Source: an uncultured Desulfosarcina sp. (GTDB taxonomy: Bacteria > Desulfobacterota > Desulfobacteria > Desulfobacterales > Desulfosarcinaceae). From it: DNA of 64,000 nt. Shown here in pieces: positions 1-64,000 of the stretch. Numbering within the stretch: position 1 is the stretch's first letter; each line of letters begins with the position of its first letter. The notes beneath the pieces were generated by a model. That model worked only from the letters and a program-made list of their open reading frames with translations. It had not been told where the DNA came from and ran no database searches. Where the stretch lies: assembly GCA_963674945.2 (NCBI GenBank), contig CAXXWQ010000003.1, positions 640,001 through 704,000 on the forward strand, given 5' to 3'. The translations under genes were made by a program, and so were the position numbers.

Positions 1-452
1 TCATTGTCGATGGCGGCGAGGAAATCAAGATGTTCCGTTTCCCAATTTGCCAGCCACTGATACAGTTTTTTCTCTTCCGGATCCTTTGCCGATTTCGCCC
101 TTTCCGTATAAAGAGAGATGGCACGCTCCTCCATCAGCATGGCGGCCGAAATGGCGGCGGCTTCGAAATCTGCAGCCGAGATACGGTCCTTCACCTGGGG
201 CGTCAGCACATGCTTTGAGACCGTCCCGGTTCCCGATGATTCCTGCGCCTTGAATTTCCCGCTCTCGGCAACCGACTTGAACTGATCGGACAGCACCTTG
301 ATATGGTTGGCCTCCTCTTCGGCCATGGTGAAAAAGAAAGATTTCACATCGTCGTTGGTGGACTGGCCAGCGACAGCCCGATAAAAGGATTTACCCCGTT
401 CCTCCAATAAGATCGCTTGTTTCAGGATATCCAACGAATCATTGTTAGCCAT
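1..452 (-). CDS. Ferritin-like/rubrerythrin-family protein (3' end runs off window)
   Basis: Manual translation MANNDSLDILKQAILLEERGKSFYRAVA...MAEEEANH...WETEH shows paired ExxH diiron motifs; GGAGGG RBS upstream; not in ORF track because truncated. Confidence 0.8.
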   Translation of the reverse strand, partial: MANNDSLDILKQAILLEERGKSFYRAVAGQSTNDDVKSFFFTMAEEEANHIKVLSDQFKSVAESGKFKAQESSGTGTVSKHVLTPQVKDRISAADFEAAAISAAMLMEERAISLYTERAKSAKDPEEKKLYQWLANWETEHLDFLAAIDN

Positions 453-742
453 CGATCCCTCCTGCTTGGTATTTTCTCACCTGCCGGATTGTGATGAGGA
501 TAAATATTCATCCCGGCTGTAAAAAGGAAGTTGTGAATACGAAACCAGTTAGACTATCCGCAAAGACAATAAAAAACGATTTATTTGTGTGTGGATGTCT
601 GACCATACGCATTCATAGAACATAAGAAATGCCACATTGAAAAGCAAGCGACTTGGTCCCGACGAGGATACTCGTTTACAGATGCCCGGATGATTTGAAA
701 AAGCGACAGAAACAGCTATAAAGAGCAAAGCGAACGCCATCG

Positions 743-967
743 GTGGATCGGCTTTCGTCCGGGCAGGCAGCTCGTCTTATCGGTGTCTGGCGCCTGACGG
801 AACGGAATATCGGACACGGTAGCGTAATCTGCTTGGAAGATTTGGAGAAGGGCAATGGCCGATGCCGTATCAAAGTGCACGGATATCGACTTTTTCTGAA
901 AAGTGATGACGTTTCCCCGATCGAGCTCGAATTGATCCCGACGATCCGTTCCCCCGGACAAGAATGA
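743..967 (+). CDS. Possible degenerate FeoA-like (SH3) small protein
   Basis: DRLSSGQAARLIGV...RIKVHGYRLFLK pattern resembles FeoA; central segment looks shortened. Confidence 0.3.
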   Translation: MDRLSSGQAARLIGVWRLTERNIGHGSVICLEDLEKGNGRCRIKVHGYRLFLKSDDVSPIELELIPTIRSPGQE

Positions 968-996
968 TAGGGTTACACCGGATCCATGCGGGCAGG

Positions 997-1281
997 TTAC
1001 TCGCCGTTCACCCGCTCTCGCAGGCAACCGGAACACTTGAAGGTCACAACCCGCCGTGCCGGTAGCATCGCCGACTCTCCCGTGGCCGGGTTTCGTCCCA
1101 TTCGTGCCCTCTTTTCCTTAACGCAAAACTTTCCGAATCCACTGATCAATACGTCATCACCGTCTTCGAGGGACTGCTTCATGCTCTCCAGTAGGATCTC
1201 GATGATCTGTGATGATTTTGCCTTGGGATACCCCATGGAAAGGTACAACTTTTCTACGATGTCCGCCTTTGTGAGTGCCAT
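997..1281 (-). CDS. ihfA: Integration host factor subunit alpha / HU family
   Basis: MALTKADIVE...ISGFGKF...RMGRNPATGE...RRVVTFK signature. Confidence 0.88.
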   Translation of the reverse strand: MALTKADIVEKLYLSMGYPKAKSSQIIEILLESMKQSLEDGDDVLISGFGKFCVKEKRARMGRNPATGESAMLPARRVVTFKCSGCLRERVNGE

Positions 1282-1544
1282 TTGGCCATTCCTTGACTTT
1301 GTTTCGATTGGTTTGCTTCCAACGGGTAGATCTAATCATCCGGAAGAGATGAAAAAAAGGGGCCGGGTGGTGAGTAAATATTCACTCCGACTCTCTTGGC
1401 AGGGGTTCCACACCGGCCCCGAGCGGAATACTGGAGGTGCCAGAGAACACATTCCGCTCGGTATCTATACAACGAGATGACAATGGCTGCAATACATGAG
1501 GGATAATTTTCTGTATTCCATGTTTCGAAAAACGGATGCGGGAT

Positions 1545-2330
1545 CTACCACTCACTTCGGAGTTGTCTCTCCACATCCGGCCACCGCTTCTCGAGATTGG
1601 CGATGGCATCCAACGCGATATCCAGATGGGTCCCCATGTGTTTGTCATAAATTTCCGCGTGCAGCTTCTTGTCTTTGATCCCTCTTCGCTTCAACGGCAT
1701 GTCCGATACCAACATGATGGAACCGATGGGCACCTCATATCGATACGCCACGGAGAACAATGTTGCCAGCTCCATTTCAATGGCCAAGATGCGCTGGCAA
1801 CGCAAGTAGTTCACGAAATCTTCGTCGAACTCCCACAGGCGTCGGTCAGTGGTGTAAACGACACCGCAGCGGGGAACGATTTTCCTGGCCTTCACCGCAC
1901 CGAGGCAAAGCAGGTTCACCGACATGGCCGGCAATGCGGGAAACTCCATTGGCAGATAATGGCGACTCGTCCCCTCGCCACGGATGGCGGCGGTCGGAAC
2001 CACGAAATCTCCCACTTCCAGGATGTCATCGACGCCTCCGCACATGCCGAGCATGACCACGGATTTTAAATTATCCAGGTAGGCAAGACCATTGATCACC
2101 AAGGCGGCCTGGGGTGATCCGATACCGAAGTCGATCATGGTGCAATCCAGATCCGGAACATTGACGATACGGAAATTTCCCTCATGGATCTCGCATCCCG
2201 TCTTTTCCGAAAAGGCCTGTATGTATTTCCGAAAATTGGTGATCAACACGTGACTGCGAAACTCTCCCAAACTGCAATTGGTATAGCGCTCCAGCGTCTG
2301 ACGAATATATTCGTGTTCTTTGAGTACCAT
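1545..2330 (-). CDS. amn: AMP nucleosidase (purine nucleoside phosphorylase superfamily)
   Basis: ITNF, FGIGSPQAA, LGMCGG, AIRGEGTS, AIEMELATLF, LVSDMPL motifs. Confidence 0.8.
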   Translation of the reverse strand: MVLKEHEYIRQTLERYTNCSLGEFRSHVLITNFRKYIQAFSEKTGCEIHEGNFRIVNVPDLDCTMIDFGIGSPQAALVINGLAYLDNLKSVVMLGMCGGVDDILEVGDFVVPTAAIRGEGTSRHYLPMEFPALPAMSVNLLCLGAVKARKIVPRCGVVYTTDRRLWEFDEDFVNYLRCQRILAIEMELATLFSVAYRYEVPIGSIMLVSDMPLKRRGIKDKKLHAEIYDKHMGTHLDIALDAIANLEKRWPDVERQLRSEW

Positions 2331-2448
2331 CGCGTCGTTATTCCATCCTTGACGGCTTCCTAAAAAGTCCGACTTTTTATTCGCTCATCATCCGTAGGGG
2401 TTGATAAAATGGTAAAAAGATTTTCCGTGCTCGTTTTGCTATCGGTTT

Positions 2449-3708
2449 CTATATTTTGCGCCCGAACGCTCGATCCGCCAACGCCCGGTTGCGCGGCCGC
2501 ATGGTTCCGTCCGCTTGTTCCCTTCGCATCACCTGCTGAAACAGGCTGGACATTTTCATGCTCTGGGATTCGGTATGATAAAAGGACTCCCAGGCATGGG
2601 CCAACAGCTCCTGTAACCGCTGGGCAGACATATTCTTGGGTTGATACACCACCTGGTCCGCCGTATACCGGTTCCAGTCAAAGCTCACAATTCGATTCTG
2701 CCGCTTCAATTCTTCATACGCCCGCGTGTGGGGAAAGGGGGTAAGCACCGTGAATTCCGCCAGATCCAGCTCGATCTCCAGCAGAAAATCGATCAGCCGC
2801 AAAATGCTCTCCTCGGTATGATCGTCCAGCCCCAGCAAAATCGTGCCCTCGACGCCGATGCCGTGGTCGTGGTAGCGTCTGATACGCTCCCGTATGAAAT
2901 CCGATGTATTGAAAACCGCCTGGTAGACGTACCATGCACCGGCCTGGGCCGCCAGATCCAACACCTTTGCATCATTCTCGATGGGATGACAACACCATTT
3001 TTTCTTCAACGGAATCATCTCCGTAAAAAGCGCCGTCTCCCATTTTGTATCCTGGGCCAGTGAATTGTCCACGATAAAAAGCCGGTTATTGTCGATGGCC
3101 GCCATCTCCGCCACCGCCTTTTCGATGGGTCGGGGCCGAAATTTTCTCCCCCCCAAAAAGGAGACGCAGCAGGGGTAACAATTGAAGCGACATCCCCGGG
3201 ATGCGTGGACCAGATCCACCATCTGGATGCCGCGGTAGTTGTACAGCTCCCGGTTCAGAATATCCCGTCTGGCGTTTCCCACCGTTTCGATGGGTGGCGG
3301 ATCGGACAGGTAATCGTATCTTTTTTTTAGCCGACCGGCCCGAAGATCGGCAATCACACCCTCCATTCGACCTTCCGCTTCACCGAGGAAAACCGCGTCG
3401 GCATGCTGTTGGGTCTCATCGGCATGAAGCATGGTGGCGATTCCTCCGAAAATCACCGGAATCCCACGGGCACGATAACCATCGGCGATTTCCCATCCGC
3501 GTTTCACCTGGACAGTGAGCATCATGGAGATACCGACCACGTCCACCGGCGCATCCATGTCCAGATCGGACAGATTCTCGTCGACGAATTCCACATCCAC
3601 ATCCGACGGCAAAGTGGCTGCAAAGACAACCGGGCCATGGGGCGGAAGGTGAAATTCCGTCTGATACCGCAGTTTGGGCCAACGGGGGTATATAAGCGTA
3701 AACTTCAT
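2449..3708 (-). CDS. B12-binding-domain radical SAM protein
   Basis: N-terminal cobalamin-binding Rossmann region (VIFGGIAT) and SRGCRFNCYPC CxxxCxxC motif. Confidence 0.88.
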   Translation of the reverse strand: MKFTLIYPRWPKLRYQTEFHLPPHGPVVFAATLPSDVDVEFVDENLSDLDMDAPVDVVGISMMLTVQVKRGWEIADGYRARGIPVIFGGIATMLHADETQQHADAVFLGEAEGRMEGVIADLRAGRLKKRYDYLSDPPPIETVGNARRDILNRELYNYRGIQMVDLVHASRGCRFNCYPCCVSFLGGRKFRPRPIEKAVAEMAAIDNNRLFIVDNSLAQDTKWETALFTEMIPLKKKWCCHPIENDAKVLDLAAQAGAWYVYQAVFNTSDFIRERIRRYHDHGIGVEGTILLGLDDHTEESILRLIDFLLEIELDLAEFTVLTPFPHTRAYEELKRQNRIVSFDWNRYTADQVVYQPKNMSAQRLQELLAHAWESFYHTESQSMKMSSLFQQVMRREQADGTMRPRNRALADRAFGRKI

Positions 3709-3735
3709 GGAATCGAAACCTTATATAAATCCGGC

Positions 3736-4374
3736 TCAGGGAAGCAAAATCGCCTCAACCAGTGTCATATCCAGTTTGTAACCGTGGCGGGCTTTTGATG
3801 CAAGGGTCAATTTTTTCGCTACCCCACGCCCATCGACACCGCAGGCGACGACCATCCGCTCGGGGTCGTACTGCCGAATGTGCCAGATGTTGTCGTCTGT
3901 ATTGAAAACATCCACGATCCGGTCGTCATCGGTATGGTAACGGCACCCCCGTGCACCCTCGGGGAAAATGGCTGCCACGGGTTCGGATGTGGCCTTCGGT
4001 TCGAAGAACAGAAGGCGGAGATCCTGAATCAAGCCATCTGCAAAATCCGGATTTTCGAAGGGTCCGATTGCACGTTTGACTGTGATGCCGTCACCGGCCA
4101 CCGCTTCAAAAAGCACCATGCCTTCCAGGGTCATCAACACGCAGTGGATGGATCGCACCTTGGCGGACAAGACGACAACACCGGTAAACGTTGCCCGATG
4201 CCCTCCACCAAGATGGGCGTCGATGGTATGCACCAGTTGCCACCGGCCCGACGGAAAGATGGATCGACATCGGCTGTGGATGACCCGTTTGTCTCCGGTG
4301 TCCATGGGCGTAACGGCGGGAATGTGTGTGCAGGCCACGACCAGAAGGATCAGGGCCAAGAGGCTGCGGATCAT
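3736..4374 (-). CDS. Putative lipoprotein (DUF3261-like, as in aryl-polyene clusters)
   Basis: Hydrophobic signal with LVVAC lipobox; overlaps the lolA-like stop. Confidence 0.6.
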   Translation of the reverse strand: MIRSLLALILLVVACTHIPAVTPMDTGDKRVIHSRCRSIFPSGRWQLVHTIDAHLGGGHRATFTGVVVLSAKVRSIHCVLMTLEGMVLFEAVAGDGITVKRAIGPFENPDFADGLIQDLRLLFFEPKATSEPVAAIFPEGARGCRYHTDDDRIVDVFNTDDNIWHIRQYDPERMVVACGVDGRGVAKKLTLASKARHGYKLDMTLVEAILLP

Positions 4375-4994
4375 TGCGCTTCCTCGAACAGGTGCGGATT
4401 CAGGTCCGGATTGATGCGCGTTTTTGTAAAGATCATCTTTGTGTACGCATCCTCGCTTTCGAAAATGAGCACCTGCTCGATCACACCCGGTGTGTCGGCC
4501 AATGTCAATTCGATTCGCTGTATCAGGCGTTTCATGCCGTCATCCTTGGGAATCAGTACGATTTCGTGTTCTCCCCGGATAGAAGCCGTGAACATGGGGC
4601 TGTCTTGAAACCGCCCGCCGAGCATGCCGCCGATTTCCGGCATCACGGATTGCATGGCCGTTAGATGGATGCCATGATCTTCCACCATCCGTTCACCGGT
4701 CTGGATGAACCGCCGTACTTCGCCATCTTTGGCAATCAGGACGCTTTTGACCGGTGAGGTGTATTCCCACCGCAGTGCATCGGGTTTTCGGTAACACAAG
4801 CGTCCCCTGGATACCAGCGGCCGGACCAATATCGGCAAGTGCTTCTCCTGTACGAAATCGGCACGAATGGCCTCGATCCCCTTGGCCGCATCGGCAATGC
4901 CGTCCCAGGTGTCGGCCCAGGCAAAACAGATACAGGGCCACAACAAAGAGAGGAAGACAATAAAACGCCCTCTTATTGTTTTGGAATTCAACAT
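4371..4994 (-). CDS. LolA-family outer-membrane lipoprotein carrier protein
   Basis: ADFVQEKHL...SRGRLCYRKPDALRWEYTSP motif; signal peptide; start codon uncertain (ORF open to 5126). Confidence 0.82.
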   Translation of the reverse strand: MLNSKTIRGRFIVFLSLLWPCICFAWADTWDGIADAAKGIEAIRADFVQEKHLPILVRPLVSRGRLCYRKPDALRWEYTSPVKSVLIAKDGEVRRFIQTGERMVEDHGIHLTAMQSVMPEIGGMLGGRFQDSPMFTASIRGEHEIVLIPKDDGMKRLIQRIELTLADTPGVIEQVLIFESEDAYTKMIFTKTRINPDLNPHLFEEAQ

Positions 4995-5087
4995 TGATGA
5001 AATTTTGAATTGCATTGAAAAATTTACCAGCTCTGAGTCCGCGAATAGAATAATTGCTGTCAATGAAACCTCGGGCGCTACCCCTAC

Positions 5088-5139
5088 GACCGGAAGATGT
5101 TCGAACCGGTTCGGCGAGACACGCAATCTTCAGAAGCTT
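5088..5139. repeat. Dispersed repeat copy, inverted relative to 6169-6220
   Basis: gaccggaagatgttcgaaccggttcggcgagacac matches the reverse complement of 6186-6220 at 30/35 nt; similarity continues about 17 nt further. Confidence 0.65.
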
Positions 5140-5145
5140 CTTGTA

Positions 5146-5311
5146 AACGTCGAACATCGAACGTCCAACGTCGAATGTGGAGATCGCTTCGCTCCATCGT
5201 TCCATAAAAACTATCAGTCATTTGTTTCCGTCTGTAAAGCAGGGCGTTTCGATCAGGATCGACAGAATGCCTTATTCGAAGTTCGATGTTGGAAGTTCGA
5301 TGTTCGGCGTT
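5146..5311. repeat. Heptamer-arm palindromic intergenic element (AACRTCG units / CGATGTT units)
   Basis: Left arm AACGTCG AACATCG AACGTCC AACGTCG; right arm CGAAGTT CGATGTT GGAAGTT CGATGTT CGGCGTT. Confidence 0.75.
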
Positions 5312-5338
5312 CATTGGCCATTTCTGGATGGGCACAAG

Positions 5339-6088
5339 TTAGATCATGCCGCCGTTTACGGATATAACCTGCCCACAAACATACGAGGCATCGTCCGAGC
5401 AGAGAAACCGTACCACCCGTGCCACCTCCTCCGGTTTTCCCACCCGTGCCATGGGAATCAAGGCCTTGAGGTTGGTCAGCGGCAGATCCTTGATCATGTC
5501 CGTATCGATGAGCCCCGGGGCAACCACATTTACACGGATGCCCATCCGGGCAACCTCGGCAGCCAGGCTTCGGCTGGCACCGATGAGCCCCGCTTTCGCC
5601 GCACTGTAGTTGGCCTGTCCCCGGTTCGCCACAAGGCCGGATGCGGAAGCGATGGAAACCACATTTCCTTTTCGCTGACGGATCATCTTCTCGATGATGG
5701 GCCGGGTCACGTTGAAAAAGCCATCGAGCGTCGTGTCCACCACCCGGTTCCAATTATTCCGGGACATCATCAAAAAAAGACCGTCGGCGGTGACACCCGC
5801 ATTGTTGACCAGTACGTCAACCGTTTCGACGGAATCCAAAAGGTTCGTGAGGGCGTTGCTGGTCGCTTCCCCGTCGCGAACGTCGAATCCCAGGATGCGT
5901 CCCCCGCCACCTTCGGCTCGGACGGCCTCGATGGTTTTTTGGGCCCCTGCTTCGTCAGAATGGTAGTGGACCACCACATCGTATCCGGATCGGGCCATCT
6001 CTATACAAATGGCCCGACCGATGCCCTTGGAGCCGCCGGTTATCAGCGCGAGCGGCCTTTTCTCGTTTTCCCTCATTGATTTTTCCAA
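5339..6088 (-). CDS. fabG: 3-oxoacyl-ACP reductase (FabG/ApeQ-like)
   Basis: TGGSKGIG, NNAG, GQANYSAAKAG, VAPGLIDTDM. Confidence 0.93.
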   Translation of the reverse strand: MEKSMRENEKRPLALITGGSKGIGRAICIEMARSGYDVVVHYHSDEAGAQKTIEAVRAEGGGGRILGFDVRDGEATSNALTNLLDSVETVDVLVNNAGVTADGLFLMMSRNNWNRVVDTTLDGFFNVTRPIIEKMIRQRKGNVVSIASASGLVANRGQANYSAAKAGLIGASRSLAAEVARMGIRVNVVAPGLIDTDMIKDLPLTNLKALIPMARVGKPEEVARVVRFLCSDDASYVCGQVISVNGGMI

Positions 6089-6168
6089 CCTCGCTTTTAC
6101 CGGCCACCTAATTCGAAGAAAACCGGATTACTGAACATCGAACATCGAACGTTGACCGCTTCGAAAAA

Positions 6169-6220
6169 AAGCTACTGCCGATTGGGTGTCTCGCCGGACC
6201 GCTCCGAACCTCTTCGGGTC
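6169..6220. repeat. Dispersed repeat copy, inverted partner of 5088-5139
   Basis: See 5088-5139; preceded by GAACATC GAACATC GAAC heptamers at about 6133-6150. Confidence 0.6.
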
Positions 6221-6242
6221 GCTCGGAAATGTCTACAGACGC

Positions 6243-6686
6243 TCATTCCGGATCACCATCCACCACCTGCAAAACCACTTCGGCCGCCAAACGACCGTCG
6301 ATGGATGCAGTCCCCGCGATTTCACGAAGGGTGTCGAATACGAAGGCGTTTTTCGCCGTCGTCGTAATGGCCGCCCCGGGATGGATGCCGGCTACATGAA
6401 ACGTCGCGCTCTTCACCCCCACCAGCCACCCCCGTGCCGCCGCCGCCTCGCCCCTGGTTTTCAGCCGGTGCAATCCGTTGTGCACACCCGAAGTCTGGGC
6501 CACCAACTCAACCAGTATCAGCGCATTGACGGCACCGTCCCGGAAAAGGGGCCAATCCCTTTTCGCCACGGACAGGGTCGTGGCCTGTTCATCGTCCAGA
6601 GATAGGATTTCATCCACCAGTAACATCCGACCGCGGTGGGGTAGCAGCAGGGAAGGGGGCAACGGATGCGATAGGTTTGTCGGCAT
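6243..6686 (-). CDS. Hotdog-fold 3-hydroxyacyl-ACP dehydratase (ApeP-like)
   Basis: LLPHRGRMLLVDEI...VELVAQT...GWLVGVK motif. Confidence 0.82.
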   Translation of the reverse strand: MPTNLSHPLPPSLLLPHRGRMLLVDEILSLDDEQATTLSVAKRDWPLFRDGAVNALILVELVAQTSGVHNGLHRLKTRGEAAAARGWLVGVKSATFHVAGIHPGAAITTTAKNAFVFDTLREIAGTASIDGRLAAEVVLQVVDGDPE

Positions 6687-6782
6687 GGGGCGCAAAAAAC
6701 CTTGAATTTGAAAAAAATCATTATTATTATTACTTTTTTTCAAATTCGGATAGTACACCAATTGAACGAAGCTGTAAAGGAT

Positions 6783-7082
6783 ATGCCCATGAACGACGCA
6801 CCGGCGGATCGATTTATCCATGAGCTGCGAATCAAGATCGTTGAAGCGTTGAACCTGCAAGATGTCTTACCAGAGGAGATCGACCCGGACGAACAGTTGG
6901 TGGGTGGACGATTGGGAATCGACTCCATCGATGTGCTGGAGATGGTGATGATGGTGGAAAAGGAGTACGATCTGACCATCGACAACAGGGAGTTGGGGGC
7001 ACAGGTTTTCGCTTCCATTCGTACCCTGTCCGCATTCATCGACGATCCAACGTCCGTCCGGCCCGTTGAAGGAGACGGATAA
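6783..7082 (+). CDS. Acyl carrier protein (ApeE-like)
   Basis: LGIDSIDVLE phosphopantetheine site; acidic; start at 6783 or 6789. Confidence 0.9.
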   Translation: MPMNDAPADRFIHELRIKIVEALNLQDVLPEEIDPDEQLVGGRLGIDSIDVLEMVMMVEKEYDLTIDNRELGAQVFASIRTLSAFIDDPTSVRPVEGDG

Positions 7083-7172
7083 GACAAAGGGGCGCGTCCA
7101 TCCGCGGCCTTGAAATTTCTCCGTTTCACCGGCGTGCCGGTGGTAAAAAAGGGGCCATGGACAACCAAAACA

Positions 7173-8525
7173 ATGAAGATCCTTCTGATCTCTGCAAATA
7201 CACTCACGGCCCCATACCCGGTCTACCCCATCGGTCTGGACCACGTGGCCGCATCCATTCCAGACAGACATGCGGTGCAGGTCATGGACCTCAATACATT
7301 GGAGGGTTCTTCCCAACTGTCCGACGGCATTCGTGGGTTCGGTCCTGACCTGATCGGCATCTCCATTCGTAACATCGACAACACGGACAACACCGACCCC
7401 GTCGGATTCATGGAGGCCTACCGACAGGTGATGCAGAGGGTGAGAGGCGCATCCGAGGCGCCGGTGGTCTTGGGAGGAAGTGGCTTTACCCTGTTTCCCC
7501 AGCGGCTGCTGGCAGATCTGGCGGCCGATTACGGCGTCGTCGGCGAAGGCGAACGCCTGCGGCATCTGATCGAAGCGATGGAAACCGGCAAGGACCCACG
7601 CGGCCTCGTCGGCATCCTCCTTCCCGGCGAAGCGAAGGCCCCCTTTCCACCACCGCTTACCGATCATCGTCACCCCATACCGAGGCAATCGCCGTCCCAC
7701 CGATCCTGGTACATCGATCATGGCGCCATGCTCAATGTGCAGACCAAACGGGGATGTCCGTTTCGGTGCATCTACTGCACCTACCCACGCATCGAGGGAA
7801 GGCGCCTACGCCTGGTGGACCCCGATGAAGTGGCGCGAACGGCAAAAGACATCGAAGCGGCAGGTGCACGTTACCTCTATATAACAGACTCGTCCTTCAA
7901 TGCCGACGTCGAACATTCTTTGCAGGTGGCGCGTTCTTTGAAAAAAGCCGGTGTCACCATTCCCTGGGGGGCCTTTTTTACTCCCGGGGACCTGCCCCCC
8001 GGCTATTTCGAAACCTTGAAAGATGCGGGTGCAAAGCACGTAGAGTTCGGCACCGATGCCCTTTCCGATGCTGTTTTGCAGACCTATAAAAAACCCTTTA
8101 CGGTGGCGCAGGTCTTTTCCGCTCACGAAGCAGCCCTGTCAGCCGGTTGTCACGTGGCCCACTACTTTCTGCTGGGCGGGCCGGGGGAGAACATGAATAC
8201 GCTGGCCGAAACCTTACGAAATATCGAAAGGCTCGAGAAAACGGTTCTGTTTTTTTTCTGTGGCATGCGCGTATATCCCCACACGGCGCTGTTTCGTCGG
8301 TGTGTGGAAACGGGAAGGCTGGAACGCGGCGCGGACCTGCTGGCACCTTTTTTTTATCAATCGAACGGCATAAAGACCGATACCATTTCAGCGCTCGTCG
8401 TGGAAAAAGCCCGGGGCCGCGCCAATTGGATCATCGGTGCCGGAGGGGAAAAGACCGCCGTCACGCTTCGTCGCATGTATGAAAAAGGTTTTTCAGGTCC
8501 GTTGTGGGAGTATCTCATACGCTGA
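7173..8525 (+). CDS. Lipid-biosynthesis B12-binding radical SAM protein (TIGR04072-like)
   Basis: MKILLISAN...PYPVYPIGL, ISIRNIDN, QTKRGCPFRCIYC; lies between ACP and dehydratase. Confidence 0.88.
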   Translation: MKILLISANTLTAPYPVYPIGLDHVAASIPDRHAVQVMDLNTLEGSSQLSDGIRGFGPDLIGISIRNIDNTDNTDPVGFMEAYRQVMQRVRGASEAPVVLGGSGFTLFPQRLLADLAADYGVVGEGERLRHLIEAMETGKDPRGLVGILLPGEAKAPFPPPLTDHRHPIPRQSPSHRSWYIDHGAMLNVQTKRGCPFRCIYCTYPRIEGRRLRLVDPDEVARTAKDIEAAGARYLYITDSSFNADVEHSLQVARSLKKAGVTIPWGAFFTPGDLPPGYFETLKDAGAKHVEFGTDALSDAVLQTYKKPFTVAQVFSAHEAALSAGCHVAHYFLLGGPGENMNTLAETLRNIERLEKTVLFFFCGMRVYPHTALFRRCVETGRLERGADLLAPFFYQSNGIKTDTISALVVEKARGRANWIIGAGGEKTAVTLRRMYEKGFSGPLWEYLIR

Positions 8526-8563
8526 TGGGAGAATGATGTTATTTTGAATGAAATTTTCCGTAA

Positions 8564-8962
8564 ATGGCAAAAACCGGGTTAGAAAATCCAATGACATTGT
8601 GGTATAAATACACGTTTACTGATCGGCAAACGAATGGCAAGGCTACGGCCCGTGCCGTCGTGCCTTCGGATTCTCCCTGGTTCGACGGCCACTTTCCCGA
8701 AGACCCCGTACTGCCGGGTGTCGCCCAGTTGGCCATGGTTCATGACCTTTTGTGCCGGATGCACCGCCAATCTTCGCCGGTCCTGAAACTGCGCCGGGTT
8801 CGATTCAAACAGATGATTCGCCCCGACCAGGAACTGACCCTTACGGTGGAAGCCTGCGACGAGGCGGGCGATCATCGATTTCGCATAAGTGATTCCAACG
8901 GACTCATCTGCAGTGGGATGATGGTACTGGCGGAAAAAGCGCGGGAACGAACGGCGCCTTGA
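8564..8962 (+). CDS. FabZ/ApeI-like hotdog dehydratase
   Basis: SPWFDGHFPEDPVLPGVAQL...VRFKQMIRP. Confidence 0.87.
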   Translation: MAKTGLENPMTLWYKYTFTDRQTNGKATARAVVPSDSPWFDGHFPEDPVLPGVAQLAMVHDLLCRMHRQSSPVLKLRRVRFKQMIRPDQELTLTVEACDEAGDHRFRISDSNGLICSGMMVLAEKARERTAP

Positions 8963-9008
8963 CATTGGGTGCCCCTCAAACCACTATACTAAGGAGATCT
9001 ACTTACAG

Positions 9009-9269
9009 ATGTCAGCCCAAACCGACAAAATCATTCAACACATTGCACAAATCATGATCGATGAACTCAAGCTGGAGGATGTCACCCCGGAGACCTTCGA
9101 CCCGGATATCGACCTGGTGGATGAAGTGGGCATCGACAGCATGGACCTGGCTACGGTGGCCCTGGTGCTGCGGGATGAATACGCCGTTCGCATCGACGAG
9201 GATGATTATCCCAAATTGACGACAGTACGGTTGATCGGTGAGTATATACAACAAAAACTGGCCGCATAG
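9009..9269 (+). CDS. Acyl carrier protein
   Basis: GIDSMDL motif, 86 aa, acidic; AAGGAG RBS. Confidence 0.92.
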   Translation: MSAQTDKIIQHIAQIMIDELKLEDVTPETFDPDIDLVDEVGIDSMDLATVALVLRDEYAVRIDEDDYPKLTTVRLIGEYIQQKLAA

Positions 9270-9277
9270 AATTATTC

Positions 9278-10342
9278 ATGGATGAACGAAAAACCTGGAA
9301 ATTTTCTGACCTGATCGCCGACCCTGAAGTCCGGGACCGGTGGGAAACGGTGCGCCGGTATTTTTTCCTGCGCGAGTCCACCTACGACATGACACGCCGG
9401 TGCAATATCCGCTGCAATGGGTGTTACTTTTACGAAGGCGAAAAGCAAAAGACCCGGGACAATACCAACCCCGACGATTGGCGAAAACACATTCGAAAAG
9501 AAAAGGCCCGCGGCATCACCTTCGTCGTGTTGGCAGGCGCAGAACCATCCCTGGTGCCCGAGCTGTGCCGGGTCTGTTATGACGAGATCCCCCTGGGGTG
9601 CATCGCAACCAACGGTCTCGTGCCCATTGCCGCATCCATCGGATACCGCATTCATGTCTCCGTTTGGGGAAATGACGAGACCAGCCTCGCCACGCGAAAC
9701 GCAAAAGATATGCTTTCCCGACAAATCGCCAATTACGCGGGCGATCCCCGGGCCACATTCGTATATACCTTTACCCGCCACAACATCGACCAGGCCGAAT
9801 CGGTGGTTCGCACACTTTCCGACCACGACGCCACGGTAACTTTCAACATGTTCAGCTCACCGGTGGGATACACCGGCAGTCTGCGTCACACCCCCCTCAG
9901 CCTGGCGGATACGCGACGGACCATGCTGCGACTGCTGGAACGATACCCGGATACGGTCCTGTTTTCATGGTACAGCGCCATGGCACACACCCATGAAAAG
10001 GGACTGCACGAACTGTTCGGATGCAGCTACCCCCGCCAAAACCCCAGCAAGGACCTGGGCCTCGGCCGTTCCTTTCGTCAATACCGCACCGATCTGACGT
10101 GGGATCGGGATGCGGCCTGCTGCGTTCCGGACACCGATTGTAACGACTGCCGTCATTACGCGGCGGCAAGCGCCATTGTCACGGCCCGACTGTTTCGCCA
10201 CGCCATCGACCCGGATACCTTTCGCTCCTGGCTCGACTTCGTGGACACCTACCTGGCCGTGTGGGTAAAAGGCTATCAAAAGGGCGACAACCTCTGCGAC
10301 AAAATCGTTGCTCCGCCTGGCGTGGAACTCACGGCCAATTGA
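9278..10342 (+). CDS. Radical SAM protein with C-terminal Cys cluster
   Basis: CNIRCNGC; C-terminal CCVPDTDCNDC. Confidence 0.85.
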   Translation: MDERKTWKFSDLIADPEVRDRWETVRRYFFLRESTYDMTRRCNIRCNGCYFYEGEKQKTRDNTNPDDWRKHIRKEKARGITFVVLAGAEPSLVPELCRVCYDEIPLGCIATNGLVPIAASIGYRIHVSVWGNDETSLATRNAKDMLSRQIANYAGDPRATFVYTFTRHNIDQAESVVRTLSDHDATVTFNMFSSPVGYTGSLRHTPLSLADTRRTMLRLLERYPDTVLFSWYSAMAHTHEKGLHELFGCSYPRQNPSKDLGLGRSFRQYRTDLTWDRDAACCVPDTDCNDCRHYAAASAIVTARLFRHAIDPDTFRSWLDFVDTYLAVWVKGYQKGDNLCDKIVAPPGVELTAN

Positions 10343-10355
10343 AGGATCGAACCCC

Positions 10356-11354
10356 ATGAAAACCGTCAGCTCCCTCTTGGATGAACACTGGTACGCCAGG
10401 TACAAGCGGATCTCCAAGCTCAACATCAGAAGCTCCATCTACGATGTCACCAATCGATGCAATTTGCGATGCAAGGGGTGCTTCTTCTTCTCTTCCGGCG
10501 AACACCGGGTAGCCAAGGAGGAAATGGATATCACCCGATGGGAAGCCTTCGTGGACGAGGAGGTGGCCCGCGGCGTGAACCTGGCCATTTTAATCGGTGG
10601 TGAACCCACATTGTGCCTGGACCGGGTCGAAGCATTCTACAAACGGCTGCCCACCTTTTGCGCCACCAACGGCCTCATCAAGGTGCCACGGGACCGCCTT
10701 CCCGACATGATGGTGGGCATCAGTCTCTGGGGGGACGAGGAAGACGAGAAGCTGCTCAGGGGAAAAGACGCCTTTTCCATCTCCAGCAAAAACTATGAGG
10801 GAGACCCGCACACCTACTACCTGTATACCATCACCCCCAGGCAGCTTGGAAAGACCGAAAAAATCATCCGAAAGATACGAAACGCGGGCCTCAAGGTCCA
10901 CATGCAATTGCTCTCCAACGACGAAGGCGTAGACGGATTTAACTGGCGACCCGATGAGTTGGTCCAGATCCGCCAGGAGATGGACGAGGTACTCGACCGC
11001 TACCCGGAGACGGTCGTCTCCTGCAAGTACTACCATGAGATCATCACGACGGGAAAGATGCTCGGCAGATCCTTTGGTTGGATGGAATGCCCGTCGGTGA
11101 CAGCTCCCTTGGACAAACGTGATCCCAAACCGAAGCGACTGGCCAACTTCATCCGATGGGCTTCGGATCTTGAGACCATGCACCGATGCTGCACCTCCGA
11201 GACCCGGGACTGCGGCACCTGTAAGGACGGCGCGGCCCACATGAGTTGGGTGATGGTCAACAAACGCGCCCACATGAAGAGCACGAAGGATCTTTGCAAC
11301 TGGATCGAAATTTACGAAATGTTCGCCAAGCTCTATCAGTTTATTCCCTGGTAA
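10356..11354 (+). CDS. Radical SAM protein, paralog of the upstream gene
   Basis: CNLRCKGC, GGEP; C-terminal CCTSETRDCGTC. Confidence 0.85.
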   Translation: MKTVSSLLDEHWYARYKRISKLNIRSSIYDVTNRCNLRCKGCFFFSSGEHRVAKEEMDITRWEAFVDEEVARGVNLAILIGGEPTLCLDRVEAFYKRLPTFCATNGLIKVPRDRLPDMMVGISLWGDEEDEKLLRGKDAFSISSKNYEGDPHTYYLYTITPRQLGKTEKIIRKIRNAGLKVHMQLLSNDEGVDGFNWRPDELVQIRQEMDEVLDRYPETVVSCKYYHEIITTGKMLGRSFGWMECPSVTAPLDKRDPKPKRLANFIRWASDLETMHRCCTSETRDCGTCKDGAAHMSWVMVNKRAHMKSTKDLCNWIEIYEMFAKLYQFIPW

Positions 11355-11430
11355 TGGTTTCCATGAGACATCGACCTTTCGAGAATCCTTCCATCCGGCA
11401 TCACCGGTGCAACCGGGGCAGGTAGACACC

Positions 11431-12687
11431 ATGCCAAGGGACCCTCTTGTCATTCTCGGCTACGATGCCGTCTCCCCATTGGGGATTGCGCTGGATGAGC
11501 AGATGCGGCAAGGGCTTTCCGGAAAGTGCGGTATCGGTCCCCTCACCAGGTTCACACCCGACGACAATTTTCCCGTTCACATCGCCGGACAGGCGCCGGA
11601 TATCGACCACCTTCCCTACCCTTTTGTGACACCCCGGGAACAGGCGCGGTGGCCATCCCCCATTTTCAAATACGCCCTGCTCACCGTGACCCGTGCCTTG
11701 GAAAAAAGCGGCGTGGTCATCACCCCGGATCTCGCCCCCCGGACGGCGGTCACCTTCTCGAGTGCCGTCGGCGGGCTGGATGCCCTTCTCAATGCCGATC
11801 GGAACCTGCGGGATCGGGGCAAACTCCCGCCCCCCTTTGTCAATCCCAACGCCTGCATTAATATGGTGGGCGGAAAGGTCTCCATGCATACCGGCGCCAC
11901 GGGCCCCATCAGCGCCACCATCACGGCCTGTGCCACCGGGCTCACCTCCGTGATCATCGGCGGCATGCTCATCCTTGACAATCGCGCCGATCTGGCCATT
12001 TGCGGCGCCGTGGATTTTCCTTTGACCGAACCCATCGTGGCCGGATTCGGCACCATGGGCGGCGCCTTCATGCCGAAAGAGGGGGAGCCGGAGACGCCGC
12101 CGGAAAAGGCAAGCCGCCCCTTCTCCCACAACCGGCGCGGATTCGTAATATCCGAAGGGGCCGGCTGCATCCTCATCGCCAGAAAATCCTTTGCCAAGGC
12201 CCACGGCCTCTCCGTCAGCGTGGAAATCGCCGGCTGGGCCATGACCGCCGACGCGTTTCACCACGTGGCACCCAACCTTGAGACGGTCCAACGATGCATT
12301 GCCCAAAGCATCGAAAATGCCGGCATCAAACCCAGTCGCATCGACTCGGTCAATGCCCACGCCGCCTCCACCCGAATCGGCGATCAGGTGGAGGCCGAGG
12401 CCCTGCTTCGCGTGTTCGATGGACACCTGCCGCCGATCACGGCGAACAAATCCATGATCGGCCATGCCATGGGCGCCTCTTCCGCCATCGAATCGATCTT
12501 GGCCGCGGAAGCCATGACAAGGGGCATGGTGCTTCCCACCATCAACTATGAGGCGGATCCGGCATTGGGCATCGACAGCGTGGTCACGACCGGGCAGCAG
12601 CTGGACCAGACCTATGTCTTGAAGAACGCATTCGGCTTCGGCGGATGCAATGTGTGTGTGGTGTTTAAGCGGGCGGATGGTGATTGA
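11431..12687 (+). CDS. Beta-ketoacyl-ACP synthase (FabF/FabB family)
   Basis: TACATG, NAHAAST, KSMIGH (Cys-His-His triad), NAFGFGG. Confidence 0.92.
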   Translation: MPRDPLVILGYDAVSPLGIALDEQMRQGLSGKCGIGPLTRFTPDDNFPVHIAGQAPDIDHLPYPFVTPREQARWPSPIFKYALLTVTRALEKSGVVITPDLAPRTAVTFSSAVGGLDALLNADRNLRDRGKLPPPFVNPNACINMVGGKVSMHTGATGPISATITACATGLTSVIIGGMLILDNRADLAICGAVDFPLTEPIVAGFGTMGGAFMPKEGEPETPPEKASRPFSHNRRGFVISEGAGCILIARKSFAKAHGLSVSVEIAGWAMTADAFHHVAPNLETVQRCIAQSIENAGIKPSRIDSVNAHAASTRIGDQVEAEALLRVFDGHLPPITANKSMIGHAMGASSAIESILAAEAMTRGMVLPTINYEADPALGIDSVVTTGQQLDQTYVLKNAFGFGGCNVCVVFKRADGD

Positions 12688-12736
12688 AAATATGGGGGAT
12701 TATTTATTGTTTGAGATAAATCGTGATTAAAAACGA

Positions 12737-12841
12737 AGTTTTAAGTGTTACGTGGTTAAGTGTTAAGTTAAGGTATGCTGCCTATTTAGATAAAATCGAT
12801 TACAATCCTTCCCTTAACACTTAAAACTTAATACTTAACAC
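12737..12841. repeat. Heptamer-arm palindromic intergenic element (AGTGTTA / TAACACT units)
   Basis: Left AGTTTTA AGTGTTA...AGTGTTA; right TAACACT TAAAACT TAATACT TAACAC. Confidence 0.75.
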
Positions 12842-12903
12842 GTTCCCCATAAACGAAAAGCTTTGAAAATGAGTATACACCACCCGAATAGAACAAAAGA
12901 TAC

Positions 12904-14169
12904 ATGAAAAAACCACAAAACAGACGCGTATTTGTCGTCGGCTACGACGCGGTTTCCTGCCTGGGAAACACCTTTGCGGAGACGTGGCGGCGGGCCACGG
13001 CCGGCCAGGCCGGTTTCACACGGCTCACGCGCTGCGAGACCACCTCGCGCAGCAACGTAGTAGGGGAAATTCCCCAATGGAATCCCGCGGCACTGCCCTA
13101 TATCGATAAAATGGACGGTCGCAACTGGGACGCGGATTACGTGCTGCTTACCATGGTGCTCTGCAAACGTGCCGTGGAACACGCGGGGCTCGAAATAGAC
13201 GAGCAGACCGGCCCCAGGACCGCCTGTCTCATCGGATCGGCGCTCAATGGCACCGACGCCTACCGCAAGGCCGTGTCCAACTACCTGGGCCAGGGCCCCA
13301 CAAAGGTCAGCCCCTACCTTCTTCCCAACCTGTGCGCCAATCTGCCGGCGGGAAAGGTCGGCATGATGCTGGGATTTACCGGCCCCATCTTCTCACCCCA
13401 GGGGGCATGCGCATCGGGCAACCATGCCATCGGCATCGGCGCCCGCATGATCCGGGACGGAGATTGCGATTTTGTGCTGGCGGGTGGCGTGGAAACATGC
13501 CTCACCCCGGAAATCATACAGGGATTTGCCAACATGTGGGCCACCATCAAGGTAGGTCCCAACGACCGGGCGTTTGAGGACCCGTCCCAGGCCTCCCGGC
13601 CCTTCTCCGTGGACCGGCGGGGCATCGTCCTCGCCGAAGGTGGGGGGGTACTGGTGCTGGCCGCCGAAGAGGCGGTACGCGACCACGGACTCACCCCAAG
13701 GGCCGAGGTGTTGGGTGTGGGCTGGACATCCGATGCGCACCACTTCACCCTGCCAAACGAAGCGACCATCGTTAAGGCCATCCGTGATGCCATCGAAGAT
13801 GCCCAGATCCCGCCCACGGAGATCGGCTATGTGAACGCCCACGGCACTTCCACCATAAAAGGGGATGCAGTGGAGATCCAGAGCCTTCGACAAGTGTTCG
13901 GAAAAAAGCTCTCCACCATCCTGGTATCGTCCAACAAGTCCCAGATCGGTCACACCTTAGGGGCTTCCGCTGCGATCGAAGCGGCGCTTTCCATCGAGGG
14001 AATGCAAAAAGGCGTGGTGTTGCCCACGGTCAACCACATCCCGGACCCCCAATTTGACGACGTGGATGTGGTGCCCAACGAGGCGCGTCGACACGATCAT
14101 CACACCATCTTGTCCAACGCCTTTGGTTTCGGCGGGACAAACTGCTGCATCGTCTTTCGAAAGGTATGA
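12904..14169 (+). CDS. Beta-ketoacyl-ACP synthase (FabF family)
   Basis: GACASG, NAHGTST, KSQIGH, SNAFGFGG. Confidence 0.93.
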   Translation: MKKPQNRRVFVVGYDAVSCLGNTFAETWRRATAGQAGFTRLTRCETTSRSNVVGEIPQWNPAALPYIDKMDGRNWDADYVLLTMVLCKRAVEHAGLEIDEQTGPRTACLIGSALNGTDAYRKAVSNYLGQGPTKVSPYLLPNLCANLPAGKVGMMLGFTGPIFSPQGACASGNHAIGIGARMIRDGDCDFVLAGGVETCLTPEIIQGFANMWATIKVGPNDRAFEDPSQASRPFSVDRRGIVLAEGGGVLVLAAEEAVRDHGLTPRAEVLGVGWTSDAHHFTLPNEATIVKAIRDAIEDAQIPPTEIGYVNAHGTSTIKGDAVEIQSLRQVFGKKLSTILVSSNKSQIGHTLGASAAIEAALSIEGMQKGVVLPTVNHIPDPQFDDVDVVPNEARRHDHHTILSNAFGFGGTNCCIVFRKV

Positions 14170-14170
14170 G

Positions 14171-14653
14171 ATGAGACCCAAGCCATTCGTTCCGGAACCG
14201 GTCAATGGACAGCCGCGATTTGTCCGGGATCGTACCAGCGGTCTGGTCTGGCATCGATGCGAGACCCGTACCCTCTATGCGGACACGGACCGATCCCAGG
14301 TGGTCTACCATGCCAATTACCTTCGCTACTTCGAATTCGGCAGGGCCACCCTCATGCGAGACGTGGCCTACCCCTACCGGGAGGTAGAGGCCGGCGGTTT
14401 TCTCTATCCCATCATCAAGGTGGACATCGACTACTACCGGCCGCTTCACTACGACGAGGCCATGTGGGTCCATACCCGCCCCGCCAAGCTGGAACGGGTC
14501 CGGCTCCAGTTCGACTATGTGATCACCCACGTGGAATCCGGCGACATCGTGTGCAAGGGATTCACCCGCCATTGTGCCGTCAACGCCTCGGGCACCCCGG
14601 TGGGGGTGGACCCGAAAACCGTCCGCCTCTGGGAGGTCTTCCCGGAACCGTGA
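14171..14653 (+). CDS. YbgC/4HBT-family acyl thioesterase
   Basis: YADTDRSQVVYHANYLRYFEFGR. Confidence 0.88.
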   Translation: MRPKPFVPEPVNGQPRFVRDRTSGLVWHRCETRTLYADTDRSQVVYHANYLRYFEFGRATLMRDVAYPYREVEAGGFLYPIIKVDIDYYRPLHYDEAMWVHTRPAKLERVRLQFDYVITHVESGDIVCKGFTRHCAVNASGTPVGVDPKTVRLWEVFPEP

Positions 14654-16149
14654 AGCCTGCCCTCCATCCCATATCACTTGCGTATCCGCCCTTTTTCCAG
14701 GACCACCACGTCGGGGGCCGGCCTGTATTGGCGGCAATGGAGGCCATGGAGCTTCTGGCGAAAAACCTCTGTCGGCGATTTCCGGGACACGAATGCCGGG
14801 ATCTGACCGAAATCCGATTCGATAAATTCCTCTATCTGGAAGAGAAAGCGCCCCGCCATCTCTTCCACGAAACGACCCGGACCGGCGATGGTACTCTTCG
14901 CACGACCTTGACCACCCGTTTTCGATCACCAAATGCCCGAATCCGTCGCACCCTGACCCACGCCGGCCTGACGGTGGGCCGGGGAATACCGGAATTGCCC
15001 CGGTACCCCATGGAATCCGCTGCAAGCCTGACCAATCCCTGCGTCCGGGTGGATCCGGACCGGATCTACCGGGATATGGTTCCCTTTGGCCCGGCATATC
15101 GAAACATCGTCACGCCGCTGTTGATCTCCCCGGACGGCGCCCTGGCCCGGGTGGGGTCGCCGGTTGCGCAGGATCCACGCGCCGATCTGTTGCTGGGATC
15201 GCCATATGTCCCGGACGCGGCCCTTCACGCCTGCTGCGTCTGGTGCCAGCGCTATCACGGCATCGTGACCTTCCCCGTATCCATGGATCGACGCACGGTC
15301 ATACGCCCCACACGGATGGATGACCGCTACACGGCACGGGTGGTGCCCAAAAAGATCGACGGAGAAATCTTTTGGTTCGACGTTCATATCTACGACGATG
15401 ACGGCAACCTTCGGGAATGGATGACGGATGTCTGCATGAAAGACGTCAGCGGCGGCCGGTTGAAACCGCCGGATGGATTCCGGCAGCCCGCCGCGGATGC
15501 GCCCCTGGACACCCTGGCGAAACATCTTCGGGGCCTGATTCTCGTGGAACGCGACGCACTCGCGCCCTTTGCCGAAAAGGCCTTGTCGGAAAAAGAGCAG
15601 CGGCGCCTTACCCCCATGGTCCCGGACCGTGCCGGGGAATACTTGTCGGCCCGGGTGGCCCTCAAGCGTCTGAGCCGGCGGCTCTCACCGGAGGGAGATC
15701 GCCGGCACGCCGGGGACATCGAGACCGTTGCCGAAGATGGCGTCCGCCCCCAATGCCCCTTGGGTGACGGAACCACCCCCTTTTGCAGCGTCGCCCACGA
15801 CCGTCGCTTCACCATCGCCGTCTGTGCCGATCATCGGGTAGGTGTGGATGTGGAACCCGAGAACCGGTCTCCCGGTAGGGCCCTGCATCTTTTTACCGAT
15901 GCCGATGAACGGGCCGTGATCGATTCGGCCGGATTCGATCGGACGGCGGGCGCCCTTCGCATCTGGAGCGTCAAGGAGGCAGCGGCCAAGGCACTGGGAA
16001 TGGATCTGTCCGAAGCATGGGAGCGTGTGCGTGCCACAATGGTCGCCTCCGGATGCACCCGACTTTCCGTGGATGGGGAAAAACCGCTTTCGGCCCGCCA
16101 CGTTTCTCTGGAAGGTCACCTCTTCACCCTGTTGGAGGTTCTCCCGTGA
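14650..16149 (+). CDS. PKS-type dehydratase domain fused to Sfp-type 4'-phosphopantetheinyl transferase
   Basis: N-terminal DHHVGGRPVL and DAALH; C-terminal SVAH, VGVDVE, WSVKEAAAKA; GTG start overlaps thioesterase stop. Confidence 0.78.
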   Translation: MKPALHPISLAYPPFFQDHHVGGRPVLAAMEAMELLAKNLCRRFPGHECRDLTEIRFDKFLYLEEKAPRHLFHETTRTGDGTLRTTLTTRFRSPNARIRRTLTHAGLTVGRGIPELPRYPMESAASLTNPCVRVDPDRIYRDMVPFGPAYRNIVTPLLISPDGALARVGSPVAQDPRADLLLGSPYVPDAALHACCVWCQRYHGIVTFPVSMDRRTVIRPTRMDDRYTARVVPKKIDGEIFWFDVHIYDDDGNLREWMTDVCMKDVSGGRLKPPDGFRQPAADAPLDTLAKHLRGLILVERDALAPFAEKALSEKEQRRLTPMVPDRAGEYLSARVALKRLSRRLSPEGDRRHAGDIETVAEDGVRPQCPLGDGTTPFCSVAHDRRFTIAVCADHRVGVDVEPENRSPGRALHLFTDADERAVIDSAGFDRTAGALRIWSVKEAAAKALGMDLSEAWERVRATMVASGCTRLSVDGEKPLSARHVSLEGHLFTLLEVLP

Positions 16150-16727
16150 CAACGATTGCGATGTTTGTCGCCATGTTCGCCATCGCCTATGTGGCAGGTT
16201 CAATCAACTTTTCCATCCTGGTGTTTCGTCTCACGGGCCGTGACGATCCACGAAACCACGGCAGCGGCAATCCCGGTGCCACCAATGTCTACCGGCAGGC
16301 GGGACTCGGCTGGGCCGCGGCGGTTCTGCTCCTGGACATGGGGCGTGCCGTGGCCGTGGCCCTTTTGGCCAGGGCCAATCTACCGTTCTGGCAGGTTCCC
16401 TGGGTGGGATTGGGACTGATTCTGGGCAATCGCTTTCCCTGTTTTCACAGGTTTACGGGGGGAAAGGGGGTGGCCAACTATCTGGGATTCACCCTGGCCA
16501 TCGCGCCGCTTTCCGCCGGCATCGGGGTGCTTGCCTGGGCGGGCGCGCATTTGATCTGGCGAACGCCTTTTCTTTCATCCTTTGCCATGGTCTTTGTGCT
16601 GGCCGCGGGAACCGCTATGGGAGGATCGGGCCAATGGCAGGAAACCGTCGGCATCGGAGCGACCGTTCTTTTCATCGTGGCCTGCCACCACAGGAACATC
16701 CGGCAACGATGGAGACGGCAAGGGTAA
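16146..16727 (+). CDS. plsY: Glycerol-3-phosphate acyltransferase PlsY
   Basis: GSINFS...GSGNPGATNVYR...GGKGVA...HHRNI. Confidence 0.88.
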   Translation: MTTIAMFVAMFAIAYVAGSINFSILVFRLTGRDDPRNHGSGNPGATNVYRQAGLGWAAAVLLLDMGRAVAVALLARANLPFWQVPWVGLGLILGNRFPCFHRFTGGKGVANYLGFTLAIAPLSAGIGVLAWAGAHLIWRTPFLSSFAMVFVLAAGTAMGGSGQWQETVGIGATVLFIVACHHRNIRQRWRRQG

Positions 16728-17123
16728 TCCACAGTGAGCCATGAGCCGCGCCATGCCCTGGCAGACGGCCCAGCGAAAAAAAATCCAGGAGTATTTGGCG
16801 CCGGCCAGGTACATGCCCGCCAAGAATACGAGGTGGGAAATTCCATAGGCCAACGGTCCGCCCACGACGACGATGGCGGCCTGCTGATAGTGAACGGCGG
16901 CGATGCCGAGCAGGCCGATGAGGGGCCATCCCAGAAGATAGCTCAGGCCGATGGCCGATACGCCAAGGAGCACACGAAGATCCGGAGGCCGTCGAAAGGC
17001 GGAGAGATCCGCCCGGTCGGCAATGGCAGATCGCACGAAACCAACCTTCGATATACGAAAAACGATGGGTTTTGCCAGAGAGGACAAAATGTCCGGGATA
17101 TTTTTCCAGGCGTCCATGAACAC
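16575..17123 (-). CDS. Hypothetical membrane protein (antisense, overlaps plsY 3' end)
   Basis: Two to three hydrophobic segments (LLGVSAIGLSYLLGWPLIGLLG; GGPLAYGISHLVFLAGMYL); fills an otherwise empty gap. Confidence 0.55.
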   Translation of the reverse strand: MFMDAWKNIPDILSSLAKPIVFRISKVGFVRSAIADRADLSAFRRPPDLRVLLGVSAIGLSYLLGWPLIGLLGIAAVHYQQAAIVVVGGPLAYGISHLVFLAGMYLAGAKYSWIFFRWAVCQGMARLMAHCGLPLPSPSLPDVPVVAGHDEKNGRSDADGFLPLARSSHSGSRGQHKDHGKG

Positions 17124-17249
17124 TCGTGAGTTACGGTTCGATCGCAGCAGTCAGCTTTCAGCAAATGGCTAATCGCTCCAGTACGAGAAAATAACGCACA
17201 ATGGATAAAAATCAAAGCCACAAAACAGTCGGCCGCCCCAAACCGGCCA

Positions 17250-18008
17250 TTGAATCGTAAGATGCAAGAATTGTCCGCCACCGACAACCGGACCGGCCGA
17301 CTCTCCGAAATCTGGGGACGAATCGACAGGATTTTCTGTATCTCCCTGAAAGAGAGAAAGGATCGTCAGGAGAGCGCCGGAAAGCAATTCGCCCGGGCAG
17401 GGCTTTCGGGCCATGTGGACTTTTTCCTGACCCGGCGCCACCCCGACGATTGTGAACAGGGGATCTTCGAGTCCCATCAGCACTGCCTTGCACGTGCCCT
17501 GGAAAAAGATGCGCGGCACGTCCTCATCTTCGAAGACGATGTAATTTTCTCCCGCATCGACCCGGTCCGTCTTTCTGCCGCCATCGATGCATTCATGGAC
17601 CGGGATGACTGCCAGATTCTCTTTCTGGGATGCCTGTGTGAAAAAAGCCGGAAATCGGACATGCCCGGCATTCGAAAAATCCGATACGCCTGCCTGGCCC
17701 ACGCCTACCTGGTCAAGGAGAAGCTGGCCAGACGAATATGCGGACAGTCCTGGGAAAAAACGCCCTATGACAACATGCTGCGTCAGTGCATGGACTGGGC
17801 CTGGGTCATGTTTCCGTCCATTGCCTTTCAGAGCAATTCGCCTTCGGACAACACCCGGCACGCTCTTCTGGAAAACGTCCGGCGCCTCTTCGGCGGCCTG
17901 AAAACCATCCAGATTGTCAACGAACGCTACCACCGGTTCCGGGCACCGATCATCGCGTTTCACCTGTTGATCGTTTCCGCGCTGATCCTGTGGATGGTCT
18001 TGCCATGA
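17250..18008 (+). CDS. Glycosyltransferase family 25
   Basis: IFCISLKERKDR, SHQHC, LIFEDD; C-terminal TM segment. Confidence 0.8.
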   Translation: MNRKMQELSATDNRTGRLSEIWGRIDRIFCISLKERKDRQESAGKQFARAGLSGHVDFFLTRRHPDDCEQGIFESHQHCLARALEKDARHVLIFEDDVIFSRIDPVRLSAAIDAFMDRDDCQILFLGCLCEKSRKSDMPGIRKIRYACLAHAYLVKEKLARRICGQSWEKTPYDNMLRQCMDWAWVMFPSIAFQSNSPSDNTRHALLENVRRLFGGLKTIQIVNERYHRFRAPIIAFHLLIVSALILWMVLP

Positions 18009-21000
18009 AACGCAACCGTTCCATCAACATCACCATGCTGGCAAGTGTGATCATCGTCGCCGCCATTCTCCTTTTCGTCGCCCTCTCCCGCCTTACCATC
18101 GAAACGGACATCGTCGCCAGCCTGCCCACGGATGACCCGGTAATCGCAGACGGCGTCCACATCTTCGAAAACAATCCCGTCAAGGATCAGATCGCCATCG
18201 ACATCGGCAACGACACGGGAGACCGCAAGGCCCTTATGGCCGCTGCAACGCTCGTCGAGACGCATCTATTGAAAAGCGATCTGTTCGAAAAAGTCGGCTA
18301 TGAGCCCGTTGCCCGGGGGCTGGCCGCGCTGTCGGATCATGTCATGAACAGCCTGCCCGTTCTGTTTGCCGCCGACGAACTGCAAACGAAGGTGGCGCCC
18401 CTGCTTTCCGAAGCCGCCATCGGAAAGTCACTGGCCGACGCACGAGACCGGCTCTACCAGATGGACGGCATCGGCCAGGCGTCGGCCATATCCGCCGATC
18501 CGCTGGGATTTTCCCATCTCCTCCTTTCCCGTTTGACCGCGCTGAATCCCGCTCCGGGCGCATCCATCTCCAAGGGACACATTCTATCGGCCGACGGACA
18601 CCATCTGCTGGTGCTGGCCACGCCCGCCGGATCGGGAACGGACACGAAGCTGGCCAGGGATCTGACCCGATTTTTCCAGGACCTGGAATCGGCCGTGGCC
18701 CTTCGATGCGGCGACGATATACGCCTTACACCCACCGGCGCCTTCCGGGCGGCCCTGGACAACGAAACCATCGTCCGGTCCGACGTGAACCGGGCCATCG
18801 TGTGGGCCACCGTGGGCATCGGCCTGCTTCTGCTCTCGGCCTTTTCCCGCCCCCTCATGGGCCTTCTCGCCCTTCTTCCGGCCCTTGCCGGGACGGTCAT
18901 GGCCCTCTTTTTCTTTTCCCTGGTCCACGACAGCATCTCCATCATGGTGCTGGGTTTCGGCGGCGCCGTCATCTCCATCACCGTCGATCACGGCATCGCC
19001 TACATGCTCTTTGTGGATGGTGGGGGCGCCTGGAACCAAAAAGCGGCATCCCGGGAGATTCGGGCCGTGGGACTGCTGGCGGTTCTCACCTCCGTCGGTG
19101 CATTCACCGTGCTGGCCTTTTCCGGTTTCGCCGTCTTCGAACAGCTGGGCTGGTTTACCGCATCGGGGATCGGCTGTGCCTTTGCATTCGTCCACCTCGT
19201 GCAACCCAGGCTCCTGATCACATCCGAGAGGGCCACGACGCCTGCCCGGAAACGCTTTTCCATGATCGTGGACCGGCTGGCATCCACCGGTATCGTCGGG
19301 CTGACACTGGCCGCTCTCCTGGCAGTGGTGCTGGCCTTTTTTATTCGTCCCCATTTCAACACCGATCTTACGGCCATGAACACGGTCAGCGAAAAGACGC
19401 GCGCCGCCGACCGGTTGATGGCCGACGTCTGGGGCGATATCTTCTCCAATGTCTACCTGATGAACGAAGCGGACGATCCGGCGGCACTTGCAGAAAAAAA
19501 TGACAGGATACAGCGTGTGCTGGAAAACGAATCGACCGCCGGCCGCATCGGCCCCGTGGTCACCCCCGCTCTTTTCTTCCCAGGACCGGACCGCCGGGAA
19601 AAAAATCTTACCGACTGGCGCCGGTTCTGGACCCGGGAGCGGACCCGGCGTGTCATCGAGACGGTGAAACGAGAAGGCCGGGCTCTTGGATTTGCCGATA
19701 CGGCCTTCGAACCATTTTTCGACCGCCTGACCCATCCAACGGTGAAAAATTTCAGCATGGGACCTGCAATACGGGCCCTGATGGGCATCGCCCACGATTC
19801 GTCCGACGGAAAGTGGCGGCAGGTCACCCGGGTCCTCCCCCGCGACACCTTCAATCATCAGGCGTTTTACGACCGCGTGTCCGCCTCATGTGCCGTGTTC
19901 GACCCCGTACTCTTTTCCCGGCACATGGGGGACCTTCTTTTCTCCACCTTCATGAAGATGCTGCTGATCATCGCGGCAAGCCTGATTGTCCTGATCTCTC
20001 TCTTTTTCGTTGACGCGGGGCTCGTACTCATCTCTTTGCTGCCCCTTTCCTTTGCCTTCGTCTGCACCCTGGGCACCCTGGGAATCATGGACCGGCCCCT
20101 GGACATCCCGTCCCTCATGCTGTCGGTGGTCATCCTGGGAATGGGCGTTGATTATACCTTGTTTCTGGTTCGGGGCTACCAGCGCTACCGGCGTTTCGAC
20201 CATCCGGGATTCGCCGTGGTCCGAACGGCGGTGGCCATGGCCGCGGGTTCCACCCTCATCGGCTTCGCCGTGCTGGTGGGTGCCGATCATGACCTTCTCA
20301 AAAGCGCGGGATGGATCTGTCTTTGCGGCATCGGCTACTGTCTGGCGGGCGCCTTTCTGATCCTTCCCCCATTTTTACGGAAACGATTCGAAGCGCCCGT
20401 GGACGACACGGGTGGAATCGAGAGACGATACAGGAACATGGAGCCTTACCCGCGCCTCTTCGCCCGGTTCAAACGGCGGTTGGACCCCCTGTTCGACGAA
20501 ATTGCCCATCTGGTGCCGGCGGACAACACTCTTTCCCATATCCTGGACATCGGTTGCGGCTACGGTGTTCCGGCCTGCTGGATGGCCGAACGCTTTCCCG
20601 GGGCCGTGATCCACGGCATCGAACCGAAACCGGAACGGGTACGGGTGGCGGCCCTGGCCCTCGGCGACCGCGGCCAAATCGTGGTCGGCGCGGCCCCCGA
20701 CCTGCCGCCGGTGGATGCGCCGATGGACCTGGCCACCTTGTTGGACATGAGCCACTACCTGACGGATCGTCAGTTGGAGACGACGCTGGAGTGCATCCGC
20801 AGCCACCTGTCGCCCAAAGGAACGCTGATCGTTCGATCGGTGATGCCCCCTTTTGCCCGGCCCCACTGGACCTGGTACCTGGAACATGTCAAACTTCGCA
20901 TCAATGGAATTCGTGTTTGCTATCGGCGCCCGGATCAGGTAGAAAAAATTTTTCGTAAGTGCGGATTCGAGGTCGTACAGAGCCTTTCTTCAGGAAAGCG

Positions 21001-21040
21001 TGGAGACATGTGGTGGCAGGTGGCAAGACCGGCGAAGTAA
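18005..21040 (+). CDS. MMPL/RND-family lipid exporter fused to a C-terminal class I SAM methyltransferase
   Basis: Two TM bundles with ITVDHG and LGMGVDY motifs; C-terminal ILDIGCGYG. Confidence 0.85.
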   Translation: MKRNRSINITMLASVIIVAAILLFVALSRLTIETDIVASLPTDDPVIADGVHIFENNPVKDQIAIDIGNDTGDRKALMAAATLVETHLLKSDLFEKVGYEPVARGLAALSDHVMNSLPVLFAADELQTKVAPLLSEAAIGKSLADARDRLYQMDGIGQASAISADPLGFSHLLLSRLTALNPAPGASISKGHILSADGHHLLVLATPAGSGTDTKLARDLTRFFQDLESAVALRCGDDIRLTPTGAFRAALDNETIVRSDVNRAIVWATVGIGLLLLSAFSRPLMGLLALLPALAGTVMALFFFSLVHDSISIMVLGFGGAVISITVDHGIAYMLFVDGGGAWNQKAASREIRAVGLLAVLTSVGAFTVLAFSGFAVFEQLGWFTASGIGCAFAFVHLVQPRLLITSERATTPARKRFSMIVDRLASTGIVGLTLAALLAVVLAFFIRPHFNTDLTAMNTVSEKTRAADRLMADVWGDIFSNVYLMNEADDPAALAEKNDRIQRVLENESTAGRIGPVVTPALFFPGPDRREKNLTDWRRFWTRERTRRVIETVKREGRALGFADTAFEPFFDRLTHPTVKNFSMGPAIRALMGIAHDSSDGKWRQVTRVLPRDTFNHQAFYDRVSASCAVFDPVLFSRHMGDLLFSTFMKMLLIIAASLIVLISLFFVDAGLVLISLLPLSFAFVCTLGTLGIMDRPLDIPSLMLSVVILGMGVDYTLFLVRGYQRYRRFDHPGFAVVRTAVAMAAGSTLIGFAVLVGADHDLLKSAGWICLCGIGYCLAGAFLILPPFLRKRFEAPVDDTGGIERRYRNMEPYPRLFARFKRRLDPLFDEIAHLVPADNTLSHILDIGCGYGVPACWMAERFPGAVIHGIEPKPERVRVAALALGDRGQIVVGAAPDLPPVDAPMDLATLLDMSHYLTDRQLETTLECIRSHLSPKGTLIVRSVMPPFARPHWTWYLEHVKLRINGIRVCYRRPDQVEKIFRKCGFEVVQSLSSGKRGDMWWQVARPAK

Positions 21041-21110
21041 AAATCCGGGTCCAGAGGGCCCGGCTTTGGGCTCCCCGATAAGGGGGCTGCATCATGAGCG
21101 CATGGTATCG

Positions 21111-21194
21111 CAGGAGCCAGGAGCCAGAATTCAGGAGCCAGAATGAATCGAGCCGAAGGCGAATACCTGATTCTGGATTCTGATTCTGGATTCT
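21111..21194. repeat. Heptamer-arm palindromic intergenic element (CAGGAGC/CAGAATT vs ATTCTGG units)
   Basis: CAGGAGC CAGGAGC CAGAATT CAGGAGC CAGAAT ... ATTCTGG ATTCTG ATTCTGG ATTCT. Confidence 0.72.
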
Positions 21195-21276
21195 TGTAAC
21201 AATTATACGGCAGAGCCAATGAACGCTGACCTGGCCCAGAGGACCAGGTTTTCTACACCCCAATAAAATAGTCCTC

Positions 21277-22167
21277 TTGATGCGACAAAGTAATCGACAC
21301 AGGTGGTATGGTTTCCTCTCCTTGGGCGAACGAACCGGTTTGCTGGCCTTCGGGGCGGCCCTGTCCCTGGCCGCCGTGGATATTCGCCTGGCCACCATTC
21401 CCCTTGCGCTGTTTCTCATGTGTTCGTTTCTCGCGCCCTTTTTTCCCTGGACCGGGTTCTTTTTCCCCGTCATCAGTCGGGGCAACACCAAGGCGCCCAT
21501 GGTGGCCCTCACCTTCGACGATGGTCCGGATCCGGTGACAACCCCCATGTTACTGGATCTGCTGTCCATCTATCGCGTTCCCGCCACGTTCTTCGTCACC
21601 GGCAGGCGCGTACAGGCATATCCGCACCTGGTCCGGCAGATCATCGAACATGGACATACCATCGGAAACCACAGCTATCACCACGAACAATATCGCATGT
21701 ACCTGCTTCCTTCCGTGCTGATGCGGGAAATCACCGATACCCAGGAGATTTTGGCCCGATCGGGCGTCGTTCCGGTGGCCTTCCGCCCGCCGGTGGGCGT
21801 CACCACGCCGGCCATGGGCGCCGTATTGGACGAGAAAGGGATGATCACCGTCAATTTCAGCTGCCGTGCATTCGACTGGGGCAATCGACACATCCACCGG
21901 CTGGCGAACAAGATCCTTTCTAAAATTCAAGGGGACGACATCGTGATGCTCCACGATTCCCTCCCTTCAGATCCGGCGCACCTGGATCGTTGGATCCGGG
22001 AGGTGAGAAAAATTCTTGCGGGCATATCCAAAAAGGGGTTCACCGTCGTACCGCTGGAAACGCTCATCGGCCGGCCGGTGATGAAAAAAAATGTTGTGCC
22101 ACAAGAAAAAGGTGAATCAACAATCTTTGGGACTGCGGTTTCAACACCCAAGCCCGAAAGCCGGTAA
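21277..22167 (+). CDS. Polysaccharide deacetylase family protein
   Basis: ALTFDDGP, ATFF, GNHSYHH, FRPPVG, MLHD; N-terminal TM segment. Confidence 0.9.
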   Translation: MMRQSNRHRWYGFLSLGERTGLLAFGAALSLAAVDIRLATIPLALFLMCSFLAPFFPWTGFFFPVISRGNTKAPMVALTFDDGPDPVTTPMLLDLLSIYRVPATFFVTGRRVQAYPHLVRQIIEHGHTIGNHSYHHEQYRMYLLPSVLMREITDTQEILARSGVVPVAFRPPVGVTTPAMGAVLDEKGMITVNFSCRAFDWGNRHIHRLANKILSKIQGDDIVMLHDSLPSDPAHLDRWIREVRKILAGISKKGFTVVPLETLIGRPVMKKNVVPQEKGESTIFGTAVSTPKPESR

Positions 22168-22262
22168 AATGCATGCAAAATGATTGTAATTTAACTTCAT
22201 ATCGCTTGCATTTTTATGAAAATTACGGTAGCCTTCATTCAATCTCCAAAAAGGAGGCCCCC

Positions 22263-22511
22263 ATGCCCTCACTTCAAGTCAGAGAATTGCCGGAACCGAT
22301 TTATCGGCTTCTTCAGGAAGAGGCCCGAAAAGAACATCGGAGTTTTGCCCAACAGGCCATCGTTACCCTTGCCAAAGGACTGGGCATTACTGAAAACCCT
22401 AAAAAACGTCGTGCCGAAGTTTTGCGGAACATTTTGGAGAACCCGGTTGAGGCAAAGGCGGACCAGTTGATCGATCCTGTTTCTCTTGTCCGGGAGGACA
22501 GAGAACGATGA
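22263..22511 (+). CDS. FitA/VapB-like ribbon-helix-helix antitoxin
   Basis: MPSLQVRELPE...ARKEHRS; AGGAGG RBS; ATGA overlap with PIN toxin. Confidence 0.8.
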   Translation: MPSLQVRELPEPIYRLLQEEARKEHRSFAQQAIVTLAKGLGITENPKKRRAEVLRNILENPVEAKADQLIDPVSLVREDRER

Positions 22512-22918
22512 TCATTGTCCTCGATGCCAGTGCAGCCGTAGAAATTGTGCTTCAACGGGAAAACGGCAAACATTTTCTGCATCACATCGAAAGTGCGCAG
22601 TGGGTTTTGGCACCCGGATTGTTTGTCTCCGAAGTCACGAACGTCTTCTGGAAATATTTCAGGTTCGGGAATCTTTCCATGGAACAATGCGAAAAGGGAA
22701 TAGATTTTTCTGTTCATCTGCCCGATGAATACTGCGACGATAAAACAATGTACAAAGAAGCCTTTTCACTGGGATGTCAAACCGGAAAACCGGTCTATGA
22801 TATGTTCTATGTTGTTCTTGCCCGTCGCAACAACGGACATTTGATGACGCTGGATCGGACACTCGCCGACGTAGCCGATAAAAACTCGGTCAGGATTGTC
22901 ACGCCTCCCACCACGTGA
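22508..22918 (+). CDS. vapC: VapC-family PIN-domain toxin
   Basis: IVLDASA, E, VYDMFYVVLA, LMTLD acidic residues. Confidence 0.85.
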   Translation: MIIVLDASAAVEIVLQRENGKHFLHHIESAQWVLAPGLFVSEVTNVFWKYFRFGNLSMEQCEKGIDFSVHLPDEYCDDKTMYKEAFSLGCQTGKPVYDMFYVVLARRNNGHLMTLDRTLADVADKNSVRIVTPPTT

Positions 22919-22993
22919 GCAATCCGAAACTGGAAACCGCAATCACCGACCACCCGCAGAGCAGGTGGTTTGATGAAGCCCCCTTGAAAGGGG

Positions 22994-24082
22994 CTAAAAT
23001 CCAGACTTTGCGTGAGATTGTTTTTCTTCGTAATTTCTCCAGCACAGAGGATCGGAGGCGAGGTAATCGCCGGTCATCTGGAAGGCGGCCCCGCGGCAGC
23101 CGTAGCACCCATCGGCAAGTTCGCAGCTCCTGCACGGACCCTTTATCGTGTTGCGGTAGTCCTTGAGCGCTTTGAGCACCGGGCTCTCTTTGATGATGGC
23201 GGAAAGGGATTTGTCGCGGACGGAGCCTATGGAAATGGTCACCCCCACGCAGGGCATCACGTCGCCGTTGGAGGTCACCAGGCAGGAAAACTGGTGGCGC
23301 AGGCAGCGGTTGCCCACCAAGGGGGGCTGCGGTATCCATTCCCGGCCATACCGCTCTTTGTCCATTCTGGCCAGGGTCTCGAAAAGCCGTTTCAGGTCGG
23401 GTGGGTCCACGTCCAGCCATCGGTTTTCCAGGGCATTGGCCTGGGGGGTGATGATTTCGAAATAGGGGGCGATGCCCCGATCCCGGAGCCAGCACCAGAG
23501 TTGTGGCAGTTCCTGGATATTTTGTTTGCAGATGATGGTGCTCACGGCGAAAAAGGCCTCTTCGGAAGGGTACCCCGCACGCCGTAAATGGTCCAGGGCC
23601 GCTGCGATGATTCGGCCGGCGTCTTTTCTCCCCGACAGGCGTGCCTGCAGATCGCCGTCGAAGGTGTTCATCTTCAGCACCATGCGGACCCTTCGCGCAA
23701 ACAGCCATTTGGCGAATTCTAAGGTGATGCCGCTTCCATTGGTGAACATCTCCACCTCCATCTCCCGGGCCTGGATGAAGGTGATCATTTCCCTGATTTG
23801 CGGATAGATGCTCGGTTCGCCCCCCAGGATAATGATCCGGCGCGCCCCCAGGCTCTTGGCCTGCATCAGCACATCCTGGATCTCGGTAACCGTCAGTTCC
23901 CCGTCCAGATAGTCTGCTTCGGGCACATAGCAGTAGGGGCAGTTGAAATTGCAGCGCCGGCTGAATTCCACCTCCATGGTCAGCAGCCGGTTCTTGGCCG
24001 CCGTTCGGGCAACAATTTCTCGATCGAACGCGAATTCAAACGACTGGCCGGTGCAGCTTCCCATGAATTGATCCTCTTCCAC
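22994..24082 (-). CDS. Radical SAM/SPASM-domain protein
   Basis: CNFNCPYC, GGEP, SPASM C...GDVMPC...CRSC...CYGCR...DPLC. Confidence 0.88.
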   Translation of the reverse strand: MEEDQFMGSCTGQSFEFAFDREIVARTAAKNRLLTMEVEFSRRCNFNCPYCYVPEADYLDGELTVTEIQDVLMQAKSLGARRIIILGGEPSIYPQIREMITFIQAREMEVEMFTNGSGITLEFAKWLFARRVRMVLKMNTFDGDLQARLSGRKDAGRIIAAALDHLRRAGYPSEEAFFAVSTIICKQNIQELPQLWCWLRDRGIAPYFEIITPQANALENRWLDVDPPDLKRLFETLARMDKERYGREWIPQPPLVGNRCLRHQFSCLVTSNGDVMPCVGVTISIGSVRDKSLSAIIKESPVLKALKDYRNTIKGPCRSCELADGCYGCRGAAFQMTGDYLASDPLCWRNYEEKQSHAKSGF

Positions 24083-24229
24083 TTACTTCCATCATCAAGG
24101 CGATGGCGTTTCGATATCTGTTTACACCTAAGTTGCGCGATTGTCGAGCCGGCAGAAAGATCGTTGTTCCTCTCCGTGGGTTCTGCGACGCTGCGAGAGA
24201 TTCTCTTTTTGGTGCCAGACGTTCCATGT

Positions 24230-24736
24230 TCAGCCGTCAATGGTCTTGAATTTCTCGGGCGGTGCGCCGCAGATGGGACATTTCTTGGGAATCCGCTTAT
24301 CTGTCACGTAGCCGCACACCTGGCATACATGGTACTCTTTCACCTGCTCCTTGATCACATTCATGATCGCCCGTTCGTAGAGTTTGGCGTGGTACCCTTC
24401 GGCATCCCGGGCATGGCTGAAGGCCAGTGACGCTGCGGTCTCGCCCTCGTCCTCGGCGGTTTTCAAAAAATCGGGATAGGCGTTCTCGCTGACGGTCTTC
24501 TCCCGCTGGAAGGATGCTTCCAGGTTGGTATCGGTATCCTTGACGAGAAGGTCTTTTACCAGGTTCAGTTGCCGGGTGGCATGCACCCGTTCGGCTTCGG
24601 CGATGGCGCGGAACAGCAGGGCGATCTGTGGAACTTCCTCCTCTTCCGCTTTTTCCGCGTATGCCAATAATCGGAAATAGGCCTTTGCCTCACCGATGAA
24701 CGCCTTGTAGATATTATCCTTGGTTTTGGGTCCCAT
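24230..24736 (-). CDS. Rubrerythrin
   Basis: AFIGEAKA...AEAERVHA...AEGYHA, C-terminal CQVC/CPIC rubredoxin site. Confidence 0.92.
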   Translation of the reverse strand: MGPKTKDNIYKAFIGEAKAYFRLLAYAEKAEEEEVPQIALLFRAIAEAERVHATRQLNLVKDLLVKDTDTNLEASFQREKTVSENAYPDFLKTAEDEGETAASLAFSHARDAEGYHAKLYERAIMNVIKEQVKEYHVCQVCGYVTDKRIPKKCPICGAPPEKFKTIDG

Positions 24737-24985
24737 GTATCTCCTCCATCCAGGGGTTAATCAGTCTTACACCACGAACTTTTATATCATAAACATTTAT
24801 TTATTGAAAAATCCTTCGTTTTTTCGTTTATTTTGGGTGAACCATACGTAGCTCTTTCTCGAAACACGCCACTTTTGAAAGTGGAACAGGTACGGCTTTT
24901 GAAATACCTTTTTTGATCGAGGCGCCATCATAGGCGATCCTGCGGCGGGCTGGTATGGCGTTCATCCGTTTTTACACTTCTCTGT

Positions 24986-26483
24986 CAATGCCATTAACTT
25001 AAGAAGCAGTTAAACGGCATAACATATCAAATATATTGCAAATTATGTTGTATTAGGTGGATCGACATGGTATACTCACTTTCAATAATAACAGCCAGTT
25101 ATATAATCAAAAGGAGCATACCATGTCGAAAATTAGCGAGAAATTTGGTAACTTTGGCACGAAACCTGATTTTCAATGTATGTGCCAAAACAATTGAATT
25201 TATAAGAGAAATTATCTCCTCTCCTGACTTCATCGCTCGCCACAGAAAAAACAAGAACGATTTCACACGGAATAGAAAACTTCCGTTTCATGTCTTGATC
25301 GTTTTTCTCATCAACCTTGTCAAAGGTTCATACCAGGACGAACTGGATAGATTCTTCAAGACATTATGCCGCTTCGATGTGGCAAGACGGGTCGTATCGA
25401 AAGCAGCTTTAACAAAAGCGCGAATGAAGCTCAAGTATGAAGCCTTTGTTGAATTGAATTTACAGTTAATCATCTATTTTGAAAAGCATTTTCGTCCCAA
25501 GTTGTGGTTCGGGTTCCGGTTGCTGGCCATTGACGGTTCTACAACAAAATTGCCGGTGACGGATGATGTCGCCCAGCATTTTGGCGTTTGGAACGTTCGT
25601 CAGGGTGCGCCATCTCCCATGGCAAGGGTTTCTCAGCTTTTCGATGTCCTCAACAAAATGACCGTCGATGCCCTTATCAAGCCCAAACGTATCGGTGAAC
25701 GCGAACTGGCGGCGCAACACATGCTAAACGTCATGCCCAAGGATTTGATCCTTCTCGATAGGGGGTACCCGGCATGGTGGCTTTTTAACCTGATCCTTTC
25801 CATGGAGGCCAACTTCTGTGCCCGCGTGTCTTGTACGAAATGGAAAGTCGTTCGTAAGTTTTTTCATTCCGGGCTATCGGAAAAGATTGTTACCGTGCCT
25901 GTTCATCCTACCTCCGTTTCCCAATGCAAACAGATGGGGTTGGACACAACCCCTTTAAAACTTCGTCTGATCCGCATTGAAAACGATGGGAAGGTTGCCG
26001 TGCTAATGACTTCGCTGATTGACAAGGGAACATATCCAATCGAACTGTTTAGCGATCTTTACCACAAAAGATGGCCAGTGGAAGAGGATTACAAAATCAT
26101 CAAATGCCGGATGGAACTGGAAAACTTTTCTGGCCAATCTGCGCTGTCTGTGTATCAAGACTTTCACGCAAAGATTTTCGCCAAAAACCTGGTCTGGATG
26201 ATGGCTTTTCCTGTCCAAGACCAGATGGACAATGACATTGTGGATAAAAAACACCGATACCAGATCAATTTCACCCAGGCGCTGTCAAAAAGTAAAGGTG
26301 TGATCGTCTTGCTGTTTCTCGATACGAAAAGGATGATCAAACGATTGATCGCCGATTTGCAATATATTTTTCAAAGAACCGTTGAACCGATTAGGCCGGG
26401 GAGAAAATATCCGCGCAAACACAAAGCGAAACCGCGCATATATTTTCCTCAGTACAAGCCGATCGGTTAAGTTAACGACATTG
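24986..26483 (+). mobile_element. IS4-family insertion sequence (1498 bp)
   Basis: 17-bp terminal IRs CAATGCCATTAACTTAA / reverse complement CAATGTCGTTAACTTAA; 10-bp direct repeat ACTTCTCTGT at 24976-24985 and 26484-26493. Confidence 0.93.
25067..26470 (+). CDS. IS4-family DDE transposase
   Basis: AIDGS, LLDRGY, YHKRWPVEEDYK (YREK-like) motifs; start uncertain. Confidence 0.92.
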   Translation: MVYSLSIITASYIIKRSIPCRKLARNLVTLARNLIFNVCAKTIEFIREIISSPDFIARHRKNKNDFTRNRKLPFHVLIVFLINLVKGSYQDELDRFFKTLCRFDVARRVVSKAALTKARMKLKYEAFVELNLQLIIYFEKHFRPKLWFGFRLLAIDGSTTKLPVTDDVAQHFGVWNVRQGAPSPMARVSQLFDVLNKMTVDALIKPKRIGERELAAQHMLNVMPKDLILLDRGYPAWWLFNLILSMEANFCARVSCTKWKVVRKFFHSGLSEKIVTVPVHPTSVSQCKQMGLDTTPLKLRLIRIENDGKVAVLMTSLIDKGTYPIELFSDLYHKRWPVEEDYKIIKCRMELENFSGQSALSVYQDFHAKIFAKNLVWMMAFPVQDQMDNDIVDKKHRYQINFTQALSKSKGVIVLLFLDTKRMIKRLIADLQYIFQRTVEPIRPGRKYPRKHKAKPRIYFPQYKPIG

Positions 26484-26516
26484 ACTTCTCTGTCATAAAA
26501 AAAAGGAGATCGCGAT

Positions 26517-26738
26517 ATGTTGAATGGACAATGCCCGCGTTGCAACGCAAAGGATGTTTATAAAAAGAACAATGGCATAATATCCGGCGAAAAGCATGTC
26601 TATGTTACCGGGCTTGGTTTCACCTCTCCGCGAACCGATCAAACAACGTTTCTCTGCACGTCCTGCGGATACTATGAAAACTATATCGCAGACGAAACCA
26701 TTCGGGAGAAAGTCACCCAAAAGTGGGAAAAAGCATAG
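26517..26738 (+). CDS. Small zinc-ribbon hypothetical protein
   Basis: CPRC and CTSCGY pairs; AGGAG RBS. Confidence 0.7.
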   Translation: MLNGQCPRCNAKDVYKKNNGIISGEKHVYVTGLGFTSPRTDQTTFLCTSCGYYENYIADETIREKVTQKWEKA

Positions 26739-26759
26739 ATAAAACCCCCATGAGGAAGG

Positions 26760-27578
26760 ATGTACATGAAACTCGAGGTCCAGGATTGCTGCAATGATTT
26801 GCAAAAAGTGCGGAACAAGGCACCGCTGGTTCACAATATCACCAACTTTGTCGTCATGAACAATACGGCGAACGCGCTGCTGGCCATCGGTGCGTCGCCT
26901 GTAATGGCCCATGCCGTCGAAGAAGTTGCAGAGATGTCGGCACTCGCCTCTGCACTGGTGATCAACATCGGGACCCTGAGCCAAAAGTGGATCACCGCCA
27001 TGGCACTAGCGATGACAACAGCACAAAGCAATGGTGTCCCGATTGTCTTCGATCCGGTTGGTGCCGGTGCAACCGCGTTTCGGACCCGGTCCTGTCTTGA
27101 ACTTCTCGGGCAAACCGCGCCAACCGTGATCCGGGGAAACGCCTCCGAAATTATGGCGCTGGCCGGCGATACGGTGCGGACAAAAGGGGTCGATAGCGCG
27201 GCGGCAGCAAATGAAGCCGGGAATGCGGCGTCGGCATTGGCGGAAAAATATGCCTGCGTGGTCTGCGTCAGCGGTGCCGTTGATCTGATCACCGATGGCA
27301 ATCAAAGCGTCCGGGTGCGTAACGGACACCCGCTCATGCCGAAGGTCACCGGCCTCGGTTGTACCGCAACGGCTCTCGTCGGTGCCTTCTGTGCCGTCAA
27401 CAATAACGCCCTTGCGGCAACTGGCCACGCCATGGCGACAATGGGGATCTGCGGAGAACTTGCCGCAGCGCAAGCGGCGGGACCGGGAACCCTTCAGGTT
27501 CACTTGATTGATGCCTTCTATACTTTACACAGCGAACAAATTGAAGCACATTGGCTCGACCCGGAGTCAAAGGGTTGA
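26760..27578 (+). CDS. thiM: Hydroxyethylthiazole kinase
   Basis: PLVHNITNFVVMN...INIGTL...DPVGAGAT...IRGNASEI...VTGLGC. Confidence 0.95.
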   Translation: MYMKLEVQDCCNDLQKVRNKAPLVHNITNFVVMNNTANALLAIGASPVMAHAVEEVAEMSALASALVINIGTLSQKWITAMALAMTTAQSNGVPIVFDPVGAGATAFRTRSCLELLGQTAPTVIRGNASEIMALAGDTVRTKGVDSAAAANEAGNAASALAEKYACVVCVSGAVDLITDGNQSVRVRNGHPLMPKVTGLGCTATALVGAFCAVNNNALAATGHAMATMGICGELAAAQAAGPGTLQVHLIDAFYTLHSEQIEAHWLDPESKG

Positions 27579-27765
27579 CATAAACCGCTCCTACTCCCTC
27601 CAATGTTCGGGCCGATGCAGCGCATCGGCGCAACGTATTTTTCCACTGACGGTGCCGATCACCCCCGGGAAAAGCGCCTGAACCATCCAGGCGTCGGCAT
27701 GTTCATCTTCCATTGCTTTTCGTATTTTCATTTTTTCTCCCGCCTTTTTCTTCCGGGTGAGAACA

Positions 27766-28881
27766 TCATCCATTTCGATCCCGTTTCTTCATCGCCTTGA
27801 CTTTCAGGGCCACCCCTTTCCAGCGTTCCTTTTCCAGGCGGTCGGCACTCTTGTGCTGCCGATGAGACAGATAGGTCAGCTCACGTTTCATTTTGTGGTA
27901 ACTTTCCAGTCTGTCTTGCAGGAGATCCCCGTCCGTCACCGCCTGCAGGACCCGGCAACCGGGTTCGTGGACATGGCTGCAGTCGGAAAAACGGCACTGC
28001 ACGGCAAGGTTTTCAATCTCCGGAAAGGCGGTGCCGATCCCGTCGCCATCGTTCCAGAAACCGATTTCACGAATACCGGGATTGTCAATCACCATCCCCC
28101 CCTGGGGCATCACGATCAGATCACGGGTGGTCGTCGTGTGCGTTCCTTTGCCCACACTGTCACTGATCGAACCGGTCGTCTGCAGGGGCTTGCCGTAGAG
28201 CCGGTTCACCAGGGTGGATTTACCGGCACCGGAAGAGCCAACCATGGTGGTGGTCTGTCCCGGAGACAAATATTGTCCAAGTTGTGCCGGCCCTTCGTCA
28301 TCCAGTGCCGAAATCAGGTGCGTCGGGACCCCGAAGGCAACCGCTTCCACTTCAGCGAGAAAATGCTCCGGATTCTCGTGAAGATCGGCTTTCGTCAGAA
28401 TGATGACGGGTTTGAGGCAAGCGTTGTAGACCAGCGTCAGGTACCGTTCAATGCGGCGCAGGTTAAAATCCCGGTCCAGACCGCAAACGATAAACACCGT
28501 ATCGAGGTTTGCCGCAATGACCTGCTCTTTTTGTGGCAGGTCATCCTGTTTGCCACGTGTGCCCGCAGCGCGCCGGCTCAGCGTATTTTTTCGGGGTAAC
28601 ACGGTCACGATCACCGTGTCTGTGGCAAGAACCCAATCCCCCGTGACGGGATACAAACATTCAGCGTTGTGCTGGAGCCGTCCGGCTACGGTGGCGAGCC
28701 ACTCGTTTTTTCCGTTACTGATACGAAAGCTGTTCTTTCTCACCCCGACCACCCTGGCCGGGATAGCTTGCTCGTTGCAGAAACGTTCCAGCTCTGTCTG
28801 GAAATGGGTGGTCCATCCCAACCGTGAAAGATGAAGGGTGCTGTCGGTATATTTTTTTTCCATATTTTTCGTCGTACGCAT
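27766..28881 (-). CDS. rsgA: Ribosome small subunit-dependent GTPase A
   Basis: LTKADL, GSSGAGKS, GTHTTT, IDNPG, CRFSDCSHVHEPGC. Confidence 0.93.
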   Translation of the reverse strand: MRTTKNMEKKYTDSTLHLSRLGWTTHFQTELERFCNEQAIPARVVGVRKNSFRISNGKNEWLATVAGRLQHNAECLYPVTGDWVLATDTVIVTVLPRKNTLSRRAAGTRGKQDDLPQKEQVIAANLDTVFIVCGLDRDFNLRRIERYLTLVYNACLKPVIILTKADLHENPEHFLAEVEAVAFGVPTHLISALDDEGPAQLGQYLSPGQTTTMVGSSGAGKSTLVNRLYGKPLQTTGSISDSVGKGTHTTTTRDLIVMPQGGMVIDNPGIREIGFWNDGDGIGTAFPEIENLAVQCRFSDCSHVHEPGCRVLQAVTDGDLLQDRLESYHKMKRELTYLSHRQHKSADRLEKERWKGVALKVKAMKKRDRNG

Positions 28882-29329
28882 TGTCAGACTCCGCTTTTAT
28901 TGTCTGTCGCCATACCGGCATTGCCTGGCACAGGGCGCCAGGGACAGGTAAACATTCTGCCGATAAATCTTATATTCTTTTGATATCAGGGTCTTAGAAC
29001 CGTTACCGATGATGGGGGCAACTATACCGGCGGAATCTCGAAGAAGGAGTCTGCTGCGGAACAGATCCGGAGGGACAGATCTGTCTTAAACGGAAAAGCC
29101 TGTTTTGCTTATTGCAGAGCTACAATCAATCAGCCACCGTGGGGTTGGTCCCCTTGCCGGTAACGATTGACGCAATATCCATAGATTTTCTGAACAAAAA
29201 AACCTCTTTCATATGATTTTTCATTGAAGGAGTCCAAGTATTCTAAATGACATGTTGCTGTCAAGTTTTTTCATTCTTTTCTTCTTGGCCCGAACTGTTG
29301 GTGTGGCAGGTCCCTGACAATTCTGATAC

Positions 29330-29617
29330 CATGCCATTGGAATCAACGAACAATGGCGAATCTGTCTTCAATGACACCAAGATGGTGTCCATGCAGTCAA
29401 AATTGTCGACCATCATTGAGGTATCGCAATGAGAGATTATCCCCCCATCCACCCTGGTGAAAAAAGGCCTATCAAAAAGCTATCCGCTAAAAAACTGCCT
29501 GTGGGACTGGCAAAAAAAGTATCCGGAGTTTGAGCTGAACGACGACTTTATGGCCCCTTTGCCGGACGATTTGATCGATGCCTTTTATGGGGGGCATGAA
29601 TGAATTTTCTGCTCGAT
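29330..29617 (+). pseudogene. Mosaic relics of toxin-antitoxin genes (HigB C-term, HigA N-term, Phd/VapB-like C-term, VapC N-term)
   Basis: HAIGINEQWRICLQ*HQDGVHAVKIVDHH* (29330-29419); MRDYPPIHPGE (29429-29461); PVGLAKK / frameshift / YPEFELNDDFMAPLPDDLIDAFYG; MNFLLD (29600-29617). Confidence 0.7.
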
Positions 29618-29657
29618 AGAAAAACATCACATAACGAAACTGGAACTGAGCGCTAAA

Positions 29658-31271
<1,614 letters not shown>

Positions 31272-31480
31272 CGCTGCTCTTTAACACCATGTTTTTAAAT
31301 AAAAAATCGACCGAATGGTGCGATTCGGCCATATCGCGGTGTTAAAGTTCTCACTTAAATTTTTCATTCCCTCACTTTCAATAATTAAATCAGAAAGATA
31401 ACTCAAATTGCGAACATCAAGGGAAAAGTATGTGCGCTTGAGGTTCGCAAACCCCAAAAACGATTGTTTCATTGGGTTGC
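31272..31480 (-). promoter_or_regulatory. CRISPR leader
   Basis: AT-rich non-coding stretch between cas2 stop and first repeat. Confidence 0.7.
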
Positions 31481-31771
31481 TCAAACGATTAATGGCCCTT
31501 CCTGGTCAAAACTTTTTTTCGACCCCACATGCTCAATTCGCTTTCTCCAGTTGGCACCTAAAAAATAAAATCGCAGACTATCGGTGTCGGCCTCTATCTG
31601 GTCGATGAGTTTTTGCCGAAAAACGGTCCATTGTGCCGGATCAACGATGCATTCGAAAACCGAGTACTGCACTCGCTGCCCATAGTTCTTGCAAATTTTG
31701 GCCACCCTTCGTAGACGCCCAGGCCCACCCTCATCAACAGTGGAAACATCGTAACTCACCAATACCATCAT
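31481..31771 (-). CDS. cas2: CRISPR-associated endonuclease Cas2
   Basis: VLVSYDV...RLRRVAKIC...RVQYSVFEC...DSLRFY. Confidence 0.95.
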   Translation of the reverse strand: MMVLVSYDVSTVDEGGPGRLRRVAKICKNYGQRVQYSVFECIVDPAQWTVFRQKLIDQIEADTDSLRFYFLGANWRKRIEHVGSKKSFDQEGPLIV

Positions 31772-31775
31772 GGTT

Positions 31776-32807
31776 CTACCTCCAGACAAAGGGCGGATAT
31801 GCGTCCAAATCACCACGAAGATACCTTGCCAGAAGCAAGGCCTGCGTATTGAACAACAACCCTATGGTTACCCTCTCTTCTAAGAACGGATGAAAAATCT
31901 CATCCTGTTTTCGCTTCTGGTAAGTAGTCAAAACGGTTTTTCTTAGTTTGTCTCCCATCAGGACGGCACCGGTTTCCTGAATTACGAAATCCTTTTTGAC
32001 TGCCTGTCCCCGGTTGATAAGTGAAAGTACCATGCGGTCGGCAATCAACGGCCTGAACTCCTCCATCATGTCCAACGCGAGACCTGGACGACCGGGCCTG
32101 TCCCGATGTAAAAACCCCACGGCCGAGTCTAATCCAACAGATTCCAAAGCGGACCGAACATCATGGAGAAGAAGCGTATAGACAAATGACAACAGACAAT
32201 TGACCGGATCAAGAGGTGGCCGCCGATTTCGTCCTTTGAAAGAAAATCCATTGCCCTTATTGATGATAAGGTGGTCGAAAACACCAAAATAGGTCCGAGC
32301 CGCATCCCCTTCCATTCCACGAAGGGAATCGATCGGCATGTCTGCGCGAATGCTCTTGAGAATTGCCGCTATATGCCTTGATGCGTCATTAACAGGATCG
32401 GCATTCACCTTGTCTCCGTGGTCCCGTAACGTACGCTGAAGTACGCTGCGGGTATTGGCCAACTTTCCGACCAGAATGCCGTGGGCAATTCGGGCCGATG
32501 ATTTCCCGTCATCCGCTTGCCGATACTGTTCACGCCGAAGCAGCACATTGCCAGATACGGGACCCTGAACCCGTGCCAGAAATCGCCCATGTTCCGACAA
32601 AAAACTGATCGCCACATCTTGCTCGGCACAAAACCCCATGAGATAGGGGCTGCACATTACCCTGCCGAAACAGACGATGCCATCCAAGGTATGAATGGGT
32701 AGTTGCAGCTTCTTTTCACGATCAACGGAAACGACGACCGTCTCTCCCTCCTTGTTCAGATAGGCCCCTTGTGTGGTCACAAAAAGAGTATTAAGATGTT
32801 TTTTCAT
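31776..32807 (-). CDS. cas1: Type I-C Cas1
   Basis: MKKHLNTLFVTTQGAYL, LRGMEG, RNRRPPLDPVN, LALDMMEEFR. Confidence 0.96.
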   Translation of the reverse strand: MKKHLNTLFVTTQGAYLNKEGETVVVSVDREKKLQLPIHTLDGIVCFGRVMCSPYLMGFCAEQDVAISFLSEHGRFLARVQGPVSGNVLLRREQYRQADDGKSSARIAHGILVGKLANTRSVLQRTLRDHGDKVNADPVNDASRHIAAILKSIRADMPIDSLRGMEGDAARTYFGVFDHLIINKGNGFSFKGRNRRPPLDPVNCLLSFVYTLLLHDVRSALESVGLDSAVGFLHRDRPGRPGLALDMMEEFRPLIADRMVLSLINRGQAVKKDFVIQETGAVLMGDKLRKTVLTTYQKRKQDEIFHPFLEERVTIGLLFNTQALLLARYLRGDLDAYPPFVWR

Positions 32808-33448
32808 TCTCCTTCACATATCCCATCAAGGTATCGTTTAGCGGACTTTCCGACGCCTACTTTATCCGGCAAACACAACTGGAAAAACGAACAATTGGGA
32901 CAACGTTTGTCGAATACAGGCCTGGGTGTAATCCGTGCATCGAACAACGAGTAAAGCTTGATGGCCATGGATTCCGTTTCAGAACGAAGCAGTTCGTCGA
33001 AAGGGACATCCAAGCGTCTACGCGTCTTGCCATAGAACAGGGCTCCACTTTTAATCTCGTTTCCCAGCATCTCCTCCAAACAGAGAGCCTGAGCACAAAG
33101 TTGAATCTTGTCGCAGTTGTCCTTTTTCGGCCGACCTCGTTTGTATTCCACCGGAAATGGTACCCAAATCTTTTTCCCGGTCGGACTTTCTTTCCGATGA
33201 AACTCCACGACATCCGCCTTTCCAACAAGGCCCATCCGCAGTGACCGAAGGGAAACGGAAAAGGCGATACGCGTATCTTTGCGTTTTTCGCTTTTCCCCG
33301 TATCCACTCGTTCATGCATGATCCGTCCTTCGGCGGTAAACCGGTTTTCAAGCCACACCTGCTCCACATGGATCAGGGCGCATTGGCGCTCGCAGAAACA
33401 GATGTGCTGTAAGGCGGAAAGGGGCAAAAGATCCGGTTCGGCAAACAA
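32804..33448 (-). CDS. cas4: Cas4
   Basis: SALQHICFCERQ, GKADVVE, PVEYKRG, QLCAQALCLEE, CPNCSFFQLC. Confidence 0.95.
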   Translation of the reverse strand: MFAEPDLLPLSALQHICFCERQCALIHVEQVWLENRFTAEGRIMHERVDTGKSEKRKDTRIAFSVSLRSLRMGLVGKADVVEFHRKESPTGKKIWVPFPVEYKRGRPKKDNCDKIQLCAQALCLEEMLGNEIKSGALFYGKTRRRLDVPFDELLRSETESMAIKLYSLFDARITPRPVFDKRCPNCSFFQLCLPDKVGVGKSAKRYLDGICEGE

Positions 33449-33501
33449 AACTTATATTTCCATTTGATAAACTGATAAAATTAGTTTATTTTACGAAAAC
33501 C

Positions 33502-33552
33502 ATCCTCATCGAGGAGGTTAAAAAACGAAATGAACGCACCTACACTTCATAA
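33502..33552 (+). pseudogene. C-terminal relic of a RelE/HigB-like toxin
   Basis: ILIEEVKKRNERTYTS* overlaps the start of the HTH gene; no upstream coding part left. Confidence 0.6.
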
Positions 33553-33874
33553 TGTCCAAGTCATCAGTCGAGATGGAAAACCCGAATACGCCGTCGTGCC
33601 ATATATGGATTACCTACGACTTCTCGAAAAAGCCGAAGACAGCGATGCCCTCATACCCCATGAAGTCGTCGGGTTGGTCATCGAAAAAGAGTTCAACCTA
33701 CTCAAAGCCTGGCGCAAGCATCTCGGTCTGACCCAGAAAGAGGTTGCCCAACGCGCCGGTATCACCCAATCGGCCCTGTCCCAGATGGAACGTACAGCAA
33801 GCAACAACCGAACGGCTACTCTGGAGAAACTGGCCAAGGCCCTGGGGATCGAAACCGGACAGTTGGTTGACTAA
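33530..33874 (+). CDS. XRE-family HTH protein (antitoxin-like), antisense within the cas operon
   Basis: VQVISRDGKPEYAVVPY...KAWRKHLGLTQKEVAQRAGITQSALSQME; GAGGAGG RBS. Confidence 0.88.
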   Translation: MNAPTLHNVQVISRDGKPEYAVVPYMDYLRLLEKAEDSDALIPHEVVGLVIEKEFNLLKAWRKHLGLTQKEVAQRAGITQSALSQMERTASNNRTATLEKLAKALGIETGQLVD

Positions 33875-33931
33875 TAGGTTCAGCCTATCATCTATTATGT
33901 TCTTTTTCGATTACTGAGTAAGCTTTGAAAA

Positions 33932-34834
33932 TCATTTGCAAAGCCTTTGTAACGCCTCGCCTTCTAACTGATCCAGTTCTTCCAATTCAAGATGTTCCAA
34001 TTTATCCCGCAATTCATTTGATTCGTATGAACCATCTTTGTTTATTTCCAGAAGTTCGCGTAACGCCCTGTGAACTCTGGCTGAAGAGTACTGACCGCTT
34101 GGGCTGTTGTGTTTCCACCAAAGGACTTTCATGACTTCCATGCTTCCTTCGGGTCGTGCAGCGGAAACATCGTTGACGAAAAGCGTTTGTAGAGCCAATT
34201 TAATTTTCTCGGCGTCATCATCCGAAAAGGCTGTCTTGCTGGCAAGTTGTGTGTTGATAGCACCGTAAGAAACATAAATCCCCTTATCAACGCGGTGCTT
34301 CATCCCCATCGTATCCGCATTTTTTTTATCCGGTTCGTTCTCATTAGTTTCGAGATTGACGCTTTTAGTAATTTGCAGACTATCGGGTGTAATCGGGTCG
34401 ATGCTGAACGCACTCTGAATGGTTACAGGGCCCCGGATTCCAATAGAAACGCTATCGCTGCCCTCGCCTTCGTCTTTTGTTTTCTTTTTTGCCTTAAAGG
34501 CAAAGACCTGCCCAAAGGCGCGAACATCAAACCACTTTTTACATGCTTCTTCCCTTGTTTTCTCTCCCGGAATTTTGGCCGCGGCAAAACGAGAGTTCAA
34601 CGAACGATGCTCATCAACACGATTTTCATCTGACTGAACAAAAATGGATTCGCCCATATCCTGCAGACGGTTGCGGATTTTACGTTTGAGACAAACGTCC
34701 GAAATTTCACCAAAGCCGTCGTAGGTTTGGCGGGGACGGTTTCCGTTCAGCGGGTCGCCATTTGGATTCGCCCGGTTAACAGAGATAATCACCGCAAAAT
34801 CAATTTTTTTCGTGAGCACTTTATTGTCCGCCAT
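33932..34834 (-). CDS. cas7: Type I-C Cas7 (Csd2)
   Basis: ANPNGDPLNGNRPR, SDVCLKRKIRN, FDVRAFG, TMGMKH, SAARP. Confidence 0.95.
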   Translation of the reverse strand: MADNKVLTKKIDFAVIISVNRANPNGDPLNGNRPRQTYDGFGEISDVCLKRKIRNRLQDMGESIFVQSDENRVDEHRSLNSRFAAAKIPGEKTREEACKKWFDVRAFGQVFAFKAKKKTKDEGEGSDSVSIGIRGPVTIQSAFSIDPITPDSLQITKSVNLETNENEPDKKNADTMGMKHRVDKGIYVSYGAINTQLASKTAFSDDDAEKIKLALQTLFVNDVSAARPEGSMEVMKVLWWKHNSPSGQYSSARVHRALRELLEINKDGSYESNELRDKLEHLELEELDQLEGEALQRLCK

Positions 34835-34845
34835 ATGTTACCCTC

Positions 34846-35241
34846 CTATTTGTTGCAATCGGTTGATTGTTTTTTCTTTTCAGCAGCAGCCTTAACCAAA
34901 CTGTCGATGTAGGCGCGTTCATGGTAATAGCCTATTAGATACGAACCGTTCAGCGGCAAATCTTTTTCGTAATCACCCGTAGTAAACTGATTCGTCACAG
35001 CTTGAATTTCATTAAATGCAAATCCGCTTTTCACCGTTTGAATATACGGGTTTAGGCAACCGTGAATGGTTTGCCATGTCCTGAACGGACGCTGGACAAA
35101 GGCTTGCATGTGCCGAATCGCAGCGGTAACCACACGGTCATTACCTTTTATGCGGAGGGCGTACTCCTCCAATTTGTCCGCCGCACCAAGCAGTCTGCCG
35201 TAAAGGTAATCACGGTCGGTTCTGTCGAGTTCAATGCTCAA
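34846..35241 (-). CDS. cas11: Predicted Cas11c small subunit translated from an internal start in cas8c
   Basis: In-frame TTG at 35241 with GAGGAGG (35250-35256) 8 nt upstream; product (M)SIELDRTDRDYLYGRLL..., 131 aa. Confidence 0.7.
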   Translation of the reverse strand: MSIELDRTDRDYLYGRLLGAADKLEEYALRIKGNDRVVTAAIRHMQAFVQRPFRTWQTIHGCLNPYIQTVKSGFAFNEIQAVTNQFTTGDYEKDLPLNGSYLIGYYHERAYIDSLVKAAAEKKKQSTDCNK

Positions 35242-36822
35242 TTTGTAGTCCTCCTCGTTGCGTTGTTGAAAATCCTTGCGCACCAACGCACATGCCGTTG
35301 ATGCGATTTGCTCAAAACCATTACGGTCAAATTTGCCATTCCTTGTAATTGCCAACGGATTGGCGGCCCGCCGAACAGCCGCCACCACATAATCCTTAGG
35401 CAAAAACGCTCCGTCAAAAACACAGCGGAGCAACCGTTCCCGTGCCGCTTTTTTGATTTTTATATAGCTCTCATCCTTGCCGCCGCGTGGCTTGCCGTAA
35501 ACCGCCTCGGTGATTTTATCCACGGACGGCGCGCCGATATAGGGAACATATTTCTCATCAACTTTGTCCCAAAACTTTTGATGCCATTTACAGGAGCTAT
35601 GCCAGTCGGCGACCCTTTCAAGATATTCGTTTTTGTCCAGTTCCCGGTAAAAGGTGATGGACAACCGGCCGGTTGTGGCTGCGTCCAGTGCAATCACCGC
35701 CGTCTTTGCATGGTGCTTCAACGCCTGACCGTGCCCGAATCCGCCAAGGGAGTTTCTTAGCGCATCAGCATAAACAAAGCCCGTTTCGGCGCGAAGGTCG
35801 ATCCGGATGTCGCTCTCTGTTTGCACCGAATTTTTTTGCAATACGGCCCAAATACTGTTGTCTTCTATTGGCGGAGGCAGCAGTTTTTCCGTGGAACCAA
35901 TCGTGAAGGATAAAATGACCTGTTCACCGCAGTAGTATCCCCGATCATTGATAAGATACCGCAAAAATTGGTGCGCCTTCTGGGATGTCTCATACCCGAT
36001 GGAGACGGCTTCGGAGGAGTCTCTGAATTTTCCTCTAAACGTGTAATTCGTTTTGTCGTTATCAGAAACAAGCTTTGAATTTCCTGAAGCGTTGGAAATC
36101 TTTTTGGGGTGGGATGTCGCTATGAGTTGCTCCACGCCCGTAACATAGTCCAAAGCAACCTTGCTCTTCAGTTTCGTCTCTTCTGTTAATTTCTTCTTTT
36201 CAGCCAACGGCAATTTTTTCTTGCCGGCCAACTCATCTTCAGCCCGTTTTTTTCTTTCAGCCAGTTTCTCCTTTTCAGCCACATAATATTGATGCCACGC
36301 ACTGAAAAGCGTGTCGTCTTCCCAAGCTTTTGTTTGCTGCTTATTGGGTATTTCTACCTGAAAAATAATGTTCGTTTTATCTTTCAGTTTCATCTCCGAC
36401 AAATCAGAAGCGATAGTTCCTTTCGAAACATATTGATAAATGGCGTTAACCTGCTCAGTCGCAAATCCGGATTCGGTAAAACTCTTCAGTTGCGCAATGT
36501 AGGCATCATATTTCTTTCCATCTCCCTTCAAATACCCATACTGGTCAAAAACCGGATGGGGTGAAACACCGCTTGAACGCCCCAAGCTTTCTTCCGTAAC
36601 CGGAATTTTGATATTAACGAGAGGGTTTCCTGAGCCTTGGCTGGTTGGTTTTGTCTTTTTTGAAATTTTATCGGAACCAACAAATTTTCCTTCACCATCA
36701 ATAACGATGACGGCAATAATATCACTGTTGTTGGAAATGGATGTCGTCGAAAGCGGATACGTTTTTTTCAACGCATCCGAATTCTTGTCGTAACTGTCCA
36801 CTAAATGTTGCCAGAATCCCAT
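34846..36822 (-). CDS. cas8c: Type I-C Cas8c (Csd1)
   Basis: Position between cas5 and cas7; TFRGKF, SQKAH, AATTGRLSI, YLYGRLL motifs. Confidence 0.92.
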   Translation of the reverse strand: MGFWQHLVDSYDKNSDALKKTYPLSTTSISNNSDIIAVIVIDGEGKFVGSDKISKKTKPTSQGSGNPLVNIKIPVTEESLGRSSGVSPHPVFDQYGYLKGDGKKYDAYIAQLKSFTESGFATEQVNAIYQYVSKGTIASDLSEMKLKDKTNIIFQVEIPNKQQTKAWEDDTLFSAWHQYYVAEKEKLAERKKRAEDELAGKKKLPLAEKKKLTEETKLKSKVALDYVTGVEQLIATSHPKKISNASGNSKLVSDNDKTNYTFRGKFRDSSEAVSIGYETSQKAHQFLRYLINDRGYYCGEQVILSFTIGSTEKLLPPPIEDNSIWAVLQKNSVQTESDIRIDLRAETGFVYADALRNSLGGFGHGQALKHHAKTAVIALDAATTGRLSITFYRELDKNEYLERVADWHSSCKWHQKFWDKVDEKYVPYIGAPSVDKITEAVYGKPRGGKDESYIKIKKAARERLLRCVFDGAFLPKDYVVAAVRRAANPLAITRNGKFDRNGFEQIASTACALVRKDFQQRNEEDYKLSIELDRTDRDYLYGRLLGAADKLEEYALRIKGNDRVVTAAIRHMQAFVQRPFRTWQTIHGCLNPYIQTVKSGFAFNEIQAVTNQFTTGDYEKDLPLNGSYLIGYYHERAYIDSLVKAAAEKKKQSTDCNK

Positions 36823-36824
36823 GA

Positions 36825-37565
36825 TTATTCCTCCTCCAACAAATCCGCCATGGAAAAATCATCATCGATGGATAAGAAGTTCAGGCCTTTCTCGAATTCT
36901 TTTGCCGTCATCTTGCGGATAAAACGTCGCATGGAAGAATCACAATCCTTCGGTATTGGAAACTCGATGATGCCGTCTTTCATTTTTGGCCTCCACAGAC
37001 GGACCACCAGTTCATGCTTTCCGGTTTCATCGGGATAGTCATATCCGTGAAACATCACGCCAAAATCGAGTTCCCCATATTGGTCGTAAAAACCTTCGCC
37101 GTCTTCGCCGAAAACACAAGGTTCAACATAGCCCTGACACTCCCGCGTTCCGAGAAAAACATCCCGCCGTCCGCCTTTTTTGATGCTGCGTCTGGCGATG
37201 TTGTGATGCTTGTGTTCGTTGCGATCATCGAAAAGTTCTTTTCGGTGTTCGTTCCATTCGAAATGAGCAAGAACCTGATACTCCACATCCCGCAAGTAGG
37301 TGTAGTAGGAAAGGTCATTGCCACCGCTCATTTTAATCGGCTTGACCCCCTTGGACTCGGTTTGAATCTTTTTCATCACCCGAACGGCATCGATGTACCA
37401 AATAAAAGTCGGCTTCCAGTAAACGCTTTCAATAATGCCTTTGAGTGCCTGATAGGTCGGGATCTGATAGGAAAATTTCTCACCGCCTACTCTTGTGACG
37501 GGATCGGCAAACATCGCGTATCGGCCCGTAATCTTAAATTCCACTGAATTGCGTTTTTTGTCCAT
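36825..37565 (-). CDS. cas5: Type I-C Cas5 (Cas5d)
   Basis: [41 protein letters not shown]. Confidence 0.95.
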
Positions 37566-39120
37566 CTGACACCCCTGTTCTTAATTTACACATTCAACAA
37601 AGAAAACATCGCTTCGCGCCTTAACCCCAGCTCTTCCGCGTCGTAATAATCCGGACTCAACAAGTAAAACGTGTCATCTACGAGACCGGCCGCATGTTTG
37701 ATTTTATCCAGAGAATCTGAATAGACGGAGACCGTATATTTCTGCAATTGCTTCAAAACACGCATTTTCTCCTTCGGTTCATGACTGCGTTGGAATTCAT
37801 CCACAAGTTTCAGAGCTTCTCCATAGGGCACAACCACACCGGTCTGGACACCATCAATCACTGAAAATTCGTCTGCCGCAGTTTGAAAAGCACAAGGCAG
37901 TCCCTTGTAATCCCTGTTGTTGCGGTTCCGGTAAGCAACCGCTCCCAAAGAATTCTTGTTGAGCAAGTTATAGATCGTTGTTTTACCATCCTTTGTTTTG
38001 TAATCCATTTTGCCGACGTTTTCCCCTTTTTGCTGGTCAAAAAAGTAATACTGATAAAACAAATTGATCACCTCATCACTCAGCATATTGCCATCCCGTT
38101 TTTCACGGAATACTCTTGCCGTAACATCCTTGCCGTCCTTAATTTCCGGTAAGCGCGAAAGCTTTTCATCCTGGATATCGACGACAAAGACCGGCTGTAG
38201 TGTTGGATTCTCTTTGTTGCGGTTACAGCGTCCGGCCGCCTGGATAATGCTGTCCATACCTGCCTGAGCCCGGATCACACAGTCAAACGACACATCCACG
38301 CCCGCTTCAATCAGTTGCGTACTGACGCATAACGTCACTCGCTTTGTTTTAGGGGATAGGTTTTCCCGTAATCGCTCAAGGACATTCAAACGGTGAGCAG
38401 GACAAAGGTCGGTCGTCAAAAACGCTTTCTCACATTCAATCGACCGGCACTCTTCATACACCTTGCGGGCATCACCTTTGGTATTGAGGATAACAAGTGT
38501 GCTCTTTTCCTGTTCAATCTGTTTTTTTACCATTTCCGCGATCTGCTCGTGATCCCTTGCCGGCTGGGTTTTATTCTCAATGTAGACTCGCTCAAAAACT
38601 TCCAATTCACCCTGTGTGATACTTACAATATCCGGTTTGCCAGATAATAATACCGGACGCTCCATCTTATGAAAGTGAGGTTGTGTTGCGGTACACAGCA
38701 GGATGGTTGATCCTCCAAAGATTTGCAAAAAATTTACAGCCTCATTGAACAAATGAATGCACTTGACCGGCAAAGCCTGGATTTCGTCAAAAATCATAAC
38801 AGCTTCCGACATATTATGAAATTTTCGGAGCTTGGACGCTTTGTTGCTGTAAATTGATTCAAGAAATTGAACCATTGTGGTTAAAATAATTGGACTGTCC
38901 CAACGGGAAGTCAGCAAACGATATTGTTCGTCGGCGTCATCCTCGTGCGGCGGTTCGATGTTTGAATGATGTTCTAAAATCAACTCATCTGTTTTTCGAT
39001 ACGCTTCACATTTCTTCCGTTCTTCCTCACTTTTCTTACACTGTTTACTTTTATCACATTCCGCTAAAGCGCACCTAATTGTCGTTGCCGTTTGATCAAG
39101 AATCGACAAATAAGGTATAA

Positions 39121-40871
39121 CCTAAATTTTGCACGACGAATCATAAATAAGGAAGAAACCATCTGGGAATCCTGTTATAAAGGGAGGTGACATGCTTCCA
39201 CAATAAAAACAGGAGGTACCCAGATGGTAAAATCAAGTAAATCAAAAAGCCGTAAAAACCGCAAGAACAAAGGGTTTAAGAAAAACGCTGCCAAGGCCAG
39301 AAAAATCAACGCTTCTACGCCGCATGAGACATGCAGCGAGCAACTAAGTCCATTTGGCGGGCTTTTAGCGATGATCAAATTTTTCGATTTGATCGATTTC
39401 AAACAAATATTTAACTCCACCTATCATGCGCCTGTCCGGCAGCCAAAGCTGGGCCACTATTCGATGGTGGCAGGACTTCTGATGCTACTGTTTATAGGCT
39501 TTAACAGAATCTGGCATTTTACCTACATCCGACTCGATGCCATGCTGTGTGGATTTTTCCGACTGACAAAGTTGCCGGTGTCGAGCACCTTCTGGCGATA
39601 CCTTGACAGCTTGGGAATTAACCAAGCCCAGTCCCTTCAGAAGCTCATGAGCATTCTGCGAGAACGGGTGTGGCAACAACTGGGTTTCAATTATTACCGG
39701 ATATGCATCGATATCGACACCACCGTCGAGACGCTGTACGGCAATCAGCAAGGAGGCAGGAAAGGCCATAACACCAAAAACCGGGGAAAGAAAGGTTACC
39801 GTCCGGTGCTGTGCTTCATTGAGCAGACCCGGGAGTGTCTTATCGGAAAGCTTCGAAAAGGTGAAACACTCAGTGGCAAACAGACCGCTGCCTTTATCCT
39901 CCAGACAAAATCCCATTTACCCGGTTGTGTTCGCCAAGTCCTGCTGCGGGCCGATGGAGAGTTCCTGAGCTGGGAAAGTGTCCAGACTGCAAGACACTGC
40001 GGCTATGACTTCATCATCGCCAACAAGAGATGCGACCCGCCCTTTGATCCGAGAGGTTGGTATCGGCCCTGGAAACGCAAGGATGTTGAGTATAACAGCT
40101 GCGTCTATCAGCCCCTTGGTTGGGATACCCCGTGCCGGTTTGTGGCCATGCGTATACCGAAAGCCAAATCAACTTCAAACCAGCAAGTGCAATGCCTACT
40201 CTTTGAAGACGACAACTATACATACCGGATATTCTGCACGAACCTTTCAGGGCCGGCCCATGAGGTGGTCAGCAAGTATGATAAACGCGCTGACGTTGAA
40301 AACCTGGTGGGTGAGGCCAAACGTGAAGGGCTTGAGGCCATCCCATCAGCAAAGTTCAAAAACAATTATGCGTTCTTTCAACTTGTAGTGCTGTCGTATA
40401 ACATTTGGCGTTACATCAAGATGCTTGCCGCCATGAGCCAGGACAGAAAAAAGATGCCGCATTTAAAAACGGTGGCATCCAATACAATCCGGATCGCCAG
40501 GTTGAAGCTGCTTTTCATTGCCGCAAAAGTTGTCAAAGATCAAAACCGTGACAAGGTCAAGTTCTCCGTACACGATGCGAGAACGCCCGCGATGATCCAT
40601 TTTCTCGACTTCCTGGATCAAGCGCGATTGAAACCGAAGCCGTGGAGACAAGTGGCATGTTGAACGTCTGCGTAACTCGGGAAAATATCATGCAAGAATT
40701 TTTTTTCACGACAATTTCCTTTGTATATGGGCAGTTAAACGAAACACGTGCAAACCGTATACTTCACACTAAAGGCAACGATCATGTGTTAGAGTAGAAA
40801 ACGAACTCTTCGTCATTTTGAAAAAATTGGCCACCGTGGCCAATTAAAGCTAATTGCGTGCAAAATTCAGG
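39121..40871 (+). mobile_element. IS1380-family insertion sequence (1751 bp)
   Basis: 15-bp IRs CCTAAATTTTGCACG / reverse complement CCTGAATTTTGCACG; 5-bp direct repeat TATAA at 39116-39120 and 40872-40876. Confidence 0.9.
39224..40663 (+). CDS. IS1380-family DDE transposase
   Basis: IDIDTT, GYRPVL, LRADGEF, YDKRADVENLVGEAK. Confidence 0.88.
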   Translation: MVKSSKSKSRKNRKNKGFKKNAAKARKINASTPHETCSEQLSPFGGLLAMIKFFDLIDFKQIFNSTYHAPVRQPKLGHYSMVAGLLMLLFIGFNRIWHFTYIRLDAMLCGFFRLTKLPVSSTFWRYLDSLGINQAQSLQKLMSILRERVWQQLGFNYYRICIDIDTTVETLYGNQQGGRKGHNTKNRGKKGYRPVLCFIEQTRECLIGKLRKGETLSGKQTAAFILQTKSHLPGCVRQVLLRADGEFLSWESVQTARHCGYDFIIANKRCDPPFDPRGWYRPWKRKDVEYNSCVYQPLGWDTPCRFVAMRIPKAKSTSNQQVQCLLFEDDNYTYRIFCTNLSGPAHEVVSKYDKRADVENLVGEAKREGLEAIPSAKFKNNYAFFQLVVLSYNIWRYIKMLAAMSQDRKKMPHLKTVASNTIRIARLKLLFIAAKVVKDQNRDKVKFSVHDARTPAMIHFLDFLDQARLKPKPWRQVAC

Positions 40872-41721
40872 TATAATATAAATGATGCGTTTAAGCTTAT
40901 GCTTCTTGGCGTGTTCCAAAGCGAACCGAAAGCTCGACAATGTTTTGCCCCCACCGGTTGGAACAGACAAAGTATAAATCCCCTGATTTCGGCCGCCTTC
41001 TTGCTCGCACTGTTCCGAAATACTCTTGCGGACTTCGTCAATATCACCATCACCGGAAAAAGAACCAAGATAGTTTTCTAATTGTTGAATCAAATTTTTC
41101 CAATCCGGCACAACATTATCAATTTCCAATCCGGCGCTGTTGCATCTATCCGCATCTACAAGGCCGGAATAAACGGCTTTCGTAAGAAAATGCAGCATAA
41201 ATAACGGGTTTAAATTTTTCGTTTGGCATTTTTGGCAAAAGCCCCGAATTTCCCCCTTCAATTTGGTTTCATTGATGCTGGGACTAAAATTTTTGATCGC
41301 TTCTTCATAGTGGAGCTTATCTTCGCTTTTATTGGTCCTGACGGACAAAGTCCTTTCACCGTCGATAATATTATCAAACAAACCGCCGTGATGTGTTGCG
41401 ATGACATTGCCGATGATGTCCGCAAGCAGGTGGTCATCGATTTTTTTCTCCGCAAACTTCGCTCCTTGCAGAGCATGGATAACTTCGCCACGCTGTACTT
41501 TATCGCCCCGCAGGCTACGTTCCAGATAATCCTGAAATGCCTTTGTGTATTTCCCTAAATCATGTAGCAGACCAGCTAAATAGGCCGTATTCTCACAACT
41601 GAAAACACCAGCGAATGTTTTTGCAAGTCTTGCAACATTTGTTATATGTTCAGAAAGTTTCTGCCCTTTGCGAGCGATATAATCCATAAGGTATCTTTCG
41701 TCTGTTGCAGCGAAGGATGCA

Positions 41722-41811
41722 ATTTGGAATCAGCACCCCGAAAATTAGGGTGCTTCATCCACCAAAATGATAGTAATATTGTTTCAATCCACACCCATCG
41801 AATAGGGTGAC
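41722..41811 (-). CRISPR. Degenerate two-repeat mini-array (crRNA-like regulatory RNA candidate)
   Basis: Repeat 1 GTCACCCTATTCGATGGGTGTGGATTGAAAC (41811-41781) shares the 3' 12 nt with the array repeat; about 26-nt spacer AATATTACTATCATTTTGGTGGATGA; repeat 2 keeps a GCACCC/GGGTGC stem. Confidence 0.82.
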
Positions 41812-41824
41812 AAAAATAAATTCA

Positions 41825-42451
41825 CTATCGCCAAGAAGTTGGCCGAGCAAGCCTAAAACCATCAGCCTTTTTTACAATATCGGAAAATTGACTGTCCGCT
41901 ATTTTTTTCCGGCCTATTGTAAAGAAGGCATTTGCCGCCATTTGCAACTGCTTTGAATGCCTGTTGGGAGGAAAAGCAACAATAATTCGTTTGTTTGGAA
42001 AAAGGTCACGAACGGATTTAACGGGGCCGGTTAAATCACTGTCCCCTGATAATAATAATGCTGTATCGAATCGGTTATTAAATGCGTCAGTCATCAGTTC
42101 TATTGCAATATTCACGTCTGTCATTTTTTCTTCATGAGTTCGCCATGATGATCCGCAATTATGGCAAACGACTTTTTTAGACAGATAGTGGCCAAAATAA
42201 ATACTGCAATCGTGAAGTGTCTCAACGGCCTCGATATAGGCTGCCTGGCGTTTGCTTTTGTCTGGGTCTTGCTTATTTGATGAGACCCGGCTTGTAAAAT
42301 ATTTGGTATACGATAGGGTTTGATACTGTTTTAGAAGTGAGCGAGATAATTGTTGAATATTCAGCCAGTAATATCTGCGGTACCCCTTGCTTTTTAGACC
42401 AAAATAAAGGTTAAAGCCATCGATATAGGAGATCACGCGCTGCATTTCCAA
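41825..42451 (-). CDS. NYN-domain (LabA/DUF88 PIN-like) predicted ribonuclease
   Basis: YIDGFNLY, EKMTDVNIA, LLSGDSDL, VAFPP. Confidence 0.9.
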   Translation of the reverse strand: MEMQRVISYIDGFNLYFGLKSKGYRRYYWLNIQQLSRSLLKQYQTLSYTKYFTSRVSSNKQDPDKSKRQAAYIEAVETLHDCSIYFGHYLSKKVVCHNCGSSWRTHEEKMTDVNIAIELMTDAFNNRFDTALLLSGDSDLTGPVKSVRDLFPNKRIIVAFPPNRHSKQLQMAANAFFTIGRKKIADSQFSDIVKKADGFRLARPTSWR

Positions 42452-42517
42452 ACAAGCCTCATTCCGCCAACAAACTACTTGACTTCCGCCGGCTAATATT
42501 CATATATATTTTCAATA

Positions 42518-42576
42518 GCACCCTCAGTGAGAGCATCACTGGGCCGACGCTCCCGCAAGGGAGCGTTTCTTTTTTT
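42518..42576 (+). ncRNA. Candidate small structured RNA or leader upstream of the NYN gene
   Basis: Hairpin CAGTGA-gagca-TCACTG then hairpin ACGCTCCC-gcaa-GGGAGCGT plus T-run; TTGACT at 42479 upstream. Confidence 0.45.
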
Positions 42577-42592
42577 ACCATTATAAAAGCAA

Positions 42593-42621
42593 CTTGTATC
42601 TTAAATTGGTTTATCTGTCAA
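42593..42621 (-). promoter_or_regulatory. Putative sigma70 promoter for the NYN-mini-array-cas3 transcript
   Basis: TTGACA (42621-42616)-17 nt-TACAAG; a perfect TATAAT also at 42585-42580. Confidence 0.5.
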
Positions 42622-42631
42622 TAAAATACAG

Positions 42632-42648
42632 TTCAATATTACTATGAT
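42632..42648 (+). promoter_or_regulatory. PAM (TTC) plus partial protospacer of the mini-array spacer
   Basis: TTC-AATATTACTATGAT vs spacer AATATTACTATCAT: 13/14, single mismatch at position 12. Confidence 0.78.
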
Positions 42649-43309
42649 AAATAAGGCTTCCTTAATCCCAAGCCAATACCTCCGGCCCGCATACCATCGT
42701 GTAACAGGAACGACATCAGCGCCCAATGCTACAGGCGACATATTGACCCAGTTGAACATGAATTTTGAATTGTTATCGACACCAAACCCAAGTCGCCCCT
42801 GTTCTAATGAAGTTTGGCCGGTGAGTATAAAATTGTCTAAAAACTACGGATAAAGGAATTCCGCTCTAATCAACCTGCTTAATATACGTAGTCTCGAAAA
42901 AAAATATCAACTTCACAAGTGCCCGCACGTAAATCCTAAACAACCGTCACAATAATAAAAAGGATCGATGGAACAGTGGATCTGGAAATGAAGAAAAAAG
43001 AGAGAAATTCTTATAAAAAGCTTTTCCCCAATTTGACCATCGGGGAAAAAGGCAAAATGAGTTTTTTGTGTGACTGTTTGGCCATAATCGGCCTGAAAAA
43101 GCTTTTTAGCAAATGCCCACACATCAATCAAGCCTAATATTTCGGGAGGAAAGCAGGATGTATGGAAAAAGGATTCAGGGATTCGAGAATTCGTTGATTG
43201 ACCGGTGCTGTTCGAAATTCCGACAAGAACAGCATCACTGCGCAAGGATGCCGGCGGAACATTCCGATTTCTGCACCTGGGCGCCGACATTGGAAATCAT
43301 GTGATCTCC

Positions 43310-44287
43310 TCATTGAGGACTCTTGGTGCTACTCCTACCATCGCTCAACAGAGTTAGCGGATTCTTGTGAGATGTGAGCAGAATCAGGGATTCGTAATTC
43401 ACCACGCCAGGCATATTTCCCAAATCGCGGGTCATAAAATCGGTCATCTGATCTGAATTCTGAAAGGATGTCATGAACGCACAATTGAATGCCCCGACAG
43501 TAAGGGCCGCATACTTGACAGGCGAAAGAGACTGCAACGCTTCGGTCACGTTTTTCAGGATGGACGGATGGAATTGGACCAGCGTATATCCCCGAATGGC
43601 ATCCTCAGCGCTTGCCGGATCGGGGGTGGTGATCACGCGGATAACCCTCTGGGAGGTAATTCTGCGCAGACAGGAACGCACAGTCGGAATACTGGCACCA
43701 ATGTTGCCGGCAAGATCTTTTACGGGTATTCTGGGCGATTTTTCCAGTTCCCTGATTACGGCGAGATCCAGCTCACCGAGCTTGATGCGGAATCGCGAAG
43801 TGACAGCGGCACCATCGGAGGGAATCTGATCCATACTGCTCTTGATTATTTTCACCGACAACATCGTCTCTATCTTGACGTCTGCCGGGAGATTACCGAA
43901 ATCCTCCGCAAAAGCACCCAAATACTCATTGAGATTCTGATACATCGCCATCGCCAGAATATCATAGCGTCCTGCCGTCGCCCAAACGAACTTAACACTG
44001 TTGATGGCGGCAAGTTGCCTTGCCAGAGAATGCACCGCCCAGGGAAAGGTGTTGACCGCCAGAATAATTCGCGTCTCGTATCCCAATGCCGCATAATACG
44101 GTTTCACGGTAATTGAGATGACGTCTCGTTCGATGAGCCTGTTAAATCGCCTGTTAACCGTCGATGGGGATGTGCCCAGTCTGGAAGCGAGTGTCGCATA
44201 GCTGGCACGAGCGTCCTTTTCCAACTCTCGAATGAGCATCAGATCCAATTCATCAAGGTTCGGAAGGTTGTTTTGCATGCTTTTCAT
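43310..44287 (-). CDS. Lrp/AsnC-family regulator with two tandem AsnC units
   Basis: LDELDLMLIRELEKDAR and LGELDLAVIRELEKSPR HTH starts, each followed by a RAM domain. Confidence 0.88.
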   Translation of the reverse strand: MKSMQNNLPNLDELDLMLIRELEKDARASYATLASRLGTSPSTVNRRFNRLIERDVISITVKPYYAALGYETRIILAVNTFPWAVHSLARQLAAINSVKFVWATAGRYDILAMAMYQNLNEYLGAFAEDFGNLPADVKIETMLSVKIIKSSMDQIPSDGAAVTSRFRIKLGELDLAVIRELEKSPRIPVKDLAGNIGASIPTVRSCLRRITSQRVIRVITTPDPASAEDAIRGYTLVQFHPSILKNVTEALQSLSPVKYAALTVGAFNCAFMTSFQNSDQMTDFMTRDLGNMPGVVNYESLILLTSHKNPLTLLSDGRSSTKSPQ

Positions 44288-44747
44288 AAATTTACATCGT
44301 GTGAATCTATTTTGCGCTGCTTGTACCATATGTCCCGCCGGCTGCGCAACTCAGTTACATTCGACTCGAGCAAACCACTTCCCTCACCATTGAAAAATCA
44401 ATGAATGATTTTTGATGAGACCGCGTTTTCGCATATCCTGCGCGAACAAACATGTTTGTTACCATACCATTTTCACGAAATGCTAACGATACCAGATGTA
44501 ATATGGCATTTCGGAAAAATCATAGCCGACATCGCGACCGATTTTATCTTTTTATCGATTTTTTTTCTTTATTAATCATATTTATTTTGTATTTACGGTT
44601 GATAATGAAATTTTAACATGGTATATTTTTTTACGAATCATGAATAGAGGATGGAATGTCACATGCATTGCCGCAAAGGACGGTTCATCACCCTGGCACC
44701 GCCTCGGTAAATGCTTTGTACCGGCTGCTATTGCCCAGAAAGGAGAT

Positions 44748-45602
44748 ATGATGCGTTTTCATCGATACGTCAGATATTTTTTCGTTTTCTTGTCGATTTG
44801 CCTGTTTTTATTTTCCTGTGACAGTGGAGGCGGAAAGGTAGGCTATTTAGAGTACGAAAACCATATTGCCTTGGAAGGTGAGGACAATATGAGAGACTTG
44901 GGAGGTTACTTTGGTGAATCAGGCCGAAGAGTGTTATACCGCAAATTGTTCCGTTCCGGCGAACTCTTTGAATTAACACCAGCGGATTTGGAAGAACTGG
45001 CCACGCTTGATTTGTTTAATGTAATCGATCTGCGCACGGATGAAGAGTTCGATGATGAACCAGATCAATTACCAGAAGGTCCCGTTCTTCACCACTTGCC
45101 GTTATTGGAAAACTTGGATTATGGGGATATTAAACGAGAGGAATTATCCTCGAAAATCTTCGCCGGGGAACTGGATGCTGAAGAGTACATGATTGCAATT
45201 TATTCAACCATCGATGAACTGAGAATTCAAAGCTGGACAGCAATTTTTGACCTGCTGGAAACCGGAGATACAACACTCTGGCATTGCACGGAAGGGAAAG
45301 ATCGTGCAGGCATGACAACTGCTTTGGTGCTGCTTTCCCTGGGTGTCGATGAAACTGATGTGATCGAAGATTTCATGCTGTCGAATGAGTATCTGTCTGA
45401 ATCTATCGAATCTACTGTCGCGCTCATCGATCAGCATAGAGGAGAAGGAATGGGCGAACTGCTACGACCACTGTTGAGTGTTAAAGAAGAATACATTATT
45501 GCATTTTTCGATGCCATCGAGGATCAATACGGCAGTATCGACGCGTTTTTAGCTGAGCTGGATGTAGACATCGATGCCATGCGTATAAACTTTCTCGAAT
45601 AA
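44748..45602 (+). CDS. Tyrosine-protein phosphatase family lipoprotein
   Basis: NMRDLGGY, LFRSG, IDLR, HCTEGKDRAG; LFSC lipobox. Confidence 0.88.
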   Translation: MMRFHRYVRYFFVFLSICLFLFSCDSGGGKVGYLEYENHIALEGEDNMRDLGGYFGESGRRVLYRKLFRSGELFELTPADLEELATLDLFNVIDLRTDEEFDDEPDQLPEGPVLHHLPLLENLDYGDIKREELSSKIFAGELDAEEYMIAIYSTIDELRIQSWTAIFDLLETGDTTLWHCTEGKDRAGMTTALVLLSLGVDETDVIEDFMLSNEYLSESIESTVALIDQHRGEGMGELLRPLLSVKEEYIIAFFDAIEDQYGSIDAFLAELDVDIDAMRINFLE

Positions 45603-46010
45603 TTATAACAACATATATCTTCCGAATGTGCTAAGGAAAGTGTTATTTCATCATTTCTTCGGTCCTGATTCGGTTGATAAAAAATGCCTTGACGAACTAT
45701 TTCCATCACAATGGAAGCTACGGGTGTGAAAAGGGGAAAACAGCGAAATCGCCGTTTTCCCCTTTTCGTAAACAACGCGACAAAAATCGGTTGACCTCTA
45801 CCCGATGCGATTTCACATGTCTTTGGTCAAAAAAAGATGTTTGCTCTAACAAGCTGAATCATATAAGAAAATAGTACTTTGGAGATAAAAGGTGCCGAAG
45901 GAAGGATTCTTGGCGCTCTTTTTGCTAATTATTTGGCGCGACCGGAGATGCATATCGCTCTCTTTTGTTTTGCGTTGAACGGTTCACGGTGTTATCGTTT
46001 ACACGTTGAT

Positions 46011-47405
46011 ATGAATGAAACTACGATAAAAACAGCATGCTTCGCAAGCATCATTTTCGCAGCCCTTTTTATCCTTGCGTGCGACAAACCCCTTGTTCGC
46101 AATGATCTGGAAGCGATCAAGGCTCGCGGAGAGCTGGTTTTGATCACCCGGAACAATTTTGCCTGTTATTATGAGGCATCCCATGGCCATGCCGGTTTTG
46201 AATATGAACTGGCCAGGGCATTTGCCGATCATCTGGGCGTCAGGCTGCGCCCCCTCATTATTGAAGATGAAGCGGACATGGTGGAGGCGCTGCTCCAGGG
46301 AAAAGCCGATATTATCGCGGCGGGTTTTCCCTTCGGATCCCCGTCAACGCGTTTGTTGGCGTTCGGCCCCGGCTATCTGCCGGTTAGAGAACAGGTGGTC
46401 GGTCGCAGGGGTGGCCCGGAAGTCACGTCAGAGAAAGATCTGTCTCAGATGCCGATATGGCTGTCCGGCAACAGCGGCAGCCTGGAACAGCTCAGAAAAT
46501 TGAAAACCAACCATCCTGCCCTCACCTGGCACACACTGGCTGAATACAGTAGCGAAGAGATGCTGCACATGGTCTGGACCAACGCCATACCATTTACGAT
46601 TGTCGAATCAACGGCATTTATCATGAACCGGCGCTTCTATCCGGAATTGGTTGTTCAAATGGATTTGGGAGATTCCCGGCAATTGCGGTGGGCGATGAAC
46701 CCCCAAAGCAGGCAACTGCATCGTGAGGTCGCCAAATGGTTTGCCAACAGATCGGCCCAAGACGTTGTGGCCAACCTTTCGAGCCATTACTACAGCCACC
46801 TGGAAGACTTTGACTACGTGGATATCGCCCGCTATCGACGGCGCATATTCAACCGCCTGCCCAAGTACAAGGAACACTTTCAGGAAGCCGCCAGACAATT
46901 CGGCCTCGACTGGCAGCTGGTAGCCGCGCAGGCCTATCAGGAATCCCATTGGAATCCGAGAGCAAAAAGCTTCACCGGCGTAAGGGGCATCATGATGCTC
47001 ACCCAGGAGACGGCGAAACTTGTGGGCTTAAAAAATCGTCTGGCGGAAAAGGAAGGTATCTATGCCGGCACGAAATATCTGGCCCGGCTGCATGGCATGC
47101 TGAATCAAACGATTCCGGAACCCGATCGCACGTTGATGGCGCTGGCTGCCTACAATCTCGGTCCCGGACATCTCCAGGATGCACGTGAGTTGGCCCGCCG
47201 CCTGGGCAAATCCCCCAATGCCTGGGGCAGTGTCCGGGAAGTACTTCCCCTGCTCCAGCAAAAAAAGTACTACAAAACCGTAAAGCACGGATACGCCCGC
47301 GGCAAAGAGGCCGTGCAATATGTCGATCGCATCCGCACCTACCATAAAGTCCTGCACATGGCTTTTTCCCCCACAAGCTTCGTAAGGCTCGGGGCCAACT
47401 CATGA
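46011..47405 (+). CDS. mltF: Membrane-bound lytic murein transglycosylase F
   Basis: SBP domain (GFEYELA) plus SLT domain YQESHW, GVRGIMMLT, AAYNLG, YARG. Confidence 0.93.
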   Translation: MNETTIKTACFASIIFAALFILACDKPLVRNDLEAIKARGELVLITRNNFACYYEASHGHAGFEYELARAFADHLGVRLRPLIIEDEADMVEALLQGKADIIAAGFPFGSPSTRLLAFGPGYLPVREQVVGRRGGPEVTSEKDLSQMPIWLSGNSGSLEQLRKLKTNHPALTWHTLAEYSSEEMLHMVWTNAIPFTIVESTAFIMNRRFYPELVVQMDLGDSRQLRWAMNPQSRQLHREVAKWFANRSAQDVVANLSSHYYSHLEDFDYVDIARYRRRIFNRLPKYKEHFQEAARQFGLDWQLVAAQAYQESHWNPRAKSFTGVRGIMMLTQETAKLVGLKNRLAEKEGIYAGTKYLARLHGMLNQTIPEPDRTLMALAAYNLGPGHLQDARELARRLGKSPNAWGSVREVLPLLQQKKYYKTVKHGYARGKEAVQYVDRIRTYHKVLHMAFSPTSFVRLGANS

Positions 47406-47430
47406 TACACTGTCTTTGGTAGAACCTATC

Positions 47431-47575
47431 TAGTGTCTATCCAGAAATAGGCAAATTTGGTCGAGATCAAGGCGCACGAAAAATTTTACCGCAGGCATAT
47501 GGTTGATATTCCGAGGATAAGATTTTTCGTGCAACGCGGGTATCGGGCAAATTGGCCATTTCTGGATGGGTACTA
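47431..47575. repeat. 145-bp palindromic MITE/REP-like element
   Basis: Ends TAGTGTCTATCCAGAAATAGGCAAATTTG...CAAATTGGCCATTTCTGGATGGGTACTA; right arm recurs at 5313-5335 (22/23). Confidence 0.75.
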
Positions 47576-47611
47576 TCTAAAAATTCAAAGGGGGAAATCT
47601 ATATCATCGTA

Positions 47612-48574
47612 TTAATGGTTCTGCAGGTAGATCTTCGCATCCCGCGCGGAGATCGGCATTGATATTGATTTGGGATAGAAAATGATTTCACTGCTCCGAA
47701 TGCTGTGAATCGTTTCCAGTTCGTTGATGAGAAAGTCCGACATCTCTTCCGCGTCTTTGAATGTGGCGAATACCAGCAGATCGTATCTGCCTGAAATGGC
47801 CATAGCGGTGTTGACCAGCTTATAAGCCGCTATCCTCTCGGATACTGTCAGGATGGTTCCGGGTTCAACTTTCAGAAATATTCCTATGCTTAACTGATTT
47901 CCAATCATGGCATGAGAAACAACGCAGTGAATTCTGACGACATCTTCATCAAGCAACCTCTGCAATCTGATAGTGGCAGTTTGTCTGGTAATGCCGAGTT
48001 TGGTGGCAAGATGGGATATTGCTATTCTGGGGTTATTCTCAAGATAGGTAAGTAAATTCCAGTCATGCTCATCAAGCTGTCGATACACTTTTGATGAGAT
48101 TGGTTTATACTCGGCGTCTCCAAGGAGGTTGAAGGAATATTTCATCACTTTCATGTTCGGGAAAACTTCAATGTTTGTGATGCGGGAGATCTTTCCCAAA
48201 TCGATGGAGACCAATTTAAAAAGCATTTCCGGATCGTTGTAGGCAGTCCACGCCAGAATATCAAATCGCCCCGAAGTTATCGACACAAACATCAATTCAT
48301 AATTGGCCAGTTCGTAAGCCACGGATTTGGCATATCCCTTAGATACATTCAGGCCGAGCATTGCCGATTGGAAACCGACCGAGGCAAGGTTGAGAGCACT
48401 ATAAAAGGAGATGGTGCCTTCATCCAGCAACCGGTTCATTCTCCTTTTGACGGTGGATTGATCGATTCCCAATCTGTCAGCCAGATAGGCATATTTTTCT
48501 CTGGGACTGTTCTCCAACTCCGAAATTAATTTTAAATCCGTGGCGTCCAGATCGCCCTTTTTTTTTCGTGACAT
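47612..48574 (-). CDS. Lrp/AsnC-family regulator with two tandem AsnC units, divergent from the GRE operon
   Basis: LDATDLKLISELENSPR and LDEHDWNLLTYLENNPR; GRFD/GRYD RAM motifs. Confidence 0.88.
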   Translation of the reverse strand: MSRKKKGDLDATDLKLISELENSPREKYAYLADRLGIDQSTVKRRMNRLLDEGTISFYSALNLASVGFQSAMLGLNVSKGYAKSVAYELANYELMFVSITSGRFDILAWTAYNDPEMLFKLVSIDLGKISRITNIEVFPNMKVMKYSFNLLGDAEYKPISSKVYRQLDEHDWNLLTYLENNPRIAISHLATKLGITRQTATIRLQRLLDEDVVRIHCVVSHAMIGNQLSIGIFLKVEPGTILTVSERIAAYKLVNTAMAISGRYDLLVFATFKDAEEMSDFLINELETIHSIRSSEIIFYPKSISMPISARDAKIYLQNH

Positions 48575-49024
48575 GTTTCTCCATACCCCAGAATTTCGTT
48601 AAGGGCAACAATGACGGATTCGCAAAAAGCGTTTCCAGGCCAAGTATGGCCGGGCAACTTCGTGTCAAGGAACTCATCTTACCAATTATTGCCGATTCCC
48701 TGAAAGGGGAAAAGCGTTTTTATTTCAAAGTCTTTTATTGCACGGTTCTTTCCTAGTCAAAAATCGGAATTTCGCTCTTAATGACATAAATAATTTAAAT
48801 CACAGAAAATGCAATAATCGGACTGTTTCAAAGTACGCCATATTTAACACATCAAGCATTTTAAATAAAAAATTAGCTTGATAAAGCAAATTATGACATT
48901 TAATTTTTTACATTAAAATATATAATAACCAAAAAAATGCCTTGACAAAAATATTCTACGGGCCGATTATAAGGACAACAATGTTCATAATTTTCCTTTA
49001 CATCTTCTTTGCGGAGGTTTCATT

Positions 49025-51499
49025 ATGGCTACGGAACTCAAAGTAATAAGGCAGACACCGAGCCCGCGCATGCCCCAACCGACAGCGAAAAAAGGGGGCC
49101 CGAGCACGCCACGGATGCAACGGCTGAAGCAGGCCTTCAGGGAAGCGAAACCCACGATTTGCGCTGAGCGTACTGCGCTGGTTACCGCGTCTTACAAAGA
49201 GACCGAGGCATTGCCGCCGATACTGCGACAGGCCATGGCCTTTGAAAAGGTGATGGACGAGATGCCGATCTGGATACAGGATGACGAACTCATCGTATCC
49301 AACCTGGCCTCCAAACCGGGAGGCGCCTTCCTTTTTCCGGAGTACGATGATGCGTGGATCATGCCGGAACTGGACACCATCTCGACACGGAGAGTTGATC
49401 CTTGGAAACTGCAAGAGGATGACAAAGAGATCATCAGAAGTTGTCGGGAGTACTGGAGCGGCGGCGGCGGACGAACCCTGTCAGCCAAGGCCGAAGCCCT
49501 GGTCACGGACGAGGTGCGCAAAGCCATAGAGATTCGCACCCTGTTTAATGGCCCCCTGGGGAAGATGTGTGGTGTCGGCCACATAGCGCCGGATATCGAC
49601 GGCGTCATCAAGCGGGGGCTCAATGCCTTCATTGCCGAGGCCGAAGCCCATATCGCCCGATTGGATCTTACGAAGCCGGAAGATATCGCCAAGCTGCCGT
49701 TTTTAAAAGCCGTCATCATCGTGGACAAAGCCGTGATTCGATGGGCCGGCAGATTCGCGGCACTTGCCAGAGAGAAAGCCGCGGTCGAGAAAGATGAAAC
49801 CCGAAAAAAGGAATGGGAAGAAATCGCCGCCGTATGCGAACGGGTTCCGGCCAACCCGTCGCGGAATTTTCGCGAGGCGGTGCAGGTCGCCTCATTCATC
49901 ATGGCAGCGGTACAGATTGAGCAGCCCGGTGTCTCAATCAGCACCGGCAGGCTGGATCAGTACTTCTTCCCGTATTACGAGAAGGATATCGAAGCCGGGA
50001 CGATCACGAAAGACCAGGCGCTGGAGATGCTGGAATGTCTCTGGATCAAACTGTCGGAGTCCAAGCGTGTGAGTCCGGAAATGGGCACGTTCGCCCTGAA
50101 CGGGTATCCCATCTGGATGGCCGTGACCGTGGGCGGTCAAACGGCGGACGGCTACGATGCCACCAACGATGTCTCCTATCTGTTCCTTAAGGCCTCCAGC
50201 AATCTGCAGTTACACGAACCCATGCTGATATCACGGATACACAAGCGCACTCCGGACAGGTTTTTAATGGCCTCCTGCGAGTCAATCAAGGCCCATGGCG
50301 GGGGGCTTCCCGCTTTGTTTAACGACGACCCCATCATCGCGAGCCAACTGATCCACGTGCCGGGCATCACCAAGGAGGACGCGAACGATTACAGTATTAT
50401 CGGTTGCTCGGATGTCGTATGCGCAGGAAAGGGCACCGAGGGACTGCCCTACCAGATTATAAGCTTGCCACGGGTGCTGGAGCGCATGATGACGGGAGAG
50501 GACCCCGGCAGTGGGAAGCCGCTGACGTCGGGTGTGGGAGACATGCTCACGTGGGAAGGCTTCGATGATATGATGCGAGCATACCACGAACATGTGAAAA
50601 TATGGGCCAGGCTGTCGTTCATGCAGGTGCTTCCGCTGCTGGAATTACATGGGAAGCATTTGCCCTGTCCCCTGATGTCTTCGCTGATGCAGGACTGTAT
50701 CGGCCGCGGCAAGGCCTTCTACGACGGCGGCGCGATCTATGGGAGCCATGCTGTCGTCAGTTGCCTCGTCGGGGTCGCCACCCTGGCCAACTCCATGGCC
50801 GCGATTCGGAAGCTCGTTTTCGACGATAAGATTCTTACCATGTCCCAGCTCAAGCATGCGATTGAGACGAATTTCGACGACGAGTCAACGACGCCCAGCG
50901 GTCCGGCAATACGGGGGATGTGCCGTAAAGCACCGAAGTATGGCAACGATGATCCATATGTGGATCACATCGCCAAAGACTGTTTAAACATCATCACAAA
51001 GGAAATGTGGAAATTCGAAACCGAACCCGGTCTGGGCTACGGCGCTGTCGTTTCACCGGTAACGGCCCATATCTCCCTGGGTTTCCTCTCTGGTGCTACC
51101 CCGGATGGGCGCAAAGCGATGACACCACTTTCCGATGCAACCTCCCCTGCCCAAGGCACAGATCTGAACGGACCCACTGCCGCGATAAAATCGGCAACCA
51201 ACCTGGAGTATGTAAATTTATCCCAGGGGGCCGTTTATAACATGCGCATGCACCCGGCATCGCTGCAGAGCACGGCGGGAATGGCAAAATGGGGCAATCT
51301 TATCCGCACTTTCTTCGACCTTGGCGGTTGGCAGGCCCAATTCAACGTGGTCGACGCCGAAGTATTGAAAGAGGCACAACAGCATCCTGATGACTACAAA
51401 GATCTCGTGGTGCGCGTGGTTGGCTACAGCGCATTTTTCGTGGATCTGGACAAGATGGTGCAGGATGATCTTATCAGCAGGACGGAACACGCGGTATAG
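49025..51499 (+). CDS. Glycyl radical enzyme (PFL2/dehydratase-like), substrate unknown
   Basis: 824 aa; GRLDQY, IIGCSD Cys loop, PKYGND, ATPDGR, QFNV, LVVRVVGYS Gly loop. Confidence 0.92.
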   Translation: MATELKVIRQTPSPRMPQPTAKKGGPSTPRMQRLKQAFREAKPTICAERTALVTASYKETEALPPILRQAMAFEKVMDEMPIWIQDDELIVSNLASKPGGAFLFPEYDDAWIMPELDTISTRRVDPWKLQEDDKEIIRSCREYWSGGGGRTLSAKAEALVTDEVRKAIEIRTLFNGPLGKMCGVGHIAPDIDGVIKRGLNAFIAEAEAHIARLDLTKPEDIAKLPFLKAVIIVDKAVIRWAGRFAALAREKAAVEKDETRKKEWEEIAAVCERVPANPSRNFREAVQVASFIMAAVQIEQPGVSISTGRLDQYFFPYYEKDIEAGTITKDQALEMLECLWIKLSESKRVSPEMGTFALNGYPIWMAVTVGGQTADGYDATNDVSYLFLKASSNLQLHEPMLISRIHKRTPDRFLMASCESIKAHGGGLPALFNDDPIIASQLIHVPGITKEDANDYSIIGCSDVVCAGKGTEGLPYQIISLPRVLERMMTGEDPGSGKPLTSGVGDMLTWEGFDDMMRAYHEHVKIWARLSFMQVLPLLELHGKHLPCPLMSSLMQDCIGRGKAFYDGGAIYGSHAVVSCLVGVATLANSMAAIRKLVFDDKILTMSQLKHAIETNFDDESTTPSGPAIRGMCRKAPKYGNDDPYVDHIAKDCLNIITKEMWKFETEPGLGYGAVVSPVTAHISLGFLSGATPDGRKAMTPLSDATSPAQGTDLNGPTAAIKSATNLEYVNLSQGAVYNMRMHPASLQSTAGMAKWGNLIRTFFDLGGWQAQFNVVDAEVLKEAQQHPDDYKDLVVRVVGYSAFFVDLDKMVQDDLISRTEHAV

Positions 51500-51516
51500 T
51501 GCGGCGGGAGTGACAG

Positions 51517-52440
51517 TTGGCAAAAAGTATAAAAGGACGGATTTTTAATATCCAAAGATACTCGCTGCATGACGGTACCGGGATCAGAACGCTTGTTTTC
51601 TTAAAAGGATGCCCGTTACGCTGCCTCTGGTGCAGCAATCCGGAGTCACAAAAGAGAACGCCGCAACTGGGATTCATCGAATCCCGCTGTGTGGGCGCCG
51701 ACCTTTGCGGTGGAGCATGTTTATCCGTGTGCCCTGTGGAGGGGCTGCATTTAAACAAAGAGGACAAACCGGTCATTGACCGGCAGGTATGCGATGCTTG
51801 CGGCCGATGTGCCAAAGTGTGCTATGAAGACGCACTCAAAGCCGTCGGTCATGATATGAGTGTCGATGAGGTAATCGCGGAAGTTGAGAAAGACAGACCT
51901 TTTTACCGGAGGTCGGGTGGAGGTGTCACCATTGGCGGTGGCGAACCGCTGCTGCAATACCGTTTCGCCGCTGCCCTTCTTGAAGCTGCCCATGGCGCCT
52001 ATTTGCATACCGCACTGGAAACCTGTGGTCATGCACCCTGGGAACACTTCGCGCCTGTGCTGGAACATGTGGACCTGTTGCATATTGACCTCAAACACAT
52101 GGACCCGGTCCGGCACAGGGAACTGACAGGTCAATCGAACGAACTGATCATCGCCAACGTAAAAAAAATCCCCTCGGTCAAGCCTCCTGAATCGGTAATT
52201 GTGAGATGCCCTGTTGTCCCGGGATGTAATGATTCGATGGAAAACATCAGGGACATGGCAAAGTTCGTGGTGAGTCTTGGATTCAAGCAGATTGAGCTTA
52301 TACCGTACCACAAAATGGGGCTTTCCAAATACGCGCAGTATGACATGGATTATCCGCTGCCGGCGTGTGAATCGCCATCGGCGTCCCATATGTCGCGTCT
52401 CAGAGAAATCGTTTCTACTGAGGGCGGAGAGAACATCTGA
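51517..52440 (+). CDS. Glycyl-radical activating enzyme with ferredoxin insert
   Basis: HDGTGIRTLVFLKGCPLRCLWCSNPES, extra Cys clusters, GGGEP. Confidence 0.94.
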   Translation: MAKSIKGRIFNIQRYSLHDGTGIRTLVFLKGCPLRCLWCSNPESQKRTPQLGFIESRCVGADLCGGACLSVCPVEGLHLNKEDKPVIDRQVCDACGRCAKVCYEDALKAVGHDMSVDEVIAEVEKDRPFYRRSGGGVTIGGGEPLLQYRFAAALLEAAHGAYLHTALETCGHAPWEHFAPVLEHVDLLHIDLKHMDPVRHRELTGQSNELIIANVKKIPSVKPPESVIVRCPVVPGCNDSMENIRDMAKFVVSLGFKQIELIPYHKMGLSKYAQYDMDYPLPACESPSASHMSRLREIVSTEGGENI

Positions 52441-52548
52441 CCCAAAGCATTTTTATCAACGGGCCTTACGTGTTGTAGCTGATGCAGGTGGTTACGACTT
52501 GTGTAACTTCAGAAACGCAGCCGGCATTCACCGGCAACAAAGGAGGAA

Positions 52549-53370
52549 ATGATGTCCAAAGACCTTTTTGATCTTAGCGGCAAGGTGGCCATGATCACCG
52601 GTGGTAACGGCGGCATCGGGCTCGGTTTCGCCCGCGGTATTGCCAAGCAAGGCGGCAACATTGCGATCTGGGCGCGCAACGCCGAAAAGAATGCGGCGGC
52701 AAAAGCCGAGCTCGAGGCTTGTGGTGCGGGAAAAGTGCTTACCTATCAGGTGGATGTAACCTCAGAAGAGGCGATCATGAACGGCTATGAACAACTCATC
52801 GGTGATTTTGGCCGTATTGATTGTATTTTTGCCAACTCAGGCCGCTCGTCAAAATCTCGCTCCGTACTGACCCTGGATGCCCAAGAATGGCATGACCTGC
52901 TCAATGTCAACTTGCACGGTGCTTTCTTTACCCTCCGAGAGGGAGCCAAACAGATGGTTAAGCGGGCGGAAGCGGGCGAACCCGGCGGTTCGCTGGTTTA
53001 TTGCGGCAGCCTGTCCATGTTCCATGGCATCCCCGGCATTAATAACTACGCTGCCTCCAAGGCCGGTATGGGTGCGGTGGTTCGCGGCATGGCGGCAGAA
53101 TTGGGCAAGTATGAAATTCGCGTCAACACAATCGCGCCGGGGTATATCAAAACCGGTATTGGCCAGGGTGAAAATTCGGAAGAGATGGCCGAACTGATAA
53201 AACAAGTGGATGCGCATTTTTCAGCCAAGACACCGATCCATCGTGTCGGCGCCATAGAGGATTTTGAAGGCATCGGTGCCTATCTGTGCAGCGATGCCTC
53301 CTCTTTCCACACCGGTGATACCATTGTGATCGATGGTGGCAGCGCGATTTATCCACCCTATGCCTTCTAG
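52549..53370 (+). CDS. SDR-family NAD(P)-dependent oxidoreductase
   Basis: TGGNGGIG, YAASK, IAPGYIKT. Confidence 0.92.
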   Translation: MMSKDLFDLSGKVAMITGGNGGIGLGFARGIAKQGGNIAIWARNAEKNAAAKAELEACGAGKVLTYQVDVTSEEAIMNGYEQLIGDFGRIDCIFANSGRSSKSRSVLTLDAQEWHDLLNVNLHGAFFTLREGAKQMVKRAEAGEPGGSLVYCGSLSMFHGIPGINNYAASKAGMGAVVRGMAAELGKYEIRVNTIAPGYIKTGIGQGENSEEMAELIKQVDAHFSAKTPIHRVGAIEDFEGIGAYLCSDASSFHTGDTIVIDGGSAIYPPYAF

Positions 53371-53398
53371 ATCGTATCGATCCGGAAACAGATTCCGT

Positions 53399-53436
53399 AA
53401 ACGGGTCGCCCCCTTAAAAGGCGACCCGTTTATTTT
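53399..53436. terminator. Probable intrinsic terminator between convergent genes
   Basis: AAACGGGTCGCC-8 nt-GGCGACCCGTTT stem followed by T-rich tract. Confidence 0.75.
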
Positions 53437-53488
53437 CTCTGTATTGACCGGCTTATGCCATTGCACACTTGTCTTCAGCAACGGATAT

Positions 53489-55516
53489 TTAATTTTTAAG
53501 ATCGCCTCTAACCACCAGATCCGGCGGTCCCTTTAAACTCGCATAAATATTTCTTTTAACAAAAATCGGTTCACCGTTGCTATCCGGCAGTATTACATCA
53601 ACCGCTTTAAAATTTATGGTTTTGCTGCTGGTTCCGGCTTCTTGGGCCTGTTTTCGAACCAAGAAGGCAAGCTCTTTCCTGGCAAACCTGTCCGCGCCAT
53701 CGAGATCCGTGAACTTAGGGGCGCCGGAGACACCTTCCACTAAAAAAACACCTTTTTTATCGGGTATAATCTCAAGTTGTTTACGAATAAACACGTGGCT
53801 CGTAATTGCGCCGATCGCATTTGCGACATCGGCGTCTTTGGGAATGATGGCTTCCGTTTTAAAGGGGATGACAGCCTCTGGCAGAAAAAAGTGGATGGGA
53901 GCCCCAATACCGATCACCGGGTGATTGAAGTTAATCGCCACCTCATAATCCGGGTGCTGTTTATGGAAAAGATGAGAAATCAGGGTTTTGCATGCCCGGT
54001 TGTTATCGAGATCTGCCGGATCTACATCGCTTAGACGGTGTTTGAGCAACTCCAAAGAGAGTTTTTTCGTGCCCAGTTCCATGAGAGTATCGACCATCTC
54101 ATGCAGGGATTGGCCGGTAACGGTTGAATAAAAACCGGCGTATCGTTCTGCTGATTTGGTATCCCATTGCTCAAATAATCCCTTGATATGGAAAAGATCC
54201 GTAAATGTCAGTCCTGATCTTTGAATGATAAAATTTTCCTCAAGACGCCGCAAAGGCAATGACCATCCCTTCACACCTTTCACTGCCTGAATGAGCTCAC
54301 CGATGGAATAGGGCCGTTGTTCCAGCTTGGAGATAATTTGTTCTTCCAACGTCGTGAGTTGCAGAGACTTGACATCACCCGTCTTGACCAGCACCTGCAT
54401 ATTCTGGGTAGAGTGCGAATAGCGATGGAGATTATTGTTTAAGAATGTAAAGGCAGTATCTGTACCGGGATAATTCCGGCCGATCCAGGCAATGGGCGCA
54501 ACCCGTTTGGGACCGATGAGAAATTCTCTCTTTTCATAAAGGATCAGACTGTCACCTCCCAGTCCGGTGGTGCTGATGTCAAGGGCCTTGACATGGGTCC
54601 TGTGCGACCCGACATGAGCGCCTTTTTCATTCAGGTTGACCAGTCCAAAAGAGAGTGACGCGGCATCCGTCGTTGTCCCTCCCATATCCACGACCAGGGC
54701 ATCATCGAGGCCCGTCAGATGTTTGGCTCCCGCCAGGCTGGCCGCGGGCCCTGAGAGGATCGTTTCAATGGGACGCTCCCTTGCCATTTCCGTGCTCATA
54801 AGAGTGCCATCCCCTTTGACCACAACAATCGGCGCCGTAATGCCGTATCCGGCCATTATCGTTTCAAGATCCGAGAGAAGACTCATGAGCCTGGGGATTA
54901 TCCGTGCATTGAGCGCGGCAGTGGCCGCCCTTGTCTCTAAATTGAGGGTGTCGGATAATTCATGGCCGCAGCACACGAAAAGTCCGAACTCCTCCCGAAT
55001 AATTTTTTTCACCTGCAATTCATGCCGGGGATTAATGGCGCCTGCATAACCGGATACGGCAAATGCCGTCACATGATCGTTTTCCATCATTTGTCTGACT
55101 GCTGAACTCACTTCATCATGATTTACCGGCTCGTTCTCTTCTCCTGAGATGTCCATCTGTCCCCGAATGAGGGAATTGGGCTGGTATGTATTTTGTATCG
55201 TATCATCGATACCATAAGGCGTCATAAGAAGAAGTCCGACGTTTTGACCCTCATTCTCCACAATGGCGTTGGTGGCCAACGTCGTGGATAATGAGATCAG
55301 TTCTATCCGATGCAATAGATTTCGATCCAGCTTCTCCATGGCCCTTTTGATGCCGACGGTAAAATCCCATTTGGTGGTCAGGGATTTTGCCTTGCAAAGC
55401 GTTTCATTGTTTTCAAGATCATAGACAACGGCATCCGTATAGGTTCCGCCCGCATCAATGCCCAGACCGATTTTTATGGTTGTTCCGGATTCATCTTCTG
55501 AAGGACTCGTCTTCAC
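53489..55516 (-). CDS. Hydantoinase/oxoprolinase family protein
   Basis: GIDAGGTYTD, STTLATNA, TILSGPAAS, DMGGTTTD, ANAIGA. Confidence 0.9.
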   Translation of the reverse strand: MKTSPSEDESGTTIKIGLGIDAGGTYTDAVVYDLENNETLCKAKSLTTKWDFTVGIKRAMEKLDRNLLHRIELISLSTTLATNAIVENEGQNVGLLLMTPYGIDDTIQNTYQPNSLIRGQMDISGEENEPVNHDEVSSAVRQMMENDHVTAFAVSGYAGAINPRHELQVKKIIREEFGLFVCCGHELSDTLNLETRAATAALNARIIPRLMSLLSDLETIMAGYGITAPIVVVKGDGTLMSTEMARERPIETILSGPAASLAGAKHLTGLDDALVVDMGGTTTDAASLSFGLVNLNEKGAHVGSHRTHVKALDISTTGLGGDSLILYEKREFLIGPKRVAPIAWIGRNYPGTDTAFTFLNNNLHRYSHSTQNMQVLVKTGDVKSLQLTTLEEQIISKLEQRPYSIGELIQAVKGVKGWSLPLRRLEENFIIQRSGLTFTDLFHIKGLFEQWDTKSAERYAGFYSTVTGQSLHEMVDTLMELGTKKLSLELLKHRLSDVDPADLDNNRACKTLISHLFHKQHPDYEVAINFNHPVIGIGAPIHFFLPEAVIPFKTEAIIPKDADVANAIGAITSHVFIRKQLEIIPDKKGVFLVEGVSGAPKFTDLDGADRFARKELAFLVRKQAQEAGTSSKTINFKAVDVILPDSNGEPIFVKRNIYASLKGPPDLVVRGDLKN

Positions 55517-55755
55517 CTTTGAAATACCTTCCCTTTTCTGGCTGCCAGCGATTCTGCGTCATCAAGCTTTATCCAGGCATAGGAATAGCCGATTGAATCC
55601 ATTCATTCAATTTATTTCTTTGTTATTGGTCGAATCAAGGACGTTCCGATTTGGAAATGGTTGTCGGGATAATGTTTCCTGAGCCGTCATTGGATTCCGT
55701 AGAAGGCCTATCAAAGATAAGTAGACGCGACAGTGTACGGAAATGAAGCGCTATT

Positions 55756-56144
55756 TTCGTCACTTTTTTGACTCGCAAAACGATAAACAGCCTTCAACCA
55801 TAGCATTCATTTCTTTTTATTTGGTGTACACCATCCCATCCAGGAAATAATTGCCCATAAATCCTGTTATTTGGTGTAATACATTGTATTTCAATTGAAT
55901 TTAGGCATATAATTTGCTGTGATACCGCCGTATATTAGAATGAAAACGCGAATCGGCAACGAACATCGTATCATTACATCTGTAAATTACGGACAGAAAG
56001 CATCTGGATGTACAAAGACAAAACAATCGGCATCGTCATACCGGCACACAACGAATCGGCGCAAATCGGCTCGGTTTTTAAAACAATGCCGTCTTTCGTC
56101 GATAAAATCCTGGTGGTAGATGATTGTTCCACGGACAATACCGC
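55756..56144 (+). repeat. 389-bp direct repeat, copy 1 (upstream region plus 5' end of GT2 gene)
   Basis: Near-identical to 61600-61988 (offset 5844). Confidence 0.92.
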
Positions 56145-57009
56145 TGAAACGGTTCGACAGTATCAGCTGGAAGATGAGCGGATTGTTCTGTTGCTACACG
56201 AAACCAATCAGGGATGCGGCGGGGCCTTGGCCACCGGCTATAAGTGGGCGCGGGACAATGGCATGGATGTCGCCGTGCGCATGGACGGAGACGGGCAGAT
56301 GAATCCGGCGGACCTGCCCGCCATCCTCGATCCCGTCGTGGAAGATCGGACAGACTACTGCAAGGGCAATCGGCTGTTTACCGGCGAAGCATTTCAGAAA
56401 ATCCCCCGGGTTCGCTATTTTGGCAACGCCTTTTTGTCCCTTTTGACCAAGATTGCGTCGGGATATTGGCACGTGGCCGATTTCCAGTCCGGATACACGG
56501 CAATCAACCGACACGCATTGGAAACCATCGATTGGGACCGGATGTACAAACGGTTCGGCCAGCCCAACGATCTGTTGATTCGGTTGAATGTATTCAACTT
56601 TCGGGTAACGGACGTTCCAGTGGAGCCCGTCTATAATGTCGGAGAAAAATCGGGGATGAAGATCGGAAAGGTAATCTTTACGATCAGCTGGCTATTGGTA
56701 AAAATGTTTTTCTGGCGAATGAAGGAGAAATACATCATCCGCGACTTTCACCCTCTGATTTTCTTTTATTCTCTCGGCGGCCTTTTTGGCCTGTTTACGA
56801 CTTTCCTGTTCATCAGGTTGTTTGTTATGTGGTTCATGCACGGGTACATCCCTCCGATCAATGCGCTGGCCGGAATGTTTGCATTCATGAGTGCCAGCTT
56901 TTTCATTCTGTTCGCCATGTGGTTTGATATGGAAACCAACCGGGAACTCAAGGGAATAAACAGGGGGCGACGGTTTTCAGACCGGGCCGGAAATGACAGA
57001 CAAAACTGA
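56008..57009 (+). CDS. Glycosyltransferase family 2 (DPM1-like, C-terminal TMs)
   Basis: VIPAHNE, VVDDCSTD, MDGDGQ, DFQSGY. Confidence 0.9.
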   Translation: MYKDKTIGIVIPAHNESAQIGSVFKTMPSFVDKILVVDDCSTDNTAETVRQYQLEDERIVLLLHETNQGCGGALATGYKWARDNGMDVAVRMDGDGQMNPADLPAILDPVVEDRTDYCKGNRLFTGEAFQKIPRVRYFGNAFLSLLTKIASGYWHVADFQSGYTAINRHALETIDWDRMYKRFGQPNDLLIRLNVFNFRVTDVPVEPVYNVGEKSGMKIGKVIFTISWLLVKMFFWRMKEKYIIRDFHPLIFFYSLGGLFGLFTTFLFIRLFVMWFMHGYIPPINALAGMFAFMSASFFILFAMWFDMETNRELKGINRGRRFSDRAGNDRQN

Positions 57010-57067
57010 CAAAAGGAAATCACGCTTTTGTATTTTGAGGCTCATCAACCAACCAGCGTTTTACTGG

Positions 57068-58942
57068 TTATTGCATCCTGAAAACACTATCCGGGTTGCC
57101 GAGATTGTTTCGCCATACGAAATAAATATAAATATTCCAGAGCCGGTGTGCATGATCACGGCGCCCCTCAACATGGGCTTTCAACATTGAGTGAATCGTT
57201 GAAAGATTCAGTGGTGACTCCTTTTCTCTCGCCAAAGCGTCCAGATGGTATGCGAGATCCTCCTTGAACCAGCGATGAATCGGAACGGAAAACCCTTGCT
57301 TTCGACGTTTCACAATCTTGGCGGGGAGCAAATCCGAGAAGGCTTCCTTAAGAATCCGTTTTCCGCTGAAACCTCGCCTGTGCCAATGCGGGGGGAGAGA
57401 GAAGGCATGCTCAATTACTCTCCGATCAAGGAAAGGGGCACGCGTTTCTAAAGAATACGCCATGCTGGCGCGGTCAACTTTGGCCATTATATCCTGAGGA
57501 AGATAGATCAACGCGTCGGTCGCCATCATGTTGAAGAAAGAACCGGCTTCGGTTTCTGTCGGCAGGCCTGGCGGGGCATGACCTTTACCAACCAATTCTG
57601 GCGCCAGCACCTGAAAATCCTTTGGGGAATACAACAAAGGTGCAATGTACGGCGTATTGGCCTGTTCTTGTTCTAAAAGATCGAGAAACAGATGTGCCTT
57701 TTTAAGAAAACTGCGACTATGATGTGACATTGGCTCTGGAAATAAATTGATCAAACCGCCGATATTCTTGCGCACGATTCGGGGAAGCCTTGAATACCAC
57801 CTCATCAGCACCCGGGCCTGATATCGTTGGTAGCCGCTGAACAATTCGTCTCCACCATCGCCGGATAGAACAACCTTAACATATTCCGACGCCAATTGAG
57901 ATATCATAGCGGTGGGTAAAAGAGATGAATCCGAGAACGGCTGCCCGGAATGGTCAAGAATCAGGGCTAAGAGTTCTTCCTTGTCCATCTTTTCCAGACG
58001 CTTCACAATATGATGGGTTTTGCACGTTTCTGCCATTAAATCAGCATAATTGGTCTCATCGAAGGAAGCGTCGGAAAACCCGATGGTAAAGGTTTTGGGC
58101 TGAACGCCCAATTCTTTTACGAGAACGGCGACAATCAGTGAGGAGTCAATACCACCGGAAAGAAAAGCGCCCACCTCCACATCGGCAACCAGACGACGTT
58201 TGACAGACTGGATGAACGTGTCCCGAAATATTTTTCGTGCCTGAAGCTTGGATCCGTTAAAACCGCCGATGGGGAGCGACCAGTAGGGTTTCTGCCGAAC
58301 ACCTTGATCCGGCGACCATTTTAGAATGTGGCCGGGCAGCACTTCGTGCACGTTTTGGTATGCGGTGGTTCCTGGAAGATAGTAGCCATACCGAAGATAA
58401 TCGGCGGTACTATCCAGGTCCTCGGTAAAGTGAATTGGGGATAGACACGCGAGAGCGCTCAACTCGGAAGCGCACGAAAAGAGCTGCTTTTCATGGTAAT
58501 AAAAAAGTGGCTTCTTTCCTATGCGGTCACGGGCGATGAAGAGATTTTCGTCTCGTTTATCCCAAAAGGCAAACGCCCACATCCCTTCCATTCGTTCGAG
58601 AAAGGATTCACCGTGGAGCACCAATCCCGCCAAAAGGACTTCCGTGTCCCCGCTGGTTCTGAAATCCCAAAAATGATGCAGCGATTCACGGAGTTCGTGA
58701 AAATTATACAATTCCCCGTTATACGACAGAACATAGCGGCCGGATGGGTCCGTCATCGGTTGCTGACTTCCGGAGAGATCGATGATGGAAAGGCGGGAAT
58801 GACCGATGACAACAGGCGGTTCGTGCCATACTCCGTTGTCATCGGGACCACGATGACGTATGCGCCGTATCGCATTTTGCGCGGAAACCAATTGTGCATT
58901 GCTGTCCGGGCTTTTTCGATATTGAAAAATTAATCCACACAT
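57068..58942 (-). CDS. asnB: Asparagine synthase (glutamine-hydrolysing)-like amidotransferase
   Basis: MCG start, HRGPD, RLSIID, FLSGGIDSS, SGDGGDE, KVDRASM. Confidence 0.92.
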   Translation of the reverse strand: MCGLIFQYRKSPDSNAQLVSAQNAIRRIRHRGPDDNGVWHEPPVVIGHSRLSIIDLSGSQQPMTDPSGRYVLSYNGELYNFHELRESLHHFWDFRTSGDTEVLLAGLVLHGESFLERMEGMWAFAFWDKRDENLFIARDRIGKKPLFYYHEKQLFSCASELSALACLSPIHFTEDLDSTADYLRYGYYLPGTTAYQNVHEVLPGHILKWSPDQGVRQKPYWSLPIGGFNGSKLQARKIFRDTFIQSVKRRLVADVEVGAFLSGGIDSSLIVAVLVKELGVQPKTFTIGFSDASFDETNYADLMAETCKTHHIVKRLEKMDKEELLALILDHSGQPFSDSSLLPTAMISQLASEYVKVVLSGDGGDELFSGYQRYQARVLMRWYSRLPRIVRKNIGGLINLFPEPMSHHSRSFLKKAHLFLDLLEQEQANTPYIAPLLYSPKDFQVLAPELVGKGHAPPGLPTETEAGSFFNMMATDALIYLPQDIMAKVDRASMAYSLETRAPFLDRRVIEHAFSLPPHWHRRGFSGKRILKEAFSDLLPAKIVKRRKQGFSVPIHRWFKEDLAYHLDALAREKESPLNLSTIHSMLKAHVEGRRDHAHRLWNIYIYFVWRNNLGNPDSVFRMQ

Positions 58943-60166
58943 TTATTTGGCTGGATATTGGATTTGGTGGTATATTTCTGAGTAGCGAAGAGCGGCATGT
59001 TCCCACGTAAGACCATTTTGGATAATAAATTGTCTTCCGGCGTTTCCAAGTCGATTCCGCAGCACCGGATCTTGGGCAAGTTTTTTAATTTTTTCCGCCA
59101 ACTGGGCGGCATTACCAGGCTCGAATACCAATCCTGTTTTTCCTTCTTTTATCAATTCACGAGTCCCGTCAATATTACTAGCGATGACCGCAAGTCCGGT
59201 CGCCATGGCTTCAAGAACAACATTCGGACGTCCCTCACTGTAGCTGCTCAGAATCATGAAGTCAGAATTTGCTAAAAATTCTGGAATTTTCTGAGGCGCT
59301 ACCTCTTGCACGAAATGAATGTGTTCTGAGATATCCAGTTCATGTGTCAGGGATGATAGGTATTCTTTTTCCGGGCCGTCACCAACAATGTGCAAGAAGA
59401 TGTTTTCAAGATCGCCCAATTGTTTTAATGCGTATAATATGGTTTCGATTCCTTTCCGAGGAATGAGACTTCCGACGGTAATCATTTTTACCTTTTGGGT
59501 TCGGCTTCCCGATAGTCGTTTTTCTCCGATCCGTAAAAAGTCGCCGCCGACACCATTGGGGATCATGGCGAGCCGATGAGCCCGATGGGGATATTTTTTT
59601 GCGACAGTATCTTTAATGGCGTCACTTACCGTAATAATTTTTGTGTTTATTCGCAAACAGATCCGAAGCAAAAGATTATCCAGGGATGAATCCTGGCACC
59701 GTTGAATATCGAGCCCCCTTAAGGTGGTGATGACCGGCTTTCGGGTCAAAAGACCTGCAAAGCCCGCGATCACGCCGTTAATCGACCAGTTGGCATGGAT
59801 GACATCCGCCTTCCTGGAAAGTCTAAGGCAGGAGAAAAACATCGATAGAATAAAAAAAGGCAGCAAAAAAAACAGATGGGGATACTTTTTGAGGGAGACG
59901 ATGATTCCGCCAGGCTGATGGGCCAGTTTTTGCCAGGATTTGGGTGCGTATCGGAAACATTTCAACACATATTTGTCGGATCCACGATGATCTGGTTTCC
60001 GCGTATACGCCGGAGTAAGTACCGTCAAACCAAAGGAGTCCGGCAGTGACTCGATGAGACGCAAGATAAAAACCCCACTCACCGTATTGTCTGACAAGGG
60101 AAACGATGTGGTCAGCATTAATATGCGCAATCTTTTTGAAGGGTCCGATTCAAGATTTTGACTCAC
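58943..60166 (-). CDS. Glycosyltransferase family 4
   Basis: IPNGV, RKG, SEGRPNVVLEAMATG. Confidence 0.92.
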   Translation of the reverse strand: MSQNLESDPSKRLRILMLTTSFPLSDNTVSGVFILRLIESLPDSFGLTVLTPAYTRKPDHRGSDKYVLKCFRYAPKSWQKLAHQPGGIIVSLKKYPHLFFLLPFFILSMFFSCLRLSRKADVIHANWSINGVIAGFAGLLTRKPVITTLRGLDIQRCQDSSLDNLLLRICLRINTKIITVSDAIKDTVAKKYPHRAHRLAMIPNGVGGDFLRIGEKRLSGSRTQKVKMITVGSLIPRKGIETILYALKQLGDLENIFLHIVGDGPEKEYLSSLTHELDISEHIHFVQEVAPQKIPEFLANSDFMILSSYSEGRPNVVLEAMATGLAVIASNIDGTRELIKEGKTGLVFEPGNAAQLAEKIKKLAQDPVLRNRLGNAGRQFIIQNGLTWEHAALRYSEIYHQIQYPAK

Positions 60167-60421
60167 TTTCCCCCCAATGTGATGAGCTTCGGGAACGCTC
60201 CTCGATACAGAAGATCTAAAATAAAATTGACAATATCAATCCATCAAAATTTGTGCAACCTCTTTAAAACGAAGCAAAAAAAACTTGCGAAAGCTGCGAT
60301 GACGTGATTACCTGAAAACAAAGTTGATATAATGAAATAATTCTTAAAGTATTTGAAAGTATTGATTGATTTGATTCGTGAAAAGATAAGACGCATTACA
60401 TATAACGATTGAAGAAATGAG

Positions 60422-61468
60422 ATGGTGCAACAGAAAAATTTCGAAAAAGCATCGATAAACAATATCGTCTGTTCCGTCTGCATCGCTAATTACAATGGTG
60501 AAGAATATCTCAGTGAATGCATTGATTCCGTTCTCAGCCAGGATATCGATTTCAACATTGAAATTATTGTTCATGATGATGCTTCCGATGACAATTCAGT
60601 TGAACTGGTTGAATCGACCTATCCCAGCGTTATCCTCATCAGGAGCCAGCAAAACAGGGGGTTTTGTGATAGCAACAACATTATGGTTGACACAGCCAGG
60701 GCAAAATTCATCCTTTTATTGAATAACGACGCCAAACTACATCCGAATGCGCTTAGAACTCTTTTCGAAGCATATACGCAACATGGTGAAGGAATTTACG
60801 GGTTAACCCAGTATCATTGGGAGACAAAGGCGCTGATCGATAATGGATCCGTATTCGATTATTTTCTGAATCCGATTCCCAATACCGATGTACAAAAAGA
60901 AGACGTCGGGATGATTATTGGGGCCTGCCTGTTTCTTTCTCGAGAACTATGGTATGAATTGGGAGGCTTTCCATCCTATTTTGGTTCCCTTTCTGAGGAT
61001 ATGTACATTTGTTTTCTCGCCAGATTGTGGGGATATCCAGTCAAGGCGTTGAATCGCTCAGGCTTTGACCATTGGGTGGGCAGAAGCCTGGGCGGAGGGA
61101 AAATCACTTCGAAACAATCACTTTCCACAACCCTGAATCGGCGGGCGAAGAGTGAGCGCAACAAAACGTTTGTCATGTTCATCTGTTTTCCTTCTTTTCT
61201 GATGTGGTTGTTCCTTCCGTTTCACCTCTTTCTGCTTTCAATCGAGGGAATTGCCCTCAGTCTTGTAAAATGGGAAAAACGTCTGTGGCGGGAAATTTAC
61301 CTGAATTGCCTAAGGGAGGTCTGGTGCCGTCGTCATCAATTGTACAGCCACCGACGAAAAATTCAAGCGAAACGAGACATTCCTGCGACAGAATTCTTTC
61401 GGAACTTTTCCTTATTTCCCCACAAGCTGCGAATGTTGATTCGACATGGTGTACCCGTCGTAAAATAG
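60422..61468 (+). CDS. Glycosyltransferase family 2
   Basis: CIANYNG, HDDASDD, LLLNND, GGF...EDMY. Confidence 0.9.
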   Translation: MVQQKNFEKASINNIVCSVCIANYNGEEYLSECIDSVLSQDIDFNIEIIVHDDASDDNSVELVESTYPSVILIRSQQNRGFCDSNNIMVDTARAKFILLLNNDAKLHPNALRTLFEAYTQHGEGIYGLTQYHWETKALIDNGSVFDYFLNPIPNTDVQKEDVGMIIGACLFLSRELWYELGGFPSYFGSLSEDMYICFLARLWGYPVKALNRSGFDHWVGRSLGGGKITSKQSLSTTLNRRAKSERNKTFVMFICFPSFLMWLFLPFHLFLLSIEGIALSLVKWEKRLWREIYLNCLREVWCRRHQLYSHRRKIQAKRDIPATEFFRNFSLFPHKLRMLIRHGVPVVK

Positions 61469-61599
61469 CCACGCGAAACTACAGAATCCGTTTTCCGCGT
61501 GCACCTCGCCCTACTGAAAACAAGGTCTTTGTCCGATTTGAAAATCGGCTGTCTTGATATTCTCTTCCACCCGTCAATTGTTACAGATTTTCTTGTCCG

Positions 61600-61988
61600 T
61601 TCGTCACTTTTTTGACTCGCAAAACGATAAACAGCCGTCAACCATAGCATTCATTCCTTTTTATTTGGTGTACAACAGTCAGTCCAGGAAATAATTGCCT
61701 ATAAATCCTGTTGTTTGGTGTAATACATTGTATTTCAATTGAATTTAGGCATATAATTTGCTGTGATACCGCCGTATATTAGAATGAAAACGCGAATCGG
61801 CAACGAACATCGTATCATTACATCTGTAAATTACGGACAGAAAGCATCTGGATGTACAAAGACAAAACAATCGGCATCGTCATACCGGCACACAACGAAT
61901 CGGCGCAAATCGGCTCGGTTTTTAAAACAATGCCGTCTTTCGTCAATAAAATCCTTGTGGTTGATGATTGTTCTACCGAAAATACCGC
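61600..61988 (+). repeat. 389-bp direct repeat, copy 2
   Basis: Near-identical to 55756-56144. Confidence 0.92.
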
Positions 61989-62106
61989 ACCGTCGATCTC
62001 AATTGGGCAATGGTTTCCCAAAGCCCATGGTCCAATCACATTGAGTCGGCATACGGAAGACTTTGTTAACCGGTACGATCATATCGATAAAAGGATGTCT
62101 CGGTAA
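61852..62106 (+). pseudogene. Truncated duplicate of the GT2 gene at 56008
   Basis: First 46 or so codons match MYKDKTIGIVIPAHNE..., then unrelated sequence. Confidence 0.85.
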
Positions 62107-63041
62107 TGATTTCCTCAAAGGATGCCATTCTGGTTGCAGGGGCAGAGGGATTTATCGGAAAGCACATCGTTAAAGAAATTCATAAAACTGGGAGGAAAGT
62201 CATTTCTGTCGGCCGACATCCGGCGAAAAATGACTTGCCTGGCATTCAACACATCGTAGTTGAATCTGGAAATCCGGAACATTTTTCCGATCTTCTAAAG
62301 GAATGCCATGCGGTCATCTGGCTGGCGAGTGTCAGCACGCCTGGCTCTTCGGCCGGTAAACCACTGGACGAACTTTATGGCAACTTGCAGCCGCTATTGA
62401 CGTTGCTCCATAACATGCAACACAGGAAAGGCTGCAAGCTAATCTATATTTCTTCAGGAGGCACCTTGTACGGTGATGTTGAAAATGACAATGCCACAGA
62501 AGATATGCCAGTGCAGCCCAAGTCATACTACGGTGCAGGAAAGGCGGCCGCCGAACATTTCATTACCGCCTGGAGTCACCAGTTCCGCAGGACAGCTATT
62601 ATCATTCGTCCCTCCAATATATACGGGCCTGGTCAAACCCAACGATATGGATTCGGCATCATCCCCACCGTATTTCAAAAACTTGTTCAAAATCAGCCTG
62701 TCGTCGTCTGGGGAGACGGTGAAGCGACTCGCGATTACCTTTACATCGACGATTTTTCGTCCCTTTGTATGAAGGTACTGGAAAATGAGGTTTTTAGCGG
62801 TACTTGTGTCCTGAATGCGGCAAGTGGCGAGGGTACAAGCCTCAACCACCTTTTAGACCTGATCGAAAAAGTAACCGCAAAACCACTTCACCGTACCTAC
62901 GAACGTGGTCGTACCGTTGATGTAAGACGCGTTGTTCTAAATATTTCATCAGCAATGAAAAGCTGTGATTGGTGCCCCGAAGTCTCCTTGGTAGAGGGGC
63001 TTAACCGGACATGGTCGTGGTTCGAGACATTATACCGATGA
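62106..63041 (+). CDS. NAD-dependent epimerase/dehydratase
   Basis: GAEGFIG, ISSGGTLYG, YGAGK, RPSNIYGPGQ, RDYLYIDD. Confidence 0.92.
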   Translation: MISSKDAILVAGAEGFIGKHIVKEIHKTGRKVISVGRHPAKNDLPGIQHIVVESGNPEHFSDLLKECHAVIWLASVSTPGSSAGKPLDELYGNLQPLLTLLHNMQHRKGCKLIYISSGGTLYGDVENDNATEDMPVQPKSYYGAGKAAAEHFITAWSHQFRRTAIIIRPSNIYGPGQTQRYGFGIIPTVFQKLVQNQPVVVWGDGEATRDYLYIDDFSSLCMKVLENEVFSGTCVLNAASGEGTSLNHLLDLIEKVTAKPLHRTYERGRTVDVRRVVLNISSAMKSCDWCPEVSLVEGLNRTWSWFETLYR

Positions 63042-64000
63042 AAACCAAATCCCAAGATACGCAAGCCAACCCGATTTGTAGTATTTGCATTGCTAATTAT
63101 AATGGTGCAACTGTTCTCGCCGATTGCCTTGATTCGGTAATGTCACAAAAAGATGCACCCTCATTTGAAATAATTGTGCATGACGATGCGTCGACAGATG
63201 ATTCCGTTAAACTCTTGCGAACTCACTATCCACAAGTGATAATCGTTGAAAGCAAAAACAACGTAGGTTTTTTTATCAGCAACAATCGCATGGTGGAACG
63301 GGCCCGTGGAGACTTTATCCTATTACTAAACAATGATGCCGCATTGCATGAAGATGCAATTGCATCATTGTATGACCACGCAATGATACAAAGGCCGCAA
63401 GGAATTCTGACGCCTCCCCAATATGATTGGCGAACCGGCAAACTCGTAGACCGCGGTTGCTTTTTGGATCCTTTTTATAACCCGATTCCGAATCTTTCGG
63501 CAGATCGCAACGATGTTGCAATGGTCATCGGCGCCTGTTTATGGCTGCCGCGGGAATTGTGGCATAAAATTGGCGGATTTCCGGAATGGATGGTATCCAT
63601 CGCCGAGGACATGTACCTTTGCTGTGTGGCCCGCCTTTTTGGATACCCCGTGCAAGTCACCCGATCCAGTGGGTATCGACACTGGCAGGGAATGAATTTC
63701 AGTGGCAGACAAACTGAATGCAGTCTACTGGTTAGCACCTACAAGCGTAGGATTCTCAGTGAGCGGAACAAAACAATAACGATGTTAATAGCGAGCCCGG
63801 CAAGTTTATTATCTGTTGTTTTTCCTTCTCATATAATTCTTCTTGGTATCGAAGGTGCAGTTACTTCACTGTTTACAAAAAACAGAAAACTATTTACCGA
63901 GGTTTATCTACAACTGCCTTTTCTAATATTGAATGTTCGGAGAAAAATTCTCTTTTTTAGGAGGCGAATTCAAAAAAACAGAGTAGTTGGATGCAGCTTT
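63038..64000 (+). CDS. Glycosyltransferase family 2, paralog of 60422 (runs off window)
   Basis: Manual translation MKTKSQDTQANPICSICIANYNG...HDDASTD...LLLNND; ATGA overlap with the epimerase. Confidence 0.88.
   Translation, partial: MKTKSQDTQANPICSICIANYNGATVLADCLDSVMSQKDAPSFEIIVHDDASTDDSVKLLRTHYPQVIIVESKNNVGFFISNNRMVERARGDFILLLNNDAALHEDAIASLYDHAMIQRPQGILTPPQYDWRTGKLVDRGCFLDPFYNPIPNLSADRNDVAMVIGACLWLPRELWHKIGGFPEWMVSIAEDMYLCCVARLFGYPVQVTRSSGYRHWQGMNFSGRQTECSLLVSTYKRRILSERNKTITMLIASPASLLSVVFPSHIILLGIEGAVTSLFTKNRKLFTEVYLQLPFLILNVRRKILFFRRRIQKNRVVGCSF

What the first reader, a model, noticed from the sequence alone, without database searches (positions are those of the whole stretch)
41722..42648. 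Hidden CRISPR mini-array whose spacer targets the promoter of an NYN nuclease-cas3 operon
Seen: between the NYN stop and the cas3 start, the minus strand reads GTCACCCTATTCGATGGGTGTGGATTGAAAC-AATATTACTATCATTTTGGTGGATGA-AGCACCCTAATTTTCGGGGTGC. Repeat 1 keeps the exact 3' handle of the array repeat (GTGGATTGAAAC) and its stem, with a compensatory G-C to A-T change. Repeat 2 keeps only a stem. The 26-nt spacer is shorter than the array spacers. About 850 bp away, at 42632-42648, is TTC-AATATTACTATGAT. It matches spacer positions 1-11 and 13-14, and the PAM lies 10 bp from a minus-strand TTGACA box upstream of the NYN gene. Established: TTC is the type I-C PAM; Cas5d processes I-C repeats; every sixth crRNA position is unpaired in Cascade, so the position-12 mismatch is tolerated; short partial matches give binding without Cas3 cleavage, as for CreA/CreR-type RNAs. 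Inference: Cascade represses the transcript that carries NYN, the mini-array and cas3. This would be a negative-feedback loop in which loss or inhibition of Cascade (for example by an anti-CRISPR) de-represses a predicted RNase, acting as an addiction or abortive-infection back-up. I am not aware of an NYN-linked I-C example, but could not search.
Basis: partly seen in the sequence, partly recalled or inferred. Interest (0 to 1): 0.92.

Follow-up and report, generated by a model that had tools for sequence, protein, structure and literature searches.

The report
CRISPR-supervised NYN nuclease with small RNA
A leftover CRISPR repeat encodes a short guide that points the cell's own CRISPR complex at the promoter of a neighbouring candidate defence RNase; this known kind of control is here applied to a new cargo gene, which also carries its own, apparently undescribed, conserved small RNA.

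Summary
The guide's TTC-flanked target is the only such match in the 7.08 Mb genome. Seven other type I-C loci keep the NYN gene, the mini-array and a PAM-flanked target upstream of NYN, in two guide families. Across all eight loci, 11 of 13 mismatches in positions 1-14 fall on the unpaired positions 6 and 12 (positions 1-5 or 1-4 were forced by the search). The mechanism is known: CRISIS (I-C crRNA-like RNAs repressing embedded defence genes).

New here: the cargo is PADLOC HEC-09, which is not among the systems in the CRISIS preprint text, and this copy lies upstream of cas3, outside that screen.

First, 96 of 101 HEC-09-like loci carry a covarying ~65-nt two-hairpin RNA, usually with its own promoter. 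It has no Rfam match, I found no paper on it, and it resembles an AbiF-type antitoxin. Second, cas3 here is split by a recent IS1380-family element.

Repression, toxicity and antitoxin activity are all inferred. The one tested HEC-09 gave no phage defence. No earlier scan finding covers this locus.

The parts
41781..41811 (-). Repeat-like unit 1 (Psi-R1): 5-bp stem followed by the 11-nt 5' handle left by Cas5c cleavage (41791-41781)
   Evidence: 11-nt handle shown for I-C crlRNAs in 10.1101/2024.12.27.630466
41755..41780 (-). Guide (Psi-S), 26 nt; positions 1-14 match the target except position 12
41722..41754 (-). Repeat-like unit 2 (Psi-R2): 8-bp stem, degenerate tail
   Evidence: z -3.76
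42632..42648 (+). TTC PAM (42632-42634) and protospacer (42635-42648); unique in the genome
42593..42621 (-). Candidate NYN-cas promoter P2 (TTGACA-17-TACAAG); inferred start near 42586, about 46 nt from the PAM
   Evidence: read from sequence; not listed by the consensus scan
42644..42671 (-). Candidate promoter P1 (TTGGGA-16-TATCAT, 9/12); its -10 lies inside the protospacer
   Evidence: 4 sites found against 4.9 expected, so chance-level on its own
42516..42581 (+). HEC-09-associated small RNA: 8-bp hairpin (42523-42543) plus terminator hairpin (42546-42567) and U tract, antisense to the NYN 5' leader; putative RNA antitoxin
   Evidence: no Rfam match
42479..42508 (+). Putative promoter of the small RNA: conserved TTGACT -35; the -10 here is non-consensus and fails the strict test that 73 of 94 homologous elements pass
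41825..42445 (-). NYN (LabA/DUF88) protein, 206 aa, PADLOC HEC-09; four acidic active-site residues and a CxxC pair conserved
   Evidence: (E 3.8e-92, full length)
40872..41687 (-). cas3 5' part (HD domain to just past the Walker A motif), ending at the IS
39121..40871 (+). IS1380-family element (DDE_Tnp_1_4 transposase 39224-40663) with 5-bp target duplication; 10 copies in the genome
37586..39120 (-). cas3 3' part (helicase C-terminal region)
33932..37565 (-). cas5c-cas8c-cas7c, intact open frames (type I-C Cascade)
   Evidence: TIGR01876, TIGR01863, TIGR02589 above cut-off
29658..31271 (-). Canonical CRISPR array, 25 repeats and 24 spacers

Best explanation
The element is a CRISIS-type regulatory unit. 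A transcript from the promoter upstream of NYN runs through NYN, the mini-array, cas3 and probably cas5c-8c-7c. Cas5c cuts after the stem of repeat 1 and releases a short crRNA-like guide with an 11-nt handle. Cascade loaded with this guide binds the TTC-flanked 14-nt partial target in the promoter region, which is too short to license Cas3, and lowers transcription of HEC-09 NYN and of the cas genes. If Cascade is blocked, NYN transcription rises. HEC-09 also carries its own ~65-nt structured RNA, most likely an antitoxin or cis-regulator, so in CRISPR-linked copies the nuclease is under two RNA controls. Shown here: the anatomy, non-chance match, conservation and covariation of guide and target, HEC-09 identity, RNA covariation, and the IS in cas3. 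Inferred: processing, repression, RNase toxicity, antitoxin activity. In this strain interference is lost because cas3 is split, and whether Cascade is still expressed is unknown.
For: The match is unique in the genome and 0 of 2000 shuffles reach it. Seven of 101 other NYN loci examined are I-C-linked, and all 7 have a solitary repeat and a TTC-flanked match upstream of NYN: L012 has the window's layout; L014, L015, L106, L107, L108 and L129 have cas3-NYN-repeat-cas5c. There are two guide families, and they do not cross-match (runs of 3-7). In positions 1-14, 11 of 13 mismatches fall at 6 or 12. Guide and target change together at positions 13-14 between the window and L012, which matches out to position 19. 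The four guides tested gave a best run of 5 in 91 upstream regions of other NYN loci. CRISIS features are met: TTC PAM, mismatches at 6/12, 3' hairpin, repeat directly after the cargo, PAM about 37-46 nt from the start site. NYN is full-length HEC-09 with a NYN/MARF1 fold.
Against: There are no expression data, and no start site is mapped. The TTGACA promoter has a weak -10 and was not picked by the scan. The eight loci fall into only two NYN tree groups and a single origin is not excluded (quick tree). Positions 1-5 (1-4 for L129) were required by my target search, so their perfect match is by construction. L012 has a seed-region mismatch at position 8 and its promoter is cut off by the contig end; L108 mismatches at 9. 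HEC-09 gave no defence in the only test. The closest I-C systems (G015, Cas3 86-93% identical; G016) have neither NYN nor a solitary repeat upstream of cas3. cas3 is IS-split, and the IS may be polar on the Cascade genes, which argues against lethal de-repression.
Confidence: 0.8

Rival explanations
1. Pure cas autoregulation (CreR-like). The guide tunes the cas operon promoter, and NYN is a passenger that is harmless because its own small RNA neutralises it or because it is not toxic.
For: The repressed transcript probably includes the cas genes: cas3 starts 35 bp after repeat 2, and the cas3-cas5c gap is 20 bp. HEC-09 gave no defence when tested. HEC-09 relatives mostly occur without CRISPR (94 of 101 loci show no cas genes in the DNA held, many contigs short). 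The strain tolerates an IS upstream of the Cascade genes.
Against: The guide-target pair always brackets NYN, whether NYN lies before or after cas3. The closest I-C systems lacking NYN also lack the solitary repeat. The cassette sits next to Cas3 proteins only about 31% identical (window and L012), so it moves with NYN rather than with a given cas operon.
Confidence: 0.3
2. NYN is an accessory crRNA-trimming nuclease for this I-C system, like the Bacteroides fragilis type III NYN, and is co-regulated with the cas genes.
For: A CRISPR-associated NYN that trims crRNA is described (10.1101/2024.04.08.588522, abstract). CRISIS crlRNAs have non-canonical 3' ends of unknown origin.
Against: This NYN subfamily is a defence-island gene (HEC-09) found mostly away from CRISPR, and it carries its own RNA. 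Close I-C systems work without it. Cas5c normally suffices for I-C processing (recalled).
Confidence: 0.07
3. The repeat is a decayed array remnant and the match to the upstream region is chance.
For: The target region is AT-rich, and the match is short.
Against: The match is unique in the genome and absent from shuffles. It is conserved in 7 other loci with two guide families, and mismatches concentrate at positions 6 and 12.
Confidence: 0.02

Closest known systems
CRISIS, type I-C crlRNA-supervised immune systems (Nezha, Gabija, Wukong and others; bioRxiv 10.1101/2024.12.27.630466; read parts 1-3 of 6 of the text, supplements closed)
   Same: I-C Cascade; solitary repeat unit directly after the cargo gene; 11-nt handle; 3' hairpin; TTC PAM; partial match with mismatches at 6 and 12; target next to the cargo promoter. 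Six relatives found here have exactly the cas3-cargo-repeat-cas5c layout.
   Different: NYN has 0 occurrences in that text. The window and L012 have the cassette upstream of cas3, outside the cas3-cas5c interval that was screened. The cargo carries its own structured RNA. Anti-phage activity and toxicity are not shown for this cargo.
CreTA / CrePA and CreR (10.1101/2024.01.05.574328, 10.1101/2023.03.10.532045; passages read), and mini-arrays of Shmakov et al. (10.1101/2023.03.03.530964; passages read)
   Same: Degenerate two-repeat mini-array whose short spacer partly matches a promoter; repression of a toxin and/or of cas genes.
   Different: Characterised examples are I-B, I-E, I-F and V-A with other toxins. 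NYN has 0 occurrences in all three texts; I-C is mentioned only in passing in the CreR text.
HEC-09 (Hma-embedded candidate 9; bioRxiv 10.1101/2024.01.29.577857; passages read)
   Same: Full-length PADLOC match (E 3.8e-92); MARF1-like NYN fold with conserved aspartates.
   Different: Described as embedded in Hma systems, with no defence seen. The passages read mention neither an associated RNA nor CRISPR control.
AbiF / RCd22 type III-like toxin-antitoxin (bioRxiv 10.1101/2025.04.15.648962; abstract and outline read)
   Same: Single putative RNase gene with a conserved structured non-coding RNA immediately upstream.
   Different: AbiF is a HEPN-type Abi_2 protein (recalled), not NYN. The RNA here matches no Rfam family and is usually antisense with its own promoter. 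Binding and neutralisation are untested.

Membership tests
CRISIS (I-C) | Type I-C Cascade genes cas5c, cas8c, cas7c in the locus | tested here: met
   all above curated cut-offs
CRISIS (I-C) | Solitary repeat unit directly after the cargo, with hairpin, 11-nt handle and a 3' hairpin | tested here: met
CRISIS (I-C) | Partial match to a TTC/TTA-flanked target preceding the cargo, with mismatches at 6/12 or PAM-distal | tested here: met
CRISIS (I-C) | Target 37-46 bp from the transcription start site | tested here: inconclusive
   About 46 nt for candidate P2; the start site is inferred only. In the six cas3-NYN-cas5c relatives the PAM lies just after the -10.
CRISIS (I-C) | Cargo placed between cas3 and cas5c (screen criterion) | tested here: not met
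   Window and L012 have it upstream of cas3; 6 relatives meet it.
CRISIS (I-C) | crlRNA produced, and promoter repressed in a Cascade-dependent way | not testable with these tools
   needs small-RNA sequencing and reporter assays
CRISIS (I-C) | Cargo gives anti-phage defence or toxicity on Acr exposure | not testable with these tools
   One HEC-09 homolog was negative for defence in the literature.
HEC-09 / NYN (PF01936) | Profile match over the full length, NYN fold and acidic active-site residues | tested here: met
   D9, D110, D135, D137 invariant in 74 sequences; best hits 2qip and MARF1 NYN
Type III-like toxin-antitoxin (AbiF-like) | Conserved structured RNA gene adjacent to the toxin gene | tested here: met
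   96 of 101 loci; covariation
Type III-like toxin-antitoxin (AbiF-like) | RNA made as a separate transcript (own promoter and terminator) | tested here: inconclusive
   73 of 94 elements have a sigma70-like promoter pointing into the RNA in either orientation; the window copy fails the strict -10 test. No RNA data.
Type III-like toxin-antitoxin (AbiF-like) | Protein is toxic, and the RNA binds and neutralises it | not testable with these tools
   needs growth assays and binding assays

The most novel reading that the evidence does not exclude
HEC-09 NYN and its upstream two-hairpin RNA form an undescribed, widespread type III-like toxin-antitoxin family with a NYN/PIN-fold toxin. In some sulfate-reducer-type I-C loci this module has been put under Cascade control, so that an anti-CRISPR raises toxin mRNA above the antitoxin RNA and aborts infection. 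This is a two-layer RNA lock, and it would also explain why HEC-09 cloned with its native upstream region showed no activity.
Probability: 0.35. Interest if true: 0.8.

Novelty: new variant of a known kind. Interest (0 to 1): 0.63.

Why it matters
It extends CRISPR supervision to a new cargo and to a position upstream of cas3 that the published screen did not cover. It also gives natural guide-target covariation in eight loci. It yields a directly testable function for HEC-09, an orphan defence candidate from a family of more than 7000 protein clusters. The conserved, apparently undescribed small RNA predicts that removing the RNA, or blocking Cascade, should unmask NYN activity. If so, NYN joins the short list of RNA-neutralised bacterial toxins, and the CRISPR-linked copies are a toxin under two RNA controls.

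Tried and rejected
Expression and reads: no RNA holder was listed for the region. Contigs of 4 DNA runs from 2 studies showed no joint across the IS, so no IS-free cas3 allele was seen; contigs cannot show absence.

Database searches that found nothing useful:
- Rfam found no family for the NYN-associated RNA, only a sub-threshold CRISPR-DR9 hit on repeat 1.
- A PDB sequence search found nothing.
- A viral-contig scan for handle plus guide found 0 matches, so no phage mimic was seen.
- A pattern search of 401 genomes of the class gave 3 non-self hits: two inside a receptor gene and one ordinary array spacer, so no further window-type locus.
- The family of G726 added nothing.
- Plasmids gave 3 distant NYN hits, which I did not open.

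Checks within this genome and its relatives:
- No array spacer self-targets the genome (24 of 24 checked), so self-targeting does not explain the cas3 break.
- The other three lone handle matches in the genome have no hairpin, no cas genes and no target.
- The solitary repeats in L076, L096, L121 and L124 had no TTC/TTA target in the DNA held; L096 is cut 367 bp upstream.
- No clear internal promoter for cas5c was found; the scan hits in and near the IS are 9/12 and close to chance.

Other:
- The careful NYN tree and the one-clade test did not finish, so only the quick tree is used.
- The earlier-findings index held nothing relevant.
- No complex prediction was run.

Full report
1. Observation. 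The minus strand between the NYN stop (41825) and the cas3 start (41687) reads as reported. Repeat-like unit 1 (41811-41781) ends in the same 12 nt as the 25 array repeats. It folds into a 5-bp stem placed, as in the array repeat, directly before an 11-nt handle; one G-C pair of the array stem is replaced by A-U. The 26-nt spacer is shorter than the 24 array spacers of 32-36 nt. Unit 2 (41754-41722) keeps an 8-bp stem. The target is TTC (42632-42634) followed by 42635-42648 on the + strand, matching guide positions 1-11 and 13-14. With positions 6 and 12 free, this PAM-plus-match occurs once in the 7.08 Mb genome. One other site reaches position 11. None of 2000 shuffles of the 500 bp upstream of NYN reaches the observed run.

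2. Surroundings. The locus is the genome's only CRISPR-Cas system found with these queries. It is type I-C, with cas5c, cas8c and cas7c above NCBIfam cut-offs. cas3 is split by an IS1380-family element at 39121-40871 with a 5-bp target duplication. Nine other copies exist in the genome, eight of them at least 99.7% identical, so the insertion is recent. The two halves align to residues 1-273 and 269-774 of the intact Cas3 of relative G015. G015 and G016 have the closest Cas3 (86% and 66% over the HD part). Upstream of cas3 they have neither NYN nor a solitary repeat, and all 26 handle matches in G015 lie in its array. The NYN-repeat cassette is therefore an addition to this I-C lineage. There are two candidate minus-strand promoters around the target. 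P2 (TTGACA 42621-42616, 17 bp, TACAAG) would start about 46 nt from the PAM, but the scan did not list it. P1 (42671-42644) has its -10 inside the protospacer and is chance-level on its own.

3. Comparative test of the guide. I examined 101 NYN loci besides the window: 9, 1, the best 80 of 397, 4, 6 and 1 new. Many are short contigs, and the genome loci hold only 1.5 kb of flank. Seven have I-C cas genes next to NYN, and all seven have a solitary repeat after NYN and a TTC-flanked target before it.

L012 (NYN 76% identical) has the window's order NYN-repeat-cas3, with the target on the same strand as here, although its Cas3 is only about 31% identical to the window's. Its guide and target differ from the window's together at positions 13-14 and pair out to position 19, with mismatches at 6, 8, 12 and 18. 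L014, L015, L106, L107, L108 and L129 have cas3-NYN-repeat-cas5c and a different guide family. Their target lies on the other strand, just after the -10 of a TTGACA promoter.

Over the eight loci, 11 of the 13 mismatches in positions 1-14 are at 6 or 12; the others are at 8 (L012) and 9 (L108). Positions 1-5 (1-4 for L129) were fixed by the search. The two families do not cross-match (runs of 3-7). Four guides tested against the upstream regions of 91 other NYN loci reached at most position 5. The loci are not independent: the quick NYN tree gives two groups (support 99 and 100) and does not exclude one origin. Selection on target identity everywhere except positions 6 and 12 is the signature expected of Cascade recognition. 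That these positions are unpaired is established knowledge, also stated in the CRISIS text.

4. The cargo. The 206-aa protein is PF01936 NYN and a full-length match to PADLOC HEC-09 (E 3.8e-92). Four acidic residues and a cysteine pair are conserved in 74 homologs. The model (pLDDT 94.5) best matches 2qip and the MARF1 NYN domains. Payne et al. found HEC-09 embedded in Hma systems and saw no defence with the one member tested, cloned with its putative native promoter region (10.1101/2024.01.29.577857, passages). The family is large, with 7068 clusters at E<=1e-20.

5. An unreported second element. Between the target and NYN, the + strand carries an 8-bp hairpin, a terminator hairpin and a U tract (42516-42581; fold z -4.8; terminator listed). 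A motif search found the same element upstream of 94 of 101 loci (window plus 100; L129 not checked). In 88 it is antisense to NYN; in 6 it is inverted as a 5' leader. The covariance model added L008 and L078. The remaining five have 215 bp or less of upstream DNA or are 35% identical or less. In both orientations a sigma70-like promoter points into the same RNA strand in 73 of 94 cases; the window copy has the -35 but a non-consensus -10.

In 58 of the 94 aligned, 98.2% of cells pair, 10 of 14 pairs change on both sides, and hairpin 1 has 7 of 8 such pairs. The values exceed the shuffles (0/500 for four measures, 1/500 for one) and all slid controls (relatedness can inflate these values). Searching 150 other genomes of the phylum gave 6 hits. 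Two lie beside full NYN genes (both in the training set), one beside a truncated NYN start, and two are orphans next to other defence-like genes. The sixth is a weak hit that looks like the end of RNase P RNA (my recall). Rfam has no match. Searches returned no paper on an RNA associated with this NYN family. The layout resembles AbiF with its RNA antitoxin (abstract), which is an analogy, not a test.

6. Mechanism. Shown: anatomy, non-chance and conserved guide-target pairing, cargo identity, RNA covariation. Inferred from CRISIS: Cas5c releases the guide, Cascade binds the promoter without Cas3 cleavage, and repression is lifted by anti-CRISPR proteins. cas3 begins 35 bp after unit 2 and the Cascade genes follow closely, so the loop probably also autoregulates cas expression. 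Inferred with less support: NYN is a toxic RNase held by its small RNA, so Cascade adds a second lock. The IS in cas3 removes interference in this strain and may reduce Cascade expression. That the strain survives fits either the small RNA sufficing as a safety catch or NYN being harmless.

7. Comparison and novelty. The circuit is CRISIS-like. I read parts 1-3 of 6 of that preprint; it lists Nezha, Gabija and eight others, NYN does not occur in the main text, and the screen covered only the cas3-cas5c interval. Searches found no NYN-linked crRNA-like RNA. NYN also does not occur in the CrePA, CreR, mini-array or phage-Cracr texts searched. A CRISPR-associated NYN of a type III system trims crRNA (abstract) and is a minor rival. 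The window fails one CRISIS screen criterion (position) and the functional criteria are untested, so I file it as a new variant of a known kind that works like CRISIS.

8. Verdict. The feature is real and well supported. The toxic back-up role is open. The most surprising product of the follow-up is the conserved HEC-09 RNA. Interest 0.63.

Noticed in passing
window 39121-40871: A recent IS1380-family insertion splits cas3; there are 10 copies in the genome. No self-targeting spacer explains it.
   Followed up: yes
window 33530-33874 (+): A small HTH_3 (XRE-type) gene with an antitoxin-like N-terminus lies antisense between cas7c and cas4, inside the cas operon.
   Followed up: partly
L096 (G020:C154, about 12437): A two-repeat mini-array with another AT-rich spacer sits directly upstream of an I-C cas3; the contig ends 367 bp upstream, so target and cargo are not visible.
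   Followed up: partly
L121 and L124 (G020:C28:1621, C43:4678): Two solitary I-C-like repeats with nearly identical following sequence, with no cas genes detected in 3 kb; no local target was found.
   Followed up: partly
L076:190-215 (-): A lone I-C-like repeat about 800 bp upstream of a HEC-09 gene, on the opposite strand, with no cas genes or target in the 2.2-kb contig.
   Followed up: partly
L117 versus L103/L115: The same insertion site after an ABC permease holds the HEC-09 RNA plus NYN in one genome, and the RNA plus an unrelated 179-aa protein (no NCBIfam hit) in another, suggesting cargo exchange.
   Followed up: partly
L004, L064, L065, L079 (upstream of NYN): Tandem second copies of the HEC-09-associated RNA motif.
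   Followed up: no
L093, L094 and L012 (upstream of cas3): The closest I-C systems have what looks like a WYL-type regulator gene upstream of cas3 (read by eye, not scanned). L012 has an inverted repeat between the mini-array and cas3.
   Followed up: no
G000:C2:546230: The only other genomic site with TTC plus guide positions 1-11, in an AT-rich stretch; a possible weak second target.
   Followed up: no
window 49025-52440: A glycyl-radical-type enzyme gene and its activating enzyme gene (by sequence appearance, not scanned), near two double Lrp/AsnC regulators (43310-44329, 47612-48574).
   Followed up: no
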